Below, piece by piece: positions 1 to 64,000 of a stretch of DNA of 64,000 bases. Source of the DNA: Candidatus Borrarchaeum weybense (GTDB taxonomy: Archaea; Asgardarchaeota; Sifarchaeia; Borrarchaeales; Borrarchaeaceae). Under the pieces are notes generated by a model. That model was not told the DNA's origin, made no database searches, and saw only the letters and a list, made by a program, of their open reading frames with translations. The position numbers were made by a program, and so were the translations under genes. How positions within the stretch are numbered: the stretch's first letter is position 1; each line of letters opens with the position of its first letter. Where the stretch lies: contig JAHQJS010000004.1 in the NCBI GenBank assembly GCA_019057385.1, positions 96,001-160,000 of the forward strand. The letters run 5' to 3'.

Positions 1-348
1 GTTGATTCCAGAAACTTCGAAATTCTTGAAAATGTCCTGAAAAAAACTCTTAAAACATCGTTTGAACGTGTTAAAGTCAGACCTTTTGAATTAAAAGAAA
101 TTGCGGATAAAAGCTCAAAAAGTTGGAAAAAAGTTGTTTTTGTTACTCCTAGGGAAATTAGCGGTATTGAAGGAGTGGATCGAATAACGGTCGAAGGCAA
201 GGATGTAGTCTTTGGTCTCAAAGACATTGCAAGTCGCCACGAGGTCAATCTGGAGAAAGTTGGCGCGTGGTCAATTATTGAAAATGACGAATTACTGTTA
301 TCGTTAGATGGTAGAGTAAAAAAGTTGTCCTTTTTGAATAAGGAATAA
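1..348 (+). CDS. Hypothetical protein, 3' fragment (runs off window start)
   Basis: Frame 1 is open from base 1 (VDSRNFEILENVLKK...) to TAA at 346-348. Confidence 0.65.
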   Translation, partial: VDSRNFEILENVLKKTLKTSFERVKVRPFELKEIADKSSKSWKKVVFVTPREISGIEGVDRITVEGKDVVFGLKDIASRHEVNLEKVGAWSIIENDELLLSLDGRVKKLSFLNKE

Positions 349-375
349 GTAGACGTACATCATTTTTAATTTAAT

Positions 376-1176
376 TTACATTATTAATTGAGTTGCAGTT
401 TTTCTTGCAAAAGTCAAATATCCCGTATGGTGAGATATAAATTTATTTGGACGTGTAGCACCTTCTTTTGTTTTAATTTCTCTAGAAAAGCATTCAAGTG
501 TCTGTATATCATGGAAATTTTCTTCATCAAGTTTGCTAACGGTTTTTTCTATTTGATTAAACGTTGGACTAAAAGAGACAAAATAACCCCCATCTTTAAG
601 AGCATGCTTTGCAGTTTGAACAACTAACCAAGGGGTATCAAGATCAATCACAACAGCATCGACGTTTTTTTCCACGATTCCTTCCATTACATCTTGATTA
701 TATTGAACAACACAATCATACACTTTTGCTTTTGCAATATTCTCACTTGAAATTTCAAAAAAATCTTCTCTTTTTTCATATGTGAATATTTTTCCATTTG
801 GACGAACATAATATGCCAAAACTGACGTCAGGGCACCGCTACCAGTTCCTGCTTCTACTACACGACTGCCAGGACCTATTCCTGTCATCATCAAAATGAG
901 TCCAATGTCTTTTGGATACAATACCTGAGTTGGACGCCGAAACTTATGAACATAATCAAAAGGAACAGGTTGGAAGATCCAGCATTGTTTATCTTTTGAG
1001 GTCATAATTGGAGAACCATAGGGCTTTCCAACCACATTTCCGATTTTGATAATTCCAATATGTGTATGAAACTCTTTGTTTTCCTCAACCTTTACAAGCC
1101 AACGTTTTTTCCTTCCATGCATTAGCAAAATGTAATCTCCCAGTTTTATTGTATTCTGTGACACATTTCTCACCAT
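376..1176 (-). CDS. trmI: tRNA (adenine57/58-N1)-methyltransferase TrmI/Trm61
   Basis: FHTHxG N-domain, RxTQVLYPKD, VEAGTGSG SAM motif, LDxxxPW, HTGYL; the ATG at 1176 is more plausible than the ORF-track start at 1230. Confidence 0.93.
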   Translation of the reverse strand: MVRNVSQNTIKLGDYILLMHGRKKRWLVKVEENKEFHTHIGIIKIGNVVGKPYGSPIMTSKDKQCWIFQPVPFDYVHKFRRPTQVLYPKDIGLILMMTGIGPGSRVVEAGTGSGALTSVLAYYVRPNGKIFTYEKREDFFEISSENIAKAKVYDCVVQYNQDVMEGIVEKNVDAVVIDLDTPWLVVQTAKHALKDGGYFVSFSPTFNQIEKTVSKLDEENFHDIQTLECFSREIKTKEGATRPNKFISHHTGYLTFARKTATQLIM

Positions 1177-1249
1177 ACTTAATTTATCGTTAAAAGGAAA
1201 TGGTTTTATTAAAAAATAAGAAAAAATCAAATATTATAAATCTAGATGA

Positions 1250-2287
1250 TCACTTAAGTCCGAGTTTATCGAAGATTTGATCATAAAATGGGTAAGCGTC
1301 TACAATCTCTGCTTCTTCCGGTTTTTCTATGCCCTTCGCTACGTTTTGGCGAAAACTAATCCATTTCTCAAATTCTTCACGTTCTGGTAATTGATATCCC
1401 CGCAACCGAATTGCTTCGACCATCGGCATTATGGACATACCAGGCTTTATTGGACCAAATAGTTGAATGTAGCGTCCTTTGATTAGAGAATTGATTGCAT
1501 CATCAGCACGAAGAACGAATTCCACCCAGACGGCATTCTTGTAAGATGTTTCAGCAAGCTTCCATGAATTTTTTGCCGAATTTAAATAACTCTTGATTTC
1601 CTGATCTAAAGATTCAGCTTGATATTCAAGTACTGTAGGTTCCGTAGATTCTGTTTGATACGACGATATAGTCTCAGGTATTCCTGAGATACTTTCTTTA
1701 GCAGGTATTTTCTGTTTTCCGAACCCTTCAGTGAAATAGTTCTTCTCACGAAGTAACAAAAATACAATTATAGCTTTCATAAAGATTAACCCGAACATGG
1801 GTAATGCAATAAGTGTATCTCCTGTTAGAATCACATATATCCCGGTAAGTCCAACAAGTCCAACGGTTTCTAGGATTCCGATAACTAGACCTGCTAAATA
1901 AGCGATTCTAAGTCTTCTACGAGTAAGCAATGACAATACAAGATCTATAACTCCTACAATTACGAGAATTAAGCCCCCCATAATTCCTCCTTCTGCTGCT
2001 AAAAAAATCATTGCTGTAGCGCCGTTTATGAGCATATACGCCGCAAAGAAGAAATACATCAGTATGATAACATTGATACTACGGGGTCTCCCTATTTGCG
2101 GGCTTCTTGCTGGTGTGCTTACGAATTTTCTTTCACTCTTCGGTACATCAAAATAATGCCCACATGATGGACACACTGAGTAATCATATTGCACAAAAGT
2201 CTTGCAGTTTGGGCACTGCTTCACACGTTTTTCTTCTGAAGTCTCATTTTCCATGTTTTTCGCCTCTACCGATGCAAAAATTTTCAT
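1250..2287 (-). CDS. Zinc-ribbon membrane protein with C-terminal HEPN-like domain
   Basis: CPNC..CPSCG ribbon, about 4 hydrophobic helices, C-terminal YLNSAKNSWKLAE...FRQNVAKG helical domain; start may be 2254. Confidence 0.6.
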   Translation of the reverse strand: MKIFASVEAKNMENETSEEKRVKQCPNCKTFVQYDYSVCPSCGHYFDVPKSERKFVSTPARSPQIGRPRSINVIILMYFFFAAYMLINGATAMIFLAAEGGIMGGLILVIVGVIDLVLSLLTRRRLRIAYLAGLVIGILETVGLVGLTGIYVILTGDTLIALPMFGLIFMKAIIVFLLLREKNYFTEGFGKQKIPAKESISGIPETISSYQTESTEPTVLEYQAESLDQEIKSYLNSAKNSWKLAETSYKNAVWVEFVLRADDAINSLIKGRYIQLFGPIKPGMSIMPMVEAIRLRGYQLPEREEFEKWISFRQNVAKGIEKPEEAEIVDAYPFYDQIFDKLGLK

Positions 2288-2360
2288 TTAGTGTAACAAA
2301 ATCAGATATTTAAGTATGTATTGTGAGTCAATTCAACTCTAAAGTTTTTCTCTTAACTTT

Positions 2361-4661
2361 TCATTCTGTATATTCAGAACTAGCGATCTCTCTAATTATT
2401 TCAGCTAATTTTGGACCAATTCCTTTAATTTCTTTTAAATGCTCTTCATCAGAAGTGAATATTCTCTCAATCGTTCCCAGTTCCCATAAAAGCCGTTTTG
2501 CTAACACTGTATCAACACCAGGAATACCTGCAATCACATTTTCTTGAATAGTTGTTATTTGTGGAGTTTCTCTTTTGGTATATGCCTTAATCTCACTTAT
2601 ACCTTTCTTCTTTTCTTCTTTTGAAATCAGTGAAAGAAGTTGAGCAGTTTCCTCTTCGTTTTTTGTCCATTGTATCGGCACGCCCAACGAAATAGAGATT
2701 GCCATCAATGCTCCACGAATAGCCTCAGGATGTAGTGCACGCTTACCGTATAGATCTTCGCCCTCTATAAGAAGTAAAGGCTTCTGGTATTTTGTCTTTA
2801 AATCAATTATCTGATCTAGAAGTCGACCATCAATTAGTGATTGAAGAAAGTCTGTGACTATTTTTCTTTCAACGCCAACTCGCGATGAGAGAATATAATC
2901 TGCAATTTGCAGTTGCTTGAAATGAATCTTAAATCCCATTTTGGAAAGGTTACGAAGAACTTGAGAGGCTCTTTCACGATTATCAACAATGATTTCAATT
3001 AATTCTTTCATTTCCTCTTCTCTTTTCTTCTTGTCCTCAGGAAAGAAAGAATCTAAGGTTTTATTTTTTTGTTTTTCTTTTTCCTCTTTTAGTGATTTTG
3101 AAACGCCCTTTATCTCATTAAGAAGTCGATTCATTTCTCGCTCCTTACTCTGAGCAACCCAATAGTATGCTTCATCGCGCGTGCCCTTTGCCATTAAGAC
3201 AATGACCTTTCCAGCGCTCTTTCTTGCCGTCCTGCCTCTTCTCTGAATATTTCTAATTTCACTTGGCACTGTATCATAAAAAATAACTAAATCACATTCT
3301 GCAATGTCAAGCCCCTCTTCTGCAACGCTTGTGGCGACAAGTACATTATATTCTCCGTGTTTGAATTTCTTTAAAATTTCTGCTTGCTCTTTTTGTGATA
3401 ACCCTTTCTCTCCTTTTCTTTTACTCTGTCCAACAAATCGTACTGCGTTTACTCCTTCAATTTCATCCAGCACTGAAGCTACTAGTTTCGCAGTTATACG
3501 AAATTGAGCAAAGACAAGGATTCGGGAGTTTTGCGATGTTTCAAGTTGCTCCTTAACTATTTTTTTTATTTCTTCAGCTTTTGGGTGATCTTGTCCCTTC
3601 GACAATAACTCTTTGATAAGAAAGATGGCTTTTCTAGTTCTATTATCGGCCATAAACTCCTTCAGTACCCTTGATCCACCCTTTCTCCGTATTTGCTTCT
3701 CAAGTTGTTCAATGTATTTGTTTAAAGCCTTTAGACCTTGAGTTTCTAACAATTCGATGGTGTAGGAGATTCTAATTGCATTTGCTACTAAGGCAATAGC
3801 GCCTAAAAACTGAGGGTCTACAATATCATCATCATCATGTAGTTGATTCTGTATTTCGGCTTGTAGACGGATTAAATCTGTTCGAGAAACTCTTCGTAAG
3901 TCATAAGTGTCTATAAACTCCATTTCTTTGAGTATTTTCAAATGTTCTTTAAGCACGCTTTCTAGAGTAGTTTTAATTTCTCCAAAACCTTTTGGAAGTG
4001 GTATTTTTTTCCACTCTATGCTTAATGGATGAATATATGGTTCGACATCTGGACTCTTATCAGTCCTTATTTCAACATTCTCTATATCCAGTACATTACA
4101 AATTTCTTCAATTTTTTCCTTTTCTGATCCTGGGCTTGCGGTAATTCCTAAAATAAGCGGGTTTTTTGCTTGTTCTCTGTATTTCTCTGCAATGAACGTG
4201 TAAGCATATTTTTTCACAGCTCTATGACATTCATCAAATATGAGTAATGATACATCTTTCAAAGTATATTTCCCTGAAATTAAATCGTTTTCAAGAACTT
4301 GCGGTGTCATAAAAGCAACGCGGCTTTTTTCCCATTGTTCTTTTCGTAATTCTGGCTTGGTAGTTCCCGTAAGAATTGTAAGATCTTCAGAAGCTAATGT
4401 CAAGAACTTTTGAAAACTGTCATAATGTTGGTTGACTAATGGACGAGTGGGGGCGAGAAAGACTACATGTGATTCAGGAAACTTTTCTAAACGATGTACT
4501 GCAAGCATTACTGCGATAACTGTCTTACCTAGGCCGGTTGGAAGTATTACAAGTGTATTTCCCTTAACACAACAACCAAAAATCATCTCCTGATAAAGCC
4601 TGCGCTCTATCATAGGTTTGAGGTATGGGTGATCTATAGTATTCTTTTGATGATTATTCAT
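2361..4661 (-). CDS. hef: Hef/FANCM-like DEAH helicase with C-terminal ERCC4 nuclease and HhH
   Basis: PTGLGKT, DECH, TASP, QRRGRTAR helicase motifs; VDNRE..DY..VERK ERCC4 motif; IPGV/IKGIG HhH repeats. Confidence 0.95.
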   Translation of the reverse strand: MNNHQKNTIDHPYLKPMIERRLYQEMIFGCCVKGNTLVILPTGLGKTVIAVMLAVHRLEKFPESHVVFLAPTRPLVNQHYDSFQKFLTLASEDLTILTGTTKPELRKEQWEKSRVAFMTPQVLENDLISGKYTLKDVSLLIFDECHRAVKKYAYTFIAEKYREQAKNPLILGITASPGSEKEKIEEICNVLDIENVEIRTDKSPDVEPYIHPLSIEWKKIPLPKGFGEIKTTLESVLKEHLKILKEMEFIDTYDLRRVSRTDLIRLQAEIQNQLHDDDDIVDPQFLGAIALVANAIRISYTIELLETQGLKALNKYIEQLEKQIRRKGGSRVLKEFMADNRTRKAIFLIKELLSKGQDHPKAEEIKKIVKEQLETSQNSRILVFAQFRITAKLVASVLDEIEGVNAVRFVGQSKRKGEKGLSQKEQAEILKKFKHGEYNVLVATSVAEEGLDIAECDLVIFYDTVPSEIRNIQRRGRTARKSAGKVIVLMAKGTRDEAYYWVAQSKEREMNRLLNEIKGVSKSLKEEKEKQKNKTLDSFFPEDKKKREEEMKELIEIIVDNRERASQVLRNLSKMGFKIHFKQLQIADYILSSRVGVERKIVTDFLQSLIDGRLLDQIIDLKTKYQKPLLLIEGEDLYGKRALHPEAIRGALMAISISLGVPIQWTKNEEETAQLLSLISKEEKKKGISEIKAYTKRETPQITTIQENVIAGIPGVDTVLAKRLLWELGTIERIFTSDEEHLKEIKGIGPKLAEIIREIASSEYTE

Positions 4662-4866
4662 GACGAAAACCTTGTCATTTCGCAGTGAATAGGTTTGTCA
4701 ATGTTTGGTTTCCTTGTGCCCTTTATTTTTATCAAAATTTGATTCACTTTATAAAAAGAATTTAGATTTCTAAATTAGATATCTATCTCTTAATTTTTTA
4801 TTAATTCTGTTCTCAGCTCTCAGAATTGTGATCAAAAGAAGAATATTATTTACATGGTACTTATTT

Positions 4867-4965
4867 TTACCTTCTTCTTGATCTTAGTAGCCAAATTAGT
4901 ATTAAAGCGACCAAAGATGCAAAAGCATAAAGTAATAATGGAGTTATGTTAAATACACTTTGCAA
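4867..4965 (-). CDS. Putative 32-aa single-pass membrane peptide (MQSVFNITPLLLYAFASLVALILIWLLRSRRR)
   Basis: TTG start about 8 nt after GTGAGG, 19-residue hydrophobic run followed by an RSRRR tail, TAA stop; below the ORF-track cutoff. Confidence 0.45.
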   Translation of the reverse strand: MQSVFNITPLLLYAFASLVALILIWLLRSRRR

Positions 4966-5103
4966 AACTCTGGCCTCACTCTAATTCGGTGGTATGTTAA
5001 TTACGTGAAATTGCTATTTGACGTAATTGATCACATTCTACTAAATTATAAACATAAAATATCTTGAGATCTTCTTGGCATAAAACTCATTTTAAAGAGA
5101 TAC

Positions 5104-6177
5104 TCATTCATCCATACTATTTTCCATTACAAGTTTATCTTCTTCTTCCTCAATATATTCTTCGACTTCCTCTTCGATTTCTCTAAGTTTGGTAATATTT
5201 ATTCCTTCTGTCAGTAGAAGAGGTAATCCTAATGCAAGCATATATATTGATTTTATAACTCTATCAGTTAAAGGCACATGCAGTGCTATACGGGGTGTGA
5301 TGCCAGCAATACTTAAAATGGCTACGAAGACTGCCTCGTATGTCCCTATATTTCCGGGAAGTAGCGGTACAGTGAAGGTTAAAAATCCTATTGATCCAGC
5401 AAGCATCGTAATTGAAAATGGTACATTCATGTTTAATCCTATTATAAGAATGTAAAGCATTGTAGTTTCAATAACCCAGATTACAAATGATAGAAGTGCC
5501 ATAAGAATCAGTTTAACAGGTTTTTTTGAGGCAATTTTGAAACCCGTTTTAAAGGAACTGTGTAGACGAAGTAAATTCTCGTATAATTCTTGTGATATTG
5601 GCTTAGCTAAGCGTGCAACTTTTTTGCCAAAAAAGAGTAGCACAAAAACTAATACAATAAGTCCAATGATCGCTGCTAATGCTAAAACAAGGATAATGAT
5701 TGCATTATCTGGAACGGAGCCTAACTGTAACGTTACAATGAGGCTGAAGCACGAAATGATCAATATTGCAATAAGATCAAAAATATGCTCAATTGCGATT
5801 GCCGCACTATTCGCTCCATACGAAATTCCCTCGTTTTTCTTTGCAGAGTAAAGACGCACCATTTCACCAATTCTTAAGGGTGTTATCCAGTTAACGAACC
5901 ACGCTGCATGCATAGTTTTCCATGTAAATTTTATACTCGTGTCAAATCCTGTTGTGGAGAGTAATTCTTTCCATCTGAATGATCGAAGGAAATAACTGAC
6001 AAACATAATCGCCAGATAAATGAGCACAAATATCAGCGGAAAACCTTTTAAAGCCTGATAATACTCCCTTGGATTGACGTAATATATTATCAACGCAAGA
6101 ACTATGACTGCGAACACTGAGAGGATGACAATCCGTTTTGTAAACTTCTTCATAACACTCATCTGAATAAAAATCAA
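5104..6177 (-). CDS. Lysylphosphatidylglycerol-synthase TM / UPF0104 flippase-like membrane protein
   Basis: RSFRW..LL, NWITPLRIGE..R, EHIFD, PGNIGTYE motifs; multiple TM helices. Confidence 0.85.
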   Translation of the reverse strand: MIFIQMSVMKKFTKRIVILSVFAVIVLALIIYYVNPREYYQALKGFPLIFVLIYLAIMFVSYFLRSFRWKELLSTTGFDTSIKFTWKTMHAAWFVNWITPLRIGEMVRLYSAKKNEGISYGANSAAIAIEHIFDLIAILIISCFSLIVTLQLGSVPDNAIIILVLALAAIIGLIVLVFVLLFFGKKVARLAKPISQELYENLLRLHSSFKTGFKIASKKPVKLILMALLSFVIWVIETTMLYILIIGLNMNVPFSITMLAGSIGFLTFTVPLLPGNIGTYEAVFVAILSIAGITPRIALHVPLTDRVIKSIYMLALGLPLLLTEGINITKLREIEEEVEEYIEEEEDKLVMENSMDE

Positions 6178-6361
6178 TTAATGGGCATCAGAGAATAGTA
6201 TCTCTTATTAATTTTTTTCTATGAATCTGAGTTACATTCAGACGATTCTTCTTAGTGTATCTATTTTTTCAAAATGGAAGAAAATTTAAGGCACCTTTAC
6301 GTTTTATCAAATAAGTGTCTATAAGAATCTAATTTATGCGTAGAGTAGGAGTACTGTTCTT

Positions 6362-7057
6362 ATGGGATTGACTACATGCATTAGTACCGCTAAAGAGGAA
6401 CTCAATGCAGCAACTACAAAATTGGAATCTGGAAACCTGGACTCAGGAGCACTATATCTTACTAATCTATTTAATACTCTCGAAAACTGCCTTAAAAAAG
6501 CAAAGTTGCTTGGTGATGATGATGAAAAAGAAGAACTTCTTATACGTGTAGATATCTTGGAGCTTTTGTTTAGCGGGTTTACATTGGCAGCAAAATTCGT
6601 TAATGATGAAGAGTTCAATGAATTCTTAATGAGTGAAGAATTAAAAGTTTCCAAAATTAAAAATTCATTTGAGAAAAGTGAATTTGAGACAGGGCAATTG
6701 TATTTAACAAAGCTTATGAAACAGATTTTTCAATTAATGCCCAAAGTAAAAAGTGCTTTGTATCTAGCACAAGAGAAAATAGCGAAAGGGGATTTACTAG
6801 AGGCGTTAGAAAATAAAAACCCACTGCCAGTGTTTAGCGACACCTTACCTTGCCCTCACTCATTCTGTAATTCATTAATGGATGTTGATATGAACATCCA
6901 TCGTTCAAAGCATGGCCAATACTCTCTAAGAATTAGTAAAGAGTGTTATTCTTGCGATTTTAAAGAAAACACAATAATTAGGGTCCCAAAACGAATTATA
7001 GAAGATTTTTATTACGAAAAAAGAAGTAGCAAGACATTAATTGATCTTTTAAGTTAA
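6362..7057 (+). CDS. Hypothetical helical protein with C-terminal Cys4 zinc site
   Basis: 231-aa ORF; CPHSFC...CYSC. Confidence 0.6.
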   Translation: MGLTTCISTAKEELNAATTKLESGNLDSGALYLTNLFNTLENCLKKAKLLGDDDEKEELLIRVDILELLFSGFTLAAKFVNDEEFNEFLMSEELKVSKIKNSFEKSEFETGQLYLTKLMKQIFQLMPKVKSALYLAQEKIAKGDLLEALENKNPLPVFSDTLPCPHSFCNSLMDVDMNIHRSKHGQYSLRISKECYSCDFKENTIIRVPKRIIEDFYYEKRSSKTLIDLLS

Positions 7058-8488
7058 ATGGATCATATGAAGGATCTTTGCTAACTCTACTGCCAAATTC
7101 TCTCGTTTAAAGATGTTTAAGAGAATTTCCTCATGAATTTTTAGTTGTACGATGGCAATTTTTTCGATATTAGACTGGATTCGTAAATCCTCTATTATTT
7201 TGTCTTTGTCAGTTGAATAGGTGAGCTGAAAGTTCGATTTAAGGTTTTTTGTCAATGAATCAATGTCTAGAATTTCGTTATTATATTCTACGATTAACTC
7301 AGTGCCTTCTTGGGAATGCTCTTGAAGAATAAGAATTAAACATTTGTCGAAACGTTCCAAACACTCTTCAATAACACTCTGCATCCTCTCAATGAAAGAA
7401 TTGCATGCTGTCTCGACATATCTCTTGATCGTTCTTTCGTTTTTATTGAAAGTGTCTAAAATTTTTGGAGACCACATATTCAGCAATGTTTCAATAAGCA
7501 AGTAAGGAAGCTGCTTTTCATCGCTTTGCAAAAAAAATTCTCTCATTAGTTCGTTTGCAAGTCTATTAAGCTCATCTAAAGACGTCTCGAACACATTGTC
7601 AAATAGTTTACTTTGGTATTGTTTTTCCAACGTAGGTGAGTATGTTGTAATAAGCATCGGAATCGTTCCTTCTATGCGTTTTAAAAATAGTTCCTCTTCT
7701 GCAACAACTTTCTGCCATATATCTGCATCTGTGTGCTCAATATATATTACGTCACCAAACGTTAGACGATCGAAAGTCGGTTCTTTTGGGTGTTCTGATA
7801 TCAGATTGGCGCCGCCGACATACGTCACGGCATTGACTTTTAGCCCCCTAAAAGGCGTATCTAACAATTCTACAGAAACATTTTCTTTGTGGTAAAGATA
7901 CCCTTCTCCCTCAATTCTGTCCAATTCAATAAATTTACTTGGTGGAAGATCAAAATATAGTTCTCCTATGACGTCTTCACCTTCTTGAGGCATAATGAAC
8001 GGAAATGATAAACCAGGTGGCCATATGCGTATAAAATCGTCCAATTTAGCACGCAGAAAATGGAATTCTTCTAAAACGTAATGCCTGGAACCTGGCAATC
8101 TTAAGAACGGATACTCTGAGTTTGTAAAGTCCCAGAACGCACTTAAAAATGTCCCGTAGGTAAAAAGATTCATCTCGGGAGATTCTAACAATATTAAATC
8201 GTCTTTAGTTACGTCTAGTACATTTTTTAGCGCCCTGCTTACAAGGATATATTCATTACTATCAAGAACTCTTGCGAAATCAGTCATTTCTTCAATTTCT
8301 GAAAAAATAGCATTATTTATCGAAACAACTCTTACTATAACGGATTTTTCATTATTAGGGTTTCTTAGAAGAACTAAGTTTTGTTCTTTGAGTCTTTCTT
8401 TTGTTTTTTCTCCAATAATGCCGAGCCGCGTAGCTTTTAACCAGTCTGGAAACCATTCTACTTTCAACTTGAGTGATACTTGAACCAC
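7049..8488 (-). CDS. Multidomain protein with central gamma-glutamylcyclotransferase (GGCT/AIG2-like) domain
   Basis: LFTYGTFL, VIGELY, LDRIEG..LY..ENV motifs; flanking domains uncertain. Confidence 0.7.
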   Translation of the reverse strand: MVQVSLKLKVEWFPDWLKATRLGIIGEKTKERLKEQNLVLLRNPNNEKSVIVRVVSINNAIFSEIEEMTDFARVLDSNEYILVSRALKNVLDVTKDDLILLESPEMNLFTYGTFLSAFWDFTNSEYPFLRLPGSRHYVLEEFHFLRAKLDDFIRIWPPGLSFPFIMPQEGEDVIGELYFDLPPSKFIELDRIEGEGYLYHKENVSVELLDTPFRGLKVNAVTYVGGANLISEHPKEPTFDRLTFGDVIYIEHTDADIWQKVVAEEELFLKRIEGTIPMLITTYSPTLEKQYQSKLFDNVFETSLDELNRLANELMREFFLQSDEKQLPYLLIETLLNMWSPKILDTFNKNERTIKRYVETACNSFIERMQSVIEECLERFDKCLILILQEHSQEGTELIVEYNNEILDIDSLTKNLKSNFQLTYSTDKDKIIEDLRIQSNIEKIAIVQLKIHEEILLNIFKRENLAVELAKILHMIHLT

Positions 8489-8541
8489 TCTCTTCCCTGT
8501 AACTTAAAACTGAGTTTTTCACAATAAAAAAAGATATTAGT

Positions 8542-8823
8542 CTATGATATCTGCGCAATCATCGTGGTTGTAGTTTTAATTGCTTTTAAAGCCCTTATTT
8601 TTTCAGAAATGACTCTCTTAATGGTTTCCATATCCGCGGCTTCTATCTTGGCGACTATGTCGTAGACCCCATACGCCAAGTAAGCCTCTTTTACTTCCTC
8701 GATATTTTTTAATGTTGTAACAACGCTCTCTTCAGCACCTATCTCAGTATTGATTAAAACAAAGGCTAATGCCACTCCATATTCCTCCTTATGGCCTGGA
8801 ATAACTTCTCCTTCTTTTTCCAT
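8542..8823 (-). CDS. Lrp/AsnC ligand-binding (RAM) domain protein
   Basis: AFVLINTEIG.E, EAYLAYGVYDIVAKIEA, TTTMI; no HTH. Confidence 0.9.
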   Translation of the reverse strand: MEKEGEVIPGHKEEYGVALAFVLINTEIGAEESVVTTLKNIEEVKEAYLAYGVYDIVAKIEAADMETIKRVISEKIRALKAIKTTTTMIAQIS

Positions 8824-8838
8824 AATTTAAACGAAAGA

Positions 8839-8873
8839 TAGTTAAAGTCATTCAAATAAAGTAGTTAAAGTCA
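8839..8873. promoter_or_regulatory. Direct repeat TAGTTAAAGTCA x2 upstream of the Lrp-domain gene
   Basis: 12-bp copies at 8839-8850 and 8862-8873 (23-bp period). Confidence 0.35.
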
Positions 8874-8930
8874 GTCACGTATTTAAAACTATATGGAAAA
8901 AACTGTAATCTGTTACATCTGAAACAAATC

Positions 8931-9803
8931 TTAGGTTGCTGCTCGTTTTTCTTTAGAAGTGAGAATCGAAAGTATTTTTTTAGTCACTTTTTCGAATTCT
9001 TTGGCGGTTGAACTATCGAGATAATTTAATACAAATGGTTTTCCTTCCCTTACAGAGCGAGAGACATTGGGATCAAACGGTAATTTTCCTAAGAAAGGTA
9101 CATCAAATTTATTTGCCATTTCTTCCCCAATACTCTCTCCAAATGGCTCGATCTCTTCCCCGCAGTGTGGGCATTTCATATAACTCATGTTTTCTATAAT
9201 GCCTAAAATCTCGACTTTGAGCAGTTTTCCAAAATTTATAGCTTTTTTTACATCCATTTCGCTGAGAGGGTCAGGCGCAGTGACTATAACTATTCCATCT
9301 AATGGCGTATCCTGTATGAATGTGAGAATCTCATCGCCAGTGCCTGGGGGACAATCAGCAATCAGTAGGTCACGCCTTCCCCAGTCCGTTGCTTGAAGAA
9401 TGCTATTGATATAACTCGTTTTCAGTGGTCCTCTCAGTACGATAGGATCCTCATCTTTGGCCATGTATGACATGGACATTACGGCTAATCTTGGGAAAAC
9501 CACGGCTGGATAGATCACGTTTTTCTCTTCATCCACTCGTGGTGCTACATTTGAAAGACCTAGAGCTTTTGGAACATTTGGTCCGTGAATGTCAACGTCT
9601 AGTAATGCGACATCCATACCATAAAATGCCACAAACGCAGCTGCCAAATTTACAGCCACTGTAGTCTTACCAACTCCTCCCTTGTTGCTGAGTATCGCAA
9701 TTTTGTGATCAACAAACTTTAATTTGTTTTTAATTTCTTCTTTGACCTTCTCAAAAGCGGATTCGAGTTGTTCTTCATTCTCTTTACTCATAGGAGTCAC
9801 CAA
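8931..9803 (-). CDS. apbC: Mrp/NBP35 family Fe-S cluster carrier ATPase
   Basis: KGGVGKTT, DVDIHGP, DCPPGTGD, ENMS..CPHC motifs. Confidence 0.93.
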   Translation of the reverse strand: MVTPMSKENEEQLESAFEKVKEEIKNKLKFVDHKIAILSNKGGVGKTTVAVNLAAAFVAFYGMDVALLDVDIHGPNVPKALGLSNVAPRVDEEKNVIYPAVVFPRLAVMSMSYMAKDEDPIVLRGPLKTSYINSILQATDWGRRDLLIADCPPGTGDEILTFIQDTPLDGIVIVTAPDPLSEMDVKKAINFGKLLKVEILGIIENMSYMKCPHCGEEIEPFGESIGEEMANKFDVPFLGKLPFDPNVSRSVREGKPFVLNYLDSSTAKEFEKVTKKILSILTSKEKRAAT

Positions 9804-9916
9804 TTAGCATCAATTCTTTTTTAGTATTGAGATGTATAGAATATTAAAATTCGCTTTCAACATGAAACCTTTTCATGGAAAACAATTTCTGTTTCACAAT
9901 CAGATATAACATGGGC

Positions 9917-10729
9917 TTAATCGTCCATAGGAAGTGCTGTTTCTATCGGTTTGCTATTTTCCCAGAGATATGTGGCGAATTCGTGCCATAACTCGCTAAA
10001 ATTTTTGTTATCTGACCACATGGCAACCATTCCTAATCCAATTTCTTTCGAGAGAATTGCATATGTCCCTTGAAGCACCTCACCATTGGCAACTAGAAAT
10101 ATCGTACCGAGACGCCCTTCGCGTTCTAGTAATTTAACTTCCACTTCTTTCATATCAATGAGTTCCCTTAAAACGTCTTTCTCATATTTATCGTCAATTC
10201 CATGAGCATAAGTAATGATCTTGACCTTTATTTCGCGGTTCCTAATCGCTTCAACAACTCTGGCTACTTTAAGATCGTACAGCGTATCTGTAGCCAATAT
10301 AATTTCTCCATGTGCTTTAGCATTTAATATCATCTCTACCATTTTTGTGTATACTGTTGGTGTTCCTCTAAGGACCCAAATTGATTTTGACTGGTGTTGT
10401 TCTGAGCTTCTCTCGAATAGAGGGATTAAAAAGTCTCTTGCGGCACCTGTGGCGTTGTTATATTTTATCCGCATTTCACGTATGAAGAAATCAGGATTAT
10501 TTGGGCGGTATATATTTGCACCCTTACCAGATCCTCCTACGAACACTAAACCATCTTCTTCTAGCTCCTTTAATACAGAATACACTTTGTTTTGTGGCAC
10601 CTTTGATGCCATACTAATCTCGGAGGCCGATGCTGAGCCGTATCCAACAAGTGCAATGAATACTTTCGCTTGATATTCTGATAATCCTAAAGCTTTCAAA
10701 GCCTCTACAATCTCTGGATTTATCGCCAT
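9917..10729 (-). CDS. TrmB family transcriptional regulator
   Basis: LGLSEYQAKVF..L, SKVPQNKVYSVLKEL wHTH; C-terminal effector domain. Confidence 0.9.
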   Translation of the reverse strand: MAINPEIVEALKALGLSEYQAKVFIALVGYGSASASEISMASKVPQNKVYSVLKELEEDGLVFVGGSGKGANIYRPNNPDFFIREMRIKYNNATGAARDFLIPLFERSSEQHQSKSIWVLRGTPTVYTKMVEMILNAKAHGEIILATDTLYDLKVARVVEAIRNREIKVKIITYAHGIDDKYEKDVLRELIDMKEVEVKLLEREGRLGTIFLVANGEVLQGTYAILSKEIGLGMVAMWSDNKNFSELWHEFATYLWENSKPIETALPMDD

Positions 10730-11033
10730 TTTAATTCACTTCGCAAAAACTCCAAAAAACTGTCACGACTATGGTCTATATTATCATTGGGACATTGGTA
10801 GTTAAATGACTTTCTCTGAAAGTAACTCAAGTTATATAGTTTAAGACATGATTTTATTCCAGTATCATAACTCCTTTTTGCTAAATATGTTCAATAAAAC
10901 TCAATAAAAAGAAAATAAGCATTAATATGGTCTAAAAAGATGTTATAGACGAAATTATTGACGTTAGTTTTTATTGCGGAGGATTTTACCATATACTATA
11001 TATATGAGGAGTCGTAATATAGTACTCAAGTGG

Positions 11034-11071
11034 TGGTACTATAAATTTCCAACTTAAATGGTACTATAAAT
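11034..11071. promoter_or_regulatory. Direct repeat TGGTACTATAAAT x2 in the divergent trmB/tfb intergenic region
   Basis: 13-bp copies at 11034-11046 and 11059-11071. Confidence 0.4.
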
Positions 11072-11173
11072 CAATCATTAAAAACATTCAAAATCTTAAA
11101 TCAATCATCAAGAGTGCCTGAAAGTTGATAATTAAAAACAAATACCACCAAAAAATGTTGAGGTTCAACCTGA

Positions 11174-12106
11174 ATGAATGTAAATGAAATGTATTCGGAA
11201 ATTCCTGGTCTTATTACGATACAGACCTGCCCAGAATGCAATAACACTCATATCATCAGTGATTATGCAACAGGCAATCTTGTATGTGCCACATGTGGGC
11301 TAGTTTTATCCGACAATTACGTTTTAGACGAACAACCCGAGTGGAGAGCCTTTTCTAAGGAAGAATATAACAAAAAAAGCCGTGTTGGGGATCCTTTGTC
11401 TCCTTTAAAGATTGATTACGGGCTTGGTACAACGATAGATAAAAGAAATCAAGATGGATATGGAAATTTGCTTACACCTCGTTGTGCACATCGAATTAAT
11501 CGTCTTCGTTGGTTACATGATAGAAATCATCGATCTGTTACAAGGAATCTTTCAAAGGCTTTAGCGGAATTAAAGCGACTTTCATCTCAATTAGGTCTCC
11601 CAATGTCGGTTCGAAATGAGGCCGCTATCATCTACCGAAAGGCATTACGCAAAAGATTAATTCGTGGTCGTTCAATTGATGGAATGGTAGCAGCTTCACT
11701 GTATTTAGTAAGCAGAAGTCATGGGCTACCCCGTACCTTGAGAGAAATTGCATCCACTTCACGTTTGGACAAAAAAGAGATCGCTCGTTGCTATCGTGTG
11801 CTGTGCAATGAACTTAACTTGAAATTGCCGCCGACGGACGCGACTAGCATGGTACCAAGACTTGCAAATGACTTAGGGCTTTCTAGTTCCGTACAATGTA
11901 GAGCAATTGAAATTCTTAAGGAGGCTGAACGTTTAAAACTCAGTATTGGAAAGAATCCAATGAGTCTTGCAGCAGCCGCACTCTATATATCTGCAATCGA
12001 ATTTGGGGAAAGAAGAACACAACAAGAAGTTGCAGAAGTCGCACAAACAACTGAAGTTACACTGCGGAATCGTTACAAGGAAATTAAACGCGAACTGAGA
12101 CTCTAA
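11174..12106 (+). CDS. tfb: Transcription initiation factor IIB (TFB)
   Basis: CPEC..CATCG Zn ribbon, PEWRAF B-reader, two cyclin repeats (LIRGRS; TEVTLRNRYKE). Confidence 0.96.
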   Translation: MNVNEMYSEIPGLITIQTCPECNNTHIISDYATGNLVCATCGLVLSDNYVLDEQPEWRAFSKEEYNKKSRVGDPLSPLKIDYGLGTTIDKRNQDGYGNLLTPRCAHRINRLRWLHDRNHRSVTRNLSKALAELKRLSSQLGLPMSVRNEAAIIYRKALRKRLIRGRSIDGMVAASLYLVSRSHGLPRTLREIASTSRLDKKEIARCYRVLCNELNLKLPPTDATSMVPRLANDLGLSSSVQCRAIEILKEAERLKLSIGKNPMSLAAAALYISAIEFGERRTQQEVAEVAQTTEVTLRNRYKEIKRELRL

Positions 12107-12131
12107 CACTTAAACTGTTACTCACAATACT

Positions 12132-12374
12132 TTGGTGAAATTAAAGATGGAAGAAGACCTGTATGCATTCTACATTTGTCGGAAATGCAAAAGAAAAGAC
12201 TGGGTACCTTTCACACAAGAAGACATAAATGCCGCCAGAAAATGTGGCGGTCTGTTTACAAAGGTTTTAGATCATGGTGATCATATAATCACACTGAAAA
12301 TTGATGCTAACGGAGCTGTACGTCGTGAATACAGCTCTGAAGACATTCTAAATATTCAACCAGGCGTTTCTTAA
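12132..12374 (+). CDS. Small putative Zn-binding protein (CxxC...HxxH...IDANGAVR)
   Basis: 80-aa ORF directly after tfb; the CxxC + HGDH + IDxNGxVR pattern resembles small Asgard domains. Confidence 0.65.
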   Translation: MVKLKMEEDLYAFYICRKCKRKDWVPFTQEDINAARKCGGLFTKVLDHGDHIITLKIDANGAVRREYSSEDILNIQPGVS

Positions 12375-12599
12375 AGTGAGCTTTTTACACTTTAATTCCT
12401 TTTTTTGTTTCAAATTGTGAATTGTTAGAATCCGTCTAAAATCACAAAGATCTTGTTTTTAATAATTGAGACTCTACAACAGCATAAGCATTCGTCATTA
12501 TAACTGTGACTTACAAAACTTTCATGAATTAACATCGCTAACGGAGCACAACCTTGTACATAATGATTATTTATGCTCTTTTGAACTGGTGAGAACGGA

Positions 12600-13103
12600 A
12601 TGATCAATTTGCATTGCAAACTTCTTATTATCACATTTGACGAAATTGATATTTTGCAGAAAATAAAACGTCGCGTTAAAGAATATCTTGGATGCGATAG
12701 TGTTGATAATAAAACCAGTAGTTATCCAAAAGCAAGAATGAGATTTATTCAATTAAACGCGTCAGATTTCTTACCTACTCTTGTTTCCTTAAAAAACGGC
12801 TATGATTTTGTTTTGGGGATTGTTAAAGCAGATCTGTATTTACCTCACTTGAATTTCGTATTAGGAGTAGCGCATCCTCAAGAATCAGTGTGTATTATCT
12901 CATTAGCCCGTTTGCGATCTTCCGATAGACAGCAATATATCGGTCGTGCTGTGAAAGAGGCAATACATGAGTTAGGACATCTTTTTGGCTTAGACCATTG
13001 TAATGATCCTAAATGCGTAATGCGCTTTTCTAACACGGTAACTGAGACAGATTTTAAAGACGACAAATATTGTGAGAAATGCTTGCAGTTATTGCAAAAA
13101 TAA
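12600..13103 (+). CDS. amzA: Archaemetzincin zinc protease
   Basis: HELGHLFGLDHC..CVM.FSN...D.K....C..C. Confidence 0.92.
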   Translation: MINLHCKLLIITFDEIDILQKIKRRVKEYLGCDSVDNKTSSYPKARMRFIQLNASDFLPTLVSLKNGYDFVLGIVKADLYLPHLNFVLGVAHPQESVCIISLARLRSSDRQQYIGRAVKEAIHELGHLFGLDHCNDPKCVMRFSNTVTETDFKDDKYCEKCLQLLQK

Positions 13104-13271
13104 GCACCTCTTTGTTGCTTTAAATGCAAAACAAGTTTTGAAAGATCTTTTTGTTTCTTATAATGTTTAAGATGATTTTTGCGCGTTTTTTGATAAATAA
13201 ATTGTAACAATAACGTTTCAAATACAAAAAATATAATAACAATAACTACAACTTTAACTAGGAGGTTTTTT

Positions 13272-13841
13272 ATGACACAACAACTAAAGGTTAAACTTCC
13301 TGGGACATTATATTTCATAGATCTGACCATGAATCCTGCAACAAATACTGGAAAGGTTACTTTAGAACGAAAAGCAGTTGAAGCTCAAAAAACTCTTTCG
13401 GATTTAAACCCACGTTCAATTCAAGGTGTTTTATTAGACTTATTAGATGCCAAAGGATTAAACCCTAATCCTAGGCTAATTTCACGCTTGCTTGAAGATC
13501 TTACAGAACCTGAGGTGGCAGAAGTAGTTGAAACAGTTGAAGAACCTAAAGTAATTAAGGAAGTAAAACCCGTTCCTATAATAACTGCCCGGGAAACAGT
13601 CCCTGAAATGCCTCCTCCTGTTGTTGAAATGAAAGCAGAACCCCCTGCAAAAGTTGATATAGCAGTTAATTCTCCTCTATTGAAATTCAAAGATGTTCTT
13701 GCAGCTGCAACTTTTCAAATGTCACAACTTGATTCACTTCTGAAAGAATCCACAAATACTGAAGTTGAATCCGCGATGAAATCACTTCAAAATTTGCTGA
13801 CGCAAGCTAAAAGCATCATTGACGAAATAATAACTAGATAA
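13272..13841 (+). CDS. Hypothetical protein with Pro/Glu-rich linker
   Basis: 189-aa ORF preceded by a GGAGG ribosome-binding site. Confidence 0.7.
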   Translation: MTQQLKVKLPGTLYFIDLTMNPATNTGKVTLERKAVEAQKTLSDLNPRSIQGVLLDLLDAKGLNPNPRLISRLLEDLTEPEVAEVVETVEEPKVIKEVKPVPIITARETVPEMPPPVVEMKAEPPAKVDIAVNSPLLKFKDVLAAATFQMSQLDSLLKESTNTEVESAMKSLQNLLTQAKSIIDEIITR

Positions 13842-13878
13842 AGCAAGCTGCTATCTAGTTGCTCGGTAAAAAACAGAG

Positions 13879-14544
13879 CTAAACAATTCTTTTTAATAAT
13901 CGCTCAGGCATCGTTTCTATTGCTTCACGCGCTTGCTGCTTAGAAAGACCTGCGCCAACAGCTATTTTCCAAGCAACTTCCTGGTTAATTAAATCGCCTG
14001 GTTCGTGTGCATCTGTACAAACAACGAGCTTTACCCCATTTTCTATGGCAAGTTTGGCAACAATACCATTTGTGAGAGCATGCCCTCTACGCGAAGTTAA
14101 TTCAAAAATAACATCATTATTTGAGGCAACTTGGCAGATCTCATCTGTAATTAGCCCGGGATGCGCTAAGATATCGATGTCTGCATTAACAGCGGCCAAA
14201 TTTGTACCTTCTTCGACAGGTTCAGCCAGCGTCTCACCATGAACTAAGATTAATTTTGCCCCATATTCACGTGATTTCTTTGCTAATTCAGAAATACTTT
14301 TAGCCGGTACCATAGTTAACTCGGCACCAGGAATCACGGTGATATCCCAGTATTTCATTAATTCTTCCGAGACTTGAACAATACGGGGTATTACATGATC
14401 TAAAGTGGATATATCCACATGATCGGTAATGGCAATCGCACTGTAGTTCATAACTTTAGCCATGCGAACCAATTCGCTCGGTAATAAAACCCCGTCTGAG
14501 AAAATGGTATGAGCGTGAAATTCTATACGTCTTCCATTATCCAT
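13879..14544 (-). CDS. PHP-family hydrolase (histidinol-phosphatase-like)
   Basis: HAHTIFSDG, ITDH, VHGET, LAHPG, TDAH. Confidence 0.9.
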   Translation of the reverse strand: MDNGRRIEFHAHTIFSDGVLLPSELVRMAKVMNYSAIAITDHVDISTLDHVIPRIVQVSEELMKYWDITVIPGAELTMVPAKSISELAKKSREYGAKLILVHGETLAEPVEEGTNLAAVNADIDILAHPGLITDEICQVASNNDVIFELTSRRGHALTNGIVAKLAIENGVKLVVCTDAHEPGDLINQEVAWKIAVGAGLSKQQAREAIETMPERLLKRIV

Positions 14545-14612
14545 TGAGTATCCTCCTTGATTTATTTTGATTGGAATGCCCTAATTTTTTAGAGCCTTTA
14601 GCCCATGATATC

Positions 14613-15734
14613 TCAATCTATTGCCATATCAATGATATCCATCACGTCGAGGAGCTTAATATTGTAATTTCGAATAACTTTGTCAAAATTAAATTCACAA
14701 GTGGGACAGATCGTGACTAAGTACTCCGCTCCCGTTTCTTCGGCCTCTTTAAGGCGGCTATCTGTGAGATTAGCTACCAAATCATAATCGACTGCCATAA
14801 GTCCACCGCCTCCGCCACAGCAATGTGATTGATACCCAATGTGCGGCATCTCGATTAGTTCAATACCTGGAATTGCGTTTAGTATTGTACGAGGTTCTTC
14901 GATAATACCGGCAAGTCTCCCTAGATGACAGGGATCATGGTATGTGACTTTCATATTTACTGGTTTTTTGAAGGTAATTTTTCCGCTCTCAATTTCTTTG
15001 GCAATGATCTGGATAACATGTAGGACTTCAAAATCAAATTTCTCATAAAATTTTGGATATTTGTCTCTGAAAGTTCTCAGGCAGCCTGGGCAATGAGTTA
15101 CAATGGTCTTAACACCGGCTTCTCTGAATAATTTTTCTGTCTTCTCTATTTGCGCTCGAAATTTATTCCAATGTCCTGTTGTATGCATGAGTTCTCCACA
15201 GCATGGCTCATCCGAGCCCAAGTAGTTCATTTCAATCCCAAGTTTTTTTAGGATCCTCACCGTTTTTTCTAAGCGTTCTGGATAAAAAAGTGAATCTGTA
15301 CATCCTGCGTAAAAGAGGATTGGAGACTGTTTGTTGAATTCAATACCTTCTGCCCAGTCCGTTTTATCCTCGCGATCTAATTGAAACGGATTTTCTTTTT
15401 CGAGGATGGAATTAATTCCAATGAGATGATTTTCATCGGTAAATCCTTTTTTGACTAGATCTGCTCGGAGTGCTTCTAGGATTTCGTCATTATCAAGTGC
15501 ACAATTAGCGGCACAGGAACCACAAACACTACAGGTGTTGACAATTTTGGCAATTTCTTCGTACTCGTTTTCTGGAATAATTCCTTCGAGCATGCCTCGG
15601 GCAATAAGCATTTTTCCACGACATGCATACGTTTCTAGTTTTTTCTCTTTAAAAACTGGACATTCTTCACGACAGAAACCACACCGTGTACGATTACAGG
15701 TGTAAATTGCATCTTTGTATTTTTCTAACTCCAT
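14613..15734 (-). CDS. Fe-S oxidoreductase with CCG domains (GlcF/HdrD-like)
   Basis: CGFCREECP and CSVCGSC..NC ferredoxin motifs; CCG, YHDPCHLGR, CCGGGGG; start MELEKY at 15734 after AGAGGA. Confidence 0.9.
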   Translation of the reverse strand: MELEKYKDAIYTCNRTRCGFCREECPVFKEKKLETYACRGKMLIARGMLEGIIPENEYEEIAKIVNTCSVCGSCAANCALDNDEILEALRADLVKKGFTDENHLIGINSILEKENPFQLDREDKTDWAEGIEFNKQSPILFYAGCTDSLFYPERLEKTVRILKKLGIEMNYLGSDEPCCGELMHTTGHWNKFRAQIEKTEKLFREAGVKTIVTHCPGCLRTFRDKYPKFYEKFDFEVLHVIQIIAKEIESGKITFKKPVNMKVTYHDPCHLGRLAGIIEEPRTILNAIPGIELIEMPHIGYQSHCCGGGGGLMAVDYDLVANLTDSRLKEAEETGAEYLVTICPTCEFNFDKVIRNYNIKLLDVMDIIDMAID

Positions 15735-15744
15735 TTTTATTCCT

Positions 15745-17241
15745 CTAGTTTTTCTCGATTTTAACGGTAATTTTGTTAATTTCATCAACGGAAAACTTCT
15801 TCCCTGGATTCATTATATTATTTGGATCGAAGATCTTCTTTATTTGCATCATCACGTCAAGGCTGTCACCGTGTTCATAACGATTATAGCCGATGCGAAA
15901 TTCACCGTCCCCCCAATAGGTGCTCATTGTTCCTTCGAGGTCAACTGCCATATAGCTCATTTCTTTGACGTAATTCCACCAGCCTCGCACGTTTTCTGGA
16001 TCTTTATCATCCACCCATACTGCAAATGAAATAGAAGGGCTTATACAACTCGCCTTCTCATTGTAAACACACATACCTAAGATTTCAAGCCCATTTTTTT
16101 CCGCTATTTCTAAATATCTTTGGTATCCTTCCTCAATACGTCCTACTGGAAGTCCGAGATCTGCAGCACCAAATTTCTTTTCCCGTTGGCTATCTGGCCA
16201 TTTTTGCCTAAACGGAATGAAACTGCCAGTATGTTTAGAGTTCCACCACGACTCGACCATAGCCTCCTCCTTAAGTAACTCACCATCTGTTTCTTCTACG
16301 AGTTTTAGCGCATATTCCTTTGAAAAATCTACAACCTTGCTGTCGCCATTAAATGATACAAACAGTACCGCATCCGTCCATTCTGGAATGTCTGGGTCAC
16401 GATTATGCTTCAATCGGAATGAATGTGTGTAAAAATTAAGTCGCCTTCCACAATTTACATGGGCAGATTCTACACTTAGTCCAGCTTGCAATAATCTTTG
16501 AAGTGAATTTATTGCGTCAGTAATTGATCTAAATAGTAAGCCTAAGACTGCACGTGCTTTAGGTAGAGGGTATATTCGAAGTGTTGCCTCACATACTAAG
16601 CCTAAGGTTCCTTCTGATCCGATAAATAGGGGCATTAAATTAAGTCCTGTGCTACTCACGAGAGCCTTTCGATGACCAATTCGTAAAATTTGGCCAGTTC
16701 CAGTTACAACAACTGTGTTCAACAAGAAGTCAGGGGTGCGTCCATATTTAATCGCGAAGGTTCCATCGTTATTACAGGCGATAGCAGAGCCCACAGTTGA
16801 GGCCGGTTTGCTTTCTGGGTCATGCGGAAACCATAGTCCATATTCTGCTAAAATTTCATTTAATCGAAGAATCGTGATACCGACGCCACAGGTTACGGTC
16901 ATATTTTTTACGTCAACTTCTTTAACTTTGTCTAAACCCTTCATATCTACAGATATTCCGCCATAGATTGGCACACTTGCCCCGCTCATCCCTGTCCCAC
17001 CTGCATAAGGTATGACGGGAATTTTGTACTCATTAGCTATTTTCACCATTTTCGAGGCTTCTTCGATTGAAAAAGGTCTAACAACGATATCTGGTAAATA
17101 TGCCTCCTTCGCATCACGAGGAGACCAGTCTCTTGAGTATGCCATTCTATGAAATGTTTGTGTGAACACTTTGCCTTCGCCGAGTGTCTCTCTAAGTTTT
17201 TGAGCAATTTCTTCATAATCTTGATCTTTCAAATTTGACAC
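15745..17241 (-). CDS. FAD-linked oxidoreductase (GlcD / D-lactate dehydrogenase family)
   Basis: GGTG..G, PHDPES, GSEGTLG, FDPNNIMNPGK. Confidence 0.9.
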   Translation of the reverse strand: MSNLKDQDYEEIAQKLRETLGEGKVFTQTFHRMAYSRDWSPRDAKEAYLPDIVVRPFSIEEASKMVKIANEYKIPVIPYAGGTGMSGASVPIYGGISVDMKGLDKVKEVDVKNMTVTCGVGITILRLNEILAEYGLWFPHDPESKPASTVGSAIACNNDGTFAIKYGRTPDFLLNTVVVTGTGQILRIGHRKALVSSTGLNLMPLFIGSEGTLGLVCEATLRIYPLPKARAVLGLLFRSITDAINSLQRLLQAGLSVESAHVNCGRRLNFYTHSFRLKHNRDPDIPEWTDAVLFVSFNGDSKVVDFSKEYALKLVEETDGELLKEEAMVESWWNSKHTGSFIPFRQKWPDSQREKKFGAADLGLPVGRIEEGYQRYLEIAEKNGLEILGMCVYNEKASCISPSISFAVWVDDKDPENVRGWWNYVKEMSYMAVDLEGTMSTYWGDGEFRIGYNRYEHGDSLDVMMQIKKIFDPNNIMNPGKKFSVDEINKITVKIEKN

Positions 17242-17293
17242 CTTAAAATGATTAAACGCGAAACTGGCTTCGCTTATTGTTTATATGCTTTAT

Positions 17294-18680
17294 GAAGTCT
17301 TCGCAAGAAGACCCCCCAACGTGTTGGGGGGATGAATTGCGTTTTTTTACTGGTTTCACTTTCATGGTAGTGTCCCTCAGTTTAAATAGCAGTTTGCGGA
17401 TACTAACTATCGTGAGTGACATGATGCTCAGGGGAACAGAGGAAGAAATGCGATGAAACGCACGTACAAATTTCGCCTGTATCCCACCACACCACAACAG
17501 GCTACTTTGAGGCAATGGCTGACTATCTGTCGTCTGTTGTATAATAACGCGCTGGCGGAGCGAAAAGAGGCCAGGGACGGGCAGCAACAGGCAGTCAGCT
17601 ATTATGAGCAAGCCAACCACTTGAAAGCAGCAAAACAGACCAATCCATTTTTGCAAGCGGTGCATTCGCAGGTACTGCAAGACGTGCTGAAACGACTGGA
17701 TAAGACCTTCAAGAACTTCTTTCGACGCATTAAAAAGGGTGAAAAAGCAGGATACCCACGATTTAAAGGGAAATACCGCTATGATTCCTTCACGTACCCG
17801 CAAAGTGGGTTCGCCCTCGATTACCACCACCAGAAACTTCGCCTCTCGAAAATCGGAGTTATTACCATCAAACTCCACCGACCTATCCCATCTGAAGGCG
17901 AGGTTAAGACCTGTACCATTAAACGTGATGTCGACCACTGGTATGCCTGTTTTGTAGTCGCACTGCCTGACTCCACTCCTGAGTCTCAGAAAAGAGACAT
18001 ACAGCAGGCGATAGGGGTGGATGTCGGGCTGAAGAGTTTACTGACGTTCAATAACGGAGACACCATAGACAACCCGCGCTGGTTAAGACACTCGGAGCAG
18101 AAACTCGCTAAAGAACAGCGAAGGAAAGACAGGAAGGTTAAGAGCTCACGTAACCGTCACAAGCAGAACAGGAAGGTGGCACGGGTACACCGGAAGATAC
18201 GCAACCAGCGCAAGGACTTTCATCACAAGCTCAGCCGGAAACTGGTCGATAACTATGACCTGATTGTGTATGAGCAGCTTAGCATCACCAACATGGTGAA
18301 GAACCATCGTCTCGCCAAGTCGATTAGTGACGCCGGCTGGGGGCAACTCATGTGTTTTACCGAGTACAAAGCGGAGGAAGCTGGTACGCTGGTAGAGTAT
18401 GTGAGTGCCTATCACACCACACAACGGTGTAGTCGGTGTGGGAAGTTGGTGCCGAAAACCCTGGCAACACGAATCCACCGCTGTCCGTACTGTGGATTGG
18501 TGTTAGCGAGAGACCATAATTCCGCCATTATGGTGTTACAGCGATCCACTCACTATGTAAAAGCACGATCATCATCATTATCATCATCAGGGCAGGAACT
18601 GCCCGTAGAGCCTGGTTGACATGTCCCGCTGGGGAATGGATGACCCAGGAAGCCAGCCTACTTGTAGGGTGGTAGTTCAC
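17294..18680 (+). mobile_element. IS200/IS605-family element, tnpB-only (IS1341-like)
   Basis: TTTAT target at 17289-17293, left-end hairpin CCCCCCAAC-GT-GTTGGGGGG, higher-GC tnpB, right end ...GGTAGTTCAC; both ends confirmed by the MITE copy at 23663-23920. Confidence 0.9.
17453..18619 (+). CDS. tnpB: RNA-guided endonuclease TnpB
   Basis: MKRTYKFRLYPT HTH, GYPRFK, RuvC GVDVG / VYEQL / RDHNSA all intact, CSRC..CPYC Zn finger. Confidence 0.96.
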   Translation: MKRTYKFRLYPTTPQQATLRQWLTICRLLYNNALAERKEARDGQQQAVSYYEQANHLKAAKQTNPFLQAVHSQVLQDVLKRLDKTFKNFFRRIKKGEKAGYPRFKGKYRYDSFTYPQSGFALDYHHQKLRLSKIGVITIKLHRPIPSEGEVKTCTIKRDVDHWYACFVVALPDSTPESQKRDIQQAIGVDVGLKSLLTFNNGDTIDNPRWLRHSEQKLAKEQRRKDRKVKSSRNRHKQNRKVARVHRKIRNQRKDFHHKLSRKLVDNYDLIVYEQLSITNMVKNHRLAKSISDAGWGQLMCFTEYKAEEAGTLVEYVSAYHTTQRCSRCGKLVPKTLATRIHRCPYCGLVLARDHNSAIMVLQRSTHYVKARSSSLSSSGQELPVEPG

Positions 18681-18700
18681 GAAGCTCAAAACTGCTAATA
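18587..18700 (+). ncRNA. TnpB omegaRNA/reRNA (scaffold to 18680 plus flanking guide)
   Basis: GGGCAG-GAA-CTGCCC hairpin overlapping the tnpB 3' end, GGAAGCC...TAGTTCAC right end; the 5' boundary is only the extent of homology with the MITE. Confidence 0.75.
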
Positions 18701-18878
18701 GGGCATCTCCGTATTATAATTAAACACATTTTGTATATCTTTGTTTATTTGTGCAAAGGTATTGGTGAAAGAAATTAGTTAAATTTTATGGAGGAGTAAC
18801 TATTTATCTACCAAACCACGTAAGGTAACGTACGATTTACTCTCTTTAAAGAAACGACAATATAGGAGATGAAAATGC

Positions 18879-19703
18879 ATGAGTAAACTTACTTTTACTT
18901 TGACACCTTCAGAATCAAAAAGATTAATTGGAAAAGGCGTTGCAGCTCTTCCAGAAGTTAAAAATGCATTATCTAGCGGGAAAATAATCATTATAGGCGG
19001 AAGTACAAATGGATATGTCGCCGAAGAAATATTACAAAAGAAGATTGATCGCCAATACTTTGCAGCAGGAATGATAAAACCACGTGGCACATGTCTTACT
19101 AAGACAGACGAACGTATACCTCCAATTGTGATTGAACAAGGAAAACAAGTCGAGATGAAGTATGCAGATGCACTTGATGAATTGAAATCAGAGGATGTAG
19201 TAATTAAGGGGGCTAATGCCCTTTATTCAACCTTCGAAAATGGGCATTACACGTGGTATCCGGCAATTATGTTGGGGCATCCAATAGGAGGTACTACAGG
19301 CGCGTTTATAGGTCCTGTAAGCGCTAGAGGAGCACACTTGATCATGCCTGTAGGTTTAGAGAAACTTATTCCTTTGCCTATCGCAGAACTAGCAGCTTTA
19401 GATTTAGGTATCAAGAAGTTTGATTATCCATTAGGTCTTCATTATGGAATACTTCCAGTAATTGGAGGCAAGGTCATCACAGAAGTCGAAGCTTGTAAAG
19501 AACTATTCGACCTTTCAGTTTATCCCGTCGGAGCTGGAGGTGTAAATGGCGCAGAAGGTGCTATAACTCTTTTCTCAGAAGGCGACGATGAAAAAATACA
19601 GAATGCATTACAACTAGTACAGAGTATTAAAGGCGAACCGCCTACACAGTTAAATGCAACTGAATGCAAGGGTTGTACTGTACCCTGTCTTAACGCCGAA
19701 TAA
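18879..19703 (+). CDS. Conserved hypothetical protein (ESKRLI / KGAN / PVGLEKL family)
   Basis: Clear paralog of 20208-21032; C-terminal CxxCxxxC. Confidence 0.8.
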   Translation: MSKLTFTLTPSESKRLIGKGVAALPEVKNALSSGKIIIIGGSTNGYVAEEILQKKIDRQYFAAGMIKPRGTCLTKTDERIPPIVIEQGKQVEMKYADALDELKSEDVVIKGANALYSTFENGHYTWYPAIMLGHPIGGTTGAFIGPVSARGAHLIMPVGLEKLIPLPIAELAALDLGIKKFDYPLGLHYGILPVIGGKVITEVEACKELFDLSVYPVGAGGVNGAEGAITLFSEGDDEKIQNALQLVQSIKGEPPTQLNATECKGCTVPCLNAE

Positions 19704-19811
19704 GCCTTTAAATGGGCACGAGCAGTTATGTCACAATCATATAGATTTTAAGTCATTTATCATAATAGTTGATTACAGTTTGAGCAAGAGCTCGAAAGGT
19801 TGTGAACTCTT

Positions 19812-20066
19812 ATGGAAATGTCGCCAGAAGAAATGGAAAAAAGAAAGCAAATGGTACTTTCAATGTGCATCTGCAAGAGTTGCCCTACATTTGTTGAAGG
19901 TGCCGAGCCTATTGGCTATTGCTTCGCAACAATCGGCAAGAATCCAAAAATAACTGCAGAGAAAGGCTGCATCTGTCCCACATGCCCAGTCTTCTCAAAT
20001 ATGTCCCTCACTAAAGACTACTACTGCATTAAAGGATCAGAACCAGAACAAAGGGGTATGATGTGA
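19812..20066 (+). CDS. DUF2769-like Cys-rich small protein
   Basis: CICKSCPTF...C...GCICPTCPV...YYC..G. Confidence 0.8.
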   Translation: MEMSPEEMEKRKQMVLSMCICKSCPTFVEGAEPIGYCFATIGKNPKITAEKGCICPTCPVFSNMSLTKDYYCIKGSEPEQRGMM

Positions 20067-20207
20067 TCCTTTTTTACTCATACAATTAAAAGTGCTAATC
20101 TTTCTTTTTTTCTCATGAAAGCGGATTTCTTCTTATGAATTCTTTTTGTTAAAAATAGAAACGAAAAGAAAGAAATTGTGTATTTATTGTGTTTTAGAAA
20201 TCTTTAT

Positions 20208-21032
20208 CTAATAGGGACGTTCCGTACCTTTCCAAGGACACGTAGGCCAATCGCATGTAGGACAAGTTCGTACAGGGACATTAAGGGGCGGTTCACCTTT
20301 AATATTCTTTATGATTTCAATAAGTTCATTGACCCCATCATCATCTCCAGAGATTTGTAAAACTATTGACCCTTCTGCTCCAATTACTCCACCCGAAGCT
20401 ATGTGTTGAATTGCTTCAATGTCCTCGTTGGTCAACAGTTCTAATGCTTGAATTTCGGTAATTGTCGTCCCTGTTGTGACGGGAAAAAAGCCACAGGGCA
20501 TACCTGTTGAATAATTCACTCTAGTAATTCCTGCTAAAGATGCAACTTCATCAACTGGCGTCATGATGAGCTTTTCAAGTCCAACGGGGCAGATTAACTC
20601 AACTCCTTTAGCGATGATTTGTCCTATTGAATTACCGATTGTTCCTCCATGAGATGCCCCGATTAGAATCCCACTATTCCCAAATAGATCCACAGCATTT
20701 CCGCCTTTGATAAATACATCGCCGGCTTTCATTTCTTTTACAATTTCGTTAGTTTTTATTTCTTGTAGTTCACCATTCACAAAGGCTACTTCTGATTTTA
20801 TCTTAGAAAAATCAATTAAACAAAGCCTGTCAGGCGCAATGGCTCCTGCAACAAAATTTTCTTTATCAATAGGCTTGCCAAGCAATTCCTCATAGCAGTA
20901 AGCATCGGTAGTTCCTCTTGCAATGGCAACAATGCCATTTTCAAGGGCATTTTTAACGGAATCCAGTTGGGCAACTCCTTTTGCAATAAGTCTTTTACTT
21001 TCCCAGGGTGTCAAAACAATTTGTGCTATCAT
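20208..21032 (-). CDS. Conserved hypothetical protein (paralog of 18879-19703)
   Basis: LTPWESKRLIAKGVA, IKGGN, PVGLEKLI, GAEGS, C-terminal CPTCDWPTC; start MIAQ after GGAGG. Confidence 0.8.
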   Translation of the reverse strand: MIAQIVLTPWESKRLIAKGVAQLDSVKNALENGIVAIARGTTDAYCYEELLGKPIDKENFVAGAIAPDRLCLIDFSKIKSEVAFVNGELQEIKTNEIVKEMKAGDVFIKGGNAVDLFGNSGILIGASHGGTIGNSIGQIIAKGVELICPVGLEKLIMTPVDEVASLAGITRVNYSTGMPCGFFPVTTGTTITEIQALELLTNEDIEAIQHIASGGVIGAEGSIVLQISGDDDGVNELIEIIKNIKGEPPLNVPVRTCPTCDWPTCPWKGTERPY

Positions 21033-21103
21033 AAGAAAACCTCCTAATGCCAAAAATGAAGAAGTGTTAGTTCAAGAACAAACATAAGTAAGGATGAAAC
21101 TAC

Positions 21104-22669
21104 TTAAATAATATTTAGGTTGTCGGTGATCTTGCAGTCCTCGCAAATCATCATTTTTGGATTTAGCAGATTCTTTGGGTCAAAAATGACCTTGACGTCT
21201 TTCATGTAATTATAAATTGTACTTCCATATTCCTTTTCAAGGTACATTGTCCTGTTTCTTCCCATTCCATGTTCGCTAGTTATTGTTCCTCCGTATGTAA
21301 ACAGTAAGTCATACACATCATCCACTAGATGAGGTATCATCTCAATGTGTTTTGGATCCTTCAAATTAATTAGAGGACGTAGATGAATTGTACCCGTTCC
21401 AACATGCCCATACATTCCAACTATTAAATTGTATTTTTGGAAGATTTTAGTGGCTTCTCTTATAAATGGAGCAAGATACTGAATTTTTAAGCCAATATCC
21501 TCAATAAGTGCGTGGGCTTTTAAGTCAGTTCCTTTAGTAAATTTCATGAGGGTCGGTAAAATGGCGTGACGTACTGCCCATAGTTTATGTTGTTTCTCTT
21601 CATCTAGTTCAGTCATAACCTCGTTGTAAATATCGTATCCTTTTTCAACGATCATTCTTTCAAGTTTTTCTATCTGATCAAACCGTTCTAGGCCCTGAAA
21701 TTCAATGAGCAACATATGAACCTCCTCTTCAGGTATACCTAGTTTCGGGTTTTCTTTCCTGACTAACTTCAGACTCTCGTAATTCAATAACTCTATAGCT
21801 ACAGCACCGATCTCTTTGATACCTTTAACAGAATCCATTGCTTCGTCAAGCTGTCTGAAATAAATTAAACTTGTGGCTACACCTTCTGGAATTTCTTCGA
21901 TCCTAAGCTTAATCTTTGTGAAAACGCCCAAAGTTCCTACGGAAGAGACAAGTATATGCGCAAGAAAATCTCCAATTTTACTATAACGTATAAGTGCAGG
22001 TAAATTGTATCCACTCGAAGACTTAACTCCTTCGCGTTTTTTGTAAAAGTTTAATGTCTCGTCATCAGCAGAAATTTTCTCTTTTAATCGTAGCAATCTA
22101 TATTGTATATTTTCAGGAATTGTTTCTTCATTAGATGTGTTGACAAGAATTCCATCGATCGTTATGAATTCCAATATTTCAACATAGTCATCAAAAGTAC
22201 CATACCGAACTGAATGCGCACCGCTTGATTTAGTAGCAACATTTCCTCCGATACAGCAGATTGGGGCACTCGACGGATCAGGAGGCAAGAAATAACCTTT
22301 TACTTTAATGAACTCTTGTAATGCTTTGTGATTAACTCCAGGCTGACAAATTACATAATGCTGTCCGTCTTCTTCGACAAAATCTAAAATTTGGTTCATG
22401 TATTTTTTAAAATCAATAATTATGCCAGTATTCAGAGAAGCTCCCGCTAAACTTGTTCCTCCAGACCGGGGAGTCACAGGACAAGCATATTTTCTGGCGA
22501 TTCTTATAATGTTTATAACATCTGCATCATCTTTAGGAAACGTTACTAGCATGGGTTTCACTCTATACATGCTTTGATTGGTAGAATACGCTTTTAGGGT
22601 TTCCTTATCCCATTGAACGTCTCCCTGAACTATTTCTTTAATTTCTTTTCCTAAGATTTCACTTGCCAT
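21104..22669 (-). CDS. FAD-linked oxidoreductase (GlcD family)
   Basis: RSGGTSLAG, PPDPSS, SSGYNL, GHVGTGTIH.RP, SEHGMGR, FDPKNLLNP. Confidence 0.9.
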   Translation of the reverse strand: MASEILGKEIKEIVQGDVQWDKETLKAYSTNQSMYRVKPMLVTFPKDDADVINIIRIARKYACPVTPRSGGTSLAGASLNTGIIIDFKKYMNQILDFVEEDGQHYVICQPGVNHKALQEFIKVKGYFLPPDPSSAPICCIGGNVATKSSGAHSVRYGTFDDYVEILEFITIDGILVNTSNEETIPENIQYRLLRLKEKISADDETLNFYKKREGVKSSSGYNLPALIRYSKIGDFLAHILVSSVGTLGVFTKIKLRIEEIPEGVATSLIYFRQLDEAMDSVKGIKEIGAVAIELLNYESLKLVRKENPKLGIPEEEVHMLLIEFQGLERFDQIEKLERMIVEKGYDIYNEVMTELDEEKQHKLWAVRHAILPTLMKFTKGTDLKAHALIEDIGLKIQYLAPFIREATKIFQKYNLIVGMYGHVGTGTIHLRPLINLKDPKHIEMIPHLVDDVYDLLFTYGGTITSEHGMGRNRTMYLEKEYGSTIYNYMKDVKVIFDPKNLLNPKMMICEDCKITDNLNII

Positions 22670-22706
22670 GTTCTTAACACCTCTTAGCTCATAAAGCTAT
22701 TATTCA

Positions 22707-23486
22707 CTAAAGTAAAGGAAAAGTAATATTAAATTTACAATGAGAATGACCTGTTCCATAGCATTCGATCTCTTCAACTTTACACGATTTCTTGAATTTT
22801 GTTTCGAAAACTGCTTCAAGAATGCCCTCGTCTTGAGCGCACAGGCATTTTCCAACGTTGGGAAACCGGCTACACTCATAACATTCAGTGACTACTAAAG
22901 TGATTGGGGCTTTTGAAACAACCTTTACGTGTCCTAGTTTATGCATTTCCCAGAACTTTGAAAGATCTTTTAGAATTTCATCTAGATTTTCACCTAGAAG
23001 TGTTGAAGCAATTTCTTTTCCTATTGTCCTTCCGATTTCGCGGAGGACAGGTGACAGGTTAAAGTTGGTGAGACCCTCTATACCAAATCTAACGGCACAA
23101 AAAAGTCCGTTAGCAAAAGTCAATGGATCTCCAATGGATTCCTGAATTATCACCGAAAGTTGTTCGCTCACTTCGGCCATAGGCATTTCAGTCGTTCCAA
23201 CAAATTTAGAGTTTAAAATAAACAATTTTCTTCTCTTATCATCGGGATGTGCCCTTTCGATGACAAGTTTCTTGTCAATAAGTATCTTCAAATGCTCCCA
23301 GAGTGTGCTTTTAGACTTTCTCTGTCCACTGTTTTCAAAAAGTAGGTAAATATCTTTTAATTCAAGCCCTTCACCGTAATTCTCTTGTAACATTTCTAAT
23401 ATTTTCATGCGCACAGGGTTTGAAACTTGTCTTAGACCATCTTCTGAGAAATAGACTTCAAAACTGGCCCGTTTTGAAGGAGTCAT
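22707..23486 (-). CDS. ArsR-type HTH + V4R domain transcriptional regulator
   Basis: NPVRMKIL..L, KSTLWEHLKIL, DKRRK; CYEC...C..DEG...EIECYGTG..HC V4R domain. Confidence 0.88.
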   Translation of the reverse strand: MTPSKRASFEVYFSEDGLRQVSNPVRMKILEMLQENYGEGLELKDIYLLFENSGQRKSKSTLWEHLKILIDKKLVIERAHPDDKRRKLFILNSKFVGTTEMPMAEVSEQLSVIIQESIGDPLTFANGLFCAVRFGIEGLTNFNLSPVLREIGRTIGKEIASTLLGENLDEILKDLSKFWEMHKLGHVKVVSKAPITLVVTECYECSRFPNVGKCLCAQDEGILEAVFETKFKKSCKVEEIECYGTGHSHCKFNITFPLL

Positions 23487-23662
23487 AGTTTGTATGTTTG
23501 CTCTAGCATTATTTATATACATTCGGAAATAGGCGAACAATATCACTTTTGTTAGTATTACTAATCATCAATGGTTGCTACCAATTTTACTGGATTATAA
23601 CAATATTATCCAATATTCGTTTCTAATGGCATATTTTAGCACAAAATATGTAGATTCTCAAC

Positions 23663-23920
23663 GTGAACTACCACCCTACAAGTAGGCTGGCTTCCTGAAT
23701 CATCCATTCCCCAACGGGATATGTCAAACAGGCTCGACGGGCAGTCCCTGCCCTGAACTTTATGTGAATGTGAGAACTGGCGAGTGTTACCTCAGCTCAA
23801 TTCTACTTAGAATCGCTGCAAAACCGTATTTAAAGATTAGGGGGTATCGTGAAAGTGAAACAAGTAACACACGCAATTCATCCCCCCAACACGTTGAGGG
23901 GGTCTTCTTGCGGAGACATG
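23663..23920 (-). mobile_element. 258-bp non-autonomous MITE of the tnpB IS (left end + promoter + omegaRNA, no ORF)
   Basis: Reverse complement of 23663-23756 matches 18587-18680 at 87/94 positions; left-end hairpin near 23880-23905; TTTAT target on the minus strand at 23921-23925. Confidence 0.92.
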
Positions 23921-24268
23921 ATAAAACAATCAGTTAATTCAATGTATATGACCGATAAGCAAATTTCCTATTAAATCAATCTTTTCATAAATGAATGATA
24001 TATTGCGAAGGTTACATATATTTTTTAGAAATATTCTGGATTATTTCATTCTAACCCATTTTTTTTGTAATTTTTGAAATTTAATATTACGAATTCTACC
24101 AAAATAAATATGAATGTGTATTTCACTAATCAGTATGCTACAAAGAAGGTGTTATATAAACGTTTTAAATTGCTTAAATTAAACTGGATTTATTAAAACA
24201 CCGTTCTTATGTTTAGATATTTTATGAAATCAAAAGAAAATGATGAACGAAATATGAGAGTGTAGAAA

Positions 24269-25618
24269 ATGGGAATGTTTGATAGATTAAGGGAAAAGTT
24301 GAGAAAAAGGCAAGTTATTGAAATCCCTGCGGAAGGAGTTGTATTCGGAAAAAATGTAAGAACTGGCTTCGCTTATCGAAGAACTACAGAAGGTATGTCC
24401 GCTTTTGACTTGGCTAAAGATGCCGCAGCTGAAGCATTGAAAAAAGTCGGTCAGGAAGATTTTAGTATAGCTATGGTTTACTCTGCGTACGAATTTCCTC
24501 CTAAAGAGGTAGCTGCAGGTGTAAGTGCAGCCATTCCAGGTCCTTGGATTGGATGCACTACTGTAGGAGAAATCACTTCAGCAGGATTGTTTGAAGATAG
24601 TATTGTGGTTGCTGTGATCAGTTCTCCACACATAAAGGTTGGTGTAGGCGTTGGCCAATCAATTAGTGAAGATGACGAAGCAGCCGGTCGGATAGCTATC
24701 GAAATGGCCTTGGAATCCTTAAAGAATAAGGGCAAAACAATGAAAGAAGGAGAGAATTTTGTGCTTGTACATGGCTCCGTTGGTGGAGAAGAAGGAGTTA
24801 TCAGGGGACTTCAAGAGGTAGTCGGAAATATTCCAGTGGTAGGTGGTACCGCTGGAAATGCATTAACAGAAAACCCTGCATATGTGTTCGCGAATGGTAA
24901 AGCGTATACGAATGCAGCTGTCGTGGGACTTGTATCTTCAAAAGTGGTTACTGCAATTGATAGCGGTCACGGATGGAAACCTACCGGTAAAATAGGATTG
25001 GTGACCAAGACTGATCCGCCAGAAATACGGAGAACAACAGGAACCCATATAGTTTACACAATTGACAATCGTCCAGCGGCTGAGTGGTATGCTGAAAAAA
25101 TAAGTGAACTAAAGGGTAGTGAAATCACTGTAGAAACGCTAAAACAGTATTATCCTTTCGTTACATTTGGAGGCGCATCTGGGCTCGGAGGAACAGGTAA
25201 CCCATGCGGCGTGAAAGATCCTCAAGGACGAATATGGGCAAGAGATATTCATGGCATAAACGCCGATGGCTCTATTGACTTCTGGAGTTACATTCCAGAA
25301 GGGACAGGCATTGAGGTGTTAACAGGTACACCCGAAACCCTAATTGACAGATCAGAAGCCAGTGTAAAAGAGTTATTCAATAAATACAAGAAATTTAACC
25401 CGGTCATTATGTTCGATTATAACTGTTGTGGAAGAAAAATGTACTTAGGCAAGGTCAATAAGCTCGAAGAAGAGTACAGCAAAATACGAAAATACACAAA
25501 AGAGAAGCCACTAGTTGGTTTTTATTCCATGGGAGAGCAGGCATGTTATGCGGGTCTCAATTTTCATTGCAATTTGACCACCACGCGCTTATTGATAACT
25601 GATACCTTGACTACATGA
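24269..25618 (+). CDS. FIST-domain (FIST_N + FIST_C) sensory protein
   Basis: IGCTTVGEI, PVVGGTAG, HGWKP, IDNRPA, CCGR, GFYSMGE, NLT. Confidence 0.9.
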   Translation: MGMFDRLREKLRKRQVIEIPAEGVVFGKNVRTGFAYRRTTEGMSAFDLAKDAAAEALKKVGQEDFSIAMVYSAYEFPPKEVAAGVSAAIPGPWIGCTTVGEITSAGLFEDSIVVAVISSPHIKVGVGVGQSISEDDEAAGRIAIEMALESLKNKGKTMKEGENFVLVHGSVGGEEGVIRGLQEVVGNIPVVGGTAGNALTENPAYVFANGKAYTNAAVVGLVSSKVVTAIDSGHGWKPTGKIGLVTKTDPPEIRRTTGTHIVYTIDNRPAAEWYAEKISELKGSEITVETLKQYYPFVTFGGASGLGGTGNPCGVKDPQGRIWARDIHGINADGSIDFWSYIPEGTGIEVLTGTPETLIDRSEASVKELFNKYKKFNPVIMFDYNCCGRKMYLGKVNKLEEEYSKIRKYTKEKPLVGFYSMGEQACYAGLNFHCNLTTTRLLITDTLTT

Positions 25619-26108
25619 TAAATTCGCTCCCAGTGTTTCTAAATAAGTCTTTACAATTCCCTTTTTTTCCTCTTCTAAATAACTCGATATAAACTCCTTT
25701 GCACTCTAAGTGACTTAAACGATATTATCTGAGTTATATCTCCTTTCCTATGAAAATAAGAAATGATTTATGCGGCTTATACGATTAAAATTTTACGCTC
25801 TTCATCCTTAGTCCTCTATCTCTTCAATAAATATTGATGTGCTGTGGCTTTTGTATAAACTGGTGGATATATTTTGATTTTTCTTAAAGCAACTTCTTCT
25901 ATTCATATGATTTTTTGAGAATTTTACAAATATACCAAAATAAATATAGGTTGGTTTTCTGATAATTAATATAGAGTAACACTGCGAAGGAGGTGTAAAA
26001 TAAGAGCCAAAGGTTAACTAAAATAAACCAGATTGACTTTGGCTTTGTTCTAACACTATTCTATTATTATAGAAAATAAAAAATAAGGAAAAAAGGGAAG
26101 TGTAAGTG

Positions 26109-27464
26109 ATGGGAATGTTTGAAAGAATAAGGAAATTCTTCAGATCGAGAGAAATTAAGGAAACTCCTGAGGCCGCTGAAGGAGCTATAGCTGGAGCGAA
26201 TGTACAAGCAGGATTCGCTTATCGAAGAACTACAGAAGATATGTCCGCTTTTGACTTGGCTAAAGATGCCGCAGCTGAAGCATTAAACCGTGTAGGCTCT
26301 GAAAATTTTAGTGTAGCGCTTGTCTATTCTGCGTATGAACATAATCCAAAAGATGTCGCTGCAGGTGTAAGTGCAGCCATTCCAGGTCCTTGGCTTGGTT
26401 GTACAACTTCTGGAGAAATTACTTCTGCTGGAATATTCGAGGATAGTATCGTGGTTGCAGCAATAAGTAGTCCTCGTATAAAATTTGGAGTTGGAGTAAG
26501 TTCAGGTGTGTGTCAAGATGATGAAGGTGCCGGAAAAACCGCTATTAATATGGCTTTGGAGTCTTTAATAGCAAAAGGAGGAGCCATGAAAGAAGGTGCA
26601 AATTATATTATTATGCACGGCTCGACAGGAGGCGAAGAAGGAGTTATCCGAGGACTTCAACAAGAAGTTGGTAACATACCGGTCGTCGGAGGCACAGCTG
26701 GCAACGCGTTAACGGAAAACCCACCATATGTATTTGCAAATGGTAAAGCATATACAGATGCCGTTGTTCTAGGATTAATGTCTTCAGATATGGTTACAGT
26801 TGTTGATTCTGGACATGGTTGGAAATCAACAGGCAAAGTTGGATTAGTGACTAAAGCGAATCCACCAGAGGAACGAAAGACTACACTATGGCATAAAGTC
26901 TACACTATCGATAATAGACCTGCAGCCGAGTGGTATGCAGAACAAATATCATCCTTAAAAGGAAGTGAGGTATCGGTAGATACTTTAAAGCAATATTATC
27001 CATTTGTAACTTTTGGTGGTTCATCTGGGATCGGAGGAACAGGTTATCCAACAGGAATCAAAGACCCACAAGGACGTATATGGACACGAGACGTCCACAG
27101 TGTAGAGGACGATCTAGGCTTAACATTTTGGGCTTATGTACCCGAAGGGACAGGCCTTGAAGTTTTGGAAGGTACACCTGATACCTTAACTGATAGATCA
27201 AAAGCTGCAGCTAAAGACCTGTTTAGCAAGTACTCGAAATTTAAGCCTGTTATGATGTTCGACTTTAACTGTGTAGGCCGGAAAATCTATCTATCGAAAG
27301 TAAACAAACTTGATGGAGAATATGAAGAGATTAAGAAAATAATGAAGGGCACGCCTGTGGTAGGATTTTACACCCACGGTGAACAAGCGTGTTACGGAGG
27401 CTTAAATCAGCACTGTAATTTAACAATTACAAGGCTACTAATAACAGATACATTGGCAACATAA
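26109..27464 (+). CDS. FIST-domain sensory protein, tandem paralog
   Basis: LGCTTSGEI, PVVGGTAG, HGW, CVGR, GFYTHGE; colinear with 24269-25618. Confidence 0.9.
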   Translation: MGMFERIRKFFRSREIKETPEAAEGAIAGANVQAGFAYRRTTEDMSAFDLAKDAAAEALNRVGSENFSVALVYSAYEHNPKDVAAGVSAAIPGPWLGCTTSGEITSAGIFEDSIVVAAISSPRIKFGVGVSSGVCQDDEGAGKTAINMALESLIAKGGAMKEGANYIIMHGSTGGEEGVIRGLQQEVGNIPVVGGTAGNALTENPPYVFANGKAYTDAVVLGLMSSDMVTVVDSGHGWKSTGKVGLVTKANPPEERKTTLWHKVYTIDNRPAAEWYAEQISSLKGSEVSVDTLKQYYPFVTFGGSSGIGGTGYPTGIKDPQGRIWTRDVHSVEDDLGLTFWAYVPEGTGLEVLEGTPDTLTDRSKAAAKDLFSKYSKFKPVMMFDFNCVGRKIYLSKVNKLDGEYEEIKKIMKGTPVVGFYTHGEQACYGGLNQHCNLTITRLLITDTLAT

Positions 27465-27559
27465 AACAACTAAAAAGCAGCCTCCAACTCTTTTTTTGTT
27501 CGACTACTTTTTTCTAATTCCTTTCATCTTAAAAGATACAGTCTCTTGTATACAAATTC

Positions 27560-28084
27560 TTAATCACGTTGAATTCCTGTAATTGTCCTTAGCGTTTCAG
27601 CTAGTTTAGATGCAAAATTTTTGAATTTCAGATCAAGTATTTCAACTGAATCTTCCAATTCTTTCATTTTTTCAAGAAGACCTGAAAACGAATCGGTGTT
27701 TGCAGAATAGGTATTACTCAATTGCGTTTTTATCTCATTGAGGGATCTCTCCAGCAATTCAATAGAGGTAGACTGTTCTGTAAATAATTCTCTAAAAGAC
27801 ATTAAATCCTTTTGGATGGTTTCAAGAACCTCTTTTGTTAGGTTTTCAACTTCTTGTTTAATTAGAACTCCCATTTGTTGTAATATTGTATCACGTAAAG
27901 TCTGAATCGAGTCGGCAGTTTCTACTTTGAAATATTCTATTAATGCCTCAAGAACATTATGAATTCCAGAGGCTGTAGGAATTTTACCCTTTGGTGTATT
28001 TATTGTCTCAAGTGTTAATTTCAGTTTATTAGATGTCATGATTTTCTTAATCTCCTCATTGTCTTTATTCTCTGAGAGACCCAT
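27560..28084 (-). CDS. Hypothetical coiled-coil protein
   Basis: 174-aa ORF with heptad-like L/I/E/K pattern. Confidence 0.7.
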   Translation of the reverse strand: MGLSENKDNEEIKKIMTSNKLKLTLETINTPKGKIPTASGIHNVLEALIEYFKVETADSIQTLRDTILQQMGVLIKQEVENLTKEVLETIQKDLMSFRELFTEQSTSIELLERSLNEIKTQLSNTYSANTDSFSGLLEKMKELEDSVEILDLKFKNFASKLAETLRTITGIQRD

Positions 28085-28200
28085 TAAAAAGTAGCAAGAT
28101 TAATGATTGTAATTACTCATTAATTATTAAGAATTCCTGCATTATAAGTTATGCTGAAATGTTATTTTCTGCTTAATATCTAATGAAAGAGAGATAGAAA

Positions 28201-28584
28201 ATGGTAGAGTCTCATTACATTGAACTAATAATAACCGAGAAGCCTGAAGATGACGAAGAAGATTTTCAAGGTGATGGTCTTTACATTACAACAACATTTG
28301 ACACGATCTCAAACAATATCGACCATTCAACGAGTGTTTTTGACGGTAATTATTTAATCTTAGAAACAAAATTTGTAGGGTCTTACGATTGGACCGAAGA
28401 AGAATTTTGCATGGTCTGTAAATTACCTATAAAGCGTTCAGATAACGCAGAGATTGTTAAATGCCCTTATTGTGGAACTAAAGCTCATAAAAAGCATTTA
28501 TTTGAATGGCTGAAAATAAGAAACGCTTGTCCCTTTTGTCGTCGTGAATTATCAAAAAGATCTGTTCTGTATATGGAGTCATAG
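28201..28584 (+). CDS. RING-finger E3 ubiquitin ligase-like protein
   Basis: CxxC..CPYC....HxxH...W.....CPFCR; adjacent to ubiquitin. Confidence 0.85.
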   Translation: MVESHYIELIITEKPEDDEEDFQGDGLYITTTFDTISNNIDHSTSVFDGNYLILETKFVGSYDWTEEEFCMVCKLPIKRSDNAEIVKCPYCGTKAHKKHLFEWLKIRNACPFCRRELSKRSVLYMES

Positions 28585-28663
28585 ATGAACGAAAGAAAAA
28601 ATAAGGATGTGGCTCATATTTCTCATGAAATACATTTTGGTTGAATGGAGGTATCGCAAAAAT

Positions 28664-28903
28664 ATGATTGTTCGAGTAGTAAGCGCTATCGGTGGTGGAG
28701 TGGTAGACGTAGATGTGCCCGAAACGTCAACTGTAAACGATGTAAAAAGCATTGTATCAAAAGAAAAGAAAATTCCTGCATCTACTGTACTGCTGGTTTT
28801 CAGAGGCAGGCAATTGCAGGATAATGAAGTTCTTGCTGAAGCAGGTGTAGGAGCGTACGATAAAGTGTACCTCATTACACGTACTGAGGGTGGAAACATT
28901 TAG
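28664..28903 (+). CDS. Ubiquitin precursor (C-terminus ...TRTEGG-NI)
   Basis: Beta-grasp pattern TVNDVK...IP....LVFRGRQLQD, di-Gly plus 2-residue extension; start MIVRVV at 28664. Confidence 0.9.
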   Translation: MIVRVVSAIGGGVVDVDVPETSTVNDVKSIVSKEKKIPASTVLLVFRGRQLQDNEVLAEAGVGAYDKVYLITRTEGGNI

Positions 28904-29009
28904 TGTAATATTTCCTGTTTTTTATTGACCAAATAACTAGAGATTGTTTTCAATGAATTGTAGTAACCTTTAATGAGTAAAAAACTGCAAATGTCAATAG
29001 GGATTAAAG

Positions 29010-29432
29010 ATGATCATAAAGATCTCTGATAGCACGCTCTGTAAGGCAATAAGGCGAACTTCTGAAGTTTCAACTGAATCAGGTGGAATACTTGTAGGAA
29101 AAATGAAAGACGAAGAACTTCTCATTAATGGATTAGAAACTGGTCAACAGAGCGCCACACATGTTCATGTGACTTTACATGATGAGTTCTTAGTCGAAAC
29201 AGCAACTAAGTATGCTGAAAGAGACGAAAAAATCGTAGGTTGGTATCACTCTCACCCGAAAATGGGGTGTTTTATGTCTAGCACAGATATTGACACTCAA
29301 CGGAGATACCAAGCATTATTTCCCAATGCAGTAGCATTAGTTATAGATCCACAACGCCCAATTTTTCGATTTTATCAGGTAGAGGACTCAAGCTACACAT
29401 CTGTTGAATATGATGTTTTAGAAAACATTTAG
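29010..29432 (+). CDS. JAMM/MPN+ (Rpn11-like) metalloprotease
   Basis: E..G.LVG, GWYHSHP....MSSTD, ALVIDP. Confidence 0.93.
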   Translation: MIIKISDSTLCKAIRRTSEVSTESGGILVGKMKDEELLINGLETGQQSATHVHVTLHDEFLVETATKYAERDEKIVGWYHSHPKMGCFMSSTDIDTQRRYQALFPNAVALVIDPQRPIFRFYQVEDSSYTSVEYDVLENI

Positions 29433-29518
29433 CAATTTGATATGTCATAACACATCTGACTTTTCTCTTCTAAATGGAAAAAATAGCTTTTCCTATCAGA
29501 GAATATGGAAATAAGCTA

Positions 29519-30535
29519 TTATTGGCTTTCTTCTTTGTCTTCCCAATCTTTATAGGCATCTGTCTCGGCGACAAAGGCATCAAAAAACTTCTTTACACTG
29601 CCTAAAGTAGACTCAACGGCACGAAGCTCGTGAATATCTTCTCTCATTTTTGCAATTTCTTCATAAAGACCTTTCAAAAGCGATAAGAGTTCTTCTCTAG
29701 ATTTAGTTAAAGCTTCTTTTTCGCCTAAAGAACTTTCTACAAATTTTCTTATTTCTTCGACTGTTGGTTGCATATCCATCAGACTAACGCCCGTTTGAAG
29801 AAGATCCGTCGCTCTTTCAATTTCGATTCTTGCTTTTTCATCTCTTTCATAAAGATCTTGTTTATCAGTTTCAAGTAGTTCCCTTACGTCGCTCTGAAGG
29901 TTTCCAAAGGTTTCTGGGAGGGTTGCAGCGAATTCAGCAAACTCATCCAGTCGATTGAGACGAGACTCAACATTTTGCATAGTCTCATTTATTTTAGAGA
30001 GATTATCATCAATTTTATTAGAAATGGTTGTTGTTATCGTTTCTATTTCATCAAAACCTGTTGCTTTTTTTATGCCTTCACGAATTTCTTTGATGATTTC
30101 ATTTCCTGGAAATTTCATGAGTTCAAGATGTATAGCTTCTACAGTCTCTTGTCGCGCAAATCCCTCCATTTTTTCTGATAATGGGCTGATATCAGGTGAT
30201 TGGACATCTGTTCGATTAGCAAAAGACTCTAAAGCCGTTTTAATCTCATTAATGACTTCTGAAGAAATACCGCTTGATTCTGCTTGAGTTGGTACATTAA
30301 CACTTTCAATTTTTTCAAGGATTTCAATAAGCGTATTTTCATGTGCCATTTCAGCACCCAGAGTGTTAATTAACTCTTTAATAGGCTCGATATCTAATTT
30401 TGCTTTTATTTCTTGCTTAGGGGCATTGCCTAAGAGCTGTACAAGATTAAATTTTATTTCTTCCAAAGAATCATTGATTGAATTAAGTTGTTCATTAATT
30501 TCATCGTCTTTTTTCTTTTTTGACAAGATTGACAC
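29519..30535 (-). CDS. Hypothetical acidic coiled-coil protein
   Basis: 338-aa ORF, almost entirely helical/heptad composition. Confidence 0.7.
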   Translation of the reverse strand: MSILSKKKKDDEINEQLNSINDSLEEIKFNLVQLLGNAPKQEIKAKLDIEPIKELINTLGAEMAHENTLIEILEKIESVNVPTQAESSGISSEVINEIKTALESFANRTDVQSPDISPLSEKMEGFARQETVEAIHLELMKFPGNEIIKEIREGIKKATGFDEIETITTTISNKIDDNLSKINETMQNVESRLNRLDEFAEFAATLPETFGNLQSDVRELLETDKQDLYERDEKARIEIERATDLLQTGVSLMDMQPTVEEIRKFVESSLGEKEALTKSREELLSLLKGLYEEIAKMREDIHELRAVESTLGSVKKFFDAFVAETDAYKDWEDKEESQ

Positions 30536-30829
30536 CCTGTTTTTTCGTGAAGTTACATTAACGTGATTTATTCTGAAAACAAATTTGCTTTAGTAAGTAT
30601 TGACACTATGATAAATAAAATTATTTCTCCTTTAGATTTTGTTAGGGGGATTTAATATGCATCAAAGCATTATTCTATGGTTAAAAAACTGCAAAATTGA
30701 CAAACGCCAATTTATTCCATGAAACAGATTGTTGGAAAGATAACATTAATGTAGTATTGGGTGAATTAATAATATGAAACCTTATTAATCATCGTAAAAC
30801 TTCTGAAATTTCGTTAGGAGGTTAACTTA

Positions 30830-31567
30830 GTGATTAACGCTGATTTTATACTCGCTCGCGAAACACAGTTGATGTATCAACGTGCAAAAGAGTTTAACCC
30901 AGTTAATGGTAACCTAAGACATTGGAGAGGTTTTCTGCCTGGCCGTGGATCGTATATTGGCTCAAAATTTGAAATTGATATTTATATCCCTTATGAGTTT
31001 CCGAGAAAACCTCCAGACGTCTGGATAAGGAATGTGAAGCATCCCAACGTAGATGCGCAAGGAAAATTGCATATGAAGATACTGGAACACGGTTGGCGTG
31101 GTGATTTTCATATTTATCACGTGGTCAATTCATTCAAAGGTTTATTTGCTAGAGCTCCCCTTGTTCCGGTAGGCGTAAAACCACCCCCGCCTTCTACTAA
31201 ACTTGTAGAAGAAACAGAAAAATTCAAACGACAGTCAGATGTCCTAGAAAGTGAGGTCGAACGACTTCAGGGAGTTATAATGAACAAAGATGATGAACTT
31301 GTACGATTAAAAGCAAGAATGACCGTTCATAACCTTCCTGAAACTGGAGAAGTTCGTAAAGAAGAAGTAATTCATACCTCAGCAACTACCGAAACTCTGC
31401 AGATGGACTTAGAGAGCGAAAAGATTGCAGTTGTTGATCTTATTGAAAATTTGGAGGAGAAGTTCAGAGAAGGAGAAATTGCGGCAGTTGAATATAGCAA
31501 ACTCTATAAGCGGTATTCCAAAGAGCTCTATCTCCTTAACAAGAAAATAGAGGAATCAAAAAAATAG
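30830..31567 (+). CDS. vps23: UEV-domain Vps23/TSG101-like ESCRT-I subunit
   Basis: E2 fold (FPRKPP.V...HPNVD..G) with His at the catalytic Cys position, PPPP linker, coiled coil, steadiness-box-like C-terminus. Confidence 0.85.
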   Translation: MINADFILARETQLMYQRAKEFNPVNGNLRHWRGFLPGRGSYIGSKFEIDIYIPYEFPRKPPDVWIRNVKHPNVDAQGKLHMKILEHGWRGDFHIYHVVNSFKGLFARAPLVPVGVKPPPPSTKLVEETEKFKRQSDVLESEVERLQGVIMNKDDELVRLKARMTVHNLPETGEVRKEEVIHTSATTETLQMDLESEKIAVVDLIENLEEKFREGEIAAVEYSKLYKRYSKELYLLNKKIEESKK

Positions 31568-31603
31568 AATATGACATGAGCGAAATCTAATGGAGGATTC
31601 TGC

Positions 31604-32239
31604 ATGGCACGCGAAAAAGATCAGGTAGAACTTGAAGCCGAACTATTTGCAACAATTGCAACGTTAGATACACTCACCAAAAGTCTCATTGAGGGAGATT
31701 TAGATCCCACCCTCTATAAACGCCAACTGAGATCTCTGATGAGAGACGCATTTAAAGCACGTATAAAATTGGACACACTGAATTTCAGTCTGGACACATT
31801 CATAAAAAAGGAGCAGATTATTGAAAAATTCCCTTATGGAGCAGAACGTTTACGTGTTGCTGAGGGCGATATACCTTCTATGCCGGCCACTGGTAAAGGT
31901 TCCATCGACACAATAGGTCCTTCTTTCGTCTCTGTTTCCAACATAGCTGCTAAGACAGCAGATGTAGTAGCCGATATGATTGAACTGATTGATCTTGCAA
32001 AACTCCGAAGTGTTGCTAGGATTGACCTTATTGTTCCTAATCTTGATGACATACTCCTGCTACTTGAGAATTTCCCAGGATTCGGTAAGGACTATTGGGC
32101 ATATGTAGAAATCGAGCGATGGCGTGATAATCTTAAGAAAGAGTCTCCTGATAAAATAATAGATGAAGAAATGGCCAAAAATTTGGAATATAATGCTGTC
32201 CGTTGGTTAAATGATTTTCGGAGACGCTTAAGAGAATAA
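31604..32239 (+). CDS. vps28: Vps28-like ESCRT-I subunit
   Basis: AELFATIATLD.L......G......Y...L..L N-terminus; C-terminal four-helix bundle ending F; follows vps23. Confidence 0.85.
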   Translation: MAREKDQVELEAELFATIATLDTLTKSLIEGDLDPTLYKRQLRSLMRDAFKARIKLDTLNFSLDTFIKKEQIIEKFPYGAERLRVAEGDIPSMPATGKGSIDTIGPSFVSVSNIAAKTADVVADMIELIDLAKLRSVARIDLIVPNLDDILLLLENFPGFGKDYWAYVEIERWRDNLKKESPDKIIDEEMAKNLEYNAVRWLNDFRRRLRE

Positions 32240-32264
32240 TCTTTGTTGTATGAGGTGTCCGAGC

Positions 32265-32987
32265 ATGGGATTACATGATATCGAGAAAAAGTTGAAACTC
32301 GAGCGAGATTTTAGGAAGAAAGGCACGGAACTCTTTTTTGCAGATTTGGGTAAGATGCTTACGTCTTTAAAAGAACTCCGAGGCGAACTAAAAAAGTTTG
32401 AGAAAAAATATGCCAAGGAACTGAAAACTATACCTTCATACAGAGAGAAAGTTGTACGTATGCGTGAAGAATTAGGATTGCCTTTAGAAATAGGTGTTTA
32501 TGAAGAAAAAGGTAAACCTAGATTGTTTGGTAAAGATAAATACTATGATAAACTTGGGCTAGAGGCCCTTGATATTCTTCAAAAACACAAAGAGACTTCT
32601 GGAGGCATTATAAGCCTTGCAGAGATAGTTTTGTTGGTAAATAAAGAAACTCCAGGAGTTACTATAAGCCCTGATGATATAAATAAAGCGTTAAAGCGTC
32701 TGGAAAAGGCAGATCTCGTAAATATATTTGAACTTAAATCTTCAGATGTAAAAATCGTTGAATTCATTCCAGTGGGCTTGAGCAGCGATCAGAACGAAGT
32801 ACTTGAACTGGCTAGTATCAATGGTTGGACAACTCTCGAAGAGGTCATGATGGAAAAAGGATGGTCTAAAGAAAGATCTGAAAGAGTTCTTAAAGCTTTT
32901 AAGGACGGCGGAATTGCTCGAATTGATTCAAGTTACGCAAGGGGTACAAGATATTATTTTCCTGGTTTAGGCGGCAGTTCATCATAA
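32265..32987 (+). CDS. vps22: Vps22/Vps36-like (EAP30) ESCRT-II subunit
   Basis: MGL..IEK, YYDKLG, SGGIISL, SPDDINKALKRL, LSSDQNEVLELA, GWSKER, YYFP. Confidence 0.87.
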   Translation: MGLHDIEKKLKLERDFRKKGTELFFADLGKMLTSLKELRGELKKFEKKYAKELKTIPSYREKVVRMREELGLPLEIGVYEEKGKPRLFGKDKYYDKLGLEALDILQKHKETSGGIISLAEIVLLVNKETPGVTISPDDINKALKRLEKADLVNIFELKSSDVKIVEFIPVGLSSDQNEVLELASINGWTTLEEVMMEKGWSKERSERVLKAFKDGGIARIDSSYARGTRYYFPGLGGSSS

Positions 32988-33203
32988 TTAATTTTACCTT
33001 TTTTTAGTCTGACAGGCTACTATGCCCCTTATTGATGTTTTAAATAATATGGAGTACGATATTCCCTTAATAGGTCCCCTTCAAAATGCACTAATCTAAC
33101 CAACCTAAATGCCTTTAACTATAGTAATAAAAAATGAAAACTATCTGAACACTGATAAAGGCTTCGTTTCTGCTGTATAATCGAGACTACTGCTAAATTT
33201 GCG

Positions 33204-35990
33204 GTGAAAAAAGTGAGCGATATGTTAACTGAGAAGAAATTTCACTTGATGACCGTTGAAGAAACATATAACACTTTAGGATCAAAAGATGATGGTATTA
33301 GCAATAATGAGGCAAAGGTACGTCTCGAAAAATATGGACTGAATGAGATTCAAGAAGCTGAAAAAACAAGTCTCATTAAACTTTTTTTTGCTCAATTCAA
33401 ATCATTTCTTGTTTTGATCTTAGTCGCAGCTGTAGTTATTTCATTTGTTTCTTCAATTTTCTTTGGAGGAGAGATTTTTGAATCTATAGCGATTTTTGTG
33501 ATTGTTTTTGCCAACGCAGTTTTAGGGTTTGTACAAGAATACCGTGCTGAGAAAGCAATTGAAGCATTGAAACAGATTGCAGCACCAGAAGCATTGGTTT
33601 TCCGAAATGGCATCGCGATGCGAATCCCTTCAAGAGAATTAGTTCATGGTGATATTGTTCTTCTTGAAACTGGTAATAAAGTTCCTGCTGATGTACGCTT
33701 AATAGAAGCTATTAATCTCACAATAGAAGAAGCATCACTTACTGGAGAATCTGTTCCTGTTCATAAAATTGTTCAACCTCTTGAAACGGATGTTTTGCTT
33801 GCAGATCGTAAAAATATGGCGTATTCTGGCACTACTGTTGCATACGGACGAGGAAAAGGATTGGTCATTGCTACAGGAATGACTACAGAACTAGGCAAAA
33901 TAGCTCAATTAATTCAAACAGCAGAAGACGAACAAACACCACTACAAAAACGATTAGATGTTGTAGGCAAATGGCTTGGTATTGGCTGTATTATAGCAGC
34001 CGCGATCGTTGCATTGACGGGATTAATTCGTGCACCTGCCATTACGCAACTTTTTCTAGTAGAACTGTTTCTTTGGAGTGTTAGTATAGCTGTAGCTGGA
34101 GTTCCTGAAGCTCTTCCAGCAGTTGTGGTCATAGCACTAACTGTTGGTGTACAGAGAATGGCGAAAAGGAACTCAATTGTAAGGAGATTACCAGTGGTGG
34201 AGACCCTAGGCAGTACGTCCGTTATTTGTACTGATAAAACTGGTACACTTACCAAAAATGAAATGACTGTTTCTAAGTTGTATACTAATTCAAAAATTAT
34301 AGATGTTACTGGTTCTGGCTACTCCCCAAAAGGCGAATTTTTCTTAAAAGGAACAAATATTGATCCGCTAAAAAATTCCGATTTAAAACTCCTCCTTCAA
34401 GTTGGAACTTTGTGTAATGATGCCCATTTACAGATCAATGCTTCAATGAAAGAGAAAAATCCCTCAACTGATGACTTAGAGTTATTTGGAGATCCAACTG
34501 AAGGTTCTTTAATTGTTGCAGCAGCAAAGGCTGGTATTACCCATGAAGAACTAAAAGAAGAAAATCCGAGGATATGGGAGATCCCTTTCACATCAGAAAC
34601 CAAATTCATGGCAACAGTTCATGCAACAAATCATGAAACCCTATTTGTTGGTGTAAAGGGAGCACCTGAGACCATATTGTATCTATGCAAGAACATTCTT
34701 GAGGACGACAAAATTATTCCCTTAACCAATGAAAAAAGGGAAGAAATTAGTAACGTTAATTTAGATATGGGTGCTCAAGCCCTTCGCGTTTTAGGAATGG
34801 CTTATCGCGAAATTCAAGATACCAAAATGGAACTTACTGAGGAGACTGTTTTAAAGGACTTAGTGTTCGTTGGCTTGCAAGGGATGATAGATCCTCCACG
34901 AGAAGAAGTCATTAGAGCTGTGGAGAGAACGAAATCTGCATGTATTCGCACTGTAATGATTACTGGAGACCAAAAACTCACCGCGACAACAATAGCAAAA
35001 GAAATCGGAATTCTTGAAAAAGGGGACTTAGTTCTTACAGGAAAAGAACTTGAACAAATGGATGAAACAGAGTTTAATGAAATCGTCGATAAGGTATCCG
35101 TTTATGCGCGTGTGTCACCTGAAAACAAGAACAAAATTGTCAATGCATGGAGGGAGAAGGGTCATATCACTGCCATGACGGGTGACGGAATTAACGATGC
35201 TCCTGCTCTGAAAAGGGCAGATATTGGCATAGCCATGGGAATTACGGGCACAGATGTAGCTAAAGAAGCTAGTGATATGATTCTCACTGATGACAACTTT
35301 GCTACAATTGTAGCTGCAGTGGAAGAAGGAAGGGGAATTTTCGATAATATAAAAAAATATCTTTCATATCTTTTACGAGGCAATGTTGGCGAAATCCTTC
35401 TACTTTTCATAGCCGCAAGTTTCTTGGCACTTCCAATTCCATTATTGGCGATTCAAATCTTATGGATAAACCTTGTAACAGATGGTTTTCCCGCTGTAGC
35501 CTTAGGCGTCGATCCTAACGAACCTGATATACTTGACCGTCCGCCAAGAGATCCCAATGAAAGTGTGTTTGATACGAGGATACGTCTGTTTGTTGTGGGG
35601 ATGGCGACACTGATGGTAGCTACTACTTTGCCTCTATATTGGTGGATGATTAATACAGGTGCTTCAGTCGAATACGCAAGAACTATGATATTCAGTCTTG
35701 TAGTGGCGTTCGAACTATGGAGTGCCTTTGCAGCTCGCTCTGAAAAATATTCTCTTTTTAAGATTGGACCACTCACGAACAAATGGCTTGTTATTGCAGT
35801 AGTCTCTTCCATTGCTCTACAAATAGTAGTTGTGTACGTTCCATTTCTCCAACCAGTCTTTCACACAGTGCCTTTATCCCTGATGGACTGGGTACTCATC
35901 ATTCTCCTCAGTTCCACCGCACTTATTAGCGTAGAGATCGCAAAATTCCTCAAACCTTATGAACAATTTGTCTGTGAAACTCCACCATAA
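33204..35990 (+). CDS. P-type cation (Ca2+-type, P2A) transporting ATPase
   Basis: TGES, VPEALP, DKTGTLT, KGAPE, MITGD, TGDGINDAPAL, LWINLVTDG. Confidence 0.95.
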   Translation: MKKVSDMLTEKKFHLMTVEETYNTLGSKDDGISNNEAKVRLEKYGLNEIQEAEKTSLIKLFFAQFKSFLVLILVAAVVISFVSSIFFGGEIFESIAIFVIVFANAVLGFVQEYRAEKAIEALKQIAAPEALVFRNGIAMRIPSRELVHGDIVLLETGNKVPADVRLIEAINLTIEEASLTGESVPVHKIVQPLETDVLLADRKNMAYSGTTVAYGRGKGLVIATGMTTELGKIAQLIQTAEDEQTPLQKRLDVVGKWLGIGCIIAAAIVALTGLIRAPAITQLFLVELFLWSVSIAVAGVPEALPAVVVIALTVGVQRMAKRNSIVRRLPVVETLGSTSVICTDKTGTLTKNEMTVSKLYTNSKIIDVTGSGYSPKGEFFLKGTNIDPLKNSDLKLLLQVGTLCNDAHLQINASMKEKNPSTDDLELFGDPTEGSLIVAAAKAGITHEELKEENPRIWEIPFTSETKFMATVHATNHETLFVGVKGAPETILYLCKNILEDDKIIPLTNEKREEISNVNLDMGAQALRVLGMAYREIQDTKMELTEETVLKDLVFVGLQGMIDPPREEVIRAVERTKSACIRTVMITGDQKLTATTIAKEIGILEKGDLVLTGKELEQMDETEFNEIVDKVSVYARVSPENKNKIVNAWREKGHITAMTGDGINDAPALKRADIGIAMGITGTDVAKEASDMILTDDNFATIVAAVEEGRGIFDNIKKYLSYLLRGNVGEILLLFIAASFLALPIPLLAIQILWINLVTDGFPAVALGVDPNEPDILDRPPRDPNESVFDTRIRLFVVGMATLMVATTLPLYWWMINTGASVEYARTMIFSLVVAFELWSAFAARSEKYSLFKIGPLTNKWLVIAVVSSIALQIVVVYVPFLQPVFHTVPLSLMDWVLIILLSSTALISVEIAKFLKPYEQFVCETPP

Positions 35991-36026
35991 AAAATTAAAT
36001 TAAAAGAACATAGAGTCTTTTACAAT

Positions 36027-37127
36027 TCAATTATACCTTTTCTTAAACAATTTTTTTCTAAAAACAAAGACTAGAGTTCCAAAAAGAACTATTACACCAC
36101 TTACTATCAGAATTGACAGAATTAAATTAGATGACATAGGATCCAGTTCAAGTTTTTCTAAATAGTACTCCATGGTTCGCCCAACTTTACTTAGACTTTC
36201 TCGGTCTACATTTTCTATAGTATCATTTGTTGTATGATGCCATTTGAAGAAATCGTATCCATCCTTACTCCTTTGTTGGATTATATCCACGGCTGGAATT
36301 CCAGCGTTGATGAAGGGGCGATGGTCATCTATTATCGACGATCCTGTCTGGTCTAAAAAATTCTCGCCGTAACCGAGTTCATTTGCCAAATCCCAAATCT
36401 TATTTGTTTGCTGGGAATCAGAAGAGCTTTCTTTGTGCAAATTCAAATTATAATCTCCCACGATATCTAAAATCACCGCTAATTTCATTCGATTTTTATC
36501 TGAATCAGAGAGACTTTTGACAAAATAAGTGCTTCCAATAATCCACCCACTCTGTCCACCTTTCCAACCAGAAATGCCTCCTTGGTCTTCTGCGTCGAAT
36601 AGAACTATCCAAACTTCATATCCTTCCGGGATAGATACGGTTCTTGCCAGTTCTAACAAAACCACAACCCCTGACCCGCCGTCATTTATTCCTGGAACTG
36701 GATCTTTGCGTTTAGTTCTATCGGGATCCTTATCAGCCCACGCTCTGGCATCATAATGTGCTCCTAGAACTATGATTCCCTTGGAATTATCATTTTGGTT
36801 AGATTTTTTGGCGATTAAATTATTGAGTGTGATGCTTGGACCGCTATGTGCCCAACTTTGAATTTCTACACTCCATAACGAATTTTCCAGTGTTTTTTTT
36901 GCATATGCTAGAAAATCTTGGCTGTTTTCACTTCCCGGAAGAAGAGGCGCCAACTGATCATATTTTTTAAGATGCTTAAATGCTACACCTGTATCAAATT
37001 CCAGATCAGGTTGACTTAATGCCTGTAACTGTTGAGTTTGGAAAGGGCAAATGATCGTACAGACTATCAGAAACGCAATACCGAAAGTCTGGAATTTGGA
37101 ATTAAAATACAAAAAACCACCAAACAA
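36027..37127 (-). CDS. M28 family peptidase / glutaminyl-cyclase-like, N-terminal signal and C-terminal TM anchor
   Basis: GAHYD, GINDGGSGV, FDAED, DDH.PF, WHHT..D. Confidence 0.88.
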   Translation of the reverse strand: MFGGFLYFNSKFQTFGIAFLIVCTIICPFQTQQLQALSQPDLEFDTGVAFKHLKKYDQLAPLLPGSENSQDFLAYAKKTLENSLWSVEIQSWAHSGPSITLNNLIAKKSNQNDNSKGIIVLGAHYDARAWADKDPDRTKRKDPVPGINDGGSGVVVLLELARTVSIPEGYEVWIVLFDAEDQGGISGWKGGQSGWIIGSTYFVKSLSDSDKNRMKLAVILDIVGDYNLNLHKESSSDSQQTNKIWDLANELGYGENFLDQTGSSIIDDHRPFINAGIPAVDIIQQRSKDGYDFFKWHHTTNDTIENVDRESLSKVGRTMEYYLEKLELDPMSSNLILSILIVSGVIVLFGTLVFVFRKKLFKKRYN

Positions 37128-37233
37128 GCAATTAATAGAATATTTGAAAGATTTTATTATTTGTAGATTTATGAAATCAAAAGCCTTTTTCTTTCAATTT
37201 GCGGGAAACTCTTGATATAACAGATTGCTTCTT

Positions 37234-38019
37234 TCAGAAACTGATTTCAATGGCTTTTTCATCGACCTTTGTTGCATATCCCTTCTTAACCATAATTCTC
37301 ATAATCTCATTGAGTTCCTTAGGTGGGATGGTACTGAATGACTGCTTCGCTCTCACAAGATCAATTAGGGTTATTACCCAGGAATCTTGGGCCCAGGCTT
37401 CTAGTATCCACTCGTAAATGATATCGGACCAAGCTTCCAGACTCTTCCAATATATTCTGAGTCGTGTTTCCTCTTTGCTTATCCACCTAGCGAGATCACG
37501 CGCGATTAAGAATTCCATGATGGATCTTATGTCTTCTTCTGAGAGTCCTCTTTTGATTTCGTCGTTGTAAAAGGGGTACTGATCCGTGAGCTCTAAGATG
37601 CCCACGATATGCTTCGTGAAATACTTAGCCCAGTCCAAAAGAAGGTTTCCCCAGTCTTCCTTCCACGATTCATAATGGTCTTTTTTTGAGTGAGGAGGAC
37701 ATGAAAACATCCATGGATGCGAAATCCATTCATATTTCTTTTGAAAATACTCTTTTGCCTGTGCCTCAGCGTCGTGAGTTTTAGCTTTTTCTAGCTCAAT
37801 TTCTGCGTTTTCAATCTCTTTTTCAAGTATTTCAATCTCTTTATCCACTACAGCAGTTATTGTTTCTTTTGGTTTTTTAACAGTCACTTTTTCTTTGGTC
37901 TTTTTTACTTTTGTCTTTGTCTTAACTCCTGTTTCTTCATGTATTTCTTCTTTCGGAGTTGATTCCTTGTCCTTTGCCGTTTTCTTTTTTTCTTTCTTTT
38001 TCACTGACAACTCTATCAC
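37234..38019 (-). CDS. vps25: Vps25-like ESCRT-II subunit with K/E-rich N-terminal extension
   Basis: HPWMFSCPP, W..L..W, PF.N.EIKR.L, IYWKSLEAWSD.IYEW, KKG.A; directly downstream of vps4. Confidence 0.82.
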   Translation of the reverse strand: MIELSVKKKEKKKTAKDKESTPKEEIHEETGVKTKTKVKKTKEKVTVKKPKETITAVVDKEIEILEKEIENAEIELEKAKTHDAEAQAKEYFQKKYEWISHPWMFSCPPHSKKDHYESWKEDWGNLLLDWAKYFTKHIVGILELTDQYPFYNDEIKRGLSEEDIRSIMEFLIARDLARWISKEETRLRIYWKSLEAWSDIIYEWILEAWAQDSWVITLIDLVRAKQSFSTIPPKELNEIMRIMVKKGYATKVDEKAIEISF

Positions 38020-38028
38020 CAGAAGCGC

Positions 38029-39177
38029 CTAATCTGCCCCGAATTCTGCAAACCATTCATCAAATCTTAGTAGTTCACCAGAAGAAACGCTTGGTCTAAT
38101 TTTTTCCATAGCTAAGGTGAAGTCTCCTTTTGCTACATGTCGAACTTGAACACTTGTATCTGTTAAAGCACCAGCAGCATCTAATTCACGGACTGGCATC
38201 ATTATTGCCTCTCGGCATATAAGAGCAATATCTGCACCAGAATAGCCTTCCGAAAGCATAGCTAACTCTTCAAAGTTGACCTCTGGTGCGTGTTCTACAC
38301 CTTTAGTATGTATTTTAAATATTGCTTGGCGTGCTTCCAAATCAGGTAGGGGAACATAAATCCTCTTTTCAAAACGTCTTCGAAAGGCAGCATCTATTTC
38401 CCACGGAATGTTAGTTGCACCTAAAACAACAATCCTATCTTCTGCCTTGCTAGTAACACCATCCATAGCCTGCATGAGTTGTGTTTTGACTCTCCGAAGT
38501 GCATCGTGTTCGCCAGCAGCCCGTTCTGTGGCAATAGAGTCAACCTCATCAATGAATACCAGCGAAGGCATTTTCTCTTTTGCTGCTTCAAACAACTCCC
38601 TCACTAGTTTTTCACTCTCTCCAAGCCACTTGCTTATTATCGCTGCTGCTGAAACATTGAAAAAGGTTGCATCACATTCAGTAGCTACAGCCTTAGCAAT
38701 TAATGTCTTTCCACATCCTGGAGGACCAAAAAGCATAATACCCTTCCACGGTTTTCTAGCTCCCTTAAATAGATCTGGACGGACCATAGGCAGAATAATA
38801 GCTTCTCGTAACGCAGATTTAGCCGCTACTAAACCCGCTACATCATCCCATGCAACATTAGGTTTTTCTCCAACGATCGTCTCTTCGATTGCAGCCTCAA
38901 TTTCGTCCTCTGATTTATCAGCCTCACTGTCTACACTGACTGGTTTCTTAGCAATTTCTTTTAACTCAGTTGCGCGTGCTAAGTATTCTCTTGCTTTTCT
39001 ATAATAGAGGTTCCTCATATCTTTGCTTTGCTCAAGACCAATAAGCTTCTGAAGAACGGTAGCTGCATTTAGATAGTTAGTAATTGCTTCCTTATATCTT
39101 CGTGCCTGATCTAGTTTAAGTGCTTTCTTTGCATAGTTTGATGCTTGTTGGAGCATAGCTTGACTCATATTCGTCAC
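38029..39177 (-). CDS. vps4: Vps4 AAA+ ATPase with MIT domain
   Basis: MIT (A...D....Y.EA...Y), KPNVAWDDVAGL, PWKGIMLFGPPGCGKT, SKWLGESEK, FIDEVD, RRRFEKRIY. Confidence 0.95.
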   Translation of the reverse strand: MTNMSQAMLQQASNYAKKALKLDQARRYKEAITNYLNAATVLQKLIGLEQSKDMRNLYYRKAREYLARATELKEIAKKPVSVDSEADKSEDEIEAAIEETIVGEKPNVAWDDVAGLVAAKSALREAIILPMVRPDLFKGARKPWKGIMLFGPPGCGKTLIAKAVATECDATFFNVSAAAIISKWLGESEKLVRELFEAAKEKMPSLVFIDEVDSIATERAAGEHDALRRVKTQLMQAMDGVTSKAEDRIVVLGATNIPWEIDAAFRRRFEKRIYVPLPDLEARQAIFKIHTKGVEHAPEVNFEELAMLSEGYSGADIALICREAIMMPVRELDAAGALTDTSVQVRHVAKGDFTLAMEKIRPSVSSGELLRFDEWFAEFGAD

Positions 39178-39335
39178 CTTTCCGAATTAGCAGGGCATTA
39201 TATTTATCTGAATAATGAATGAACAACCATTCTAAAAAAATCTTTTGAAGTACTCTTAGAAGGATTCTTTTGAAATGTTAGAAATCTCAAAAAGTGGTCA
39301 AGTTAAACCGTTAAGGTCTTAACTGTGCTTATTAT

Positions 39336-40541
39336 TCATTTTATCTGGTCATTGAGAAAAACTTTAATAAACTCCTCACCAGTCAACTGCCCAAAACTAC
39401 CTCTGCTACAGGAGTCTTCAGTAAAAGTTTTGATATCGTCAGGTTCTTCATTTTTATCATAAATTAAGAAAGGAACTGGCTCACAGGTATGAGTTCTTAC
39501 ACTTATTGGGTTATAATGATCAGTTAGAACAGTTAATTTAATGTTATCCTTTAATTTCTTTAAAATTCTTCCAACAACCCTTTTATCAAAGTCTTCTATG
39601 CATTTGATTTTTAAATTCAAGTCTCCTTGATGAGATGCTTCGTCGGGTGCCTCAATATGAACGTAAACCAGGTCATAGGTTTCCAAGGCTTTTAGACATT
39701 CCTCTGCTTTTCCTTCGTAATTAGTATCATATAAGCCAGTCGCGCCGTCTACATCTATTACATTAAACCCCGCATAAATGCCTAATCCACGGATTAAATC
39801 AACAGCAGAAATCACAGCTCCTTTAATACCAAATTTTTCTTGAAACGTTTTCATAACGGGCTTTCTCCCAGGTGCCCACGGCCAGATCATATTTGCTGCA
39901 TTTTTGCCAGCGTTTACCCTCCTGATATTTACGGGATGATTCTCCAATACAGATCTTGATTGGATGATAAGGGTATTGAGAAGTTCTGCAGTTTTTTCGC
40001 CGCTGATATCCTTAGCTTTTACAAGTACATCCTTGAAAGGTGTTCCAGGGACATCATGAGGAGGTGTACATATTAAATCAGGGCTGTATTTGTGTTTTAA
40101 GATGAGGATGTGCCTGTAACTAACTCCTGGAAAAAATCTAATTTCCTCATTGCCAAGTTCTTTGGCGACTGCTTCGATTAACTCGTGGCTTTCTTCGCTT
40201 GAGATATGTCCTCCAGAATGGTTTTTAATTGTGTCATTTTCAACACAGATGGTATTACACCTAAAAGCAATATCTCTTTCATCAACGTTGATTCCCATTG
40301 CTGCAGCTTCTAGAACACCTCTTCCTTGAAAATTGCTTATGTCGTACCCCAGTATGGACATATTTGCAAGGGCGCTTTCTGGATCGGCTCCCTCAGGTAT
40401 TGTCACTAATTTACCACATTTCCCCATAGAGGCTAGTTTATCTAGGTTAGGAGTTTTTGCAACTTCTAAAGGTGTTTTATGTCCTAATTCCTCGATTGGA
40501 TAATCCCCCATGCCATCTCCGACAATTATTATATATTTCAT
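39336..40541 (-). CDS. apgM: Cofactor-independent phosphoglycerate mutase (ApgM) family protein
   Basis: GDGMGD, TPNLD, S..AN.SILGYD, HIEAPDEASH, TDH.PI...HT..PVP. Confidence 0.88.
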   Translation of the reverse strand: MKYIIIVGDGMGDYPIEELGHKTPLEVAKTPNLDKLASMGKCGKLVTIPEGADPESALANMSILGYDISNFQGRGVLEAAAMGINVDERDIAFRCNTICVENDTIKNHSGGHISSEESHELIEAVAKELGNEEIRFFPGVSYRHILILKHKYSPDLICTPPHDVPGTPFKDVLVKAKDISGEKTAELLNTLIIQSRSVLENHPVNIRRVNAGKNAANMIWPWAPGRKPVMKTFQEKFGIKGAVISAVDLIRGLGIYAGFNVIDVDGATGLYDTNYEGKAEECLKALETYDLVYVHIEAPDEASHQGDLNLKIKCIEDFDKRVVGRILKKLKDNIKLTVLTDHYNPISVRTHTCEPVPFLIYDKNEEPDDIKTFTEDSCSRGSFGQLTGEEFIKVFLNDQIK

Positions 40542-40727
40542 TATATCGCCACGATATAACTGCTTGAAAGGAGCTGTTATGTATTATTTGCATTTTCAGT
40601 TTAAAGCCCTTCATTTTCTAATCCATACAATTCTTAAATATTATTCTCCCGATGAGACTGATGAGAAAAGAATACAAATGATGCATAAGGTATTTAAGAA
40701 TCAATTTTTTAGATGATAGCGATCTAA

Positions 40728-41009
40728 ATGGCACAGATCAAAATAACTTATTTTTCAATGCTTAGAGAAGTGACTGGCAGGCATGAGGAGGGCTTAGAAG
40801 TCGGCAATACTGTTCGTTCTGCTCTTCAAAAACTATTTGAGAAATATGGCGAAAGGTTGCGTAAAATTATAATCAAGGAGCAAGATATTCCTCATGATTC
40901 AGTAATAATCGCTTTAAACGGCAAATCGATCAAATATCTAAAAGGGCTTGATACGATATTGAATGATGGGGACAAATTGACATTCTTCTTTGCAGCTGGA
41001 GGCGGGTGA
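40728..41009 (+). CDS. MoaD/ThiS/SAMP ubiquitin-like sulfur carrier
   Basis: LREVTG, LNG, L.DGD.....AAGGG C-terminus. Confidence 0.9.
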   Translation: MAQIKITYFSMLREVTGRHEEGLEVGNTVRSALQKLFEKYGERLRKIIIKEQDIPHDSVIIALNGKSIKYLKGLDTILNDGDKLTFFFAAGGG

Positions 41010-41124
41010 AATAAAATGGAGTCGGTCGTATTAGAAAAGTAAAAGTCAGCTAAGCAATTGCTTTACAAAAAGTTTAAAAGACTAAATCTACCACCGGGTA
41101 CCATCAGTTTCTGGGGCAAAATAC

Positions 41125-41211
41125 ATGATGATCTTAATGCAATCCACTTTCCTTACTAGTTCTTATCATGCTTTCTATAACTTCTTCCCAGGAACAACGA
41201 CGACGTACTAA
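41125..41211 (+). CDS. Putative threonine leader peptide (MMILMQSTFLTSSYHAFYNFFPGTTTTY)
   Basis: 28-codon ORF with ACA ACG ACG ACG one codon before the stop, followed by a hairpin and T-run, 97 nt upstream of aspartate kinase. Confidence 0.6.
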   Translation: MMILMQSTFLTSSYHAFYNFFPGTTTTY

Positions 41212-41308
41212 CGCACCCATCTTGTTTTGATGTGGCGTGTTGGAGGTTTTTGATGTCTATCTCTTATCAAAAATTATATCTATCAAAAAATAGAGGCTGA
41301 GGCAAATT

Positions 41309-42724
41309 ATGCGTGTTGTTATGAAATTTGGTGGCACTTCAATTGGTAATGGATCGAATTTCGGTCATGTAGCAAAAATCATCAATTCTTATGCAGAAAG
41401 TCATGAGACAATCGTATTGGTTTCAGCAATGGCAGGAGTTACCGATCAGTTAATTGACTGCGCAGAACGATCTCAAAAAGACATTACAAAAGAAGTTCTC
41501 AGAGATTTTATTCAAGAATTACTGAAAAAGCATCTAAAAGCGGCAGAAGAGAGTATCGATGATGAGTTCATCTTAAAAGAGGTCGAACAAAAACTTACTG
41601 AAACTCTCGAAGAATTAGAAAGAGTATTGATTGGCATCTCTTTATTAAAAGAGCTGAGTTCACAGGCTAAAGATAAAGTTATGTCTTTTGGTGAACGACT
41701 ATCGACACCAATTCTTTGGGGTGCAGTCAAGAACTTGAATATTCCTGTTGTGTATTTAACGGGATATGAGGCTGGAATTGTCACAGATGAACGCTTTGGA
41801 AACGCTCGACCTATTTGGAATATCTCCATTGAAAAAATTCAGAAAACTCTTGTGCCTCTTCTTGAACAGCGATACACAATAATTATTTCTGGTTTTATTG
41901 CAGGGACTGAAGATGGTCTTATCACAACTTTGGGACGTGGTGGTACTGATTTTTCTGCAGCGATAATTGGGACTTCCATTGAGGCTGATGAAATAATTTT
42001 TTGGAAAGAAACAACTGGTGTTTTAACTACAGACCCAAATCTTGAGCCAAATGCACAGACTATACCTTCTTTGTCGTATGCCGAAGCGATGGAACTTGCC
42101 TACTTTGGGGCGAAGATTCTCCATCCTAAATGCCTTCAACCTGTTATGGAGAGAGAAAACATTCTGGTTCGGGTCAAAAATACGTTTAAACCTGATGCAG
42201 AAGGATCAATAATAGTCCCCGCTACGGAACAGGTTGAAAATGTCGCAAAGGCAGTAAGTGTACTATTTAATGCTGGAATAATAGAGGTTGGAGGTGCTGA
42301 GATGATCGGCACCCCTGGAATTGCAGCTCATATATTTGGTGCCTTCGAGAAAGCTGACGCAAATGTTATAATGATTTCTCAAAGTAGTAGCGAAGCAAAC
42401 ATCTCTGTCGTTGTAAATCGCTCCGATATAAGAAAGACAGAAAAAGTGTTGAAAGAGACATTTGCTTATACAAACTATATCAAATATGTTCGAAGCGAAG
42501 ACGACATATGCGTCATTGGAGTAGTGGGAGAAGGTTTAAAGGGTACTCCTGGAGTTGCAGCTAAGGTTTTCCAAGCGGTTGCACAAAAAGGGGTAAACGT
42601 CCGGATGATTGCACAAGGATCATCAGAATTAAATATCAGTTTTGTTGTCAAGGAAAAAGACGGAGGCTTAGCTGTTAGGGCACTTCACGAGGCTTTCGAA
42701 TTAGGTGAGAAAATAATTAAGTGA
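41309..42724 (+). CDS. lysC: Aspartate kinase
   Basis: MKFGGTS, VSAM.GVTD, SFGERLS, TLGRGGTD, two ACT domains (MISQSSSE; MIAQGSSE). Confidence 0.95.
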   Translation: MRVVMKFGGTSIGNGSNFGHVAKIINSYAESHETIVLVSAMAGVTDQLIDCAERSQKDITKEVLRDFIQELLKKHLKAAEESIDDEFILKEVEQKLTETLEELERVLIGISLLKELSSQAKDKVMSFGERLSTPILWGAVKNLNIPVVYLTGYEAGIVTDERFGNARPIWNISIEKIQKTLVPLLEQRYTIIISGFIAGTEDGLITTLGRGGTDFSAAIIGTSIEADEIIFWKETTGVLTTDPNLEPNAQTIPSLSYAEAMELAYFGAKILHPKCLQPVMERENILVRVKNTFKPDAEGSIIVPATEQVENVAKAVSVLFNAGIIEVGGAEMIGTPGIAAHIFGAFEKADANVIMISQSSSEANISVVVNRSDIRKTEKVLKETFAYTNYIKYVRSEDDICVIGVVGEGLKGTPGVAAKVFQAVAQKGVNVRMIAQGSSELNISFVVKEKDGGLAVRALHEAFELGEKIIK

Positions 42725-42737
42725 CAAGGGATGTAAA

Positions 42738-43826
42738 ATGGATAAAATTAAAATAGGCGTATTAGGTGCTACGGGCGTTGTTGGACAAAACTATGTTCGA
42801 TTATTAGCAAACCATCCATGGTTTGAAATAGTAGACGTTGCCGCGTCACCCAGATCCGCTGGAAAGTCATATTATGACGCAGTAAAAAAGAAATGGCAGA
42901 TGATAGTTCCCATACCAGAAAACGTCAAGAATTTAATTGTCAGGGACGTGCAAGATTTTGACTCATTAAACCCGGAGATATCATTCGTATTCTCCGCAAT
43001 GACCCTTCCAAAAGAAGATACCAGACAAATTGAATTTGCGTATGCACATAAAGGAATTCCGGTAGTCAGTAATAGTTCAGCAAATAGACGGATAGAAGAC
43101 GTGCCGATGTTAATACCCGAAATTAATTATAAACACGTAGATATCATCCCAATCCAACAAAAGAACCGAGGGATTCTAAACGGCGGCTTTGTTGCTGTCA
43201 AGCCGAATTGTTCTCTTCAAAGTTACATGACTCCTCTTTATGCACTGGAACACGCTGGATATAAGATAGACAAAGTAATTATTACCACCTTACAAGCGAC
43301 ATCTGGTGCGGGTTATCCGGGTGTGCCTTCATTAGATATGGTGGATAATATTGTTCCTTATATTTCCGGTGAAGAAACTAAATCGGAAGAAGAACCGATG
43401 AAGATTCTAGGGAAAATTGGTGAGAAGGGAATTGAGAATTATGAAGATATTCAAATAAGTGTAACTTGTACCAGAGTCCCAGTTGTTGATGGTCACACCG
43501 CTTCAGTCAATGTTAAGTTCAAGGATAAAATCCCGACTCGTGAAGAGATTTTAAAAACCTGGAAGGAATTCAAGAGCTTACCTCAAGAGTTAAATCTACC
43601 TTTTGCACCAAAACAGCCAATCATATACATTGACAATGAAGACCGGCCACAACCAAGGAAGGACAGAGATAATGATAAAGGAATGGCAGTAACTGTGGGC
43701 CGACTTCGAAAGGATAATGTATTTGACTGGAAATTTGTAAGCCTAAGTCATAATACCGTAAGAGGAGCCGCTGGTGGCGGAATCTTAAACGCTGAATTGC
43801 TCAAAGCTAAAGGCTATATAAGATAG
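42738..43826 (+). CDS. asd: Aspartate-semialdehyde dehydrogenase
   Basis: LGATGVVG, KPNCS, QATSGAG, RVPVVDGH, HNTVRGAAG. Confidence 0.96.
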   Translation: MDKIKIGVLGATGVVGQNYVRLLANHPWFEIVDVAASPRSAGKSYYDAVKKKWQMIVPIPENVKNLIVRDVQDFDSLNPEISFVFSAMTLPKEDTRQIEFAYAHKGIPVVSNSSANRRIEDVPMLIPEINYKHVDIIPIQQKNRGILNGGFVAVKPNCSLQSYMTPLYALEHAGYKIDKVIITTLQATSGAGYPGVPSLDMVDNIVPYISGEETKSEEEPMKILGKIGEKGIENYEDIQISVTCTRVPVVDGHTASVNVKFKDKIPTREEILKTWKEFKSLPQELNLPFAPKQPIIYIDNEDRPQPRKDRDNDKGMAVTVGRLRKDNVFDWKFVSLSHNTVRGAAGGGILNAELLKAKGYIR

Positions 43827-43943
43827 GGGAAATCTCTTCTTAATGACCTTTCATAGCAGTCTTATCTTTTTTTATGACGACAAAAATAATTCTGACAAGA
43901 ATGAGAACAAAAAATAATAATAAGCAGTGTACAGTAACTTATT

Positions 43944-45107
43944 ATGGATCAAAACTCAAAAGACAATATAACGCCTGCTCTACAGTATGGAGGACAGGAT
44001 TACTTGTCAGAAACAAAAGACATGCCTGAAACTACTGAAGCTAGAATAATACGGCTTCTGTATGAATTAGAGGATAAAAGTTCAAGTTTAAGAGACGATG
44101 TTGCCTATTTGCTTCGCACTCTTGCAAAACGACGAAAAGAAATCAACATACTGATTAATGCGTTGAAACATGAAGATAGTATTATTCGAAAAAACGCCGC
44201 GTATATTCTTGGGAATCTTAGAGATCCTCTGACTGTTGAGCCACTTATTGAAGTATTAAATGATGAGGATGCGAATGTTCGAGGCGAGGTGGTTAGAACC
44301 TTAGGCGCAATTAGAGATGATCGCGCTATAGAGCCTTTAATCAAAACATTAAATGATGAATGTCGAGAGGTTCGGGGATGGGTGGCTTCAGCGTTAACTA
44401 AAATTGGTTTTTCAGCAGTAGACCCTCTTATTGCAGCATTGGATGAAGATAACAATAATATTCGAATGAATGCGACATGGGCACTTGGTCATATTGAAGA
44501 TAGTGCTGAAAAAGCTGTGGCACCGATCACAGGTGTACTTGATGATGAAAACGATGAGGTTCGTTTCTATGCAGCAGAAACATTAGGAATATACATGGAT
44601 ATAAGAACCGTATTAACCTTGCTTGATTCATTGAGAAACGATCTTGATGAAAGTGTTCGTTGGAAAATCATAGAGGCGTTAGGATTTATCAAAGATAAAA
44701 GAGCCGTCAAACCCTTAACTGAAGCGTTAGCAAATGAAGATGCAGGAATCCGTCGAAAAATTGTAGAAGTACTTAGTTTTTTAGGAGATAAAGGCGCAAT
44801 TGTGGAATTGCTCAATTCTTTAAAATATGATGAGGACCCGGGAGTTAGATGGCGTGCAGCAGAATCATTGATGCATCTTGATGAAGAACTTGCAATTGAT
44901 CCACTAATTGTAGCATTAAATGATGAGGACGCAGGAGTCGTAAGAAAAGTTGTGCAACTACTTGGACGAATTGGAGATCAACGCGCAATCCAGCCGCTTA
45001 CTGAGATGAAAAAAGAAGAACTCGATATAACTATTTTTAAAAGAGTCGAAGAATCCTTAGATAGCATTACTAAAAGAATTGGCTTAATATCTCAGGATAA
45101 TCTCTGA
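43944..45107 (+). CDS. HEAT (PBS-lyase-like) repeat protein
   Basis: About 10 repeats of A..PLI.AL.DED..VR..AA..LG. Confidence 0.9.
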   Translation: MDQNSKDNITPALQYGGQDYLSETKDMPETTEARIIRLLYELEDKSSSLRDDVAYLLRTLAKRRKEINILINALKHEDSIIRKNAAYILGNLRDPLTVEPLIEVLNDEDANVRGEVVRTLGAIRDDRAIEPLIKTLNDECREVRGWVASALTKIGFSAVDPLIAALDEDNNNIRMNATWALGHIEDSAEKAVAPITGVLDDENDEVRFYAAETLGIYMDIRTVLTLLDSLRNDLDESVRWKIIEALGFIKDKRAVKPLTEALANEDAGIRRKIVEVLSFLGDKGAIVELLNSLKYDEDPGVRWRAAESLMHLDEELAIDPLIVALNDEDAGVVRKVVQLLGRIGDQRAIQPLTEMKKEELDITIFKRVEESLDSITKRIGLISQDNL

Positions 45108-45145
45108 CCATTTTCGAGTCTAAGCAAATTTTAAGAATCGTTTCT

Positions 45146-46528
45146 GTGGTAGGTGATAGATTGAATTTAATGGCAGAAGTTGAGAATGAATATATCAACC
45201 GGACGCAAAAATCTCAGAAGATGTATCAACTTGCAAAAAATTTCCTTCCAGGAGGAGACGCACGAACAGTCACCTTTTTTGAACCATATCCTGCCTTTAT
45301 TGTAAAAGGTAAAGGATACCAACTTCATGATATTGATGGGAATAACTATACTGATTTTCTGAATAATTATACCTCATTGATACACGGACACTGCCATCCA
45401 AAGATCATTAAAGCGATTAAAGAACAATTGGAAAGTATTCAAGCAATTCACGCCCCAACTGAATATCAAGTCAAATTTGCCGAAATAATTAGTGAAAGAT
45501 TTCCTTCGGTAGATAAAATCCGTATCATGAATTCTGGCACTGAAGCAACCATGAATGCGATACGGTTGGCAAGAGCATATACCGGCAAAGACAAGATTTT
45601 AAAGGCTGAGGGTGGCTATCATGGTACTCATAATAATGCGCAAATAAGTATCCATCCCCATTTGGAGGATTCAAACCCTTTAAATCACCCAAAAAGTATC
45701 CCTGAGAGCAAGGGTATTCCAAAGAGCGTCCTGAAAGATGTTGTAGTTTTCCCCTTTAACCATCAACAAATTACTGAAAATCTAATCAAAGAAAATAAGA
45801 AAGACTTAGCTGCCGTAATTGTTGAGCCGGTAATGGGTGCTGCAGGCATTATCTCTCCAAAAGACGATTATTTGAAGTTCTTAAGGGAAATAACCAATGA
45901 AAATGACGTTCTCCTGATTTTTGATGAGGTAATAACTGCTAGACTTAGCAGAGGTGGTGCACAACAGTATTTCAATGTAATTCCTGACATTACTGCATTT
46001 GGAAAACTGTTTGGGGGTGGCACACCAATTGGAGTGATTGGCGGAAGAGATGAAATTATGATGCTGTATTCTCCGGAGAGAACAGAATTCTTAAGCCAAT
46101 CAGGAACATTTAATGCTAACCCTGTCACATTAGTTGGAGGCATAGCAACATTGGACTTATTGAATGATTCAGCGTACACACGATTGAATTCTTTAGGAAA
46201 CTCATTAAAAGATGGCATTTCGGATACATTCAAAGAATTTGGAATCAATGCTCAAGTTACTGGAGAAGGCTCACTTCTGAACATGCATTTCACAGAAAAG
46301 GAAGTCATAGATTATAGAAGTGCCTCGACTTCTAATGTGGAGCTCTGTTCGTTATTGTACCTATCAATGCTTAATCATGGGATATGGATAGCTCCTAGAC
46401 TGTTGTCATGTATTTCGACACCGATGTCAAAAAAAGAAATTGAGTCATTTCTTGAGGCATTGAGGACCTCCTTGAATAGGATGAAGCCATTTATCAAAGA
46501 GTTTGCTCCTCATTTAATTAAGAACTAA
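45146..46528 (+). CDS. Class III aminotransferase (glutamate-1-semialdehyde aminomutase-like)
   Basis: DIDGN.Y.D, NSGTEAT, GGYHG, IVEP, LIFDEV.T.R, FGK..GGG.P.G, SGTFNANP. Confidence 0.88.
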   Translation: MVGDRLNLMAEVENEYINRTQKSQKMYQLAKNFLPGGDARTVTFFEPYPAFIVKGKGYQLHDIDGNNYTDFLNNYTSLIHGHCHPKIIKAIKEQLESIQAIHAPTEYQVKFAEIISERFPSVDKIRIMNSGTEATMNAIRLARAYTGKDKILKAEGGYHGTHNNAQISIHPHLEDSNPLNHPKSIPESKGIPKSVLKDVVVFPFNHQQITENLIKENKKDLAAVIVEPVMGAAGIISPKDDYLKFLREITNENDVLLIFDEVITARLSRGGAQQYFNVIPDITAFGKLFGGGTPIGVIGGRDEIMMLYSPERTEFLSQSGTFNANPVTLVGGIATLDLLNDSAYTRLNSLGNSLKDGISDTFKEFGINAQVTGEGSLLNMHFTEKEVIDYRSASTSNVELCSLLYLSMLNHGIWIAPRLLSCISTPMSKKEIESFLEALRTSLNRMKPFIKEFAPHLIKN

Positions 46529-46626
46529 TGCCCTTTAGGTTGAGATGACTTTGAAGAAATTTAGAGGAGTTGAAATATTATAAAATCATAAATCTTATGA
46601 TATTATATTTGCGTTTTTACTGTATT

Positions 46627-46740
46627 ATTACAAAAGAATTAATAGACTCATAAGGATTGAAATTTGGCGGTAAGGATGGACGTGACTTTATTGTATGCTA
46701 ATTTTACAAAAACGCTTCTTTAAGCCATAAGGATTGAAAC
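46627..46740 (+). CRISPR. Orphan mini-array A: two degenerate repeats and one ~39-nt spacer
   Basis: 46627-46663 matches the main repeat (crRNA sense) at 29/37; the second unit ~46703-46740 also ends CATAAGGATTGAAAC; normal spacer length. Confidence 0.7.
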
Positions 46741-46885
46741 ATCGCCGATATCTAAAAGAATGAGATTTTTTAATTGAACTGAAAGTACGTATGTTAAACT
46801 TTAAGTCATGCAGGGTCTAAGCATGGAAATGAAGGTCTCTCTTCTGTGATGATCTGGAAAATTCTGAGAAAAGCCTTGACTAAAA

Positions 46886-48334
46886 TTAATATTTCAAAAT
46901 GAATTCCTTCCTTTCGTTCCAGAATACATCTGGATTCCGTTGTTTGCCATACCCTAACCATTTATCGATTTTTACCCATAAGCGGTTCAACAAGGGAAAA
47001 TGTTTAATAAAAAATCGTGCGACACAATGTAACGAATGACGACTTTTCGTAAAGGGGCAAGAGGTGATGCAGACACTGCAGTCATTTCCATTGATTGTCC
47101 AGAAGTGATAGCAGGTCTCAGCGTTCACATACCATTTCAATACGCCAGGATTGTTTGATATAGTGGGACCTGACCACGATGGATCTCTTTCATAACTGAT
47201 TGACTGAGAGGGACAGGCTTCTGCGCACCGTTTGCATGTGCGGCAAAAATCGAGTGCTCCAAAATTGATTGATTTGTCCGGTACGAGGGGAAGATTGGTC
47301 AAGACTTTGCAGATTCTCACATTAGATCCAAATTGAGGGGTGATTAGTAACCCATGACGACCATATTGCCCTATTCCTGCATCAATGGCCATGGGCACAC
47401 TTAATCCAATATTATTCCCCGCCGGTATGGCATCATAGCCTAAGCCTCGGATAAACTCAGCAAGGCATGCTTGGATGAATGCCATGCGCGAATAACCATT
47501 GCCCGTCGCAAAGGCACCAGGGAATGCAGGGGTAGTTTGCAAAGCTTCTAGATCCATCTCAACGGCGACAACAATGGCGTTTTCAATATGATCGGGAATA
47601 TTAATGGGGTTTCCTTGTCTGTCGTGGGTATATAACCAGTCACGGTTGAGTTTGCAAACACCCACTAGTGCTGCCCCAAAGGCTTTTGCAGCCTGCTTCA
47701 CGATCTTTGTCATATTGTGGGGATCATCAATTATGACTTTTATGTCAGCGGGTTTTTCAAGTTCTACATCAAAACGTGCATCAATGGAGGCATTCAACTT
47801 CTTCCATGAAAAAGCTTCAGTAAAATGATCATAAACTGTCCAAGATGCTGAACTCAAAGCCTCATCAATTCTTGAATACCCTTTCTTGTTCAGGCGAAAA
47901 ACTTCTTCAAGATGAGCATGAACTCCAACTTGGTAATCTGCAAAACTAGGATCATTAAGCATCCGGGCAAAAATGATATGTTCCTCAGTGAAGGGACGGT
48001 AAACGCTGTGGTTGATAACGTAAGGACTTTGCTTCCAATGGTTCAAGTCCTCTGAAAGAGTCAAATCCTGTGTAGATTGCCGAGGTTTTACGATTTCGAC
48101 GCAGTAATCGATTGCTGCCATTGGACAATTGTCTAAACAGCGTCTGCAACTTCCACAGTTTCTAGACTTAATAATTGGCTTTCTGGTCTCGTTCGAGATG
48201 AAGATTGGACGGTGAATCGTAGACCGTTTTACAACTGGACATACATCTACACATTTATAATGGCAGCATTCTGGATCGCATTTTGTGTAGTCAACGCGGA
48301 TTTCTCTTTTGGTTTGTTTAGTTGTCGTTTTCAG
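46886..48334 (-). CDS. rdhA: Reductive dehalogenase (RdhA/QueG-like) with N-terminal ABCE1/RLI-like 2x[4Fe-4S] domain
   Basis: FGAALVG, YSRM, SVP.AIDAGIGQYGRHG..ITPQFG..VR, FCRTCKRCAEACP, C..CITSCP; the frame stays open 71 codons upstream of the ORF-track ATG (48121) to CTG at 48334. Confidence 0.85.
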   Translation of the reverse strand: MKTTTKQTKREIRVDYTKCDPECCHYKCVDVCPVVKRSTIHRPIFISNETRKPIIKSRNCGSCRRCLDNCPMAAIDYCVEIVKPRQSTQDLTLSEDLNHWKQSPYVINHSVYRPFTEEHIIFARMLNDPSFADYQVGVHAHLEEVFRLNKKGYSRIDEALSSASWTVYDHFTEAFSWKKLNASIDARFDVELEKPADIKVIIDDPHNMTKIVKQAAKAFGAALVGVCKLNRDWLYTHDRQGNPINIPDHIENAIVVAVEMDLEALQTTPAFPGAFATGNGYSRMAFIQACLAEFIRGLGYDAIPAGNNIGLSVPMAIDAGIGQYGRHGLLITPQFGSNVRICKVLTNLPLVPDKSINFGALDFCRTCKRCAEACPSQSISYERDPSWSGPTISNNPGVLKWYVNAETCYHFWTINGNDCSVCITSCPFTKSRHSLHCVARFFIKHFPLLNRLWVKIDKWLGYGKQRNPDVFWNERKEFILKY

Positions 48335-48548
48335 TCACTCCGATATATGAGCTACTTGTTTTTTGCTTAGGGTTTTATCAATTGCTTTTAGACATTATTA
48401 GTTTCATACTCATGTTCTCTATATCGAATATCTTATGACGGTTTAGGTATTAAGCTTAATAACTGTTTGCACGTTCAATAAGAACGCTATTTACAAAAAA
48501 TAGAGCCTCTTAGATTGACTAAAGAAAAAAAACTATTGATTTTTTTAT

Positions 48549-48953
48549 CTTTTCTACGCAAGAAGTCCCCCCAACTTATTGGGGGGATGAATTGAGGTCT
48601 GACGTTGCTCACACAACCCTTTCTGCGAGCATAGGGGGTGGTGTACCCAACCTCGGGTGGTGTTTTAATGACGGGTACTCGCTAGTTCCGCCGCTCCCAA
48701 CATCAGGGGAGTAGGTTCTTTTCTCCAAGGTTATCAGTCAGTACTCTACGATGATCACTGAGAGTTTCCTCTCTGTTTAAACCACCATTTACAGAGCACG
48801 GGAATAGAGAGGCATTCCGTGGTGTGTTCTTGAACTCTCCTGATAACGTAGATACCGTAATAGGTGTTTCATCACGACTTCCCTTAGGTTAATCAACCAA
48901 TTACTCTCGATTCTCACGGAACAAGTCCCCTAACATGTTAGGGGGTGATTGAC
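48549..48953 (+). mobile_element. 405-bp non-autonomous IS200/IS605 element carrying an IscB-type omegaRNA, no ORF
   Basis: TTTAT at 48544-48548, then N8-CGCAAGAAG and a CCCCCCAA..TTGGGGGG hairpin like the tnpB IS; right-end hairpin CCCCTAAC-AT-GTTAGGGG ending TTGAC. Confidence 0.85.
48690..48953 (-). ncRNA. HEARO / IscB omegaRNA scaffold (orphan)
   Basis: Minus strand reads GTCAATCACCCCC..GGGGACTTG...GTTGATTAACCTAAG...CTACGTTATCAGG...CACACC.CGGAATGC...GCTCTG...TTAAACAG...CAGTG...AACCTTGG, the order of motifs I recall for HEARO RNAs; 3' boundary approximate. Confidence 0.75.
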
Positions 48954-48981
48954 GTTTCTTTTATACACATCTAAAAAAGAA

Positions 48982-49099
48982 TGCTTAATCCTTAATTATT
49001 AGGTAAGGAATTCTTTTGCAACTGAAAGCGAAAATCGTTGAAAAACCAACCTATCAAATCATCTTTCAATCCTTATTAGGTAAGGAATTCTTTTGTAAT
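48982..49099 (-). CRISPR. Orphan mini-array B: two variant repeats and one 40-nt spacer
   Basis: 49063-49099 CTTTCAATCCTTATTAGGTAAGGAATTCTTTTGTAAT; 48982-49022 is the same variant with a 4-nt insertion; spacer 49023-49062. Confidence 0.85.
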
Positions 49100-49357
49100 C
49101 TACTTTCATTTTGCTTTATAAATTCCTCTATTATTGTGTTTAATATTTATCTTCTTCAGACATCTCAAATGTTTAATTAATTGCTTCTTTACAGGTTTTA
49201 ACTGATAACGGAACTAGCAATACATAACTCTTTCTTTTTGAGAAACCTCTTCTTTTAACACTTTTTCTATCCAAAAAATGGCAAATAATGAAAATAGAGT
49301 ATTTTAGTAAATAAAGAAATCTGCCACTTTCTCCTGAAAGGGTTCCTGCAGATTAAA

Positions 49358-50866
49358 TTAAATTTGAATTCTTGTGCCTTCGCCACCGTGCATGGACTTT
49401 CTAACACGGATTTGAGCGACTATTGGTGAGCGTACACAAACACCGGAAATAGTAGCAACGCCTTGAGGAAGAAACGGCAATCGATCAATGTCTTCATTTG
49501 AGCCAAGATTCAGAAAGGGTCTTACATAGTCAAGATCGGTTTTTGAATCAATTCTGAGCACTATTTTAGAACCACATTGGCTTAAAACATCTTTGTCCAA
49601 ACCGACTAGGCGCTGACTTGTGACACAGATGCCCAGTCCAAATTTCCTCCCTTCTCGTGCAAGACGTCTAAGCATTTTCTTACTATAACAGTCTAGCGCT
49701 TGCGGTGCGAAGCGATGCGCCTCTTCAATAATTACAAAACACGGTGGAACAAGATTCCTTTTCCTTGCTAGAAATATTTGTTTCATTACGATCGCAGCAA
49801 GTATTTGACGCACCCGTTCATCAATATCCTCTGAAAGGTCGATGATACATAACACACCTGGTTTAACTAACTCTTGTATATCAATTCCTTTTCCAAGAAT
49901 ATTCAATTCCTCAATTAAAAAAATACGTCGAATTACTGAAAGCGTTGTACGTGAATTGAATTTCCATTCCTCTGCAGTGGTTTTGATAGTATCCACAAGT
50001 TTTTGGATATCATAATCTTCAAGTTGTTTTAGTTTTTGTAGAGCAAGATAGAGAAGGTCCATTTGTGTTTCTGACATTGTAGTGATTTCAGACAATGCCT
50101 CTACGTCTAAGTCTTTAAGACGAATCGAAAGTTCATTTGTTTTAGTATTTCTTTCACGTGGAGGTGTATAAACCTTAGTGGGGTATCCTTGCGGATTAAC
50201 TCCAAAAAACTCCATTCTATGGAGTTCTTCCTGATTTGTACGCCGTATGGAGTTATATTCTCCGTGTGGATCTATGATTATAACTGGAATATCATGTTCA
50301 AGCAATTCTTCAATTATTACACCATTTGTGTAGGATTTACCACTTCCTGTTGAGCCTAATACCGCAAGATGGTATTTTACAAGTTTCTCTATGTCTGTTA
50401 CAATGTTAATCGGTGTAGGACCACGCATTTTACCGATATAAAGGCCATTAGAAGTTAATCCTAAGAACTTGCTTAGGAGTGACGTTCTTGCAGAGTATAT
50501 ATAATCGCCTGGTTCTGGAGAAATTTCAGGTGGTAAACGTTTATCATTTTCTAAGACACCGACAATATGTACCCGTGCCATTCGCCATCGCCCAATTCTG
50601 ACGGGTAATCGAGCAGAAATCTTTAATGAACGTTCTAAATGATCACGAACAAAATTAGGATCGTTATAATACGCATTTGAGGCTTGTATTAAATAGACGC
50701 GTCCAATGATGACTCGTGTGCCTACAGGTACTTCAACATAAGACCCTACTGGAAGATCGACCTCATCTTTTATTTGAAAATGAAATTCTAAGTGGTTTGG
50801 AGTGCGTCTATCACTCATTATTATACCAAGTTGACACACCGTGTCATCTTCAGTATGTTTTTCCAT
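49358..50866 (-). CDS. herA: HerA-family ATPase/translocase
   Basis: N-terminal HAS barrel, HLAVLGSTGSGKS, IIDPHGEY, IIEEAH, REGRKFG, SQR, LP.G.A. Confidence 0.92.
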   Translation of the reverse strand: MEKHTEDDTVCQLGIIMSDRRTPNHLEFHFQIKDEVDLPVGSYVEVPVGTRVIIGRVYLIQASNAYYNDPNFVRDHLERSLKISARLPVRIGRWRMARVHIVGVLENDKRLPPEISPEPGDYIYSARTSLLSKFLGLTSNGLYIGKMRGPTPINIVTDIEKLVKYHLAVLGSTGSGKSYTNGVIIEELLEHDIPVIIIDPHGEYNSIRRTNQEELHRMEFFGVNPQGYPTKVYTPPRERNTKTNELSIRLKDLDVEALSEITTMSETQMDLLYLALQKLKQLEDYDIQKLVDTIKTTAEEWKFNSRTTLSVIRRIFLIEELNILGKGIDIQELVKPGVLCIIDLSEDIDERVRQILAAIVMKQIFLARKRNLVPPCFVIIEEAHRFAPQALDCYSKKMLRRLAREGRKFGLGICVTSQRLVGLDKDVLSQCGSKIVLRIDSKTDLDYVRPFLNLGSNEDIDRLPFLPQGVATISGVCVRSPIVAQIRVRKSMHGGEGTRIQI

Positions 50867-50882
50867 AGCTCTCTATCCTATA

Positions 50883-52298
50883 TCACTTTTCTTGAGATAG
50901 CTCTCCCATTTGTGAGATATATTCTTTATATCCCAATCGAAAAGAACTGTCAACGATTTTTGATATAGATGTAACTAATTTCCGAGACAAATCTTGCGCA
51001 ATAACCATACTGCTGGGCCCATAGATAGAGCCTTGCATCTCTGGAACAAATAAAGTATATGCATAGTTCGCAATTTTTTCCTGTTCTGTAACAGGGTCAT
51101 CTAGACTTAGAAATTCTAATCGAATAACATGAGGATCTCTTTTAAGATAGAACTCGTATAAATTGTCTATATCTGGCCTCCCCTTCTCTTTTCTCCTTTT
51201 TACTAAACAAGTTAGATCGCGGTCGCGCAGTAGATTATGAAATAGATAAAAATCGCCACTATCTTTGAGATTGGGAAGTAAAGCAGCCTTTATACTTTTT
51301 GTGAAAATATTATCTTGTGGTTCCCTCACCACACCAACCCATAAGATGTTCTTTTTTTCGCTTTCTTGTTGTATTTTTAAAAATAACTTATAAGCACTAT
51401 TCCTAAGTTCCATCAGTTTTCGGCTTTGTACAAAAATTCCATGTGGGAAAAGTGATCCGTTATGAAACAAAATCTCTAACTCATCGCCCCACTGATCAAT
51501 AGTCTCTAAATCCGCTTTATAATGTTGAATTTTCTCAAGAAATCGTGCTGCAATCGAGCGTCCTGCACTTAATAACTCTGGGAACTCGCTGACTAATTCA
51601 TAAAATGGCTCATCGGCAGTAAAAGGATCATTACCTGAAAAAGTTTCTGTGCGAGGATATTCTATTACTTCAGATTTGTTATGAATTAGCATATTTTTCT
51701 CAAAATATCCTATATACGAAACAGAACTTAGATATGTGATTGTAAAAAAGGCGAAATCATATAAAGTGATATCATTTTTTTTACGGATTGCAGATGAACC
51801 TGGAACATAAATATTGTCTAACATAACATTTTTTGCCATCTTTTGCATTATTATTGTCTCACCTATCAAATCGTCAAATGGAGGCGCAGAATTTGATAAC
51901 AGAGGATAAAAATCCTCTGCATATTCGTAGGCAAAATTTGCTTTCTCTATAACTTTTCTCACTTTGTCTGCAACAGGTTTTGTTTTTAAAATTGAGATGT
52001 ATGCTGGAGAAAAGAATTTAGTCAATTGTAACTGATACGGCTCAATATCTTGGACGTTTATAGCGGATTCTACAAATTCTAAATCTACATCGTACGTTCC
52101 ATGCCCTTTATAAGATAAAACGCCGAGAACAGTTAGATCGTCAATATAATCTCTGATTAAACGCTCAGATAAATCAGCGCGTTCAGCCAAACTTTTTACA
52201 TTAACTTCTCCTTCTTCCAAAAAGAGGTTTGTGCAAGTATTGATCAGAAACATGAGTCGAGCTTTGTATGTTGAACCTGTGCGTCCCATGATTTTCAC
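50883..52298 (-). CDS. wHTH-fused NurA-like protein, predicted catalytically inactive
   Basis: N-terminal wHTH (LAERADLSERLIRDYIDDL...G); NurA-ordered motifs HNGSL, VGVVR, D..LF..LL, FY, RLE, P.....AQ; directly upstream of herA. Confidence 0.75.
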   Translation of the reverse strand: MKIMGRTGSTYKARLMFLINTCTNLFLEEGEVNVKSLAERADLSERLIRDYIDDLTVLGVLSYKGHGTYDVDLEFVESAINVQDIEPYQLQLTKFFSPAYISILKTKPVADKVRKVIEKANFAYEYAEDFYPLLSNSAPPFDDLIGETIIMQKMAKNVMLDNIYVPGSSAIRKKNDITLYDFAFFTITYLSSVSYIGYFEKNMLIHNKSEVIEYPRTETFSGNDPFTADEPFYELVSEFPELLSAGRSIAARFLEKIQHYKADLETIDQWGDELEILFHNGSLFPHGIFVQSRKLMELRNSAYKLFLKIQQESEKKNILWVGVVREPQDNIFTKSIKAALLPNLKDSGDFYLFHNLLRDRDLTCLVKRRKEKGRPDIDNLYEFYLKRDPHVIRLEFLSLDDPVTEQEKIANYAYTLFVPEMQGSIYGPSSMVIAQDLSRKLVTSISKIVDSSFRLGYKEYISQMGELSQEK

Positions 52299-52432
52299 CG
52301 AAATATATTTCCAATATAGATATATATACTCAATGCTTGCTTAAATAAATTGTGCGTTTTTAGATTGGTATAGAAGTATAAGAAAAGAAATTACATGATG
52401 CATTATACATTGGTTGAGAATAATCTAATTTA

Positions 52433-55400
52433 CTTTCAATCCTTATTACTTAAGGAATTCTTTTGCAACCAGAAACAAAATGGACTATCTATGATCGAAC
52501 TAAGTGAAATTTCAATCCTTATTACTTAAGGAATTCTTTTGCAACCAAAATGAATGAATTAACATCTCTTGAACTAAAATATTGATTTCAATCCTTATTA
52601 CTTAAGGAATTCTTTTGCAACAAACAAAATGAGAAATTATGAGAAATTTTTGAGCACTAAAATTTCAATCCTTATTACTTAAGGAATTCTTTTGCAACTC
52701 ACTCATTCAACCAACTCCTATTTTTATAGGTGCTTTAATTTCAATCCTTATTACTTAAGGAATTCTTTTGCAACATCTCCAGATAATCGCGATTCCCCGG
52801 TTGCCATCTTGAATTTCAATCCTTATTACTTAAGGAATTCTTTTGCAACTGTACCTGGTACATTTGGAAGCTTTTTCCAGGTAATATCAATTTCAATCCT
52901 TATTACTTAAGGAATTCTTTTGCAACCTATAGCAGAAACATCAGGTACTACTACTCCTGGTACTCCTACAGAATTTCAATCCTTATTACTTAAGGAATTC
53001 TTTTGCAACAAAAGGAGGGGATAACATTAGAAAAGAGATTGTAGTTGTATTTCAATCCTTATTACTTAAGGAATTCTTTTGCAACTTAAAAGTAAGACTC
53101 CCCCCCAGATGGCCTCTAACGTTGATTTCAATCCTTATTACTTAAGGAATTCTTTTGCAACTAATTGCATGAGAACATCATTTCACGCGCCAACAGCATC
53201 TTGTATTTCAATCCTTATTACTTAAGGAATTCTTTTGCAACTTAATTTTGCCTTAAATGGTTTAGAAAGACTTCTATCACAATTTCAATCCTTATTACTT
53301 AAGGAATTCTTTTGCAACTAGCTCATACGGTCTTGCCACTGGAAATGGTGATTTATGAAAATTTCAATCCTTATTACTTAAGGAATTCTTTTGCAACATA
53401 TCCTCATGGTACTGTTCGGTACGAGCATCGCCGTGATTTCAATCCTTATTACTTAAGGAATTCTTTTGCAACGCGATTTAATTACACAATTACAAAAAGT
53501 ACATAATGAAAATTTCAATCCTTATTACTTAAGGAATTCTTTTGCAACATTTTTGAAACTAACGAAGATACGGTATAATTCTATTTATTTCAATCCTTAT
53601 TACTTAAGGAATTCTTTTGCAACGAAAATCATACAATTAGATTAGTAGTAGCAAAACCCTAATTTCAATCCTTATTACTTAAGGAATTCTTTTGCAACAT
53701 TCCGCCAAAGATCCCGCACTTCCGATTGTAAACAAATATTTCAATCCTTATTACTTAAGGAATTCTTTTGCAACGGAGGACGTGAGCAGCGTCCCCCTCA
53801 TTGGTGATGAGTATTTCAATCCTTATTACTTAAGGAATTCTTTTGCAACCATGAACCATAAAATAAAAACAAAGCATTGGATTAATGATTTCAATCCTTA
53901 TTACTTAAGGAATTCTTTTGCAACGCAATCGAGAAATTAGATCGCTATGAAGTAGTAAAACTAATTTCAATCCTTATTACTTAAGGAATTCTTTTGCAAC
54001 CTCAAATACAAATCAATGTATGAAGTGTCTAACAATTGAATTTCAATCCTTATTACTTAAGGAATTCTTTTGCAACGTATCTAATTCATGTTGGAGGAGC
54101 TTAAAGGCATCCTTTTTATTTCAATCCTTATTACTTAAGGAATTCTTTTGCAACTTAGCGTCATTAATCTCGTTACCCATACCATAACTGAAGATTTCAA
54201 TCCTTATTACTTAAGGAATTCTTTTGCAACTAAAGAATGAATGAACAGCAAGCGAAAGCCTGTTTAAATTTCAATCCTTATTACTTAAGGAATTCTTTTG
54301 CAACCCAGAGTGCGTGATTACAACACCATTCAGTATTTACTAAATTTCAATCCTTATTACTTAAGGAATTCTTTTGCAACTATCCGGTTAGATATCCCTA
54401 CTTCTGGTAGTGGATGGAATTTCAATCCTTATTACTTAAGGAATTCTTTTGCAACTGTGAGGAGGAAAAAAATGGCAACTAAAATCTGTACAAAAATTTC
54501 AATCCTTATTACTTAAGGAATTCTTTTGCAACTACTGTAGTTGAAGCGTTTCTACACTTATTATTGTTTTATTTCAATCCTTATTACTTAAGGAATTCTT
54601 TTGCAACCTAAGTTTCTAAGGTAGGATAGTTCATAATGTTCTTTTATTTCAATCCTTATTACTTAAGGAATTCTTTTGCAACTCGGTAGTTGCCCAGATA
54701 TCGATGGGCGCGCTTTATGACACATTTCAATCCTTATTACTTAAGGAATTCTTTTGCAACTTTACAGACACAAACTGGAGATTCACCAACAACCAGAGAT
54801 TTCAATCCTTATTACTTAAGGAATTCTTTTGCAACCTAAGTTTCTAAGGTAGGATAGTTCATAATGTTCTTTTATTTCAATCCTTATTACTTAAGGAATT
54901 CTTTTGCAACTCGGTAGTTGCCCAGATATCGATGGGCGCGCTTTATGACACATTTCAATCCTTATTACTTAAGGAATTCTTTTGCAACTTTACAGACACA
55001 AACTGGAGATTCACCAACAACCAGAGATTTCAATCCTTATTACTTAAGGAATTCTTTTGCAACGTAACTATACGCAATATGCATCTGATTTCAAATTATC
55101 AATTTCAATCCTTATTACTTAAGGAATTCTTTTGCAACACTTGTTTTCATGGTTTTCATACATTCTACATGGATCCAAATTTCAATCCTTATTACTTAAG
55201 GAATTCTTTTGCAACCTTGTTTTTTCATCCTGCGAGATTAGTATATAATGTTAAATTTCAATCCTTATTACTTAAGGAATTCTTTTGCAACTTTGGTGGT
55301 AGTTGTACCTATAATCTCTACGTACTTGAATTTCAATCCTTATTACTTAAGGAATTCTTTTGCAACTTTGTTGGAAATTTTCCACCAAGGAACTCGAAAT

Positions 55401-56129
55401 AATTAAATTTCAATCCTTATTACTTAAGGAATTCTTTTGCAACTTGTTTATAATCATAGTTCTTATGGCGAGATCAAGATAATTTCAATCCTTATTACTT
55501 AAGGAATTCTTTTGCAACGATATCCATTCATGAACAATACTTCGAGTTTATCTTTAATTTCAATCCTTATTACTTAAGGAATTCTTTTGCAACATGAGAT
55601 AAAAAAGAAACGAGAAGAAGAGGAAAGACAAAAAATTTCAATCCTTATTACTTAAGGAATTCTTTTGCAACCCGAAGGAAAGTCTCCGTAGTCTCCAGAT
55701 CCACTACCAGTATTTCAATCCTTATTACTTAAGGAATTCTTTTGCAACTTTCTCAACGCGCTTTTTATACGTCGCCTTTAACTCTTATTTCAATCCTTAT
55801 TACTTAAGGAATTCTTTTGCAACGAACGACAGAGCAAAAAGCCCTATTGTTAGCAACGAAAGAATTTCAATCCTTATTACTTAAGGAATTCTTTTGCAAC
55901 TCCGCCAGATTTTAGGAGAAAATTAAAACTTCTTAGAGAATTTCAATCCTTATTACTTAAGGAATTCTTTTGCAACTTAATTGTAAATTCGATTCTACAA
56001 AGACCTGCTGCTTTTATTTCAATCCTTATTACTTAAGGAATTCTTTTGCAACCTAAGATAAACTCAAAACCAATATCTGAATATGTTGTATGATTTCAAT
56101 CCTTATTACTTAAGGAATTCTTTTGCAAC
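52433..56129 (-). CRISPR. CRISPR array, 49 repeats (37 bp, GTTGCAAAAGAATTCCTTAAGTAATAAGGATTGAAAT) and 48 spacers
   Basis: Repeats counted by eye; spacers about 37-46 nt; the ATTGAAAT 3' end and the variant terminal repeat at 52433 put the leader on the right. Confidence 0.98.
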
Positions 56130-56678
56130 CCTAGTTTATATTGAAGATAAGATAGGTAAAAAACCTTATGGTGCACCCTTTTCAGAGGCTGTTTGTGCTG
56201 GAGGGGCAATTGAGCTCTTCTTTATAAATACCAGCAGAAAACGCTCTCCAGGGAAGCCTTTATGACATTGCTCCTTTGGGTATGACACTGCCATTTTTGC
56301 TGGTCGTGCTTTTGATCACCTCCTTATAAATACCAGCAGAAATAGCCCTTTATAAAGGCTCTAAAAAAGTGCAAAATCGAGCGGCAAAGAGTTCAGACTG
56401 CACACTAAGAAAATTAAAGGAAAATCAACTGATTTTAACACCTAAGAGGTTGCTATCTACCATTTTATTAAATAATGCTACTTAAAACACATTTAAAATT
56501 CATTAAATCCTTTTGCGCCTCATATGAATACTATGAATAAAGAAGCCGACGTATTTTTGCCATAAACACCAGTTCCCAGTTAAATGATACTCACAACTTT
56601 TATCGAGCGAAGACTTTATATAGCCATTATGGAAATATATTTCTATATAGTACCTATATTTCAATAAGTTGTGATCAT
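56130..56678 (-). promoter_or_regulatory. CRISPR leader and divergent promoter of the adaptation operon
   Basis: Non-coding stretch between the first repeat and the cas operon; contains duplicated TTATAAATACCAGCAGAAA (56222-56240, 56324-56342). Confidence 0.75.
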
Positions 56679-57590
56679 ATGCTTCAAATATTTCCCAAAC
56701 TCAATCTTGCACAAACTCAAGCAAAAAGTGACTTGCGTATAAACAATTATTTCTGGAAAGAATTTATGGATTTTTATGTGCCTTGCCTTTATATGAAAGC
56801 AGGATATCACCACTTTTCCTGTATATTGCATGGATCGCTCTATTTTAACCTCGGTAAACAGTTTTGTGTTAATTGTGGTGTTCATATCGCCCCTCATACC
56901 TCTCTATCTCTTTGCAATGCATGTTATCAAACTAAAGATACGGCACATCTTCTCTGTATTTTAAAGGGAGCTGGTGCCCCCTATGCCAAACTTTGCGATT
57001 TAGAGAATCCACCTTGTCACGATCTTTACAGAATAGAATCATTTTGCAAAACTGAACACATAGTATACATCGGAAGATTTGGATCACTTTTCAAAGTTGG
57101 TGTAACACGGAATTCACGGAAAGAAAATTCGGGTATCCATTCAAGGTTCTTAGATCAGGGACTTGATGAAGCCTTCATCATTTCTCAAGAACTTACACTT
57201 CCAGAAGCGCAAAGACTTGAAGCGAAATTATCTACGCTTCTAAGAATTCCCAAGTGGATCAGCTTCCCAGAAAAAGTGGAAAACATCATAAAAAATGCTA
57301 AAATGAATGATTCTTCAGATAAAGACGCCATTTCCGCAAAAATGAACTCAATTAGAACAATGCTGACCAAATTCGTACCAGAAGAGGCTGTTTCTCACGC
57401 TATTGTTGATCGCGCATATATGATTGGATACATCCACACTGATTGTCTTGAATGGATCTCACGACCCGAACAGTTAGAAGGAGAAGTAGTTGTAGCTAAA
57501 GGAAATGTTTTGATTACGCGACTTGGCTCAAATTATTTAGTTTATGATTTGGCCAAACTTCAAGGGCGAGAAATATTACTCGGAGGCTAA
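56679..57590 (+). CDS. DUF2797-like Zn-binding / GIY-YIG-like protein
   Basis: CVNCG...CNACY...C..EHIVYIG....KVGVTR......RFLDQG..EA...EA..LE; ends LEG.V...KG; stop 2 nt before the cas1 ATG. Confidence 0.75.
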   Translation: MLQIFPKLNLAQTQAKSDLRINNYFWKEFMDFYVPCLYMKAGYHHFSCILHGSLYFNLGKQFCVNCGVHIAPHTSLSLCNACYQTKDTAHLLCILKGAGAPYAKLCDLENPPCHDLYRIESFCKTEHIVYIGRFGSLFKVGVTRNSRKENSGIHSRFLDQGLDEAFIISQELTLPEAQRLEAKLSTLLRIPKWISFPEKVENIIKNAKMNDSSDKDAISAKMNSIRTMLTKFVPEEAVSHAIVDRAYMIGYIHTDCLEWISRPEQLEGEVVVAKGNVLITRLGSNYLVYDLAKLQGREILLGG

Positions 57591-57592
57591 AT

Positions 57593-58615
57593 ATGATCGT
57601 CTTCGTCTCAGATCACGGGTCAAAAATTGGAAAACATGGTGAACGTATAAAAGTCACATCGCTTACTGGTGAGAAAAAAGAATATTCCGCTGTAAAAATC
57701 TCAGAGATTGTCATCGAAGCCAATGTTTCTATAAGTTCTCAAGTTCTCAAACTTTTAGCTCGACATGGTGTTCCTGTTCTTTTTGTTGGCAATCATAGGC
57801 CTTATGGCATTTTCCATCCATATGTCTCTCATGGGACAATTCTGACACGAAGAGAACAACTAACTGCGTATCATGATCAAAGAGGCACAAAAGCAGCCAT
57901 TGCCTTCGCTAAAGCAGCCATTCAAAATAAAGCATTCTTTATCAACTCACTCTTAAGAAATCGAAAGAAAACTCAACCAGAATTAGCTCAATCTTTAGAA
58001 GAAACGTATGAAAAAATAATCCAATTATCTAGTCTTGTGGATAACCACAAAGGTCATGTTGATATGATTAGAAACGCTTTGATGGGCATCGAAGGTAAAG
58101 CTACCGATTATTACTTCGAACAACTTAAAAAAGTGATACCGGACGACTTTCGTTTTAATGATCGAAATCGACGGCCTCCTCAAGATCCTGTAAATTCATT
58201 GCTCAGTTATGGTTACTCTGTATTAAATACTCGTGTGCTCTGCTATGTGATCTTAGCTGGACTTGATCCATTTTGTGGCTTCTTACATGCAGATCGATCT
58301 GGGAAACCATCTCTTACTCTTGATATCATCGAAGAATTTCGCCAGCCTATCGTAGACAGGATCGTGCTAAAGCTTGTTACCAGACGCATGATTGACCCCA
58401 ATAAAGACTTCGAAAAGAAAGATGGTATGTGCTTTATGTCTCAAAACGCTAAAACAACTTTGCTTGAAGCGCTGTTCGAGCGCTTTAGGACTTCAGTAAA
58501 ATATCACGATAAAAACGTGAAATTTGAAAATGTGATCTTTAAACAGACACGGCAACTTGCTGCATTCTTCATGCATCGTATTCCTGATTATGTACCGTTT
58601 ATCCCAGGGTGGTAA
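57593..58615 (+). CDS. cas1: CRISPR-associated endonuclease Cas1
   Basis: LMGIEG.A...YF, R.RRPPQDPVNSLLSYGY, GLDP..GFLH, SL.LD..EEFR. Confidence 0.97.
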   Translation: MIVFVSDHGSKIGKHGERIKVTSLTGEKKEYSAVKISEIVIEANVSISSQVLKLLARHGVPVLFVGNHRPYGIFHPYVSHGTILTRREQLTAYHDQRGTKAAIAFAKAAIQNKAFFINSLLRNRKKTQPELAQSLEETYEKIIQLSSLVDNHKGHVDMIRNALMGIEGKATDYYFEQLKKVIPDDFRFNDRNRRPPQDPVNSLLSYGYSVLNTRVLCYVILAGLDPFCGFLHADRSGKPSLTLDIIEEFRQPIVDRIVLKLVTRRMIDPNKDFEKKDGMCFMSQNAKTTLLEALFERFRTSVKYHDKNVKFENVIFKQTRQLAAFFMHRIPDYVPFIPGW

Positions 58616-58902
58616 CTATTCCCGATCAAATTGTCACTTATGATATCCCTAATGACTCCTTAAGAAAGAAGATATCCGATAAATTGCTCGATTACGGCCT
58701 TTCCCGAATTCAATTCAGTGTCTTTCAAGGACGCCTCAGCAGGAATATGATCGAAATGCTGGCGATTGAAATAAAGGAATTGTTAGATAAACAAGATGGG
58801 GACATCCGTATCTTCACAATTTGCGGAATTTGCCTGAAAAAGACTCTTCTCATCACCAATAACCCTACTCCAGTTAAAGGAGGCATCTTGCAAGTATGTT
58901 GA
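58609..58902 (+). CDS. cas2: CRISPR-associated Cas2
   Basis: VTYDI, L.DYGL.RIQFSVF.G, DIRIF.IC..C. Confidence 0.95.
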   Translation: MVTIPDQIVTYDIPNDSLRKKISDKLLDYGLSRIQFSVFQGRLSRNMIEMLAIEIKELLDKQDGDIRIFTICGICLKKTLLITNNPTPVKGGILQVC

Positions 58903-59477
58903 TATCAAAAAGTCTCTGGTTCACTCCAGAAGCCGTCCGCCAACATGTGTATTGCCCTCGAATTACATACTTTAGATATGTAGATGATACTTCTGTGCAA
59001 ATGACGATAAAAATGAAAAAAGGCGTAGATGACCACGAAAAAACGTTACGCGGAAAAAATACTTCTAATAGAAGAAGTAATGTTATCCGATATTATAACC
59101 TTAGACTGGAAAACCCGTATTTCCGCTTGTATGGCTTGTTAGATGTTGCAGAAGTAAAGGATAGTGAAATATATCCCGTAGATCGAAAAACTGGTAAAGC
59201 CCCTGAACATGGAGTTTATCGCCCTCATCGATTTCAGTTAGTTGCAGAAGCGTTTCTCATAGAAGCTAATTTCGGAAGAGACGTCTCTAAAGGAGTTATT
59301 GAATATAGGAACGCAGGGAGGAGAGTGGTAATTCTCTCTATAAAGGATAAATTAGAGTTCATAAATATATTAAATAAAATGAGACAAGTTGTTTCTCAAG
59401 AAAAATTACTGAAACCAACTCCTCACCTCAGAAAATGCACGGATTGTGAATATTGGAAAAAATGTAGAAGAGTTTAA
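58896..59477 (+). CDS. cas4: CRISPR-associated Cas4
   Basis: YCPR, G..DH, LYGLLD, PVDRKTG, Q...A, C.DCEY...C. Confidence 0.93.
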   Translation: MLISKSLWFTPEAVRQHVYCPRITYFRYVDDTSVQMTIKMKKGVDDHEKTLRGKNTSNRRSNVIRYYNLRLENPYFRLYGLLDVAEVKDSEIYPVDRKTGKAPEHGVYRPHRFQLVAEAFLIEANFGRDVSKGVIEYRNAGRRVVILSIKDKLEFINILNKMRQVVSQEKLLKPTPHLRKCTDCEYWKKCRRV

Positions 59478-59722
59478 ATAAAAAATCAATAAATATCACT
59501 TGAAGGCTTATATTGAATATAATGAAACAATTATCTCTCAAGAAAAAACTATGATAATTTAAATAGTTGATAGACAAATTGTCACAGAAAAGCAATGACA
59601 TATCTGCTTCCGCAGAGTACTGATGACGAACTTTAGGTATACAAAACTCTCATGTGGGCGGGGGGTTACTACGATTTTCAAGCATCAACGCTATTGGAAT
59701 CACATATAAAGGTGAGAAATTG

Positions 59723-61525
59723 ATGTTAAAACCAATTAGAGAGTTAGGAAAATATCTAAGAGACAATAAAAATTTGAACCAACTTCAGATTTTAACTGAA
59801 TCATCTAAACTTAAAAATACAAAAAAGATGATTTGCGTAGTTTTCAGTAAAGAAGAAGAGGGACTTGCTTTTGATAACGTTTATATCGAAGATTTCGATC
59901 AAGAAAAGGCGGAAAAAATACTTTACAGAACCTTTAGGCATGCTCGATATGATGCCACATTAACAGCGAAAATAACTAAACCCGATATGATTGAGAAAAG
60001 ATGGACTCTGTGGTTTGGTAAATATTTTGAGAAGTTTAAAGATGTTTTTCCAGAACTTGATTCATTAAAAGAAGCAGTCGAATCAAATAAAGATAAACTA
60101 ATTGAAGAAATTTCAGAAAAATACACGTCACTTGATAAAACAGAGAAAAGGGGCTGTCTTGTTACTATCAAGATAAAAGAAGGACGCAATGAAAAATATT
60201 TAGCAGATATTCCAGAATTTATTGAAATTTTTAAAACAACATCAATGGAGGATTTTTATTACAAGCACAAAGTAGAGTCTATAGGTGAAGGTACCTGTTG
60301 CTTGTGTATGAAAAATGAAAAAGTGATTCCAGCTTCGCCTTTTCCAGTTTTTACTGTAGATAAAGAAGGCTTCGCATATGGTTTTGATCGGGCAAATTCT
60401 TGGAAACAATTACCTATTTGTATAGAATGCACATTGGATTTGCAAGCTGGTAAGGGTTTTTTGAAAAACAAGCTCTCATTCATTCTTTATGGGTATCAGT
60501 ACTTTGTTATACCACATTTTATATTCAAAGAAATTTCAAGCGAAATAATCGATGAAATAGAATATAGGGGACGCAAAGATTATAGAAATGGCTTACTTAA
60601 TGCAGAGGAAGATATTTTGGAGGAAATGAAAGAAAAAGGCGATATATTGAATTTAATATTCGTTTTCTGTAAACCAAAACAGCAATTTTTTGACATTATA
60701 CGATACAGCGAAGATGTTTCTCCATCCTGGATAAAGAAGATGTATGATGATTTTGATGCTACTAATCGAAAAATGATTTTCAAACAAAAAAATTTGAAAG
60801 TAATATTGGGGGATAAATGGTCAGAGGGTTTCAGAAAGGGACAATGGGCTGGTAAAAGCATTAAAAATTTGAATTTATCAGGTATAGTTAAAACATTTTT
60901 CCCGACTAACTTTATTGATATCTTAGGAAATATTTTAGACCAAGAAAAAATGCACGACTATTATTTACTAAGTTCTTTAATAAAGCCGATAAGGGAACAA
61001 CATGGGCAAGGTAATGAATGGAGTGAGAAATTACTCACTCTTAAATCATTTTATTTATTTAACTTTCTTTTAGATTTGAATTTGGTTCATACAAGTCATT
61101 TTAAAAGCAAGCAATGTAAAGAGATGAACTTTATGAAAGAAACAAAGTATAGGCGATTAGAGGAATTTTTTAATGAATTCCAGAACGCCTTTGACACATC
61201 TGATAAGAAGGCAATTTTCTTAGAAGGTGTACTTGTGAATTTTCTTTTAAGCGTGCAGTATGCACAACGAGGATCAACGCCATTCAGAAAAAAGCTATAT
61301 GGACTAAAACTAGATAAAAGAAAAATTAAAAGACTTTTACCAGTAATTATAGAGAAGTTCAGAGCATATAACACCGCGTATCCCAATTTGGAAGCGTTAA
61401 TTTCGAAATATTTTGTTGAAGCCGATGAAAATGGTTGGAAGGTATCAGATAATGAATTAGGTTATTATTTTGCGCTTGGATTAAATCTTGGAAAATTTTT
61501 TAAAGGAGGTGATAAGCTTGAGTGA
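59723..61525 (+). CDS. cas8b: Type I-B large subunit Cas8b (Csh1/TM1802-like), including the Cas11-like C-terminus
   Basis: CCLC, FTVDK.GF, PIC.EC, FLEGVL..LL..Q....STPF, YYFALG; ATG at 59723 after AAGGTGA. Confidence 0.9.
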   Translation: MLKPIRELGKYLRDNKNLNQLQILTESSKLKNTKKMICVVFSKEEEGLAFDNVYIEDFDQEKAEKILYRTFRHARYDATLTAKITKPDMIEKRWTLWFGKYFEKFKDVFPELDSLKEAVESNKDKLIEEISEKYTSLDKTEKRGCLVTIKIKEGRNEKYLADIPEFIEIFKTTSMEDFYYKHKVESIGEGTCCLCMKNEKVIPASPFPVFTVDKEGFAYGFDRANSWKQLPICIECTLDLQAGKGFLKNKLSFILYGYQYFVIPHFIFKEISSEIIDEIEYRGRKDYRNGLLNAEEDILEEMKEKGDILNLIFVFCKPKQQFFDIIRYSEDVSPSWIKKMYDDFDATNRKMIFKQKNLKVILGDKWSEGFRKGQWAGKSIKNLNLSGIVKTFFPTNFIDILGNILDQEKMHDYYLLSSLIKPIREQHGQGNEWSEKLLTLKSFYLFNFLLDLNLVHTSHFKSKQCKEMNFMKETKYRRLEEFFNEFQNAFDTSDKKAIFLEGVLVNFLLSVQYAQRGSTPFRKKLYGLKLDKRKIKRLLPVIIEKFRAYNTAYPNLEALISKYFVEADENGWKVSDNELGYYFALGLNLGKFFKGGDKLE

Positions 61526-62540
61526 ACTAAACAGAACAGAGATTGTGTTTTTGTATGATGTAATGTATGCAAACCCAAATGGAGACCCAATGGAAGAAAA
61601 TAGGCCTAGAATTGATGAGGAAACTAGTATAAATATTGTGACCGATGTACGATTGAAAAGAACAATACGGGATTATTTCCTGACATTGATTGGCAACGGA
61701 GATGAAAGGCTTAAGGGGCAAGACGTTTTTATAAAAGAGGTAAGAGACTCAGAGGGGTACCTCTACGATGCAAAGACAAGGGCCAAAGATTTTCTAAGAG
61801 AGGAAGAAGAAACATTTTCGGAAATAAAAGAAAAACTTAAAGATGAAATTTGCTCTAAATGTATAGACATTCGACTTTTTGGAGGCGTAATTCCGCTAGA
61901 GTTTAAGATCAGTAATAAAACTGAAAAAGGCTCAATAACTCTAACAGGACCAGTACAATTTAAATTTGGGAGATCACTTCATCGCGTAGAGGTAAAATAC
62001 ATTCAAGGAACCGGGGCGTTTGCTTCAGATTATTCAGAAACTAAAAAGAGCACGCAGTTCACGTTTAGAGAAGAGTATGTTCTTCCATATTCACTGATTT
62101 GCTTCTACGGTATTATAAACGAAAATGCTGCAAGAACAACTAAATTAACTGAGAACGACATAAACCTGCTTTTGGAAGGCGTATGGGATGGGACAAAGAA
62201 TTTAATTACTAGATCAAAGGCTGGACAAGTGCCAAGGTTTTTATTGAAGGTCGTTTACAAGGAGACCAATTTTCACAGAGGCGATTTAGATAAAATGATT
62301 AAATTGGTGTCCGAAGGAGAAGAAGAGAAGATAAGGGATATCTCTGAGGTAAAACTGGATATTTCAGAGTTGGTGAGTACACTAAAAGAATACAAAGAGA
62401 AAATACACAGAATAGAGCTTAAGGTTGATAATAGAGCAATATTCACAACAAACGGACAAGATTTTACAAGTAACGAATTAAAAACGAAATTAAAAGAGAT
62501 AGGACTTCAAGAAAATCAAATTGGAGAATTAAACTTCTAA
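61518..62540 (+). CDS. cas7: Type I-B Cas7 (Csh2)
   Basis: NPNGDP..ENRPRID, VTDVRLKRTIRDY, DIRLFG, TGPVQF; TTG start after GGAGGTGA. Confidence 0.95.
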   Translation: MSELNRTEIVFLYDVMYANPNGDPMEENRPRIDEETSINIVTDVRLKRTIRDYFLTLIGNGDERLKGQDVFIKEVRDSEGYLYDAKTRAKDFLREEEETFSEIKEKLKDEICSKCIDIRLFGGVIPLEFKISNKTEKGSITLTGPVQFKFGRSLHRVEVKYIQGTGAFASDYSETKKSTQFTFREEYVLPYSLICFYGIINENAARTTKLTENDINLLLEGVWDGTKNLITRSKAGQVPRFLLKVVYKETNFHRGDLDKMIKLVSEGEEEKIRDISEVKLDISELVSTLKEYKEKIHRIELKVDNRAIFTTNGQDFTSNELKTKLKEIGLQENQIGELNF

Positions 62541-62550
62541 GGGTTGAATT

Positions 62551-63270
62551 ATGGTAAATAGAATACTAGTATTTGATCTCTGGAGTGACTTAGCACACTT
62601 TAGAAGGATAGAAACTACGACATCTCCTCTTACCTATCCTTTTCCTACGGGAACTACAATAGCCGGTCTTCTTGGGGCCATCTCAGGTCTTCCAAGAGAT
62701 TCATACTATAATTTGTTTTCTAGGGAAAGTATCGAATATTCATTTCGAATTCTGAATCCTATAAAGAAAATTGTTATTCCAATCAGCATAGTAAAAACAG
62801 ATGATCCTAGTTGGATCTATTTGTGGAAACTTAAAGATCCTAGGACACCCACTCCATATGAATTTGTAAAAGATCCAAAATACAGATTGTATATACATTT
62901 TAAAACTTTAAAGCTTGAAAAGACGTATAAGACGTTAAAAAACCTTCTAGAGAACCATCAAACTATTTATACACCTTACCTTGGCATTAGTGAGATGATT
63001 GCTAATTTTAAGTTTATTGGAGACATAAAAGCCATCCCGATTCAAATTGAAAATAAACCTGAGTATTTACATAGCGTAGCGAGTATAAAAACTATCAAGA
63101 TAGTTCCAAAAGAAGGAAAATATGGAAGAGAAACAATACCTCTCTATATGGATAATGAAAGGATCGTTCTCGAATATGGTACTGTTATTTACGAAGCAAA
63201 CGGTAAACCGCTCAATTTTTGTGACAGCACTATTTATGATGTAGATGGTGAAAATGTCTCCTTTCTTTAA
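62551..63270 (+). CDS. cas5: Type I-B Cas5
   Basis: FDLWSDLAHFRR..TTTSPLTY..P..T.I.GL.GAI.G, YTPYLG. Confidence 0.95.
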   Translation: MVNRILVFDLWSDLAHFRRIETTTSPLTYPFPTGTTIAGLLGAISGLPRDSYYNLFSRESIEYSFRILNPIKKIVIPISIVKTDDPSWIYLWKLKDPRTPTPYEFVKDPKYRLYIHFKTLKLEKTYKTLKNLLENHQTIYTPYLGISEMIANFKFIGDIKAIPIQIENKPEYLHSVASIKTIKIVPKEGKYGRETIPLYMDNERIVLEYGTVIYEANGKPLNFCDSTIYDVDGENVSFL

Positions 63271-64000
63271 ACTTAAATCACATTCAGATAAATTACTTAA
63301 AAAACATTTAGAAAACGTGGGTAGGTTATCTAAAGAAATAGTTAACTCAAAATCAATAGAAACAAGGGAAATCCTTGCTGAGGTTGCGTATTTAATTGGA
63401 ATAGTTCATGATTTCGGTAAATCTACTTCTTACTTCCAAAAGTGGTTAAACAACGGGGAAAGAACAAAATACGCGCAACATGGCTTTCTGTCCGCGCTAG
63501 TTGGATATCTAGCTGTTAGAAATTTTCTATCAAATATTCAAAAACTTGATGAATTATGGTTTCTGCCTGGGATAGCTTGGATTGTAATAAATAAACATCA
63601 TGGGAATTTAAGAGATATCCTTAACAAAGAGGCTTTGAAATTAAAAAATGAAGAGCAATTAGAGCTTATAGGCAAACAATTAAAAGATATTCTTAATAAT
63701 TCAGCAACTGAAGTTGATGAGTTTTACAAGTTGTTGGGATATTCAGAAATTTCAAAACTATTAAACGAGATAAGAAAATTCAGGCAACTCGCACGAGAAA
63801 TATACAAAGACATTAAGAAAATGTGCATGAGTAGTTTTAAAGAAATTTCTCTTAAATATTATTTTTGGACTCTCTTCTTTTACTCGATATTACTCGATGT
63901 TGACAAATTGGACGCTTCTAGAAGAAGTGATCTCCCAGAAAGGATGGATATACCCAGCGATATCGTTGATTCATACAAAAAGATTAGGTTTAAAGAACCG
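63254..64000 (+). CDS. cas3: Cas3 (HD nuclease domain; truncated by window end)
   Basis: Translated by eye: MSPFFKLKSHSDKLLKKHLENV...HDFGKSTSYFQ...HGFLSA...KHHGNL...LLDVDKLDAS; overlaps the cas5 3' end. Confidence 0.93.
   Translation, partial: MSPFFKLKSHSDKLLKKHLENVGRLSKEIVNSKSIETREILAEVAYLIGIVHDFGKSTSYFQKWLNNGERTKYAQHGFLSALVGYLAVRNFLSNIQKLDELWFLPGIAWIVINKHHGNLRDILNKEALKLKNEEQLELIGKQLKDILNNSATEVDEFYKLLGYSEISKLLNEIRKFRQLAREIYKDIKKMCMSSFKEISLKYYFWTLFFYSILLDVDKLDASRRSDLPERMDIPSDIVDSYKKIRFKEP

Follow-up and report, generated by a model that had tools for sequence, protein, structure and literature searches.

The question raised by this locus is whether an archaeon controls its genes for aspartate kinase (ask) and aspartate-semialdehyde dehydrogenase (asd) through a translated leader that senses threonine. 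A sequence-only reading of the 64,000-nt stretch of DNA analysed here (the window) had proposed a "bacterial-style threonine leader peptide" upstream of the two genes, and we compared the region with its counterparts in related genomes.

The ask-asd locus and its threonine-codon leader frame

The ask gene occupies 41309-42724 on the forward strand (Pfam AA_kinase and ACT domains; NCBIfam NF004938, 590.9 bits) and is followed on the same strand by asd at 42738-43826 (Pfam Semialdhyde_dh; TIGR00978, 398.7 bits). The spacer that separates ask from a MoaD/ThiS-like gene at 40728-41009 is 299 nt long and holds a leader frame of 28 codons, uORF1 (41125-41211, forward strand; translation MMILMQSTFLTSSYHAFYNFFPGTTTTY*), whose stop codon lies 97 nt from the start of ask. 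A gene for a PGM-like "proposed homoserine kinase" of the ThrB2 type is found on the reverse strand at 39336-40541 (TIGR02535, 540.2 bits, with a cut-off of 446.3), and the genome of the window has 3 PGM-like paralogues. Gene content marks the organism as an archaeon: a Vps4-type ATPase gene adjoins the locus, and asd and the MoaD-like gene are of archaeal type. The 16S 3′ end of this genome reads ...GATCACCTCCT, and SD motifs show a sharp peak 7-18 nt 5′ of its start codons.

Comparison of the genome of the window (G000) with four congeneric species (G001 to G004), in which ask is 76-91% identical to that of G000, gave six leader copies, including a second one in G002; we refer to the ask leader of G002 as G002a and to the copy in front of its thrB2 gene as G002b. 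The base of evidence is thus one genus and five species, effectively three or four independent sequences. The 28-codon frame with 6 threonines described in the sequence-only reading was confirmed at 41125-41211, with the threonines at positions 8, 11 and 24-27. Four consecutive threonines had been placed just before the stop; the run is there, encoded by ACA ACG ACG ACG (41194-41205, forward strand), but one Tyr codon (TAC) intervenes before TAA. The same reading had pointed to the relatives as the place to look for such frames upstream of ask, and a homologue of uORF1 with its Thr run was found in 4/4 of the other species of the genus, changing in the manner of coding sequence, with one copy (G001) cut by the contig end. 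The frame is open in all copies over 28-30 codons, and its length varies through two 3-nt indels, both in frame. In every complete copy (five in all) the remaining two frames are closed by 1-4 stops; in the truncated one, that of G001, they have 0 and 1.

The variable columns in the first 22 codons of uORF1 are spread 11/13/11 over the three codon positions, i.e. they drift equally, and those in the last 8 codons number 2/0/4. The conserved ending has the form P/S-G-T-T-(T/S)-T-T-Y-stop. The candidate regulatory run is kept as T4, T5 or TTSTT in 6/6 copies, the Ser being one inserted middle codon; in the Thr codons of the run the bases AC at positions 1 and 2 are invariant and changes occur at the wobble base only. 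ACG makes up 17/25 codons of the runs, compared with 13.6% of Thr codons genome-wide, where it is the rarest Thr codon of G000. Contigs from four public DNA runs added about 22 substitutions in uORF1 among those listed, none of which makes a stop, and indels that sum to 3 nt across the contigs; one contig of low depth apparently reads T-T-M-T-T in the run. The contigs showed variants of strain and species rank only, and they are not independent of the genomes, because they probably come from the same species clusters. Judged from the aligned copies, the pattern of change in uORF1 is the signature to be expected if a leader is translated and nothing but its regulatory codons counts.

We also asked how often such a run arises in short frames of the same genome. 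At least 4 threonines within a 5-residue window were found in 8/4784 intergenic sORFs of G000 that begin with ATG and encode 18-70 residues. The association of a Thr-run uORF with a hairpin and a T tract, both described below, is more than chance, as shown by its rarity and its conservation in every genome of the genus.

Putative promoter, hairpin P, T tract and the proposed step of control

A BRE/TATA-like element (ACAAAAAGTTTAAAA) lies at 41065-41079 on the forward strand and is kept in 4/4 complete ask leaders and in the thrB2 copy of G002 (AAAAAGTTTAAA), 52-58 nt 5′ of the uORF1 ATG. It is a putative promoter, with a predicted transcription start near 41100. A second TATA-like box at 41270-41280, also conserved in the ask leaders, could serve ask as a second promoter independent of the leader; this would lower the share of control exerted by the leader and would not explain why the leader is conserved. 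Since TATA-like hexamers show no sharp positional peak 5′ of starts in G000, the two candidate boxes could not be ranked.

Both the imperfect hairpin and the following GGTTTTTG (41245-41252) of the sequence-only reading are present after uORF1. The hairpin, here called hairpin P (41208-41243, forward strand), has 14 pairs, one bulged U and a 7-nt loop, with its 5′ arm at 41208-41221, the loop at 41222-41228 and the 3′ arm at 41229-41243; the 5′ arm takes in the third base of the Tyr codon together with the TAA stop of uORF1. The 42 nt before the T tract fold at -16.1 kcal/mol in G000, and hairpin P is found in all six copies at -12 to -20 kcal/mol. The T5 tract at 41247-41251 on the same strand, 3 nt past the foot of the hairpin, is the candidate premature terminator. 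A tract of T5-T6 sits 2-3 nt past the hairpin foot in 6/6 copies and is doubled in G003 and G002b; its last U falls 8-9 nt past the foot, a spacing like that of intrinsic terminators. Tracts of at least five T are more frequent after stop codons in G000 (34%) than elsewhere (12-17%), and among 655 gene-end T5 tracts there was none whose upstream 42 nt fold at -15 kcal/mol or better. Since it is stronger than the fold before any of these 655 tracts, hairpin P is a special element: the T tract is of the archaeal oligo-T kind (a run of at least five T, for which no hairpin is needed), while the strong hairpin is unlike typical sites of this genome.

A further helix, helix A, is formed in both the MFE structure and the RNAalifold consensus by a 5′ strand at 41107-41116 (GTTTCTGGGG) and a 3′ strand at 41186-41195 (TCCCAGGAAC), both on the forward strand. 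It joins the RNA just past the predicted start to the codons preceding the Thr run: its 3′ strand overlaps the codons for Phe-Pro-Gly and the first Thr codon, and its 5′ strand contains a weak SD-like GGGG located 8 nt 5′ of the uORF1 start. Across 5 copies, 96% of the cells of helix A are paired, with changes of one-sided type only (U-G to C-G, G-C to G-U), and 92.9% of those of hairpin P; taken together the two helices are 94% paired, compared with 44-52% when the partners are slid. Double (compensatory) changes occur at only two pairs, in hairpin P, and covariation was not significant among these five close sequences, the observed score being reached by 96/500 shuffles. Both helices are therefore conserved but not proven by covariation. 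We found no conserved antiterminator or alternative partner for either arm of hairpin P across the copies. The sequence-only reading had let the Thr codons (CAACGACG) pair alternatively with CGTGTTG of the 3′ arm; this pairing reaches -15.0 kcal/mol in G000, but only -8 to -12 kcal/mol elsewhere, with uncompensated changes.

The explanation that we favour is a ribosome-mediated, cis-acting threonine sensor in the 5′ leader of ask-asd, and we give it, as a whole and as stated here, a probability of about 0.55. Its core, namely that a leader peptide with Thr codons controls downstream expression via ribosome occupancy, appears probable, and that the controlled step is premature termination has an even chance at best. 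Translation of uORF1, stalling within it and the start of transcription are steps suggested by the sequences. The least secure step, which we put forward tentatively, is an increase in termination at the T tract through hairpin P.

According to the favoured scheme, transcription would start about 25 nt past the conserved TATA box, near 41100, and uORF1 would be loaded by a ribosome while the RNA is being made. Once transcribed, the 3′ strand of helix A would pair with the SD-like GGGG, so that later loading of ribosomes would be disfavoured. With ample charged tRNA-Thr, the four Thr codons would be traversed and the ribosome would terminate at TAA and leave; with the ribosome gone, hairpin P would fold and RNA polymerase would stop at the T5 tract, and this would yield a leader transcript of about 150 nt and little mRNA for ask-asd. 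If tRNA-Thr runs short, the ribosome would dwell on the ACG-rich run, with a hungry Thr codon in its A site, and shield about 12-15 nt past its P site, which corresponds to the lower 5′ arm of hairpin P. With this arm shielded the full hairpin could not form, and the polymerase would read into ask-asd. Blocking of the hairpin foot by a starved ribosome would thus most likely lower termination at the U-tract and, less likely, unmask a ribosome-binding site. Because a ribosome paused at the stop codon also covers the 5′ arm, the difference between the on and off states would rest on timing alone, i.e. it would be kinetic.

Several observations bear on premature termination as the controlled step. 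In its favour, the duplicate in G002 has its end at the T tract and sits ahead of the other gene's own ribosome-binding site, and helix A would limit translation of uORF1 to a co-transcriptional window. Against it, gene-end T tracts in G000 lack hairpins, and archaeal termination is, to our knowledge, not known to need them. Archaeal RNA polymerases need no hairpin to terminate at oligo-T; in Pyrococcus the presence of a hairpin made no difference, whereas in the Methanothermobacter system hairpins seemed to play some part in termination (PMC2253867).

The same threonine sensor could have translation initiation as its output, in the manner of translational attenuation of the erm/cat type, which we consider unlikely. 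The features at issue lie at 41242-41300 on the forward strand, where a GGAGG (41242-41246) is followed by a 6-nt spacer and by uORF2, a frame of 15 codons (41253-41300, MSISYQKLYLSKNRG*) whose TGA falls within the ribosome-binding region of ask. The stem of hairpin P, the Thr segment or both would mask this GGAGG-N6-AUG or the ask start, a stall at the Thr codons would free the region, and the T tract would be merely a U-rich spacer between SD and AUG, as is usual in this organism. Such a device would require neither hairpin-dependent termination nor tight coupling. In line with it, GGAGGT is a perfect match to the anti-SD of the 16S 3′ end and GGAGGTTTTTTGATG of the uORF2 start recurs as the real start of ask2, a second aspartate kinase gene. 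The RNAalifold consensus contains a pairing between the Thr codons and AUGCGUGUUGUU of ask, and in G000, G001, G003 and G002b the duplex between the Thr segment and the initiation region of the main gene is stronger than with 97-99.7% of 768 genomic initiation regions; in G004 (p = 0.16) and G002a (p = 0.42), however, this pairing is at background. Likewise, the first two G of GGAGG lie within the 3′ arm of hairpin P in 4/6 copies but outside the hairpin in G003 and G002b, and the latter has no ATG at the uORF2 position after its GGAGG. Neither the peptide nor the frame of uORF2 is conserved among the copies, and one metagenome contig has a 1-nt deletion within it. Partition-function folding of five leaders under a ribosome-footprint constraint opened the SD and AUG inconsistently. 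Control of initiation would moreover need repeated translation of uORF1, the SD of which would be hidden by helix A on the full-length mRNA.

A second copy of the module, an aromatic leader and their distribution

A BLAST search with the leader against six genomes of the class returned one extra match, the second copy in G002, which is on the opposite strand at a distance of about 460 nt from the first. It is 68% identical over the part corresponding to 41067-41256 of the window, i.e. from the TATA box to slightly beyond the T tract. The two copies share the promoter box; the N-terminus of the uORF has diverged and its ending is conserved (MIRVISSILNYTDSFCVLYSIFPGTTSTTY*). In the hairpin of G002b the 5′ arm has CA where the ask copy has UG, which turns a G-U and a U-G pair into A-U and C-G, and the tail reads T5-GGAGG-T5. 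About 75 nt past this copy is the start of the orthologue of the gene at 39336-40541, the "proposed homoserine kinase" of TIGR02535. PGM-like ThrB2 is a proposed non-orthologous replacement of ThrB and is needed for threonine-free growth in Bacteroides (PMC9026213). No Thr leader was found upstream of thrB2 in G000 (39336-40541, reverse strand). Since the G002 copies precede ask and thrB2, the cassette fronts two distinct transcription units of the threonine pathway. Such a self-contained and portable module fits a terminator-based device better than one that needs the ribosome-binding site of its target. Together with the conservation across the genus, this copy before a second threonine-pathway gene supports the idea of a threonine leader peptide in an archaeon.

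A different leader precedes ask2, which is found in G000 on the reverse strand at C4:164988-166226, about 25 kb beyond the window. This gene is the first of an operon that also encodes ADH synthase (TIGR01949, 336.9 bits) and DHQS-II (PF01959), enzymes of the archaeal route from aspartate semialdehyde to the aromatic amino acids. Enzymes of the DKFP pathway are present in G000 and, within the control set, in archaea only. The ask2 leader (in G000 at C4:166227-166530, reverse strand) holds a conserved uORF of 52-56 codons, present in G000, G001 and G002 and differing by an in-frame indel of 12-15 nt, and 9-12 of its last 18 residues are Tyr, Phe or Trp (ending, for example, in WSYTYYSFYSYFSFYFRF*). 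At least 9 aromatic residues in an 18-residue window, the level of the G000 ask2 leader, were found in 19/4784 intergenic sORFs. In G001 and G002 the stop of this uORF lies inside a hairpin of about 13 bp, followed by 2 nt and by U4-U6, and the 3′ part of the leader has GGAGG, U6 and then the ask2 start; the hairpin of G000 is weaker than those of G001 and G002. What the Thr and ask2 leaders share in sequence is limited to the RBS motif TGGAGGTTTTT(T)GATG and an alignment that is weak and gapped; their likeness is architectural and not one of sequence homology. With a Thr run at ask and an aromatic ending at ask2, there are two aspartokinase isozymes with two leaders, each biased to its own end product.

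To delimit the distribution of the Thr leader, we searched up to 500 nt upstream of ask genes elsewhere. A Thr-run uORF was absent, apart from few chance matches, from the best 80 metagenome ask loci (36-48% identity) and from 24 ask loci in other genera of the phylum, and the genome of the sister family, the only further genome of the class, gave neither an ask match nor a leader match. Over the loci covered, the leader is restricted to a single genus. A pattern search over genome contigs with GGAACRACR-gap-GATGTGGCG returned only chance matches in unrelated bacteria, the pattern being too loose. Since 0/80 of the nearest ask homologues carry one, the leader was not inherited with ask from bacteria. 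The label "bacterial-style" holds for the layout only: no Rfam Thr_leader was matched and the best 80 metagenome homologues of ask lack the leader.

Other biosynthetic genes were also inspected. No Thr leader was found in the upstream regions of hom and thrC, trpE was not found with PF04715, and hisG in G000 has no His-run uORF, which argues against a general use of leader peptides by this organism. A further eight intergenic sORFs with a strong bias (His-, Met-, Trp-, Ile-, Thr- and Phe-rich) were present, none of them before a gene of the cognate pathway; the genes behind them encode a TnpB-like gene product, an AAA ATPase, a CCG-domain protein, an altronate dehydratase and similar proteins. 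Because these eight precede unrelated genes, the association of the leaders with their pathways is specific.

These comparisons also bear on the view that uORF1 is a translated and conserved frame that does not sense threonine, being a constitutive damper or enhancer (through reinitiation or coupling) or encoding a functional hydrophobic or aromatic peptide, with the Thr run kept for reasons of RNA structure or of the peptide. Bacterial leader genes have been proposed to boost translation via reinitiation (PMC4833913), and the frame is indeed conserved; Phe, Tyr and Ser are likewise abundant in the Thr leader, as in the ask2 leader, so its composition could reflect pyrimidine-rich RNA. We nevertheless regard this view as quite improbable. 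The equal change at the three positions of the N-terminal 22 codons indicates no protein-level selection there, whereas the conserved part is exactly the codon run for the end product beside the stop; the module is reused before a second gene of the Thr pathway, and the leader of an aromatic-pathway operon is biased to aromatic codons instead.

Covariance models (cmscan, 40000-42000, E up to 10) matched no Thr_leader (RF00506), riboswitch, T-box or other leader of Rfam, and returned five sub-threshold unrelated matches, to four C/D snoRNA families and the nanos TCE element (E 3.3-9.7). A C/D-box sRNA, suggested by ATGATGA at 41125 and a weak SNORD81 match (E 7.9), was rejected, as the motif is ATGATCC in G002 and G003. 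A structured non-coding leader with an incidental open frame (for example an element bound by a protein or metabolite, or the 3′ portion of a small RNA) is very improbable: the two helices present in all copies with 94% of cells paired, folding better than shuffles (z = -2.1 and -2.75) and a hairpin with a U-tail as is usual at small-RNA 3′ ends would suit it, but it accounts neither for the in-frame indels, the open frame in 6/6 copies and the wobble-only changes of the Thr codons nor for a region between the strands of helix A that is poorly conserved as sequence yet kept as an ORF, and no Rfam family matched even at E up to 10.

Relation to known leaders and meaning for the archaeon

The E. 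coli thr leader (thrL) and hisL, trpL, pheL, leuL and ilvL are leader-peptide attenuators of enterobacteria. As in thrL, a short ORF is found here 5′ of a biosynthetic operon headed by an aspartokinase gene (there thrA), and as in the enterobacterial leaders the end-product codons cluster near the end of the ORF, a GC-rich hairpin and a U tract precede the first gene, the remaining part of the peptide is unconserved, and isozyme operons have different leaders (cf. thrL and pheL). Unlike thrL, to which it has no similarity in sequence or by covariance model, the present leader belongs to an archaeal host with a TATA/BRE promoter and a polymerase that terminates at oligo-T without hairpins. It also differs in that no 2:3 antiterminator was found, in that the stop lies inside the 5′ arm of the hairpin and not upstream of segment 2, and in an extra helix between the 5′ end of the RNA and the codons that directly precede the Thr run.

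Other bacterial systems share parts of this arrangement. As in E. coli pyrBI, there is a single hairpin, and the leading ribosome would block folding of the terminator directly, with no separate antiterminator; in pyrBI polymerase pausing depends on UTP and the ORF runs through the terminator, whereas the signal here would be the supply of tRNA-Thr and the ORF ends at the hairpin foot. As in the ermC, cat and cmlA leaders, the stall site would be directly 5′ of a hairpin whose 3′ side has an SD-like GGAGG followed by a start codon; those leaders sense antibiotics via the nascent peptide, whereas tRNA charging would be sensed here, and SD in the stem is absent from 2/6 copies. The poly-Cys leaderless sORFs of mycobacteria (bioRxiv 10.1101/834739) and the ilvB uORF of Corynebacterium (PMC10272879) are reported to be lineage-specific, rich in end-product codons and in control of a downstream operon; like the present leader, they were found by comparative genomics, and unlike it, both are bacterial. 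The layout and logic of the ask leader are thus of a known kind (thr, phe, his and pyrBI leaders), yet it is a member of no curated family.

Regulation of transcription in archaea is thought to act at promoter recruitment. The archaeal lineage studied here is the closest to eukaryotes, and the archaeal polymerase resembles Pol II and Pol III. A 2021 study knew of no example of attenuation or antitermination in archaea (PMC8448881), and direct evidence for coupling of transcription and translation in archaea has been called scarce (PMC13681488). In the literature that we searched, no archaeal leader-peptide attenuator was found.

The wider proposal that this Asgard-like genus uses true ribosome-mediated attenuation, by means of a modular cassette of promoter, uORF, hairpin and U-tract that is tuned by its codon run to Thr (ask1-asd and, in one species, thrB2) or to aromatics (ask2-ADH synthase-DHQS-II), is a tentative one, to which we give somewhat less than an even chance. 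If true, Archaea would have their first described attenuation system, one that arose independently of the bacterial ones; transcription and translation would be functionally coupled in this lineage, and a hairpin in the nascent RNA could make archaeal RNA polymerase terminate or not. A conserved and portable cassette would give the questions of attenuation and coupling a concrete, testable archaeal case, and would also serve to test whether hairpins modulate oligo-T termination by the archaeal polymerase. The Thr leader on ask1-asd and the aromatic leader on ask2 and the DKFP genes suggest how an archaeon may split control of the aspartate-semialdehyde branch point between isozymes, in parallel to the three aspartokinases of E. 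coli.

Variation in the threonine leader and its promoter

One low-depth metagenome contig from run X6, one of the four public DNA runs whose contigs were compared with the threonine leader, apparently carries Thr-Thr-Met-Thr-Thr (…GGAACGACGATG…) at window positions 41196-41199. The equivalent run in G002, another species of the same genus, reads Thr-Thr-Ser-Thr-Thr. The middle codon thus varies in five-codon runs. A perfect 12-nt palindrome, AAGCAATTGCTT (window 41052-41063), directly precedes the BRE/TATA element of this leader's promoter and may be a transcription-factor binding site; it is present in the source genome (G000) and in G004 and is absent from G002 and G003.

Leader regions of ask2 and hisG

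The second aspartokinase gene, ask2, is preceded about 6 kb past the window end by a leader of its own on the minus strand (L029:2620-2923, equal to G000 contig C4:166227-166530). The operon led by ask2 includes ADH synthase and DHQS-II, which constitute the route from aspartate semialdehyde to the aromatic amino acids, and the leader contains a conserved uORF of 52-56 codons, the end of which is rich in Tyr, Phe, and Trp. This uORF is a candidate aromatic leader peptide. The uORF stop codon in G001 and G002 falls within a hairpin, followed by a U tract and then by the ask2 RBS (GGAGGTTTTTTGATG); the hairpin is weaker in G000 than in these 2 species. The long region upstream of hisG (G000 C4:1022700-1022860, minus strand) has GC-rich complementary segments (GCGCGGGG ... 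CCCCGC), and no His-run uORF was found in it.

16S gene and dispersed repeats

In L251 (G000 C5:332567-335232), the archaeal SSU rRNA model, 1478 positions long, is matched over 2666 nt; therefore, the 16S gene of G000 seems to contain about 1.2 kb of inserted sequence, which is probably one or more introns. Elsewhere in this genome, an intergenic repeat with one frame reading MSRWGMDDSGSQPTCRVVVH recurs at many sites, of which about 12 were listed, on contigs C4, C5, and C7 (minus-strand positions of these sites being reverse-complement coordinates), and there are about 4 occurrences of another that reads AIHHHAEAVVLS. The two resemble short dispersed repeats or mobile elements.

A second threonine leader copy and the ThrB2-like gene

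G002 has a second copy of the threonine leader (L005:159-360, contig C30, minus strand), placed in divergent orientation ahead of a ThrB2-like (TIGR02535) gene. The 3′ half of its uORF is identical to that of the ask copy in G002; the 5′ half and the tail are different, and this pattern suggests duplication followed by gene conversion. Within the window, the orthologue of this ThrB2-like gene is found at 39336-40541 on the minus strand. Its product combines the Pfam domains PhosphMutase and Metalloenzyme, typical of cofactor-independent phosphoglycerate mutase, and scores above the cut-off of TIGR02535 (“proposed homoserine kinase”); the genome holds 3 paralogues of this type. Judged from this score and the paralogues, the product is probably the missing ThrB of the organism.

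Follow-up and report, generated by a model that had tools for sequence, protein, structure and literature searches.

The window (the whole stretch of 64,000 nucleotides of Candidatus Borrarchaeum weybense DNA that was analysed) carries a CRISPR array on the minus strand at 52433-56129, with 49 repeats of 37 nt each, where chance expectation for matches to the 37-nt repeat is none. The repeat at 52433 is the terminal copy and the sole variant in the array, with one mismatch, and a 228-nt duplication in three units lies within the array at 54571-55067. On the trailer side, also on the minus strand, are an ORF for a 471-aa protein with a winged helix-turn-helix (wHTH) and a NurA-like domain (wHTH-NurA, encoded by wNurA; 50883-52298) and, 16 nt from it, herA (49358-50866), which encodes a 502-aa protein with a HAS-barrel and an FtsK-like ATPase. 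On the other side of the array, the leader and divergent promoter region (56130-56678, no strand assigned) contains a 56-nt direct repeat in two copies (56192-56247 and 56294-56349). An adaptation operon follows on the plus strand, consisting of a DUF2797-like gene of the cas branch (PF10977; 56679-57590) as the first gene, and of cas1 (57593-58615), cas2 (58609-58902) and cas4 (58896-59477), the three cas genes being identified by both Pfam and NCBIfam. Intergenic gaps are +2, -7 and -7 nt in the order DUF2797/cas1/cas2/cas4. Downstream of cas4, the type I-B interference genes cas8b (59654-61525), cas7 (61488-62540) and cas5 (62551-63270) were found on the same strand, together with a cas3 with HD and helicase domains, which starts at 63245 and continues beyond the window end (64000). 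The cas6 gene lies shortly past the window end, on the strand opposite to the interference genes (G000:C4:161751-162581, G000 being this genome and C4 this contig). With Cas_TM1802/Csh1 (cas8b), Cas7, Cas5, Cas3 HD and helicase, Cas6 and cas1-cas2-cas4 all present, the system is of type I-B.

Read as its reverse complement, the repeat finishes with ATTGAAAT, which makes it most likely that the array is transcribed on the minus strand, starting from the 56130-56678 side, and this direction of reading supports the assignment of that region as the leader and of the wHTH-NurA/herA side as the trailer. Past herA lies a degenerate two-repeat mini-array (48982-49099, minus strand), with copies at approximately 48982-49022 and 49063-49099, which is covered by a blastn-short match (C4:145004-145095). 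In the first copy, 19 nt at the 3' end match the main repeat exactly, and the second has five mismatches to it and was therefore overlooked by a search for repeats with up to three mismatches. No Mre11 or Rad50 gene adjoins the wHTH-NurA/herA pair. An earlier note on this DNA had described an array bracketed by the two gene sets, with repeats recurring beyond herA and with mre11 and rad50 absent, and this layout was borne out.

The true start of wNurA is likely to be the ATG at 52289, which is favoured because it yields MGRTGSTY, the N-terminus conserved in the family. The Pfam NurA model (PF09376) did not match the protein at E <= 0.01, its sole match in a genome-wide search being the canonical nurA on contig C8. 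By fold and profile comparison, the protein is a true NurA homologue. Foldseek searches with its AF2 model (pLDDT 79.5) gave NurA 2ygk_A (E 6.5e-8) and HerA-NurA complexes as the best matches, hhalign of the family against 23 canonical Asgard NurAs gave a probability of 98.7 (E 2.3e-15), and the family profile also retrieved canonical NurAs at 1e-6 to 1e-12. All four NurA catalytic positions are lost in 20/20 relatives, as read from a profile-based alignment and not a structural superposition: GS[SA] stands where canonical NurAs have the motif-I Asp, a His that hardly varies replaces the catalytic Glu, and the positions of the DGS Asp (Asp in one of 20) and of the C-terminal Asp/His are both variable. 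As judged from the AF2 model, in which residues 8-71 form three helices and a beta-wing, and from weak matches to ArsR/SmtB, HTH_11, PafC and DeoR, the protein has gained an N-terminal winged helix. The wHTH-NurA/HerA pair probably does not itself cut DNA; since further polar residues (H259, H286, D329, D349, E371 and E382) are invariant in the family, a different catalytic site may remain. The protein offers a clear example of a repair nuclease retained as a pseudo-enzyme.

The array-side HerA is a second, intact paralogue and not the sole HerA of the genome, in which seven DUF87/HerA-type matches were found and a canonical nurA-herA pair is present on another contig. It matched Pfam DUF87 (PF01935) above cut-off with 120 bits, and its translation contains Walker A (GSTGSGKS), Walker B (VIIEEAH) and the REGRK motif (arginine finger). 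Against the NCBIfam housekeeping equivalogs NF040819 and NF040937 it scored 141 and 132 bits, and the cut-offs of 970 and 800 were not reached. In the HerA tree it grouped with all wNurA-linked HerAs in a separate clade (support 98/92), while the canonical clade (99/100) tracks taxonomy and includes the repair HerA of its own genus. PADLOC defence HerA models were matched at 1e-43 to 1e-27, with 80 bits for the 'Type III coevolved' HerA model versus 147 bits for the generic HerA models.

The DUF2797-like protein scored 55.2 bits against PF10977 (cut-off 25), and a DUF2797 profile search hit 602 cluster representatives, including 44 below 1e-30. In its AF2 model (pLDDT 91), the N- and C-terminal strands form a beta-barrel, accompanied by a CxxC...CxxC zinc ribbon and a GIY-YIG-like core at about residues 124-242. 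VIA-align ranked the GIY-YIG nucleases HIGLE and Slx1 at places 1-3, with modest Z scores of 5.0-5.3 (rmsd 2.3-2.7 over 77-80 residues), and gave a Z of 3.5 against the UvrC GIY-YIG domain; Foldseek returned no match below E 0.001. Residues Y130, K139, G141, R156 and E181 are conserved in 58 sequences, Y130 being invariant and R156 and E181 present in at least 90%, with K139-x-G141 in place of 'YIG'; the Tyr, Arg and Glu were placed as GIY-YIG catalytic positions by motif order, not by superposition. The protein is a putative nuclease. The cas-branch gene was found directly upstream of cas1 in 29 of 30 Asgard loci and precedes cas1 in approximately 38 of the 400 genomes searched, and a second, non-cas DUF2797 branch had adjacent cas genes in none of eight loci.

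The wNurA and herA genes are adjacent and co-oriented in all 20 loci examined, and of the 17 loci in which 9 kb or more of context was available, 14 have cas genes or arrays no further than 10 kb from the pair, its neighbours including type I-A, I-B and III loci. The pair is confined to Asgard archaea, as far as seen, and no CARF gene was present between or beside the two genes in the loci read. The frequent order wNurA-herA-cas6, together with loci that have no cas1 nearby, suggests a role beyond adaptation alone. Much of the earlier proposal, namely a non-cutting NurA with an HTH, a HerA distinct from the housekeeping one and a DUF2797-like gene coupled to cas1, is upheld by these comparisons, and all three genes recur beside cas genes in other Asgard genomes. 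Of the outcomes that the earlier note had named as counter-evidence, neither a lack of enrichment near cas loci nor a sole, housekeeping HerA was observed.

The perfect 12-nt palindrome GAAATATATTTC occurs in the promoters of both operons, where it overlaps the expected transcription start of wNurA-herA and of DUF2797-cas1-cas2-cas4. The first copy of this putative operator, GGAAATATATTTC at 52300-52312 on the minus strand, lies 8 nt downstream of the TATA-like TATATATA (52328-52321) and 10 nt upstream of the wNurA ATG at 52289. The second, GGAAATATATTTC at 56631-56643 on the plus strand, is likewise 8 nt downstream of a TATA-like element, TTTATATA (56615-56622), and precedes the DUF2797 ATG by 35 nt. 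Genome-wide, the 13-mer was observed three times against 0.5 expected, two of these being the copies at equal TATA-box offset in the two promoters, and other occurrences of the 12-mer fall inside genes or are unrelated. Both promoters also carry the palindrome in L018 and G153, where the proteins are 28-36% identical to those of the present locus, and 11 of 15 relatives have it in front of their wNurA genes, either exactly or with 1-2 mismatches. Upstream of DUF2797-cas1 it was present in 9/13 wNurA-positive versus 1/13 wNurA-negative genomes, a comparison in which G125 was not scored and in which a single genus accounts for six of the nine positive genomes, so that few independent lineages are represented (about four families, three without G125). 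Five other genomes have one or two copies each, six of the eight in total lying at wNurA or DUF2797-cas1 promoters, and in one of the five (G152) the two operons are on different contigs. The palindrome was found at wNurA and DUF2797-cas1 promoters in distant Asgard families; it was not found in the wNurA clade of L019, L021 and L100, or upstream of DUF2797 in G029, G116 and G017. These counts show that, as a sequence feature, the palindrome co-occurs with the wNurA gene. Its conservation and its presence in both operons point to regulation and suggest a putative control site common to the two, through which the pair may switch the spacer-uptake genes on or off.

We consider the chances to be even that the locus represents two separate CRISPR-linked modules coupled through regulation, and would put at the same level the view, which we favour, that wNurA-herA is a regulator or sensor of the adaptation genes and not a prespacer-cutting machine. 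By analogy with solved HerA-NurA complexes, a dimer of the dead NurA would cap the HerA hexamer, and the resulting complex could be loaded onto DNA, or translocate along it, and leave it uncut. GAAATATATTTC would most probably be read by the two wHTH heads that this dimer carries, although another regulator could bind it. The pair would then repress its own operon together with the spacer-acquisition genes, and repression would be lifted once the HerA/dead-NurA ring engages DNA, for example the free ends of incoming or broken DNA. The DUF2797-like protein, in which the zinc ribbon, the GIY-YIG-like core and the Tyr/Arg/Glu set are kept, would most likely help Cas1-Cas2-Cas4 to capture or trim prespacers. 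The circuit in full, with a DNA-end sensor, made up of a nuclease-dead NurA ring and the HerA motor carrying it, that turns on Asgard spacer acquisition via fused winged helices and a 12-nt operator, in front of an operon headed by an unrecognised GIY-YIG-type Cas protein, is put forward as a tentative possibility. If true, adaptive immunity would here be served by a signal-transducing transcription factor that derives from a repair machine. The timing of spacer acquisition is poorly understood, especially in archaea, and the locus offers a concrete and testable circuit, in which two promoters carry one operator and the single candidate binder comes with a DNA-handling ATPase. It also adds two candidate cas families (DUF2797/GIY-YIG-like and dead-NurA/HerA) for Asgard archaea, a group in which CRISPR biology has hardly been studied.

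The pair could instead supply prespacers, as the earlier note had envisaged, with HerA and its non-cutting NurA cap unwinding DNA and feeding it from the ends, and with the DUF2797 GIY-YIG-like protein and Cas4 cutting it into prespacers for use by Cas1-Cas2, in functional analogy to RecBCD/AddAB; we regard this as unlikely. The two gene sets are neighbours here and in L018, L093, L104 and G038, and the palindrome common to both operons makes their co-expression probable. An adaptation role for CRISPR-linked nurA-herA was proposed by Bernick et al. (PMC3396285), and Sulfolobus Csa3a, as reported by Liu et al. (PMC5587795), co-activates adaptation genes and nurA/herA. However, cas-type DUF2797 is missing from 7/20 genomes with wNurA, and the majority of DUF2797-cas1 operons occur in genomes without wNurA (approximately 25 of 38), which speaks against a single obligatory three-gene machine. 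Some pairs also adjoin type I-A loci, type III genes or cas6 alone, the latter two without cas1 within 10 kb. Feeding of DNA moreover leaves the sequence-specific type of wHTH and the palindromic operator unexplained, and the dead NurA leaves the pair without a nuclease, so that a 'RecBCD analogue' is not indicated.

Somewhat less probable again is a helper function at the level of the array or crRNA, in which the pair would act with Cas6 and the array (in transcription through repeats, array stability or leader recognition) and another factor would bind the palindrome. The seven loci with cas6 directly after herA would fit such a function, as would L016, L091, L092 and L100, where an array, wNurA-herA and cas6 are found with no effector or cas1 genes nearby; the Pyrobaculum cluster has a similar order, nurA-csm6-herA-cas6. 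HerA, however, is a DNA translocase with no tie to RNA processing, the cas6 of the present locus lies 10 kb off at its opposite side, and the palindrome tracks the presence of wNurA rather than that of cas6.

Sir2-HerA and DUF4297-HerA are HerA-scaffolded anti-phage systems, in which the partners of HerA are enzymes (an NADase and a nuclease, respectively). The Asgard pair resembles them in its PADLOC matches and in that its HerA paralogue has a non-canonical partner and lies in a defence setting, and its distribution is as patchy as is typical of accessory defence genes, the pair being found in the present genome and not in four others of the same genus. That it is a stand-alone defence module of this kind, merely clustered with CRISPR in a defence island, is nevertheless improbable, as its partner has no recognisable effector domain or active site and carries a DNA-binding head, and as the linkage is specific to cas genes and arrays, with an operator common to the cas1 operon, and exceeds generic island clustering. 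The lost active site and the several NurA/HerA paralogues of Asgard genomes might point to a degenerating copy of the housekeeping repair genes that does nothing in CRISPR, a reading that can be set aside with near certainty given an intact 471-aa frame, about 45 invariant positions among relatives at 32-40% identity, and an intact HerA that is always coupled, in at least seven Asgard families, beside cas loci.

CRISPR-linked HerA/NurA pairs are already known in kind. The closest is the Thermoproteales nurA-csm6-herA cluster (Bernick et al. 2012, PMC3396285), which appears as 'Cas HerA / Cas NurA' in Vestergaard et al. 2014 (PMC3973734) and as clusters 57/58 in Shah et al. 2018 (PMC6546367); the dead, wHTH-fused form of NurA and the DUF2797-cas1 link were not found in the literature searched. 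As in the Asgard pair, the Thermoproteales genes are paralogues distinct from the repair pair, lie beside arrays and type I/III cas genes, always occur together and often have cas6 after herA. In contrast, compared by description, the Asgard pair has no CARF/csm6 gene between nurA and herA, and its NurA has an N-terminal wHTH, lacks the four catalytic residues and falls under the Pfam NurA threshold. With the canonical HerA-NurA of end resection (SsoNurA 2YGK; T. kodakarensis 9X1L-9X1N) it shares the NurA fold, the HAS-barrel HerA ATPase and adjacent, co-oriented genes, and by this analogy a ring-on-ring assembly is probable; it differs in the replaced catalytic Asp/Glu/Asp/His(Asp), the added wHTH and the separate HerA clade. 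Csa3a (Liu et al. 2017, PMC5587795), which regulates type I-A adaptation genes in Sulfolobus and joins a CARF domain to a wHTH, offers a parallel in a locus-encoded wHTH protein, a proposed operator at a csa1/cas1-type adaptation promoter and a tie between adaptation and NurA/HerA, whereas the putative Asgard sensor would consist of a dead NurA ring and a HerA motor in place of a CARF domain, and the sequences are unrelated. The DUF2797-like gene occupies the same slot as csa1 (cas4'), being first, abutting cas1 and followed by cas2 and cas4, and also encodes a predicted nuclease; unlike the PD-(D/E)XK fold of Csa1, however, its zinc ribbon, GIY-YIG-like core and beta-barrel form an unrelated fold.

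The genome of Candidatus Borrarchaeum weybense (4.18 Mb, eight contigs) contains one standard cas1 locus, which lies in the window (G000:C4:96001-160000, that is, contig C4 of this source genome, G000). The CRISPR array at this locus (52433-56129) comprises 49 copies of a 37-nt repeat, of which only the copy at 52433 deviates, and since the reverse complement of the repeat has ATTGAAAT at its end, transcription most likely runs along the minus strand, starting from the 56130-56678 side. The trailer side carries a 471-aa wHTH/NurA-like ORF (50883-52298, minus strand) and, 16 nt away, a 502-aa HerA (49358-50866, minus strand). The leader side holds the DUF2797 gene (56679-57590), cas1, cas2 and cas4, spaced by +2, -7 and -7 nt; cas8b, cas7, cas5 and an HD+helicase cas3 follow, and cas6 is encoded just outside the window on the opposite strand. 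Two degenerate repeats lie on the far side of herA, at about 48982-49099, and further repeats were found past cas6. The layout described in the earlier note, with its near-zero gaps and its repeats beyond herA, was borne out. The named relatives of the window proteins belong to Promethearchaeota, Jordarchaeia/Freyarchaeota and Heimdallarchaeota. The sequencing runs listed were all of sediment metagenome DNA, with none of RNA.

Pfam, NCBIfam and PADLOC gave no NurA match for the NurA-like protein, and phmmer and hmmsearch against PDB sequences returned weak wHTH matches only and no NurA. Its AF2 model (15 relatives as input, pLDDT 79.5) matched S. solfataricus NurA best in the PDB (E 6.5e-8), followed by the Deinococcus and Thermococcus HerA-NurA complexes and then by the related PIWI and EndoV folds. 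Alignment of the family, hereafter wNurA, with 23 canonical Asgard NurAs using hhalign gave a probability of 98.7 (E 2.3e-15), and in genome searches the family profile retrieved canonical NurAs at 1e-6 to 1e-12. With these three lines of support, homology to NurA is clear. All four catalytic positions of the NurA-family alignment are lost in wNurA: in the hhalign alignment the motif-I Asp is matched by GS[SA], the catalytic Glu by a near-invariant His (H259), the Asp of the DGS motif falls at a variable position that is Asp in one of 20 sequences, and the C-terminal Asp/His also corresponds to a variable position. Residues 8-71 of the model form a winged helix of three helices and two strands, with weak profile matches to ArsR/SmtB, HTH_11, PafC and DeoR. 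As about 45 positions are invariant among relatives at 32-40% identity, the protein is under selection. H259, D272 and H286 may form a new site. The data support a dead NurA carrying a wHTH domain, in agreement with the non-cutting HTH-NurA originally proposed.

The possibility that the array-side HerA is the only HerA of this genome was ruled out by seven DUF87-type matches and by a canonical nurA-herA pair located on contig C8, where the neighbours are RIO kinase and CTP synthase genes, without mre11 or rad50. The translation of the array-side HerA contains the Walker A, Walker B and arginine-finger motifs. In a tree of 46 HerA sequences, all 20 wHTH-NurA-linked HerAs formed one split (98/92), while those adjoining canonical NurA formed a separate split (99/100) that tracks taxonomy and includes the C8 copy. 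These splits indicate that the HerA by the array is a distinct paralogue, separate from housekeeping HerA and co-inherited with its partner. Many Asgard genomes (G004, G006, G007, G021, G051 and others) encode three to five NurA paralogues, some of them beside a third group of HerAs (loci L025-L028, L047 and L049) that belongs neither to the repair clade nor to the CRISPR-linked one.

A word-index search with the NurA-like protein yielded 15 proteins only. Profile searching across 400 Asgard genomes located full-length wNurA copies in about 20, which represent at least nine families; four other genomes of the same genus as the source genome gave none. In every locus read, herA came immediately after wNurA. 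Context of 9 kb or more was available for 17 loci, of which 14 had an array or cas genes within 10 kb of the pair, the remaining three (L014, L097 and L101) having no cas neighbours. The neighbours were type I-A (L012), type I-B (the window, and L018, a type I locus grouped under type I-B) and type III (L019) systems or adaptation genes (L021, L093 and L104), and seven loci showed co-oriented wNurA-herA-cas6 runs. CRISPR-linked nurA-herA pairs have already been described several times: nurA-csm6-herA in Pyrobaculum and other Thermoproteales, with cas6 next in P. aerophilum (PMC3396285); Cas HerA and Cas NurA of types I and III, always together (PMC3973734); HerA/NurA in type III co-evolved clusters (PMC6546367); and HerA/NurA as candidate auxiliary genes (PMC10910872). 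Literature searches of incomplete coverage, which are not proof of absence, found no mention of a dead NurA fused to a wHTH, of DUF2797 linked to cas1 or of the operator considered below, and queries on DUF2797 with CRISPR, GIY-YIG with Cas1 and Asgard adaptation modules found neither module described.

The proposed coupling of DUF2797 to cas1 held up well. Among 1.84 billion representatives, profile searching retrieved 602 DUF2797 relatives, 44 of them below 1e-30, the named ones being Asgard, and a strong full-length copy occurs in about 38 of 400 Asgard genomes. Among the best 30 loci, cas1 lay directly downstream in 29, usually with cas2 and cas4 too; the one remaining locus is truncated by the end of its contig. 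A second, weaker-scoring and widespread branch had cas neighbours in none of eight loci sampled from eight Asgard genomes (L140-L147), and bacterial DUF2797 is also a non-cas gene (PMC9425974), so that the cas branch represents a dedicated DUF2797 offshoot. The non-cas branch, usually single-copy, has the same barrel, Cys-rich and KVG...R...EQGAD layout.

The AF2 model of the DUF2797 protein (pLDDT 91) combines a beta-barrel whose strands come from both termini, a zinc ribbon of the form CxxC...CxxC and a core (residues 124-242). For this core the top three of 48,161 chains were HIGLE and Slx1, both GIY-YIG nucleases (Z 5.0-5.3), the GIY-YIG domain of UvrC scoring Z 3.5. The conserved residues Y130, K139, G141, R156 and E181 fit a GIY-YIG/T5orf172-like pattern, for which the evidence is moderate, since Foldseek of the model against the PDB returned nothing below E 0.001. 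PADLOC and NCBIfam had no model matching the protein, and complex prediction with Cas1 scored 0.00, which speaks neither for nor against binding.

The three genes as one obligatory system were ruled out by co-occurrence: cas-type DUF2797 was present in 13 of 20 wNurA-positive genomes and missing from seven, most genomes having the DUF2797 gene lack wNurA, and the pair accompanies type I-A loci, type III loci and cas6 alone. The pair and the DUF2797 gene are separable modules.

The promoters of both operons share a perfect 12-nt palindrome, GAAATATATTTC, inside GGAAATATATTTC. One copy (52312-52300, minus strand) lies 8 nt past the TATA-like box TATATATA and 10 nt ahead of the likely wNurA ATG at 52289; the other (56631-56643) lies 8 nt past TTTATATA, upstream of the DUF2797 start. 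Genome-wide there are three copies of the 13-mer, against 0.5 expected, and five of the 12-mer, the three non-promoter copies being two intragenic and one intergenic. Five palindrome copies away from the promoters of these two operons were considered as possible regulon members, and the four intragenic ones (two in the source genome, one each in G038 and G029) look like chance. The intergenic copy, at G000:C6:85406 (L137, 2407), lies upstream of a 400-aa minus-strand ORF.

The palindrome also precedes both operons in L018, and again in G153, a genome whose proteins are merely 28-36% identical to those of the window. It was present upstream of DUF2797-cas1 in nine of 13 wNurA-positive genomes, six of the nine being from one genus, versus one of 13 wNurA-negative genomes; this one (G312) has a relative in its own genus with wNurA. 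G125, one of the four non-scoring wNurA-positive genomes, carries it in a divergent intergenic region common to both operons. Counted as families, there are about four independent lineages, or three without G125. Five other whole genomes had one or two copies each, six of the eight at these promoters, including G152, where the two operons are on different contigs. Of 15 relatives, 11 had a copy upstream of wNurA, either exact or with one to two mismatches, and its position relative to a TATA-like box was the same. One wNurA clade had no recognisable copy, and the f8 lineage has the variant GAAGTTTATTTC.

Judged from sequence, the palindrome is best explained as the operator of the wHTH-dead-NurA protein, because it spans the expected transcription start, is unchanged across distant lineages and is tied to the presence of a wHTH protein expected to form dimers. 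The dead-NurA/HerA pair would then regulate itself and control the adaptation operon, and one may speculate that engagement of DNA by a HerA/dead-NurA ring would lead to derepression. The earlier note had instead envisaged a prespacer-generating machine, analogous to RecBCD, or a Cascade-linked defence effector. With a NurA partner that lacks the catalytic positions and a DUF2797 gene often found without the pair, we consider such a machine unlikely. A role of the pair at the level of the array or Cas6, with the wNurA-herA-cas6 runs on one side and the palindrome at the adaptation promoter on the other, seems less probable still. While the finding and its description stand, the mechanistic reading shifts from a prespacer machine towards a module with a regulatory or sensing role, accompanied by a new adaptation gene.

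Several further features were seen in and around the locus. Within the array, three repeat-spacer units (228 nt) are tandemly duplicated at 99% identity (54571-55067), and a 56-nt direct repeat occurs twice in the leader (56192-56247 and 56294-56349, 77% identical, TTATAAATACCAGCAGAAA in each), perhaps as a duplication of array-promoter or leader elements. Three extra repeat copies directly follow cas6 (G000:C4:162766-162941; about 2766-2941 in L057), and 6 kb further on a lone full-length repeat, 97% identical (C4:168253-168289; about 8253-8289 in L057), lies at the end of a Sec23/24-like VWA gene amid amino-acid biosynthesis genes. A HEARO/IscB omega-RNA was matched by Rfam at window 48711-48953 (minus strand; 94.6 bits, gathering score 83), with no iscB ORF near it. 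This RNA shares its strand with the two-repeat mini-array and begins about 30 nt downstream of it; adjoining the RNA is a 411-aa ORF (46886-48121, minus strand) with reductive-dehalogenase-like and 4Fe-4S dicluster domains. Weak Cas1-domain matches were found at G000:C5:121343-122176 and G000:C4:342074-342907 (loci L055 and L056; E 3e-10 and 7e-9), in two very long open frames (1347-1367 aa) far from any array, which could be Cas1-solo or casposase-like fusions.

Follow-up and report, generated by a model that had tools for sequence, protein, structure and literature searches.

The window analysed here comprises 64,000 nt of the Candidatus Borrarchaeum weybense genome (assembly GCA_019057385.1, contig JAHQJS010000004.1, positions 96,001-160,000). 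It carries a gene for a 468-residue protein, P0004, in which a winged-helix (wHTH) domain precedes a NurA-like domain, together with a HerA-type ATPase gene, a CRISPR array and a set of cas genes (Table 1). The minus-strand open reading frame reported for P0004 in the first-pass annotation (50883-52298) is real, and the strings quoted from it (VPGSS, FHNGSL, GVVR, PSSMVIAQ, GDFYLFHNLL, YEFYLK and IRLEF) are all present in its translation. Its 5' end was probably placed too far upstream: the GTG at 52298 is only an in-frame alternative to the likely start, ATG 52289 (MGRTGS...), which lies three codons further in and agrees with both the database gene call and the N-termini of all homologues.

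Two further copies of the CRISPR repeat are found beyond herA, placing the nurA-like/herA pair inside a CRISPR island. In the minus-strand reading, the 3' end of the repeat is ATTGAAAT; on this basis, the leader most likely lies at 56130-56680, with the array transcribed towards the nurA-like gene. Because cas8b, cas7 and cas5 come after cas4, the system is assigned to type I-B.

Table 1. Features of the P0004 locus (positions in the window) and P0004 residues at the NurA catalytic columns
Feature	Position	Strand	Remarks
CRISPR repeat, two additional copies past herA	48986..49099	-	
Cognate HerA ATPase, 502 aa	49358..50866	-	16 nt downstream of the P0004 gene
wHTH-NurA-like gene (P0004, 468 aa)	50883..52289	-	ORF including upstream GTG, 50883-52298
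NurA-like domain (RNase H fold) with helical extensions at both termini	50886..51983	-	residues ~103-468
N-terminal wHTH	52080..52289	-	residues 1 to ~70; both models, Foldseek neighbours, Pfam HTH matches
Palindrome GAAATATATTTC, 12 bp, candidate operator	52300..52311	.	between TATA box (52320-52328) and ATG
CRISPR array, 49 repeats of 37 nt	52433..56129	- (inferred orientation)	sole degenerate repeat at 52433
Second palindrome copy (TGGAAATATATTTC, plus-strand reading)	56632..56643	.	
Operon behind second palindrome (DUF2797-cas1-cas2-cas4)	56679..59477	+	
DUF2797	56679-57590	+	
cas1	57593-58615	+	
Putative cas2	58609-58902	+	size and synteny with L023 only
cas4	58896-59477	+	
Motif I D (GxDGG)	S166		
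Motif II E	H256		
Motif III D (LLDGS)	N277		
Motif IV E/D (IEAD; D/H at second position)	I430 / Q432		

Within Asgard archaea, the P0004 family is patchily distributed, occurring in 18 of 151 genomes. In the window and at seven other distinct loci (L001, L003, L016, L018, L023, L024 and L026), the pair lies next to a CRISPR array or cas genes, and the neighbours of the family include cas6 or cas1-cas2-cas4; neither an array nor a cas gene adjoins it at L005/L013. The wHTH-NurA-like/HerA pair is an Asgard accessory module that nearly always has CRISPR arrays or cas genes as neighbours. A separate, intact canonical nurA-herA operon is present elsewhere in the same genome. In its NurA (P0108; L010 8131-9282, minus strand), IDGG, MDGS and IEAD are all retained, as is the Glu of motif II (GEV). 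Sister wHTH-NurA-HerA pairs adjoin a TIR gene or a gene for a Dcm-like methyltransferase.

The kinship of P0004 to NurA is remote yet far beyond chance. P0004 does not match the Pfam NurA family (PF09376) even at E≤1, only 1 of 15 homologues does so (at 1.4e-4), and searches of Pfam, NCBIfam, PADLOC and the PDB (phmmer/hmmsearch) with P0004 returned no NurA, only weak HTH and spurious coiled-coil matches. The family profile nevertheless reaches Pfam-positive NurAs at 1e-12 to 1e-4, and hhalign of the P0004 family against 34 canonical NurAs gives a probability of 99.35% (E 6.5e-21) over 298 columns. The best Foldseek match of an AF2 model of P0004 (pLDDT 80.8) is SsoNurA (E 2.1e-7). In VIA-align superpositions, residues 103-462 of the model align with residues 8-335 of SsoNurA 2ygk_A (Z 20.8, rmsd 3.7, 278 residues aligned); TkoNurA (Z 18.8, rmsd 4.0, 276 residues) and PfuNurA (Z 17.2, rmsd 3.5, 263 residues) follow, while Argonaute and EndoV score only about 11. 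The NurA-like fold claimed at first pass is thus borne out by both profile and structure comparison, including the superposition on Sulfolobus and Pyrococcus NurA suggested there as a check. According to the structural alignment, P0004 keeps the NurA architecture of an RNase H-like core with intertwining N- and C-terminal helices. It shares with archaeal NurA (SsoNurA 2YGK, PfuNurA 3TAZ, TkoNurA 9X1M; PF09376) the fold of the whole domain, the structural motifs GS..PH, D..L...L, FYLK and PS....A, and the gene order nurA then herA. P0004 differs from canonical NurA in its approximately 100 extra N-terminal residues with the wHTH, in falling below the Pfam threshold and in having no link to mre11-rad50.

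Despite this common fold, the catalytic positions of NurA are not maintained. The columns, which are placed identically by hhalign and MAFFT, hold S/A/G/C (motif I), H (motif II) and variable residues (motifs III and IV) in the family, and no conserved acid is found at any of the four metal-ligand columns among the 15 closest homologues. Canonical NurA is a toroidal homodimer that acts as an Mn-dependent 5'-3' exonuclease and endonuclease. SsoNurA requires D58, E116 and D133, plus K202 and Y298 (PMC3326311). The equivalents of the last two, placed via the alignment to canonical NurAs rather than to the Sso protein itself, are not conserved either: R322, at the K202 column, occurs only in the four closest members and the column is variable elsewhere, as is the I422 column corresponding to Y298. 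The proposal that P0004 has lost the NurA catalytic residues therefore holds. The motif I reading on which it was partly based had set the Asp against P163, three residues out of register; as there is no acidic residue anywhere in 160-168, the loss of motif I stands regardless of this slip. Nuclease activity appears, from these substitutions, to have been lost. Two substitutes for the missing acids were considered and rejected. D433, which a pairwise BLASTP register offers as the motif IV Asp, is confined to the four closest members; hhalign and MAFFT both give another register, one in which two conserved Ala coincide. D158 (of 'LDD'), considered in place of the motif I Asp, precedes strand 1, and divergent members have E, H, R, K or A there.

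An active nuclease with a remodelled site, built from His256, His283 and nearby Asp or Glu residues (D326, D358, E368), is a quite improbable alternative. H256 exactly replaces the catalytic Glu and is also found in a sister group (P0063/64/91/93/104) that keeps three Asp; divergent members, however, have Q, R, K or L in its place. The conservation of other residues is high, with H283, D346 and G278/G284 invariant in 31/31 members and D326 and E368 conserved in 30/31, but H283, D346 and D358 (as Glu) are also conserved in canonical NurAs and so are not replacements. One sub-branch (P0025, P0029, P0034 and P0039) has a Glu beside the motif I position and another in motif IV; set against this are the four acid-free metal-ligand columns of the 15 closest members. 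As a separate observation, the conservation of H256 in the core family at the position of the catalytic Glu may reflect a pocket that is remodelled rather than decayed.

The N-terminal domain has the same elements in two models: helices at 5-26, 31-38 and 42-54/55 and a hairpin at 58-68 (strands 58-62 and 65-68). Its Foldseek neighbours are all wHTH domains (IclR, IdeR, MarR, Z-alpha and TFE-alpha; TM 0.5-0.66, E 6e-3 to 2e-2), and Pfam HTH_11, HTH_Mga and HTH_24 match weakly in 6, 4 and 2 of 15 members, respectively. R43 and Y48 of the recognition helix are invariant (31/31 members), and the wing residues Y60, G62 and Y66 are conserved. The first-pass description of a winged helix preceding the NurA part is accordingly correct as to the domain, though not in calling it 'gained' by this protein, since the fusion is common to sister groups. 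As one of these wHTH-fused groups still retains D-H-D-D, the fusion seems to predate the catalytic loss; family relations were taken from a quick tree.

HerA and NurA form a textbook pair in DNA-end resection, and structures of their complexes have been solved. An intact HerA gene directly follows the wHTH-NurA-like gene in every locus examined, with spacings outside the window ranging from small overlaps to gaps of approximately 20 nt. The HerA of the window has intact Walker A, Walker B and REGRKF motifs. These motifs are invariant among the seven partner HerAs aligned, which have a mean column identity of 63%. Prediction of the complex of P0004 with HerA gave a score of 0.42 against 0.00 for the best control, a weak pass that may reflect memory of the HerA-NurA complexes already solved; the runs agreed on at least 73% of contacts, and the partner pLDDT was at least 71. 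Of 80 solved complexes, 58 reached the mark used, as did 2 of 110 mismatched pairs, and passing scores of 0.60 or less were seen for only 7 of those 80 but for both of the passing mismatches. In SsoNurA, the HerA-binding patch sits on the loop before the last helix (PMC3326311), a loop (GP424-425) that is conserved in the P0004 family. The role of HerA adaptor proposed at first pass thus gains comparative support from the gene that follows in every locus, and the complex prediction is consistent with it.

An alternative is a non-catalytic cap for HerA with a direct part in interference or in the acquisition of spacers. Its ring would let HerA load onto and unwind DNA ends for processing by Cas4, Cas1-Cas2, DUF2797 or Cas3; the wHTH would then be a general DNA or protein anchor only, and the palindrome described below would be bound by another factor. 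There is precedent for the biochemistry, as the nuclease-dead NurA mutant D58A still activates HerA unwinding (PMC3326311), and for the association: adaptation roles have been proposed for the CRISPR-linked nurA-herA of Pyrobaculum (PMC3396285), and in Sulfolobus the adaptation genes and nurA/herA are co-activated by Csa3a (PMC8616872). The strict adjacency of the nurA-like gene to herA and to cas6 or cas1-cas2-cas4 also points in this direction. We nonetheless regard a direct role of this kind as rather unlikely, as it leaves unexplained both the invariant residues of the recognition helix and the occurrence of the palindrome with the gene at L005/L013, where there is no cas gene nearby.

The palindrome is located 8 nt past the TATA box and 10 nt ahead of ATG 52289, and is contained in a 14-mer that reads TGGAAATATATTTC on the minus strand. 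A second copy is found 9 nt past another TATA box (56614-56622) and 35 nt ahead of the DUF2797 start. With up to two mismatches, the box occurs within 60 nt upstream of the nurA-like gene in 14 of 16 distinct loci, of which 10 have it in perfect form; it is missing from the remaining two lineages (L024 and L026). For comparison, the chance level at this stringency in mononucleotide shuffles is about 36 matches in 314 kb. Box-bearing loci outside the lineage of the window encode proteins with only 32-40% identity to P0004. A second perfect copy ahead of DUF2797-cas1 is found in five loci (the window, L023, L015, L016 and L017). Across the 4.18 Mb genome, the 14-mer occurs just at these two promoters (2 matches vs. 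1 for a reversed control), and a 13-mer search gives 3 matches for both box and control, such that the count alone is uninformative; because these counts are near the control, the case for the palindrome rests on its position and its conservation across genomes. A scan for bacterial sigma-70 promoters and terminators was set aside because it has no meaning in an archaeal genome. The palindrome could be bound by a regulator other than P0004.

The conserved palindrome at its own and the DUF2797-cas1 promoters lends comparative support to the earlier suggestion that P0004 may regulate the CRISPR locus. Were the palindrome and the wHTH fold considered in isolation, P0004 could be an ordinary transcription factor that uses its NurA-like part only to dimerise or to sense a signal and has no physical link to HerA. 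The strict presence of herA in every locus, the better conservation of HerA than of the NurA-like protein itself, the conserved GP424-425 loop and the weakly passing complex prediction (0.42 vs. 0.00) all argue against this, and we consider it very unlikely.

P0004 is probably a CRISPR-gene regulator or accessory factor rather than a nuclease. The explanation that we favour, with a probability of roughly 0.55, is that P0004 is an inactive, wHTH-fused paralogue of NurA that partners HerA and probably represses its own and the adaptation operons. The protein would dimerise and dock on the HerA hexamer as canonical NurA does, and the two wHTH domains of the dimer would bind the palindrome and thereby repress both operons; repression is proposed from the overlap of the box with the expected transcription start. 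On engaging DNA, the HerA/dead-NurA complex may then alter this repression or, alternatively, may pass unwound DNA, uncut, to the adaptation proteins.

CRISPR-linked nurA-herA pairs are already known, including a Pyrobaculum example described in 2012 (PMC3396285), and NurA/HerA appear among the putative CRISPR auxiliary genes of Altae-Tran et al. (2023, PMC10910872). Like the pair described here, the CRISPR-associated nurA-(csm6)-herA module is a paralogous pair beside arrays and additional to the repair pair. NurAs of the Pyrobaculum-type module, in contrast to P0004, match Pfam NurA (E 1e-7 to 1e-16 in a table of PMC3396285), and csm6, which lies between nurA and herA in that module (PMC3396285), is absent from the Borrarchaeum locus, where herA follows directly. 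For the known CRISPR-linked NurAs, neither catalytic loss nor a wHTH nor an operator is reported (PMC3396285, PMC10910872), and a literature search for a CRISPR-linked NurA that is dead or fused to a wHTH gave no specific match. Relative to the literature searched, the new element is therefore the dead, wHTH-fused form of NurA with a candidate operator, not the CRISPR-linked NurA-HerA pair.

A partial parallel is provided by Csa3a, described as a CARF-wHTH regulator of the type I-A adaptation genes of Sulfolobus islandicus (PMC5587795, as summarised in PMC8616872). Both Csa3a and P0004 are wHTH proteins of CRISPR loci tied to adaptation cas promoters and to nurA/herA. P0004 has no CARF domain, the candidate sensor part being the dead NurA, and the position of its box suggests repression, whereas Csa3a activates. 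The HerA anti-phage pairs (Sir2-HerA, DUF4297-HerA and TdpAB, 8WFD) likewise consist of a HerA hexamer and a second protein that docks on it, and TdpAB chain 8wfd_G is a structural neighbour of the P0004 model (Z 14.3, rmsd 6.3, 275 residues aligned). The partner in those pairs is a toxic or nucleolytic effector; P0004 has no recognisable catalytic site.

How cells time spacer acquisition is, to our knowledge, poorly understood, and the only archaeal regulators known to us are of the Csa3 type. The system described here would bring together a motor ATPase and a disarmed nuclease that has a DNA-reading head, with a defined 12-bp box at the promoters of both the module and the adaptation genes. 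The first-pass annotation also offered a DNA-end sensor, a role that is purely conjectural. In its fullest form, which we consider unlikely, the dead-NurA/HerA ring would be a transcription switch that senses DNA ends. At rest, the wHTH domains of the dimer would occupy the GAAATATATTTC box and silence their own operon and DUF2797-cas1-cas2-cas4; on induction, HerA would load the ring onto free DNA ends, supplied by an invading linear genome or by Cas3 degradation products, and the repressor would leave its operators. If such a switch exists, spacer acquisition would be induced exactly when its substrate is present, giving CRISPR adaptation an SOS-like circuit made out of a disarmed repair nuclease.

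According to a recent review, the catalytic residues are retained in Asgard NurAs (PMC13748450). This fits the canonical copy in the Borrarchaeum genome and not the P0004 family, which Pfam misses. The 'NurA homologues' counted in Asgard genomes are thus not all repair nucleases and, judging from its sequences, the P0004 family would be a clean case in nature of a nuclease with the RNase H fold that has become a pseudo-enzyme.

Direct searches with P0004, the wHTH-NurA-like protein of the window, found no NurA match in Pfam, NCBIfam or PADLOC and no sequence match in the PDB. Despite these null results, its NurA-like identity, as proposed in the first-pass annotation, is upheld by profile and structure comparisons. 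A profile of 15 full-length homologues (alignment A1), searched over 1.8 billion representatives, retrieved 92 proteins; the proteins in the tail of these matches (1e-12 to 1e-4) are 330-390 aa long, and all six scanned score on Pfam NurA. When the family was compared with 34 canonical tail proteins by hhalign, the two aligned over 298 columns (99.35%, E 6.5e-21). The best Foldseek match of the AF2 model (pLDDT 80.8, pTM 0.77) is S. solfataricus NurA (SsoNurA; E 2.1e-7), and VIA-align superposes the two with a Z of 20.8 (rmsd 3.7, 278 aligned), covering model residues 103-462 and chain residues 8-335, the entire NurA with its helical extensions. The corresponding values are Z 18.8 (rmsd 4.0, 276 aligned) for T. 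kodakarensis NurA, Z 17.2 (rmsd 3.5, 263 aligned) for P. furiosus NurA and Z ~11 for Argonaute PIWI and EndoV domains.

SsoNurA requires D58, E116 and D133, which K202 and Y298 adjoin (PMC3326311). The canonical NurA set (n=34) retains GxDGG, an invariant Glu, LLDGS, GVV(E/K)DSR and PSVLIEAD, and P0108, the canonical NurA of the same genome, likewise retains the canonical catalytic motifs. P0004 has lost these acids, as first claimed: hhalign and an independent MAFFT alignment place S166 at the motif I Asp (S, A, G or C in the family), H256 at the motif II Glu, N277 at the motif III Asp, and I430 and Q432 at the motif IV Glu and Asp, the motif III and IV columns being variable in the family. 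The Lys position is occupied by R322 in the four closest relatives only. For motif I the earlier register was three residues off, although no acid is found anywhere in the strand. D433, the motif IV Asp in a BLASTP register, was rejected because the family alignment gives it no support. H256 is kept in the core family and in a sister group, and is Q, R, K or L in divergent members. Residues common to the family and NurAs are those of the scaffold (G278, P282-H283-G284, D346, D358 and the FY strand); R244, R249, D326, E368, E379 and a proline-rich EPF...GEPFYEL loop are conserved and family-specific. That P0004 is a remodelled nuclease is considered improbable. Conservation in the family peaks in P..F.G.EPF..GEPFYEL.TDFPELL (see table), part of which lies in a low-confidence model loop between strand 3 and helix 1; canonical NurA has nothing comparable to this stretch, which might mediate an interaction.

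One sister wHTH-NurA group (P0063, P0064, P0091, P0093 and P0104) retains Asp-His-Asp-Asp/His and is followed by HerA. Two loci of Asp-His-Asp-Asp sisters, L029 and L031, look like defence islands, with a Dcm-like cytosine methyltransferase and an HhH-GPD glycosylase, or a TIR-domain gene, as neighbours. In a second sister group (P0043-P0049) the acids are also missing; at its locus L030, HerA and then cas6 follow, and the start is preceded at 29 nt by an AT-rich palindrome of another sequence, CAAATATTTG, which may be that group's own operator. A quick, unrooted ML tree places all acid-less groups on one side of a branch (SH-aLRT 92), which fits, without proving, a history in which the wHTH was fused first and the active site was then lost once.

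The N-terminal winged helix also withstood scrutiny. Three helices and a beta hairpin appear in the full model and again when residues 1-82 are modelled separately (pLDDT 83.7), and all Foldseek neighbours of this region are wHTH domains (IclR, IdeR, MarR, Z-alpha, TFE-alpha and O-methyltransferase N-domains), with scores that are modest, as expected for 70 residues (TM 0.5-0.66, E 6e-3 to 2e-2). Pfam matches at E<=0.01 among 15 members are HTH_11 (6/15), HTH_Mga (4/15) and HTH_24 (2/15), and R43 and Y48 of the third helix are invariant (31/31 members).

The nurA-like ORF translates stop-free; because MGRTGS is the N-terminus both in the database gene call and in all homologues, its true start is placed at the ATG listed in the table. 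A 502-aa HerA with a DUF87 match (2e-34), a HAS barrel and Walker A and B motifs is encoded 16 nt downstream. The CRISPR repeats are identical save one, that closest to the nurA-like gene, and in the minus-strand reading the repeat has the 3' terminus ATTGAAAT; for these two reasons the 550-nt gap on the far side of the array is probably the leader, and transcription probably runs towards the nurA-like gene. Beyond the leader lie, in order, DUF2797, cas1, a cas2-sized ORF, cas4, cas8b, cas7 and cas5, a gene set that identifies the system as type I-B.

Features of the window and of related loci
Feature	Location	Strand	Details
nurA-like gene (P0004)	window ORF 50883-52298, start ATG 52289	minus	468 aa
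Conserved family stretch	window about 51570-51656		P0004 residues 212-240
CRISPR array	window 52433-56129		49 repeats x 37 nt; begins 143 nt upstream of ATG 52289
Presumed leader	window 56130-56680		550 nt
Direct repeat in presumed leader	window 56215-56345		tttctgctggtatttataa..., ~85 nt apart
12-mer palindrome GAAATATATTTC	window 52300-52311 and 56632-56643		at promoters on both sides of the array
Two additional repeat copies, past herA	window 48986-49099		one perfect over 3' half, one with two changes
Stretch without long ORFs, holding these copies	window 48121-49358		1.2 kb
Reductive-dehalogenase-like Fe-S protein, downstream of CRISPR island	window 46886-48121	minus	PF13486 at 7.5e-7; two 4Fe-4S motifs
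DUF2797	window 56679-57590; L023 5663-6568; L015 3805-4701; L016 20484-21374; L017 9883-10782		~300 aa
Canonical nurA-herA operon	same genome, contig C8, L010 6614-9282		flanked by CTP synthase, RIO kinase, DUF460 protein
Tandem copies of the 12-mer palindrome, upstream of the nurA-like gene	Asgardarchaeum abyssi L019 9958-9988		one perfect, one single-mismatch copy; starts 19 nt apart
Asp-His-Asp-Asp sisters with HerA	L029 1-3243; L031 114-2728		
Palindrome CAAATATTTG	L030 4484-4493		

The family is known from archaeal metagenome-assembled genomes only. Most carriers are Asgard (Baldr-, Jord- and Freyarchaeota, Asgardarchaeum), and two are labelled Thermoproteota or Thermoprotei. Within the phylum, 18 of 151 genomes carry it, representing 11 of 52 genera; four other genomes of the window's genus do not. 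An intact HerA directly follows the nurA-like gene in every locus read. The pair adjoins the type I-B array and cas genes in the window, and elsewhere DUF2797-cas1-2-4-8-7-5-3 (L023), cas6-csa5-cas7-cas5-cas3 (L001), an array and cas6 (L003), a 78-repeat array ending ~560 nt upstream (L016), a small array (L018), type III genes and cas6 (L024), or cas6 and cas4-2-1 (L026); no array or cas gene was found within 8-10 kb of the pair in L005 and L013. On a different contig, the window's genome carries canonical nurA and herA in an operon with no mre11-rad50 in its flanks; the HerA of this operon is 29% identical to that of the window. A predicted complex of HerA with P0004, each entered as an alignment, scored 0.42 (best control 0.00), passing a mark that 58 of 80 solved complexes attain, as against 2 of 110 mismatched pairs; only 7 of the 80, and both passing mismatches, did so at 0.60 or under. 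At least 73% of contacts recur between runs, with a partner pLDDT of at least 71. This prediction weakly supports an association, and the pass may reflect likeness, as HerA-NurA complexes have already been solved. That P0004 merely caps HerA, with a solely mechanical part in adaptation, we regard as unlikely, if less so than a remodelled nuclease.

A 14-mer, TGGAAATATATTTC, occurs in the 4.18 Mb genome only at the two window promoters that carry the 12-bp palindrome (the box), each copy being oriented like the gene downstream and preceded by a TATA box by 8-9 nt. Genome-wide counts of the box are not significant taken alone; the comparative pattern is. Allowing up to 2 mismatches, the box is found no more than 60 nt ahead of the nurA-like gene at 14 of 16 distinct loci (shuffle expectation at <=2 mismatches, ~36 matches per 314 kb). 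It is perfect in ten, from lineages at 32-40% protein identity with unrelated flanks, and absent from two lineages, L024 and L026. A second perfect copy, in five loci (the window, L023, L015, L016 and L017), always lies directly upstream of DUF2797-cas1. Since the box accompanies the gene even without cas genes nearby, it would most simply be the operator of the gene's own winged helix, and its position between TATA box and start suggests repression. P0004 as a plain transcription factor is the least probable of the readings considered. In the five Asgard loci, DUF2797 immediately precedes cas1 behind the common palindrome; titles and abstracts of those papers in the literature searched that mention DUF2797 contain no link to CRISPR.

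CRISPR-linked nurA-herA pairs are already known: they occur in Thermoproteales (PMC3396285) and were recovered in a large-scale auxiliary-gene screen (PMC10910872). In Sulfolobus, adaptation genes are tied to nurA/herA at the transcription level by Csa3a (PMC8616872). In contrast to the Thermoproteales pairs, which have csm6 and Pfam-positive NurAs, P0004 is Pfam-negative, with herA directly next. Asgard NurAs are described in a 2026 review as uncharacterised and retaining catalytic residues (PMC13748450). The literature searched held no account of an acid-less, wHTH-fused NurA family with a candidate operator. The first-pass observation is confirmed, and computation supports its interpretation as a pseudo-nuclease that may act as HerA adaptor or CRISPR-locus regulator. 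The most likely function of P0004, to which we give a probability of about 0.55, would be that of an inactive NurA that partners HerA, regulates its own gene and also controls the adaptation operon.
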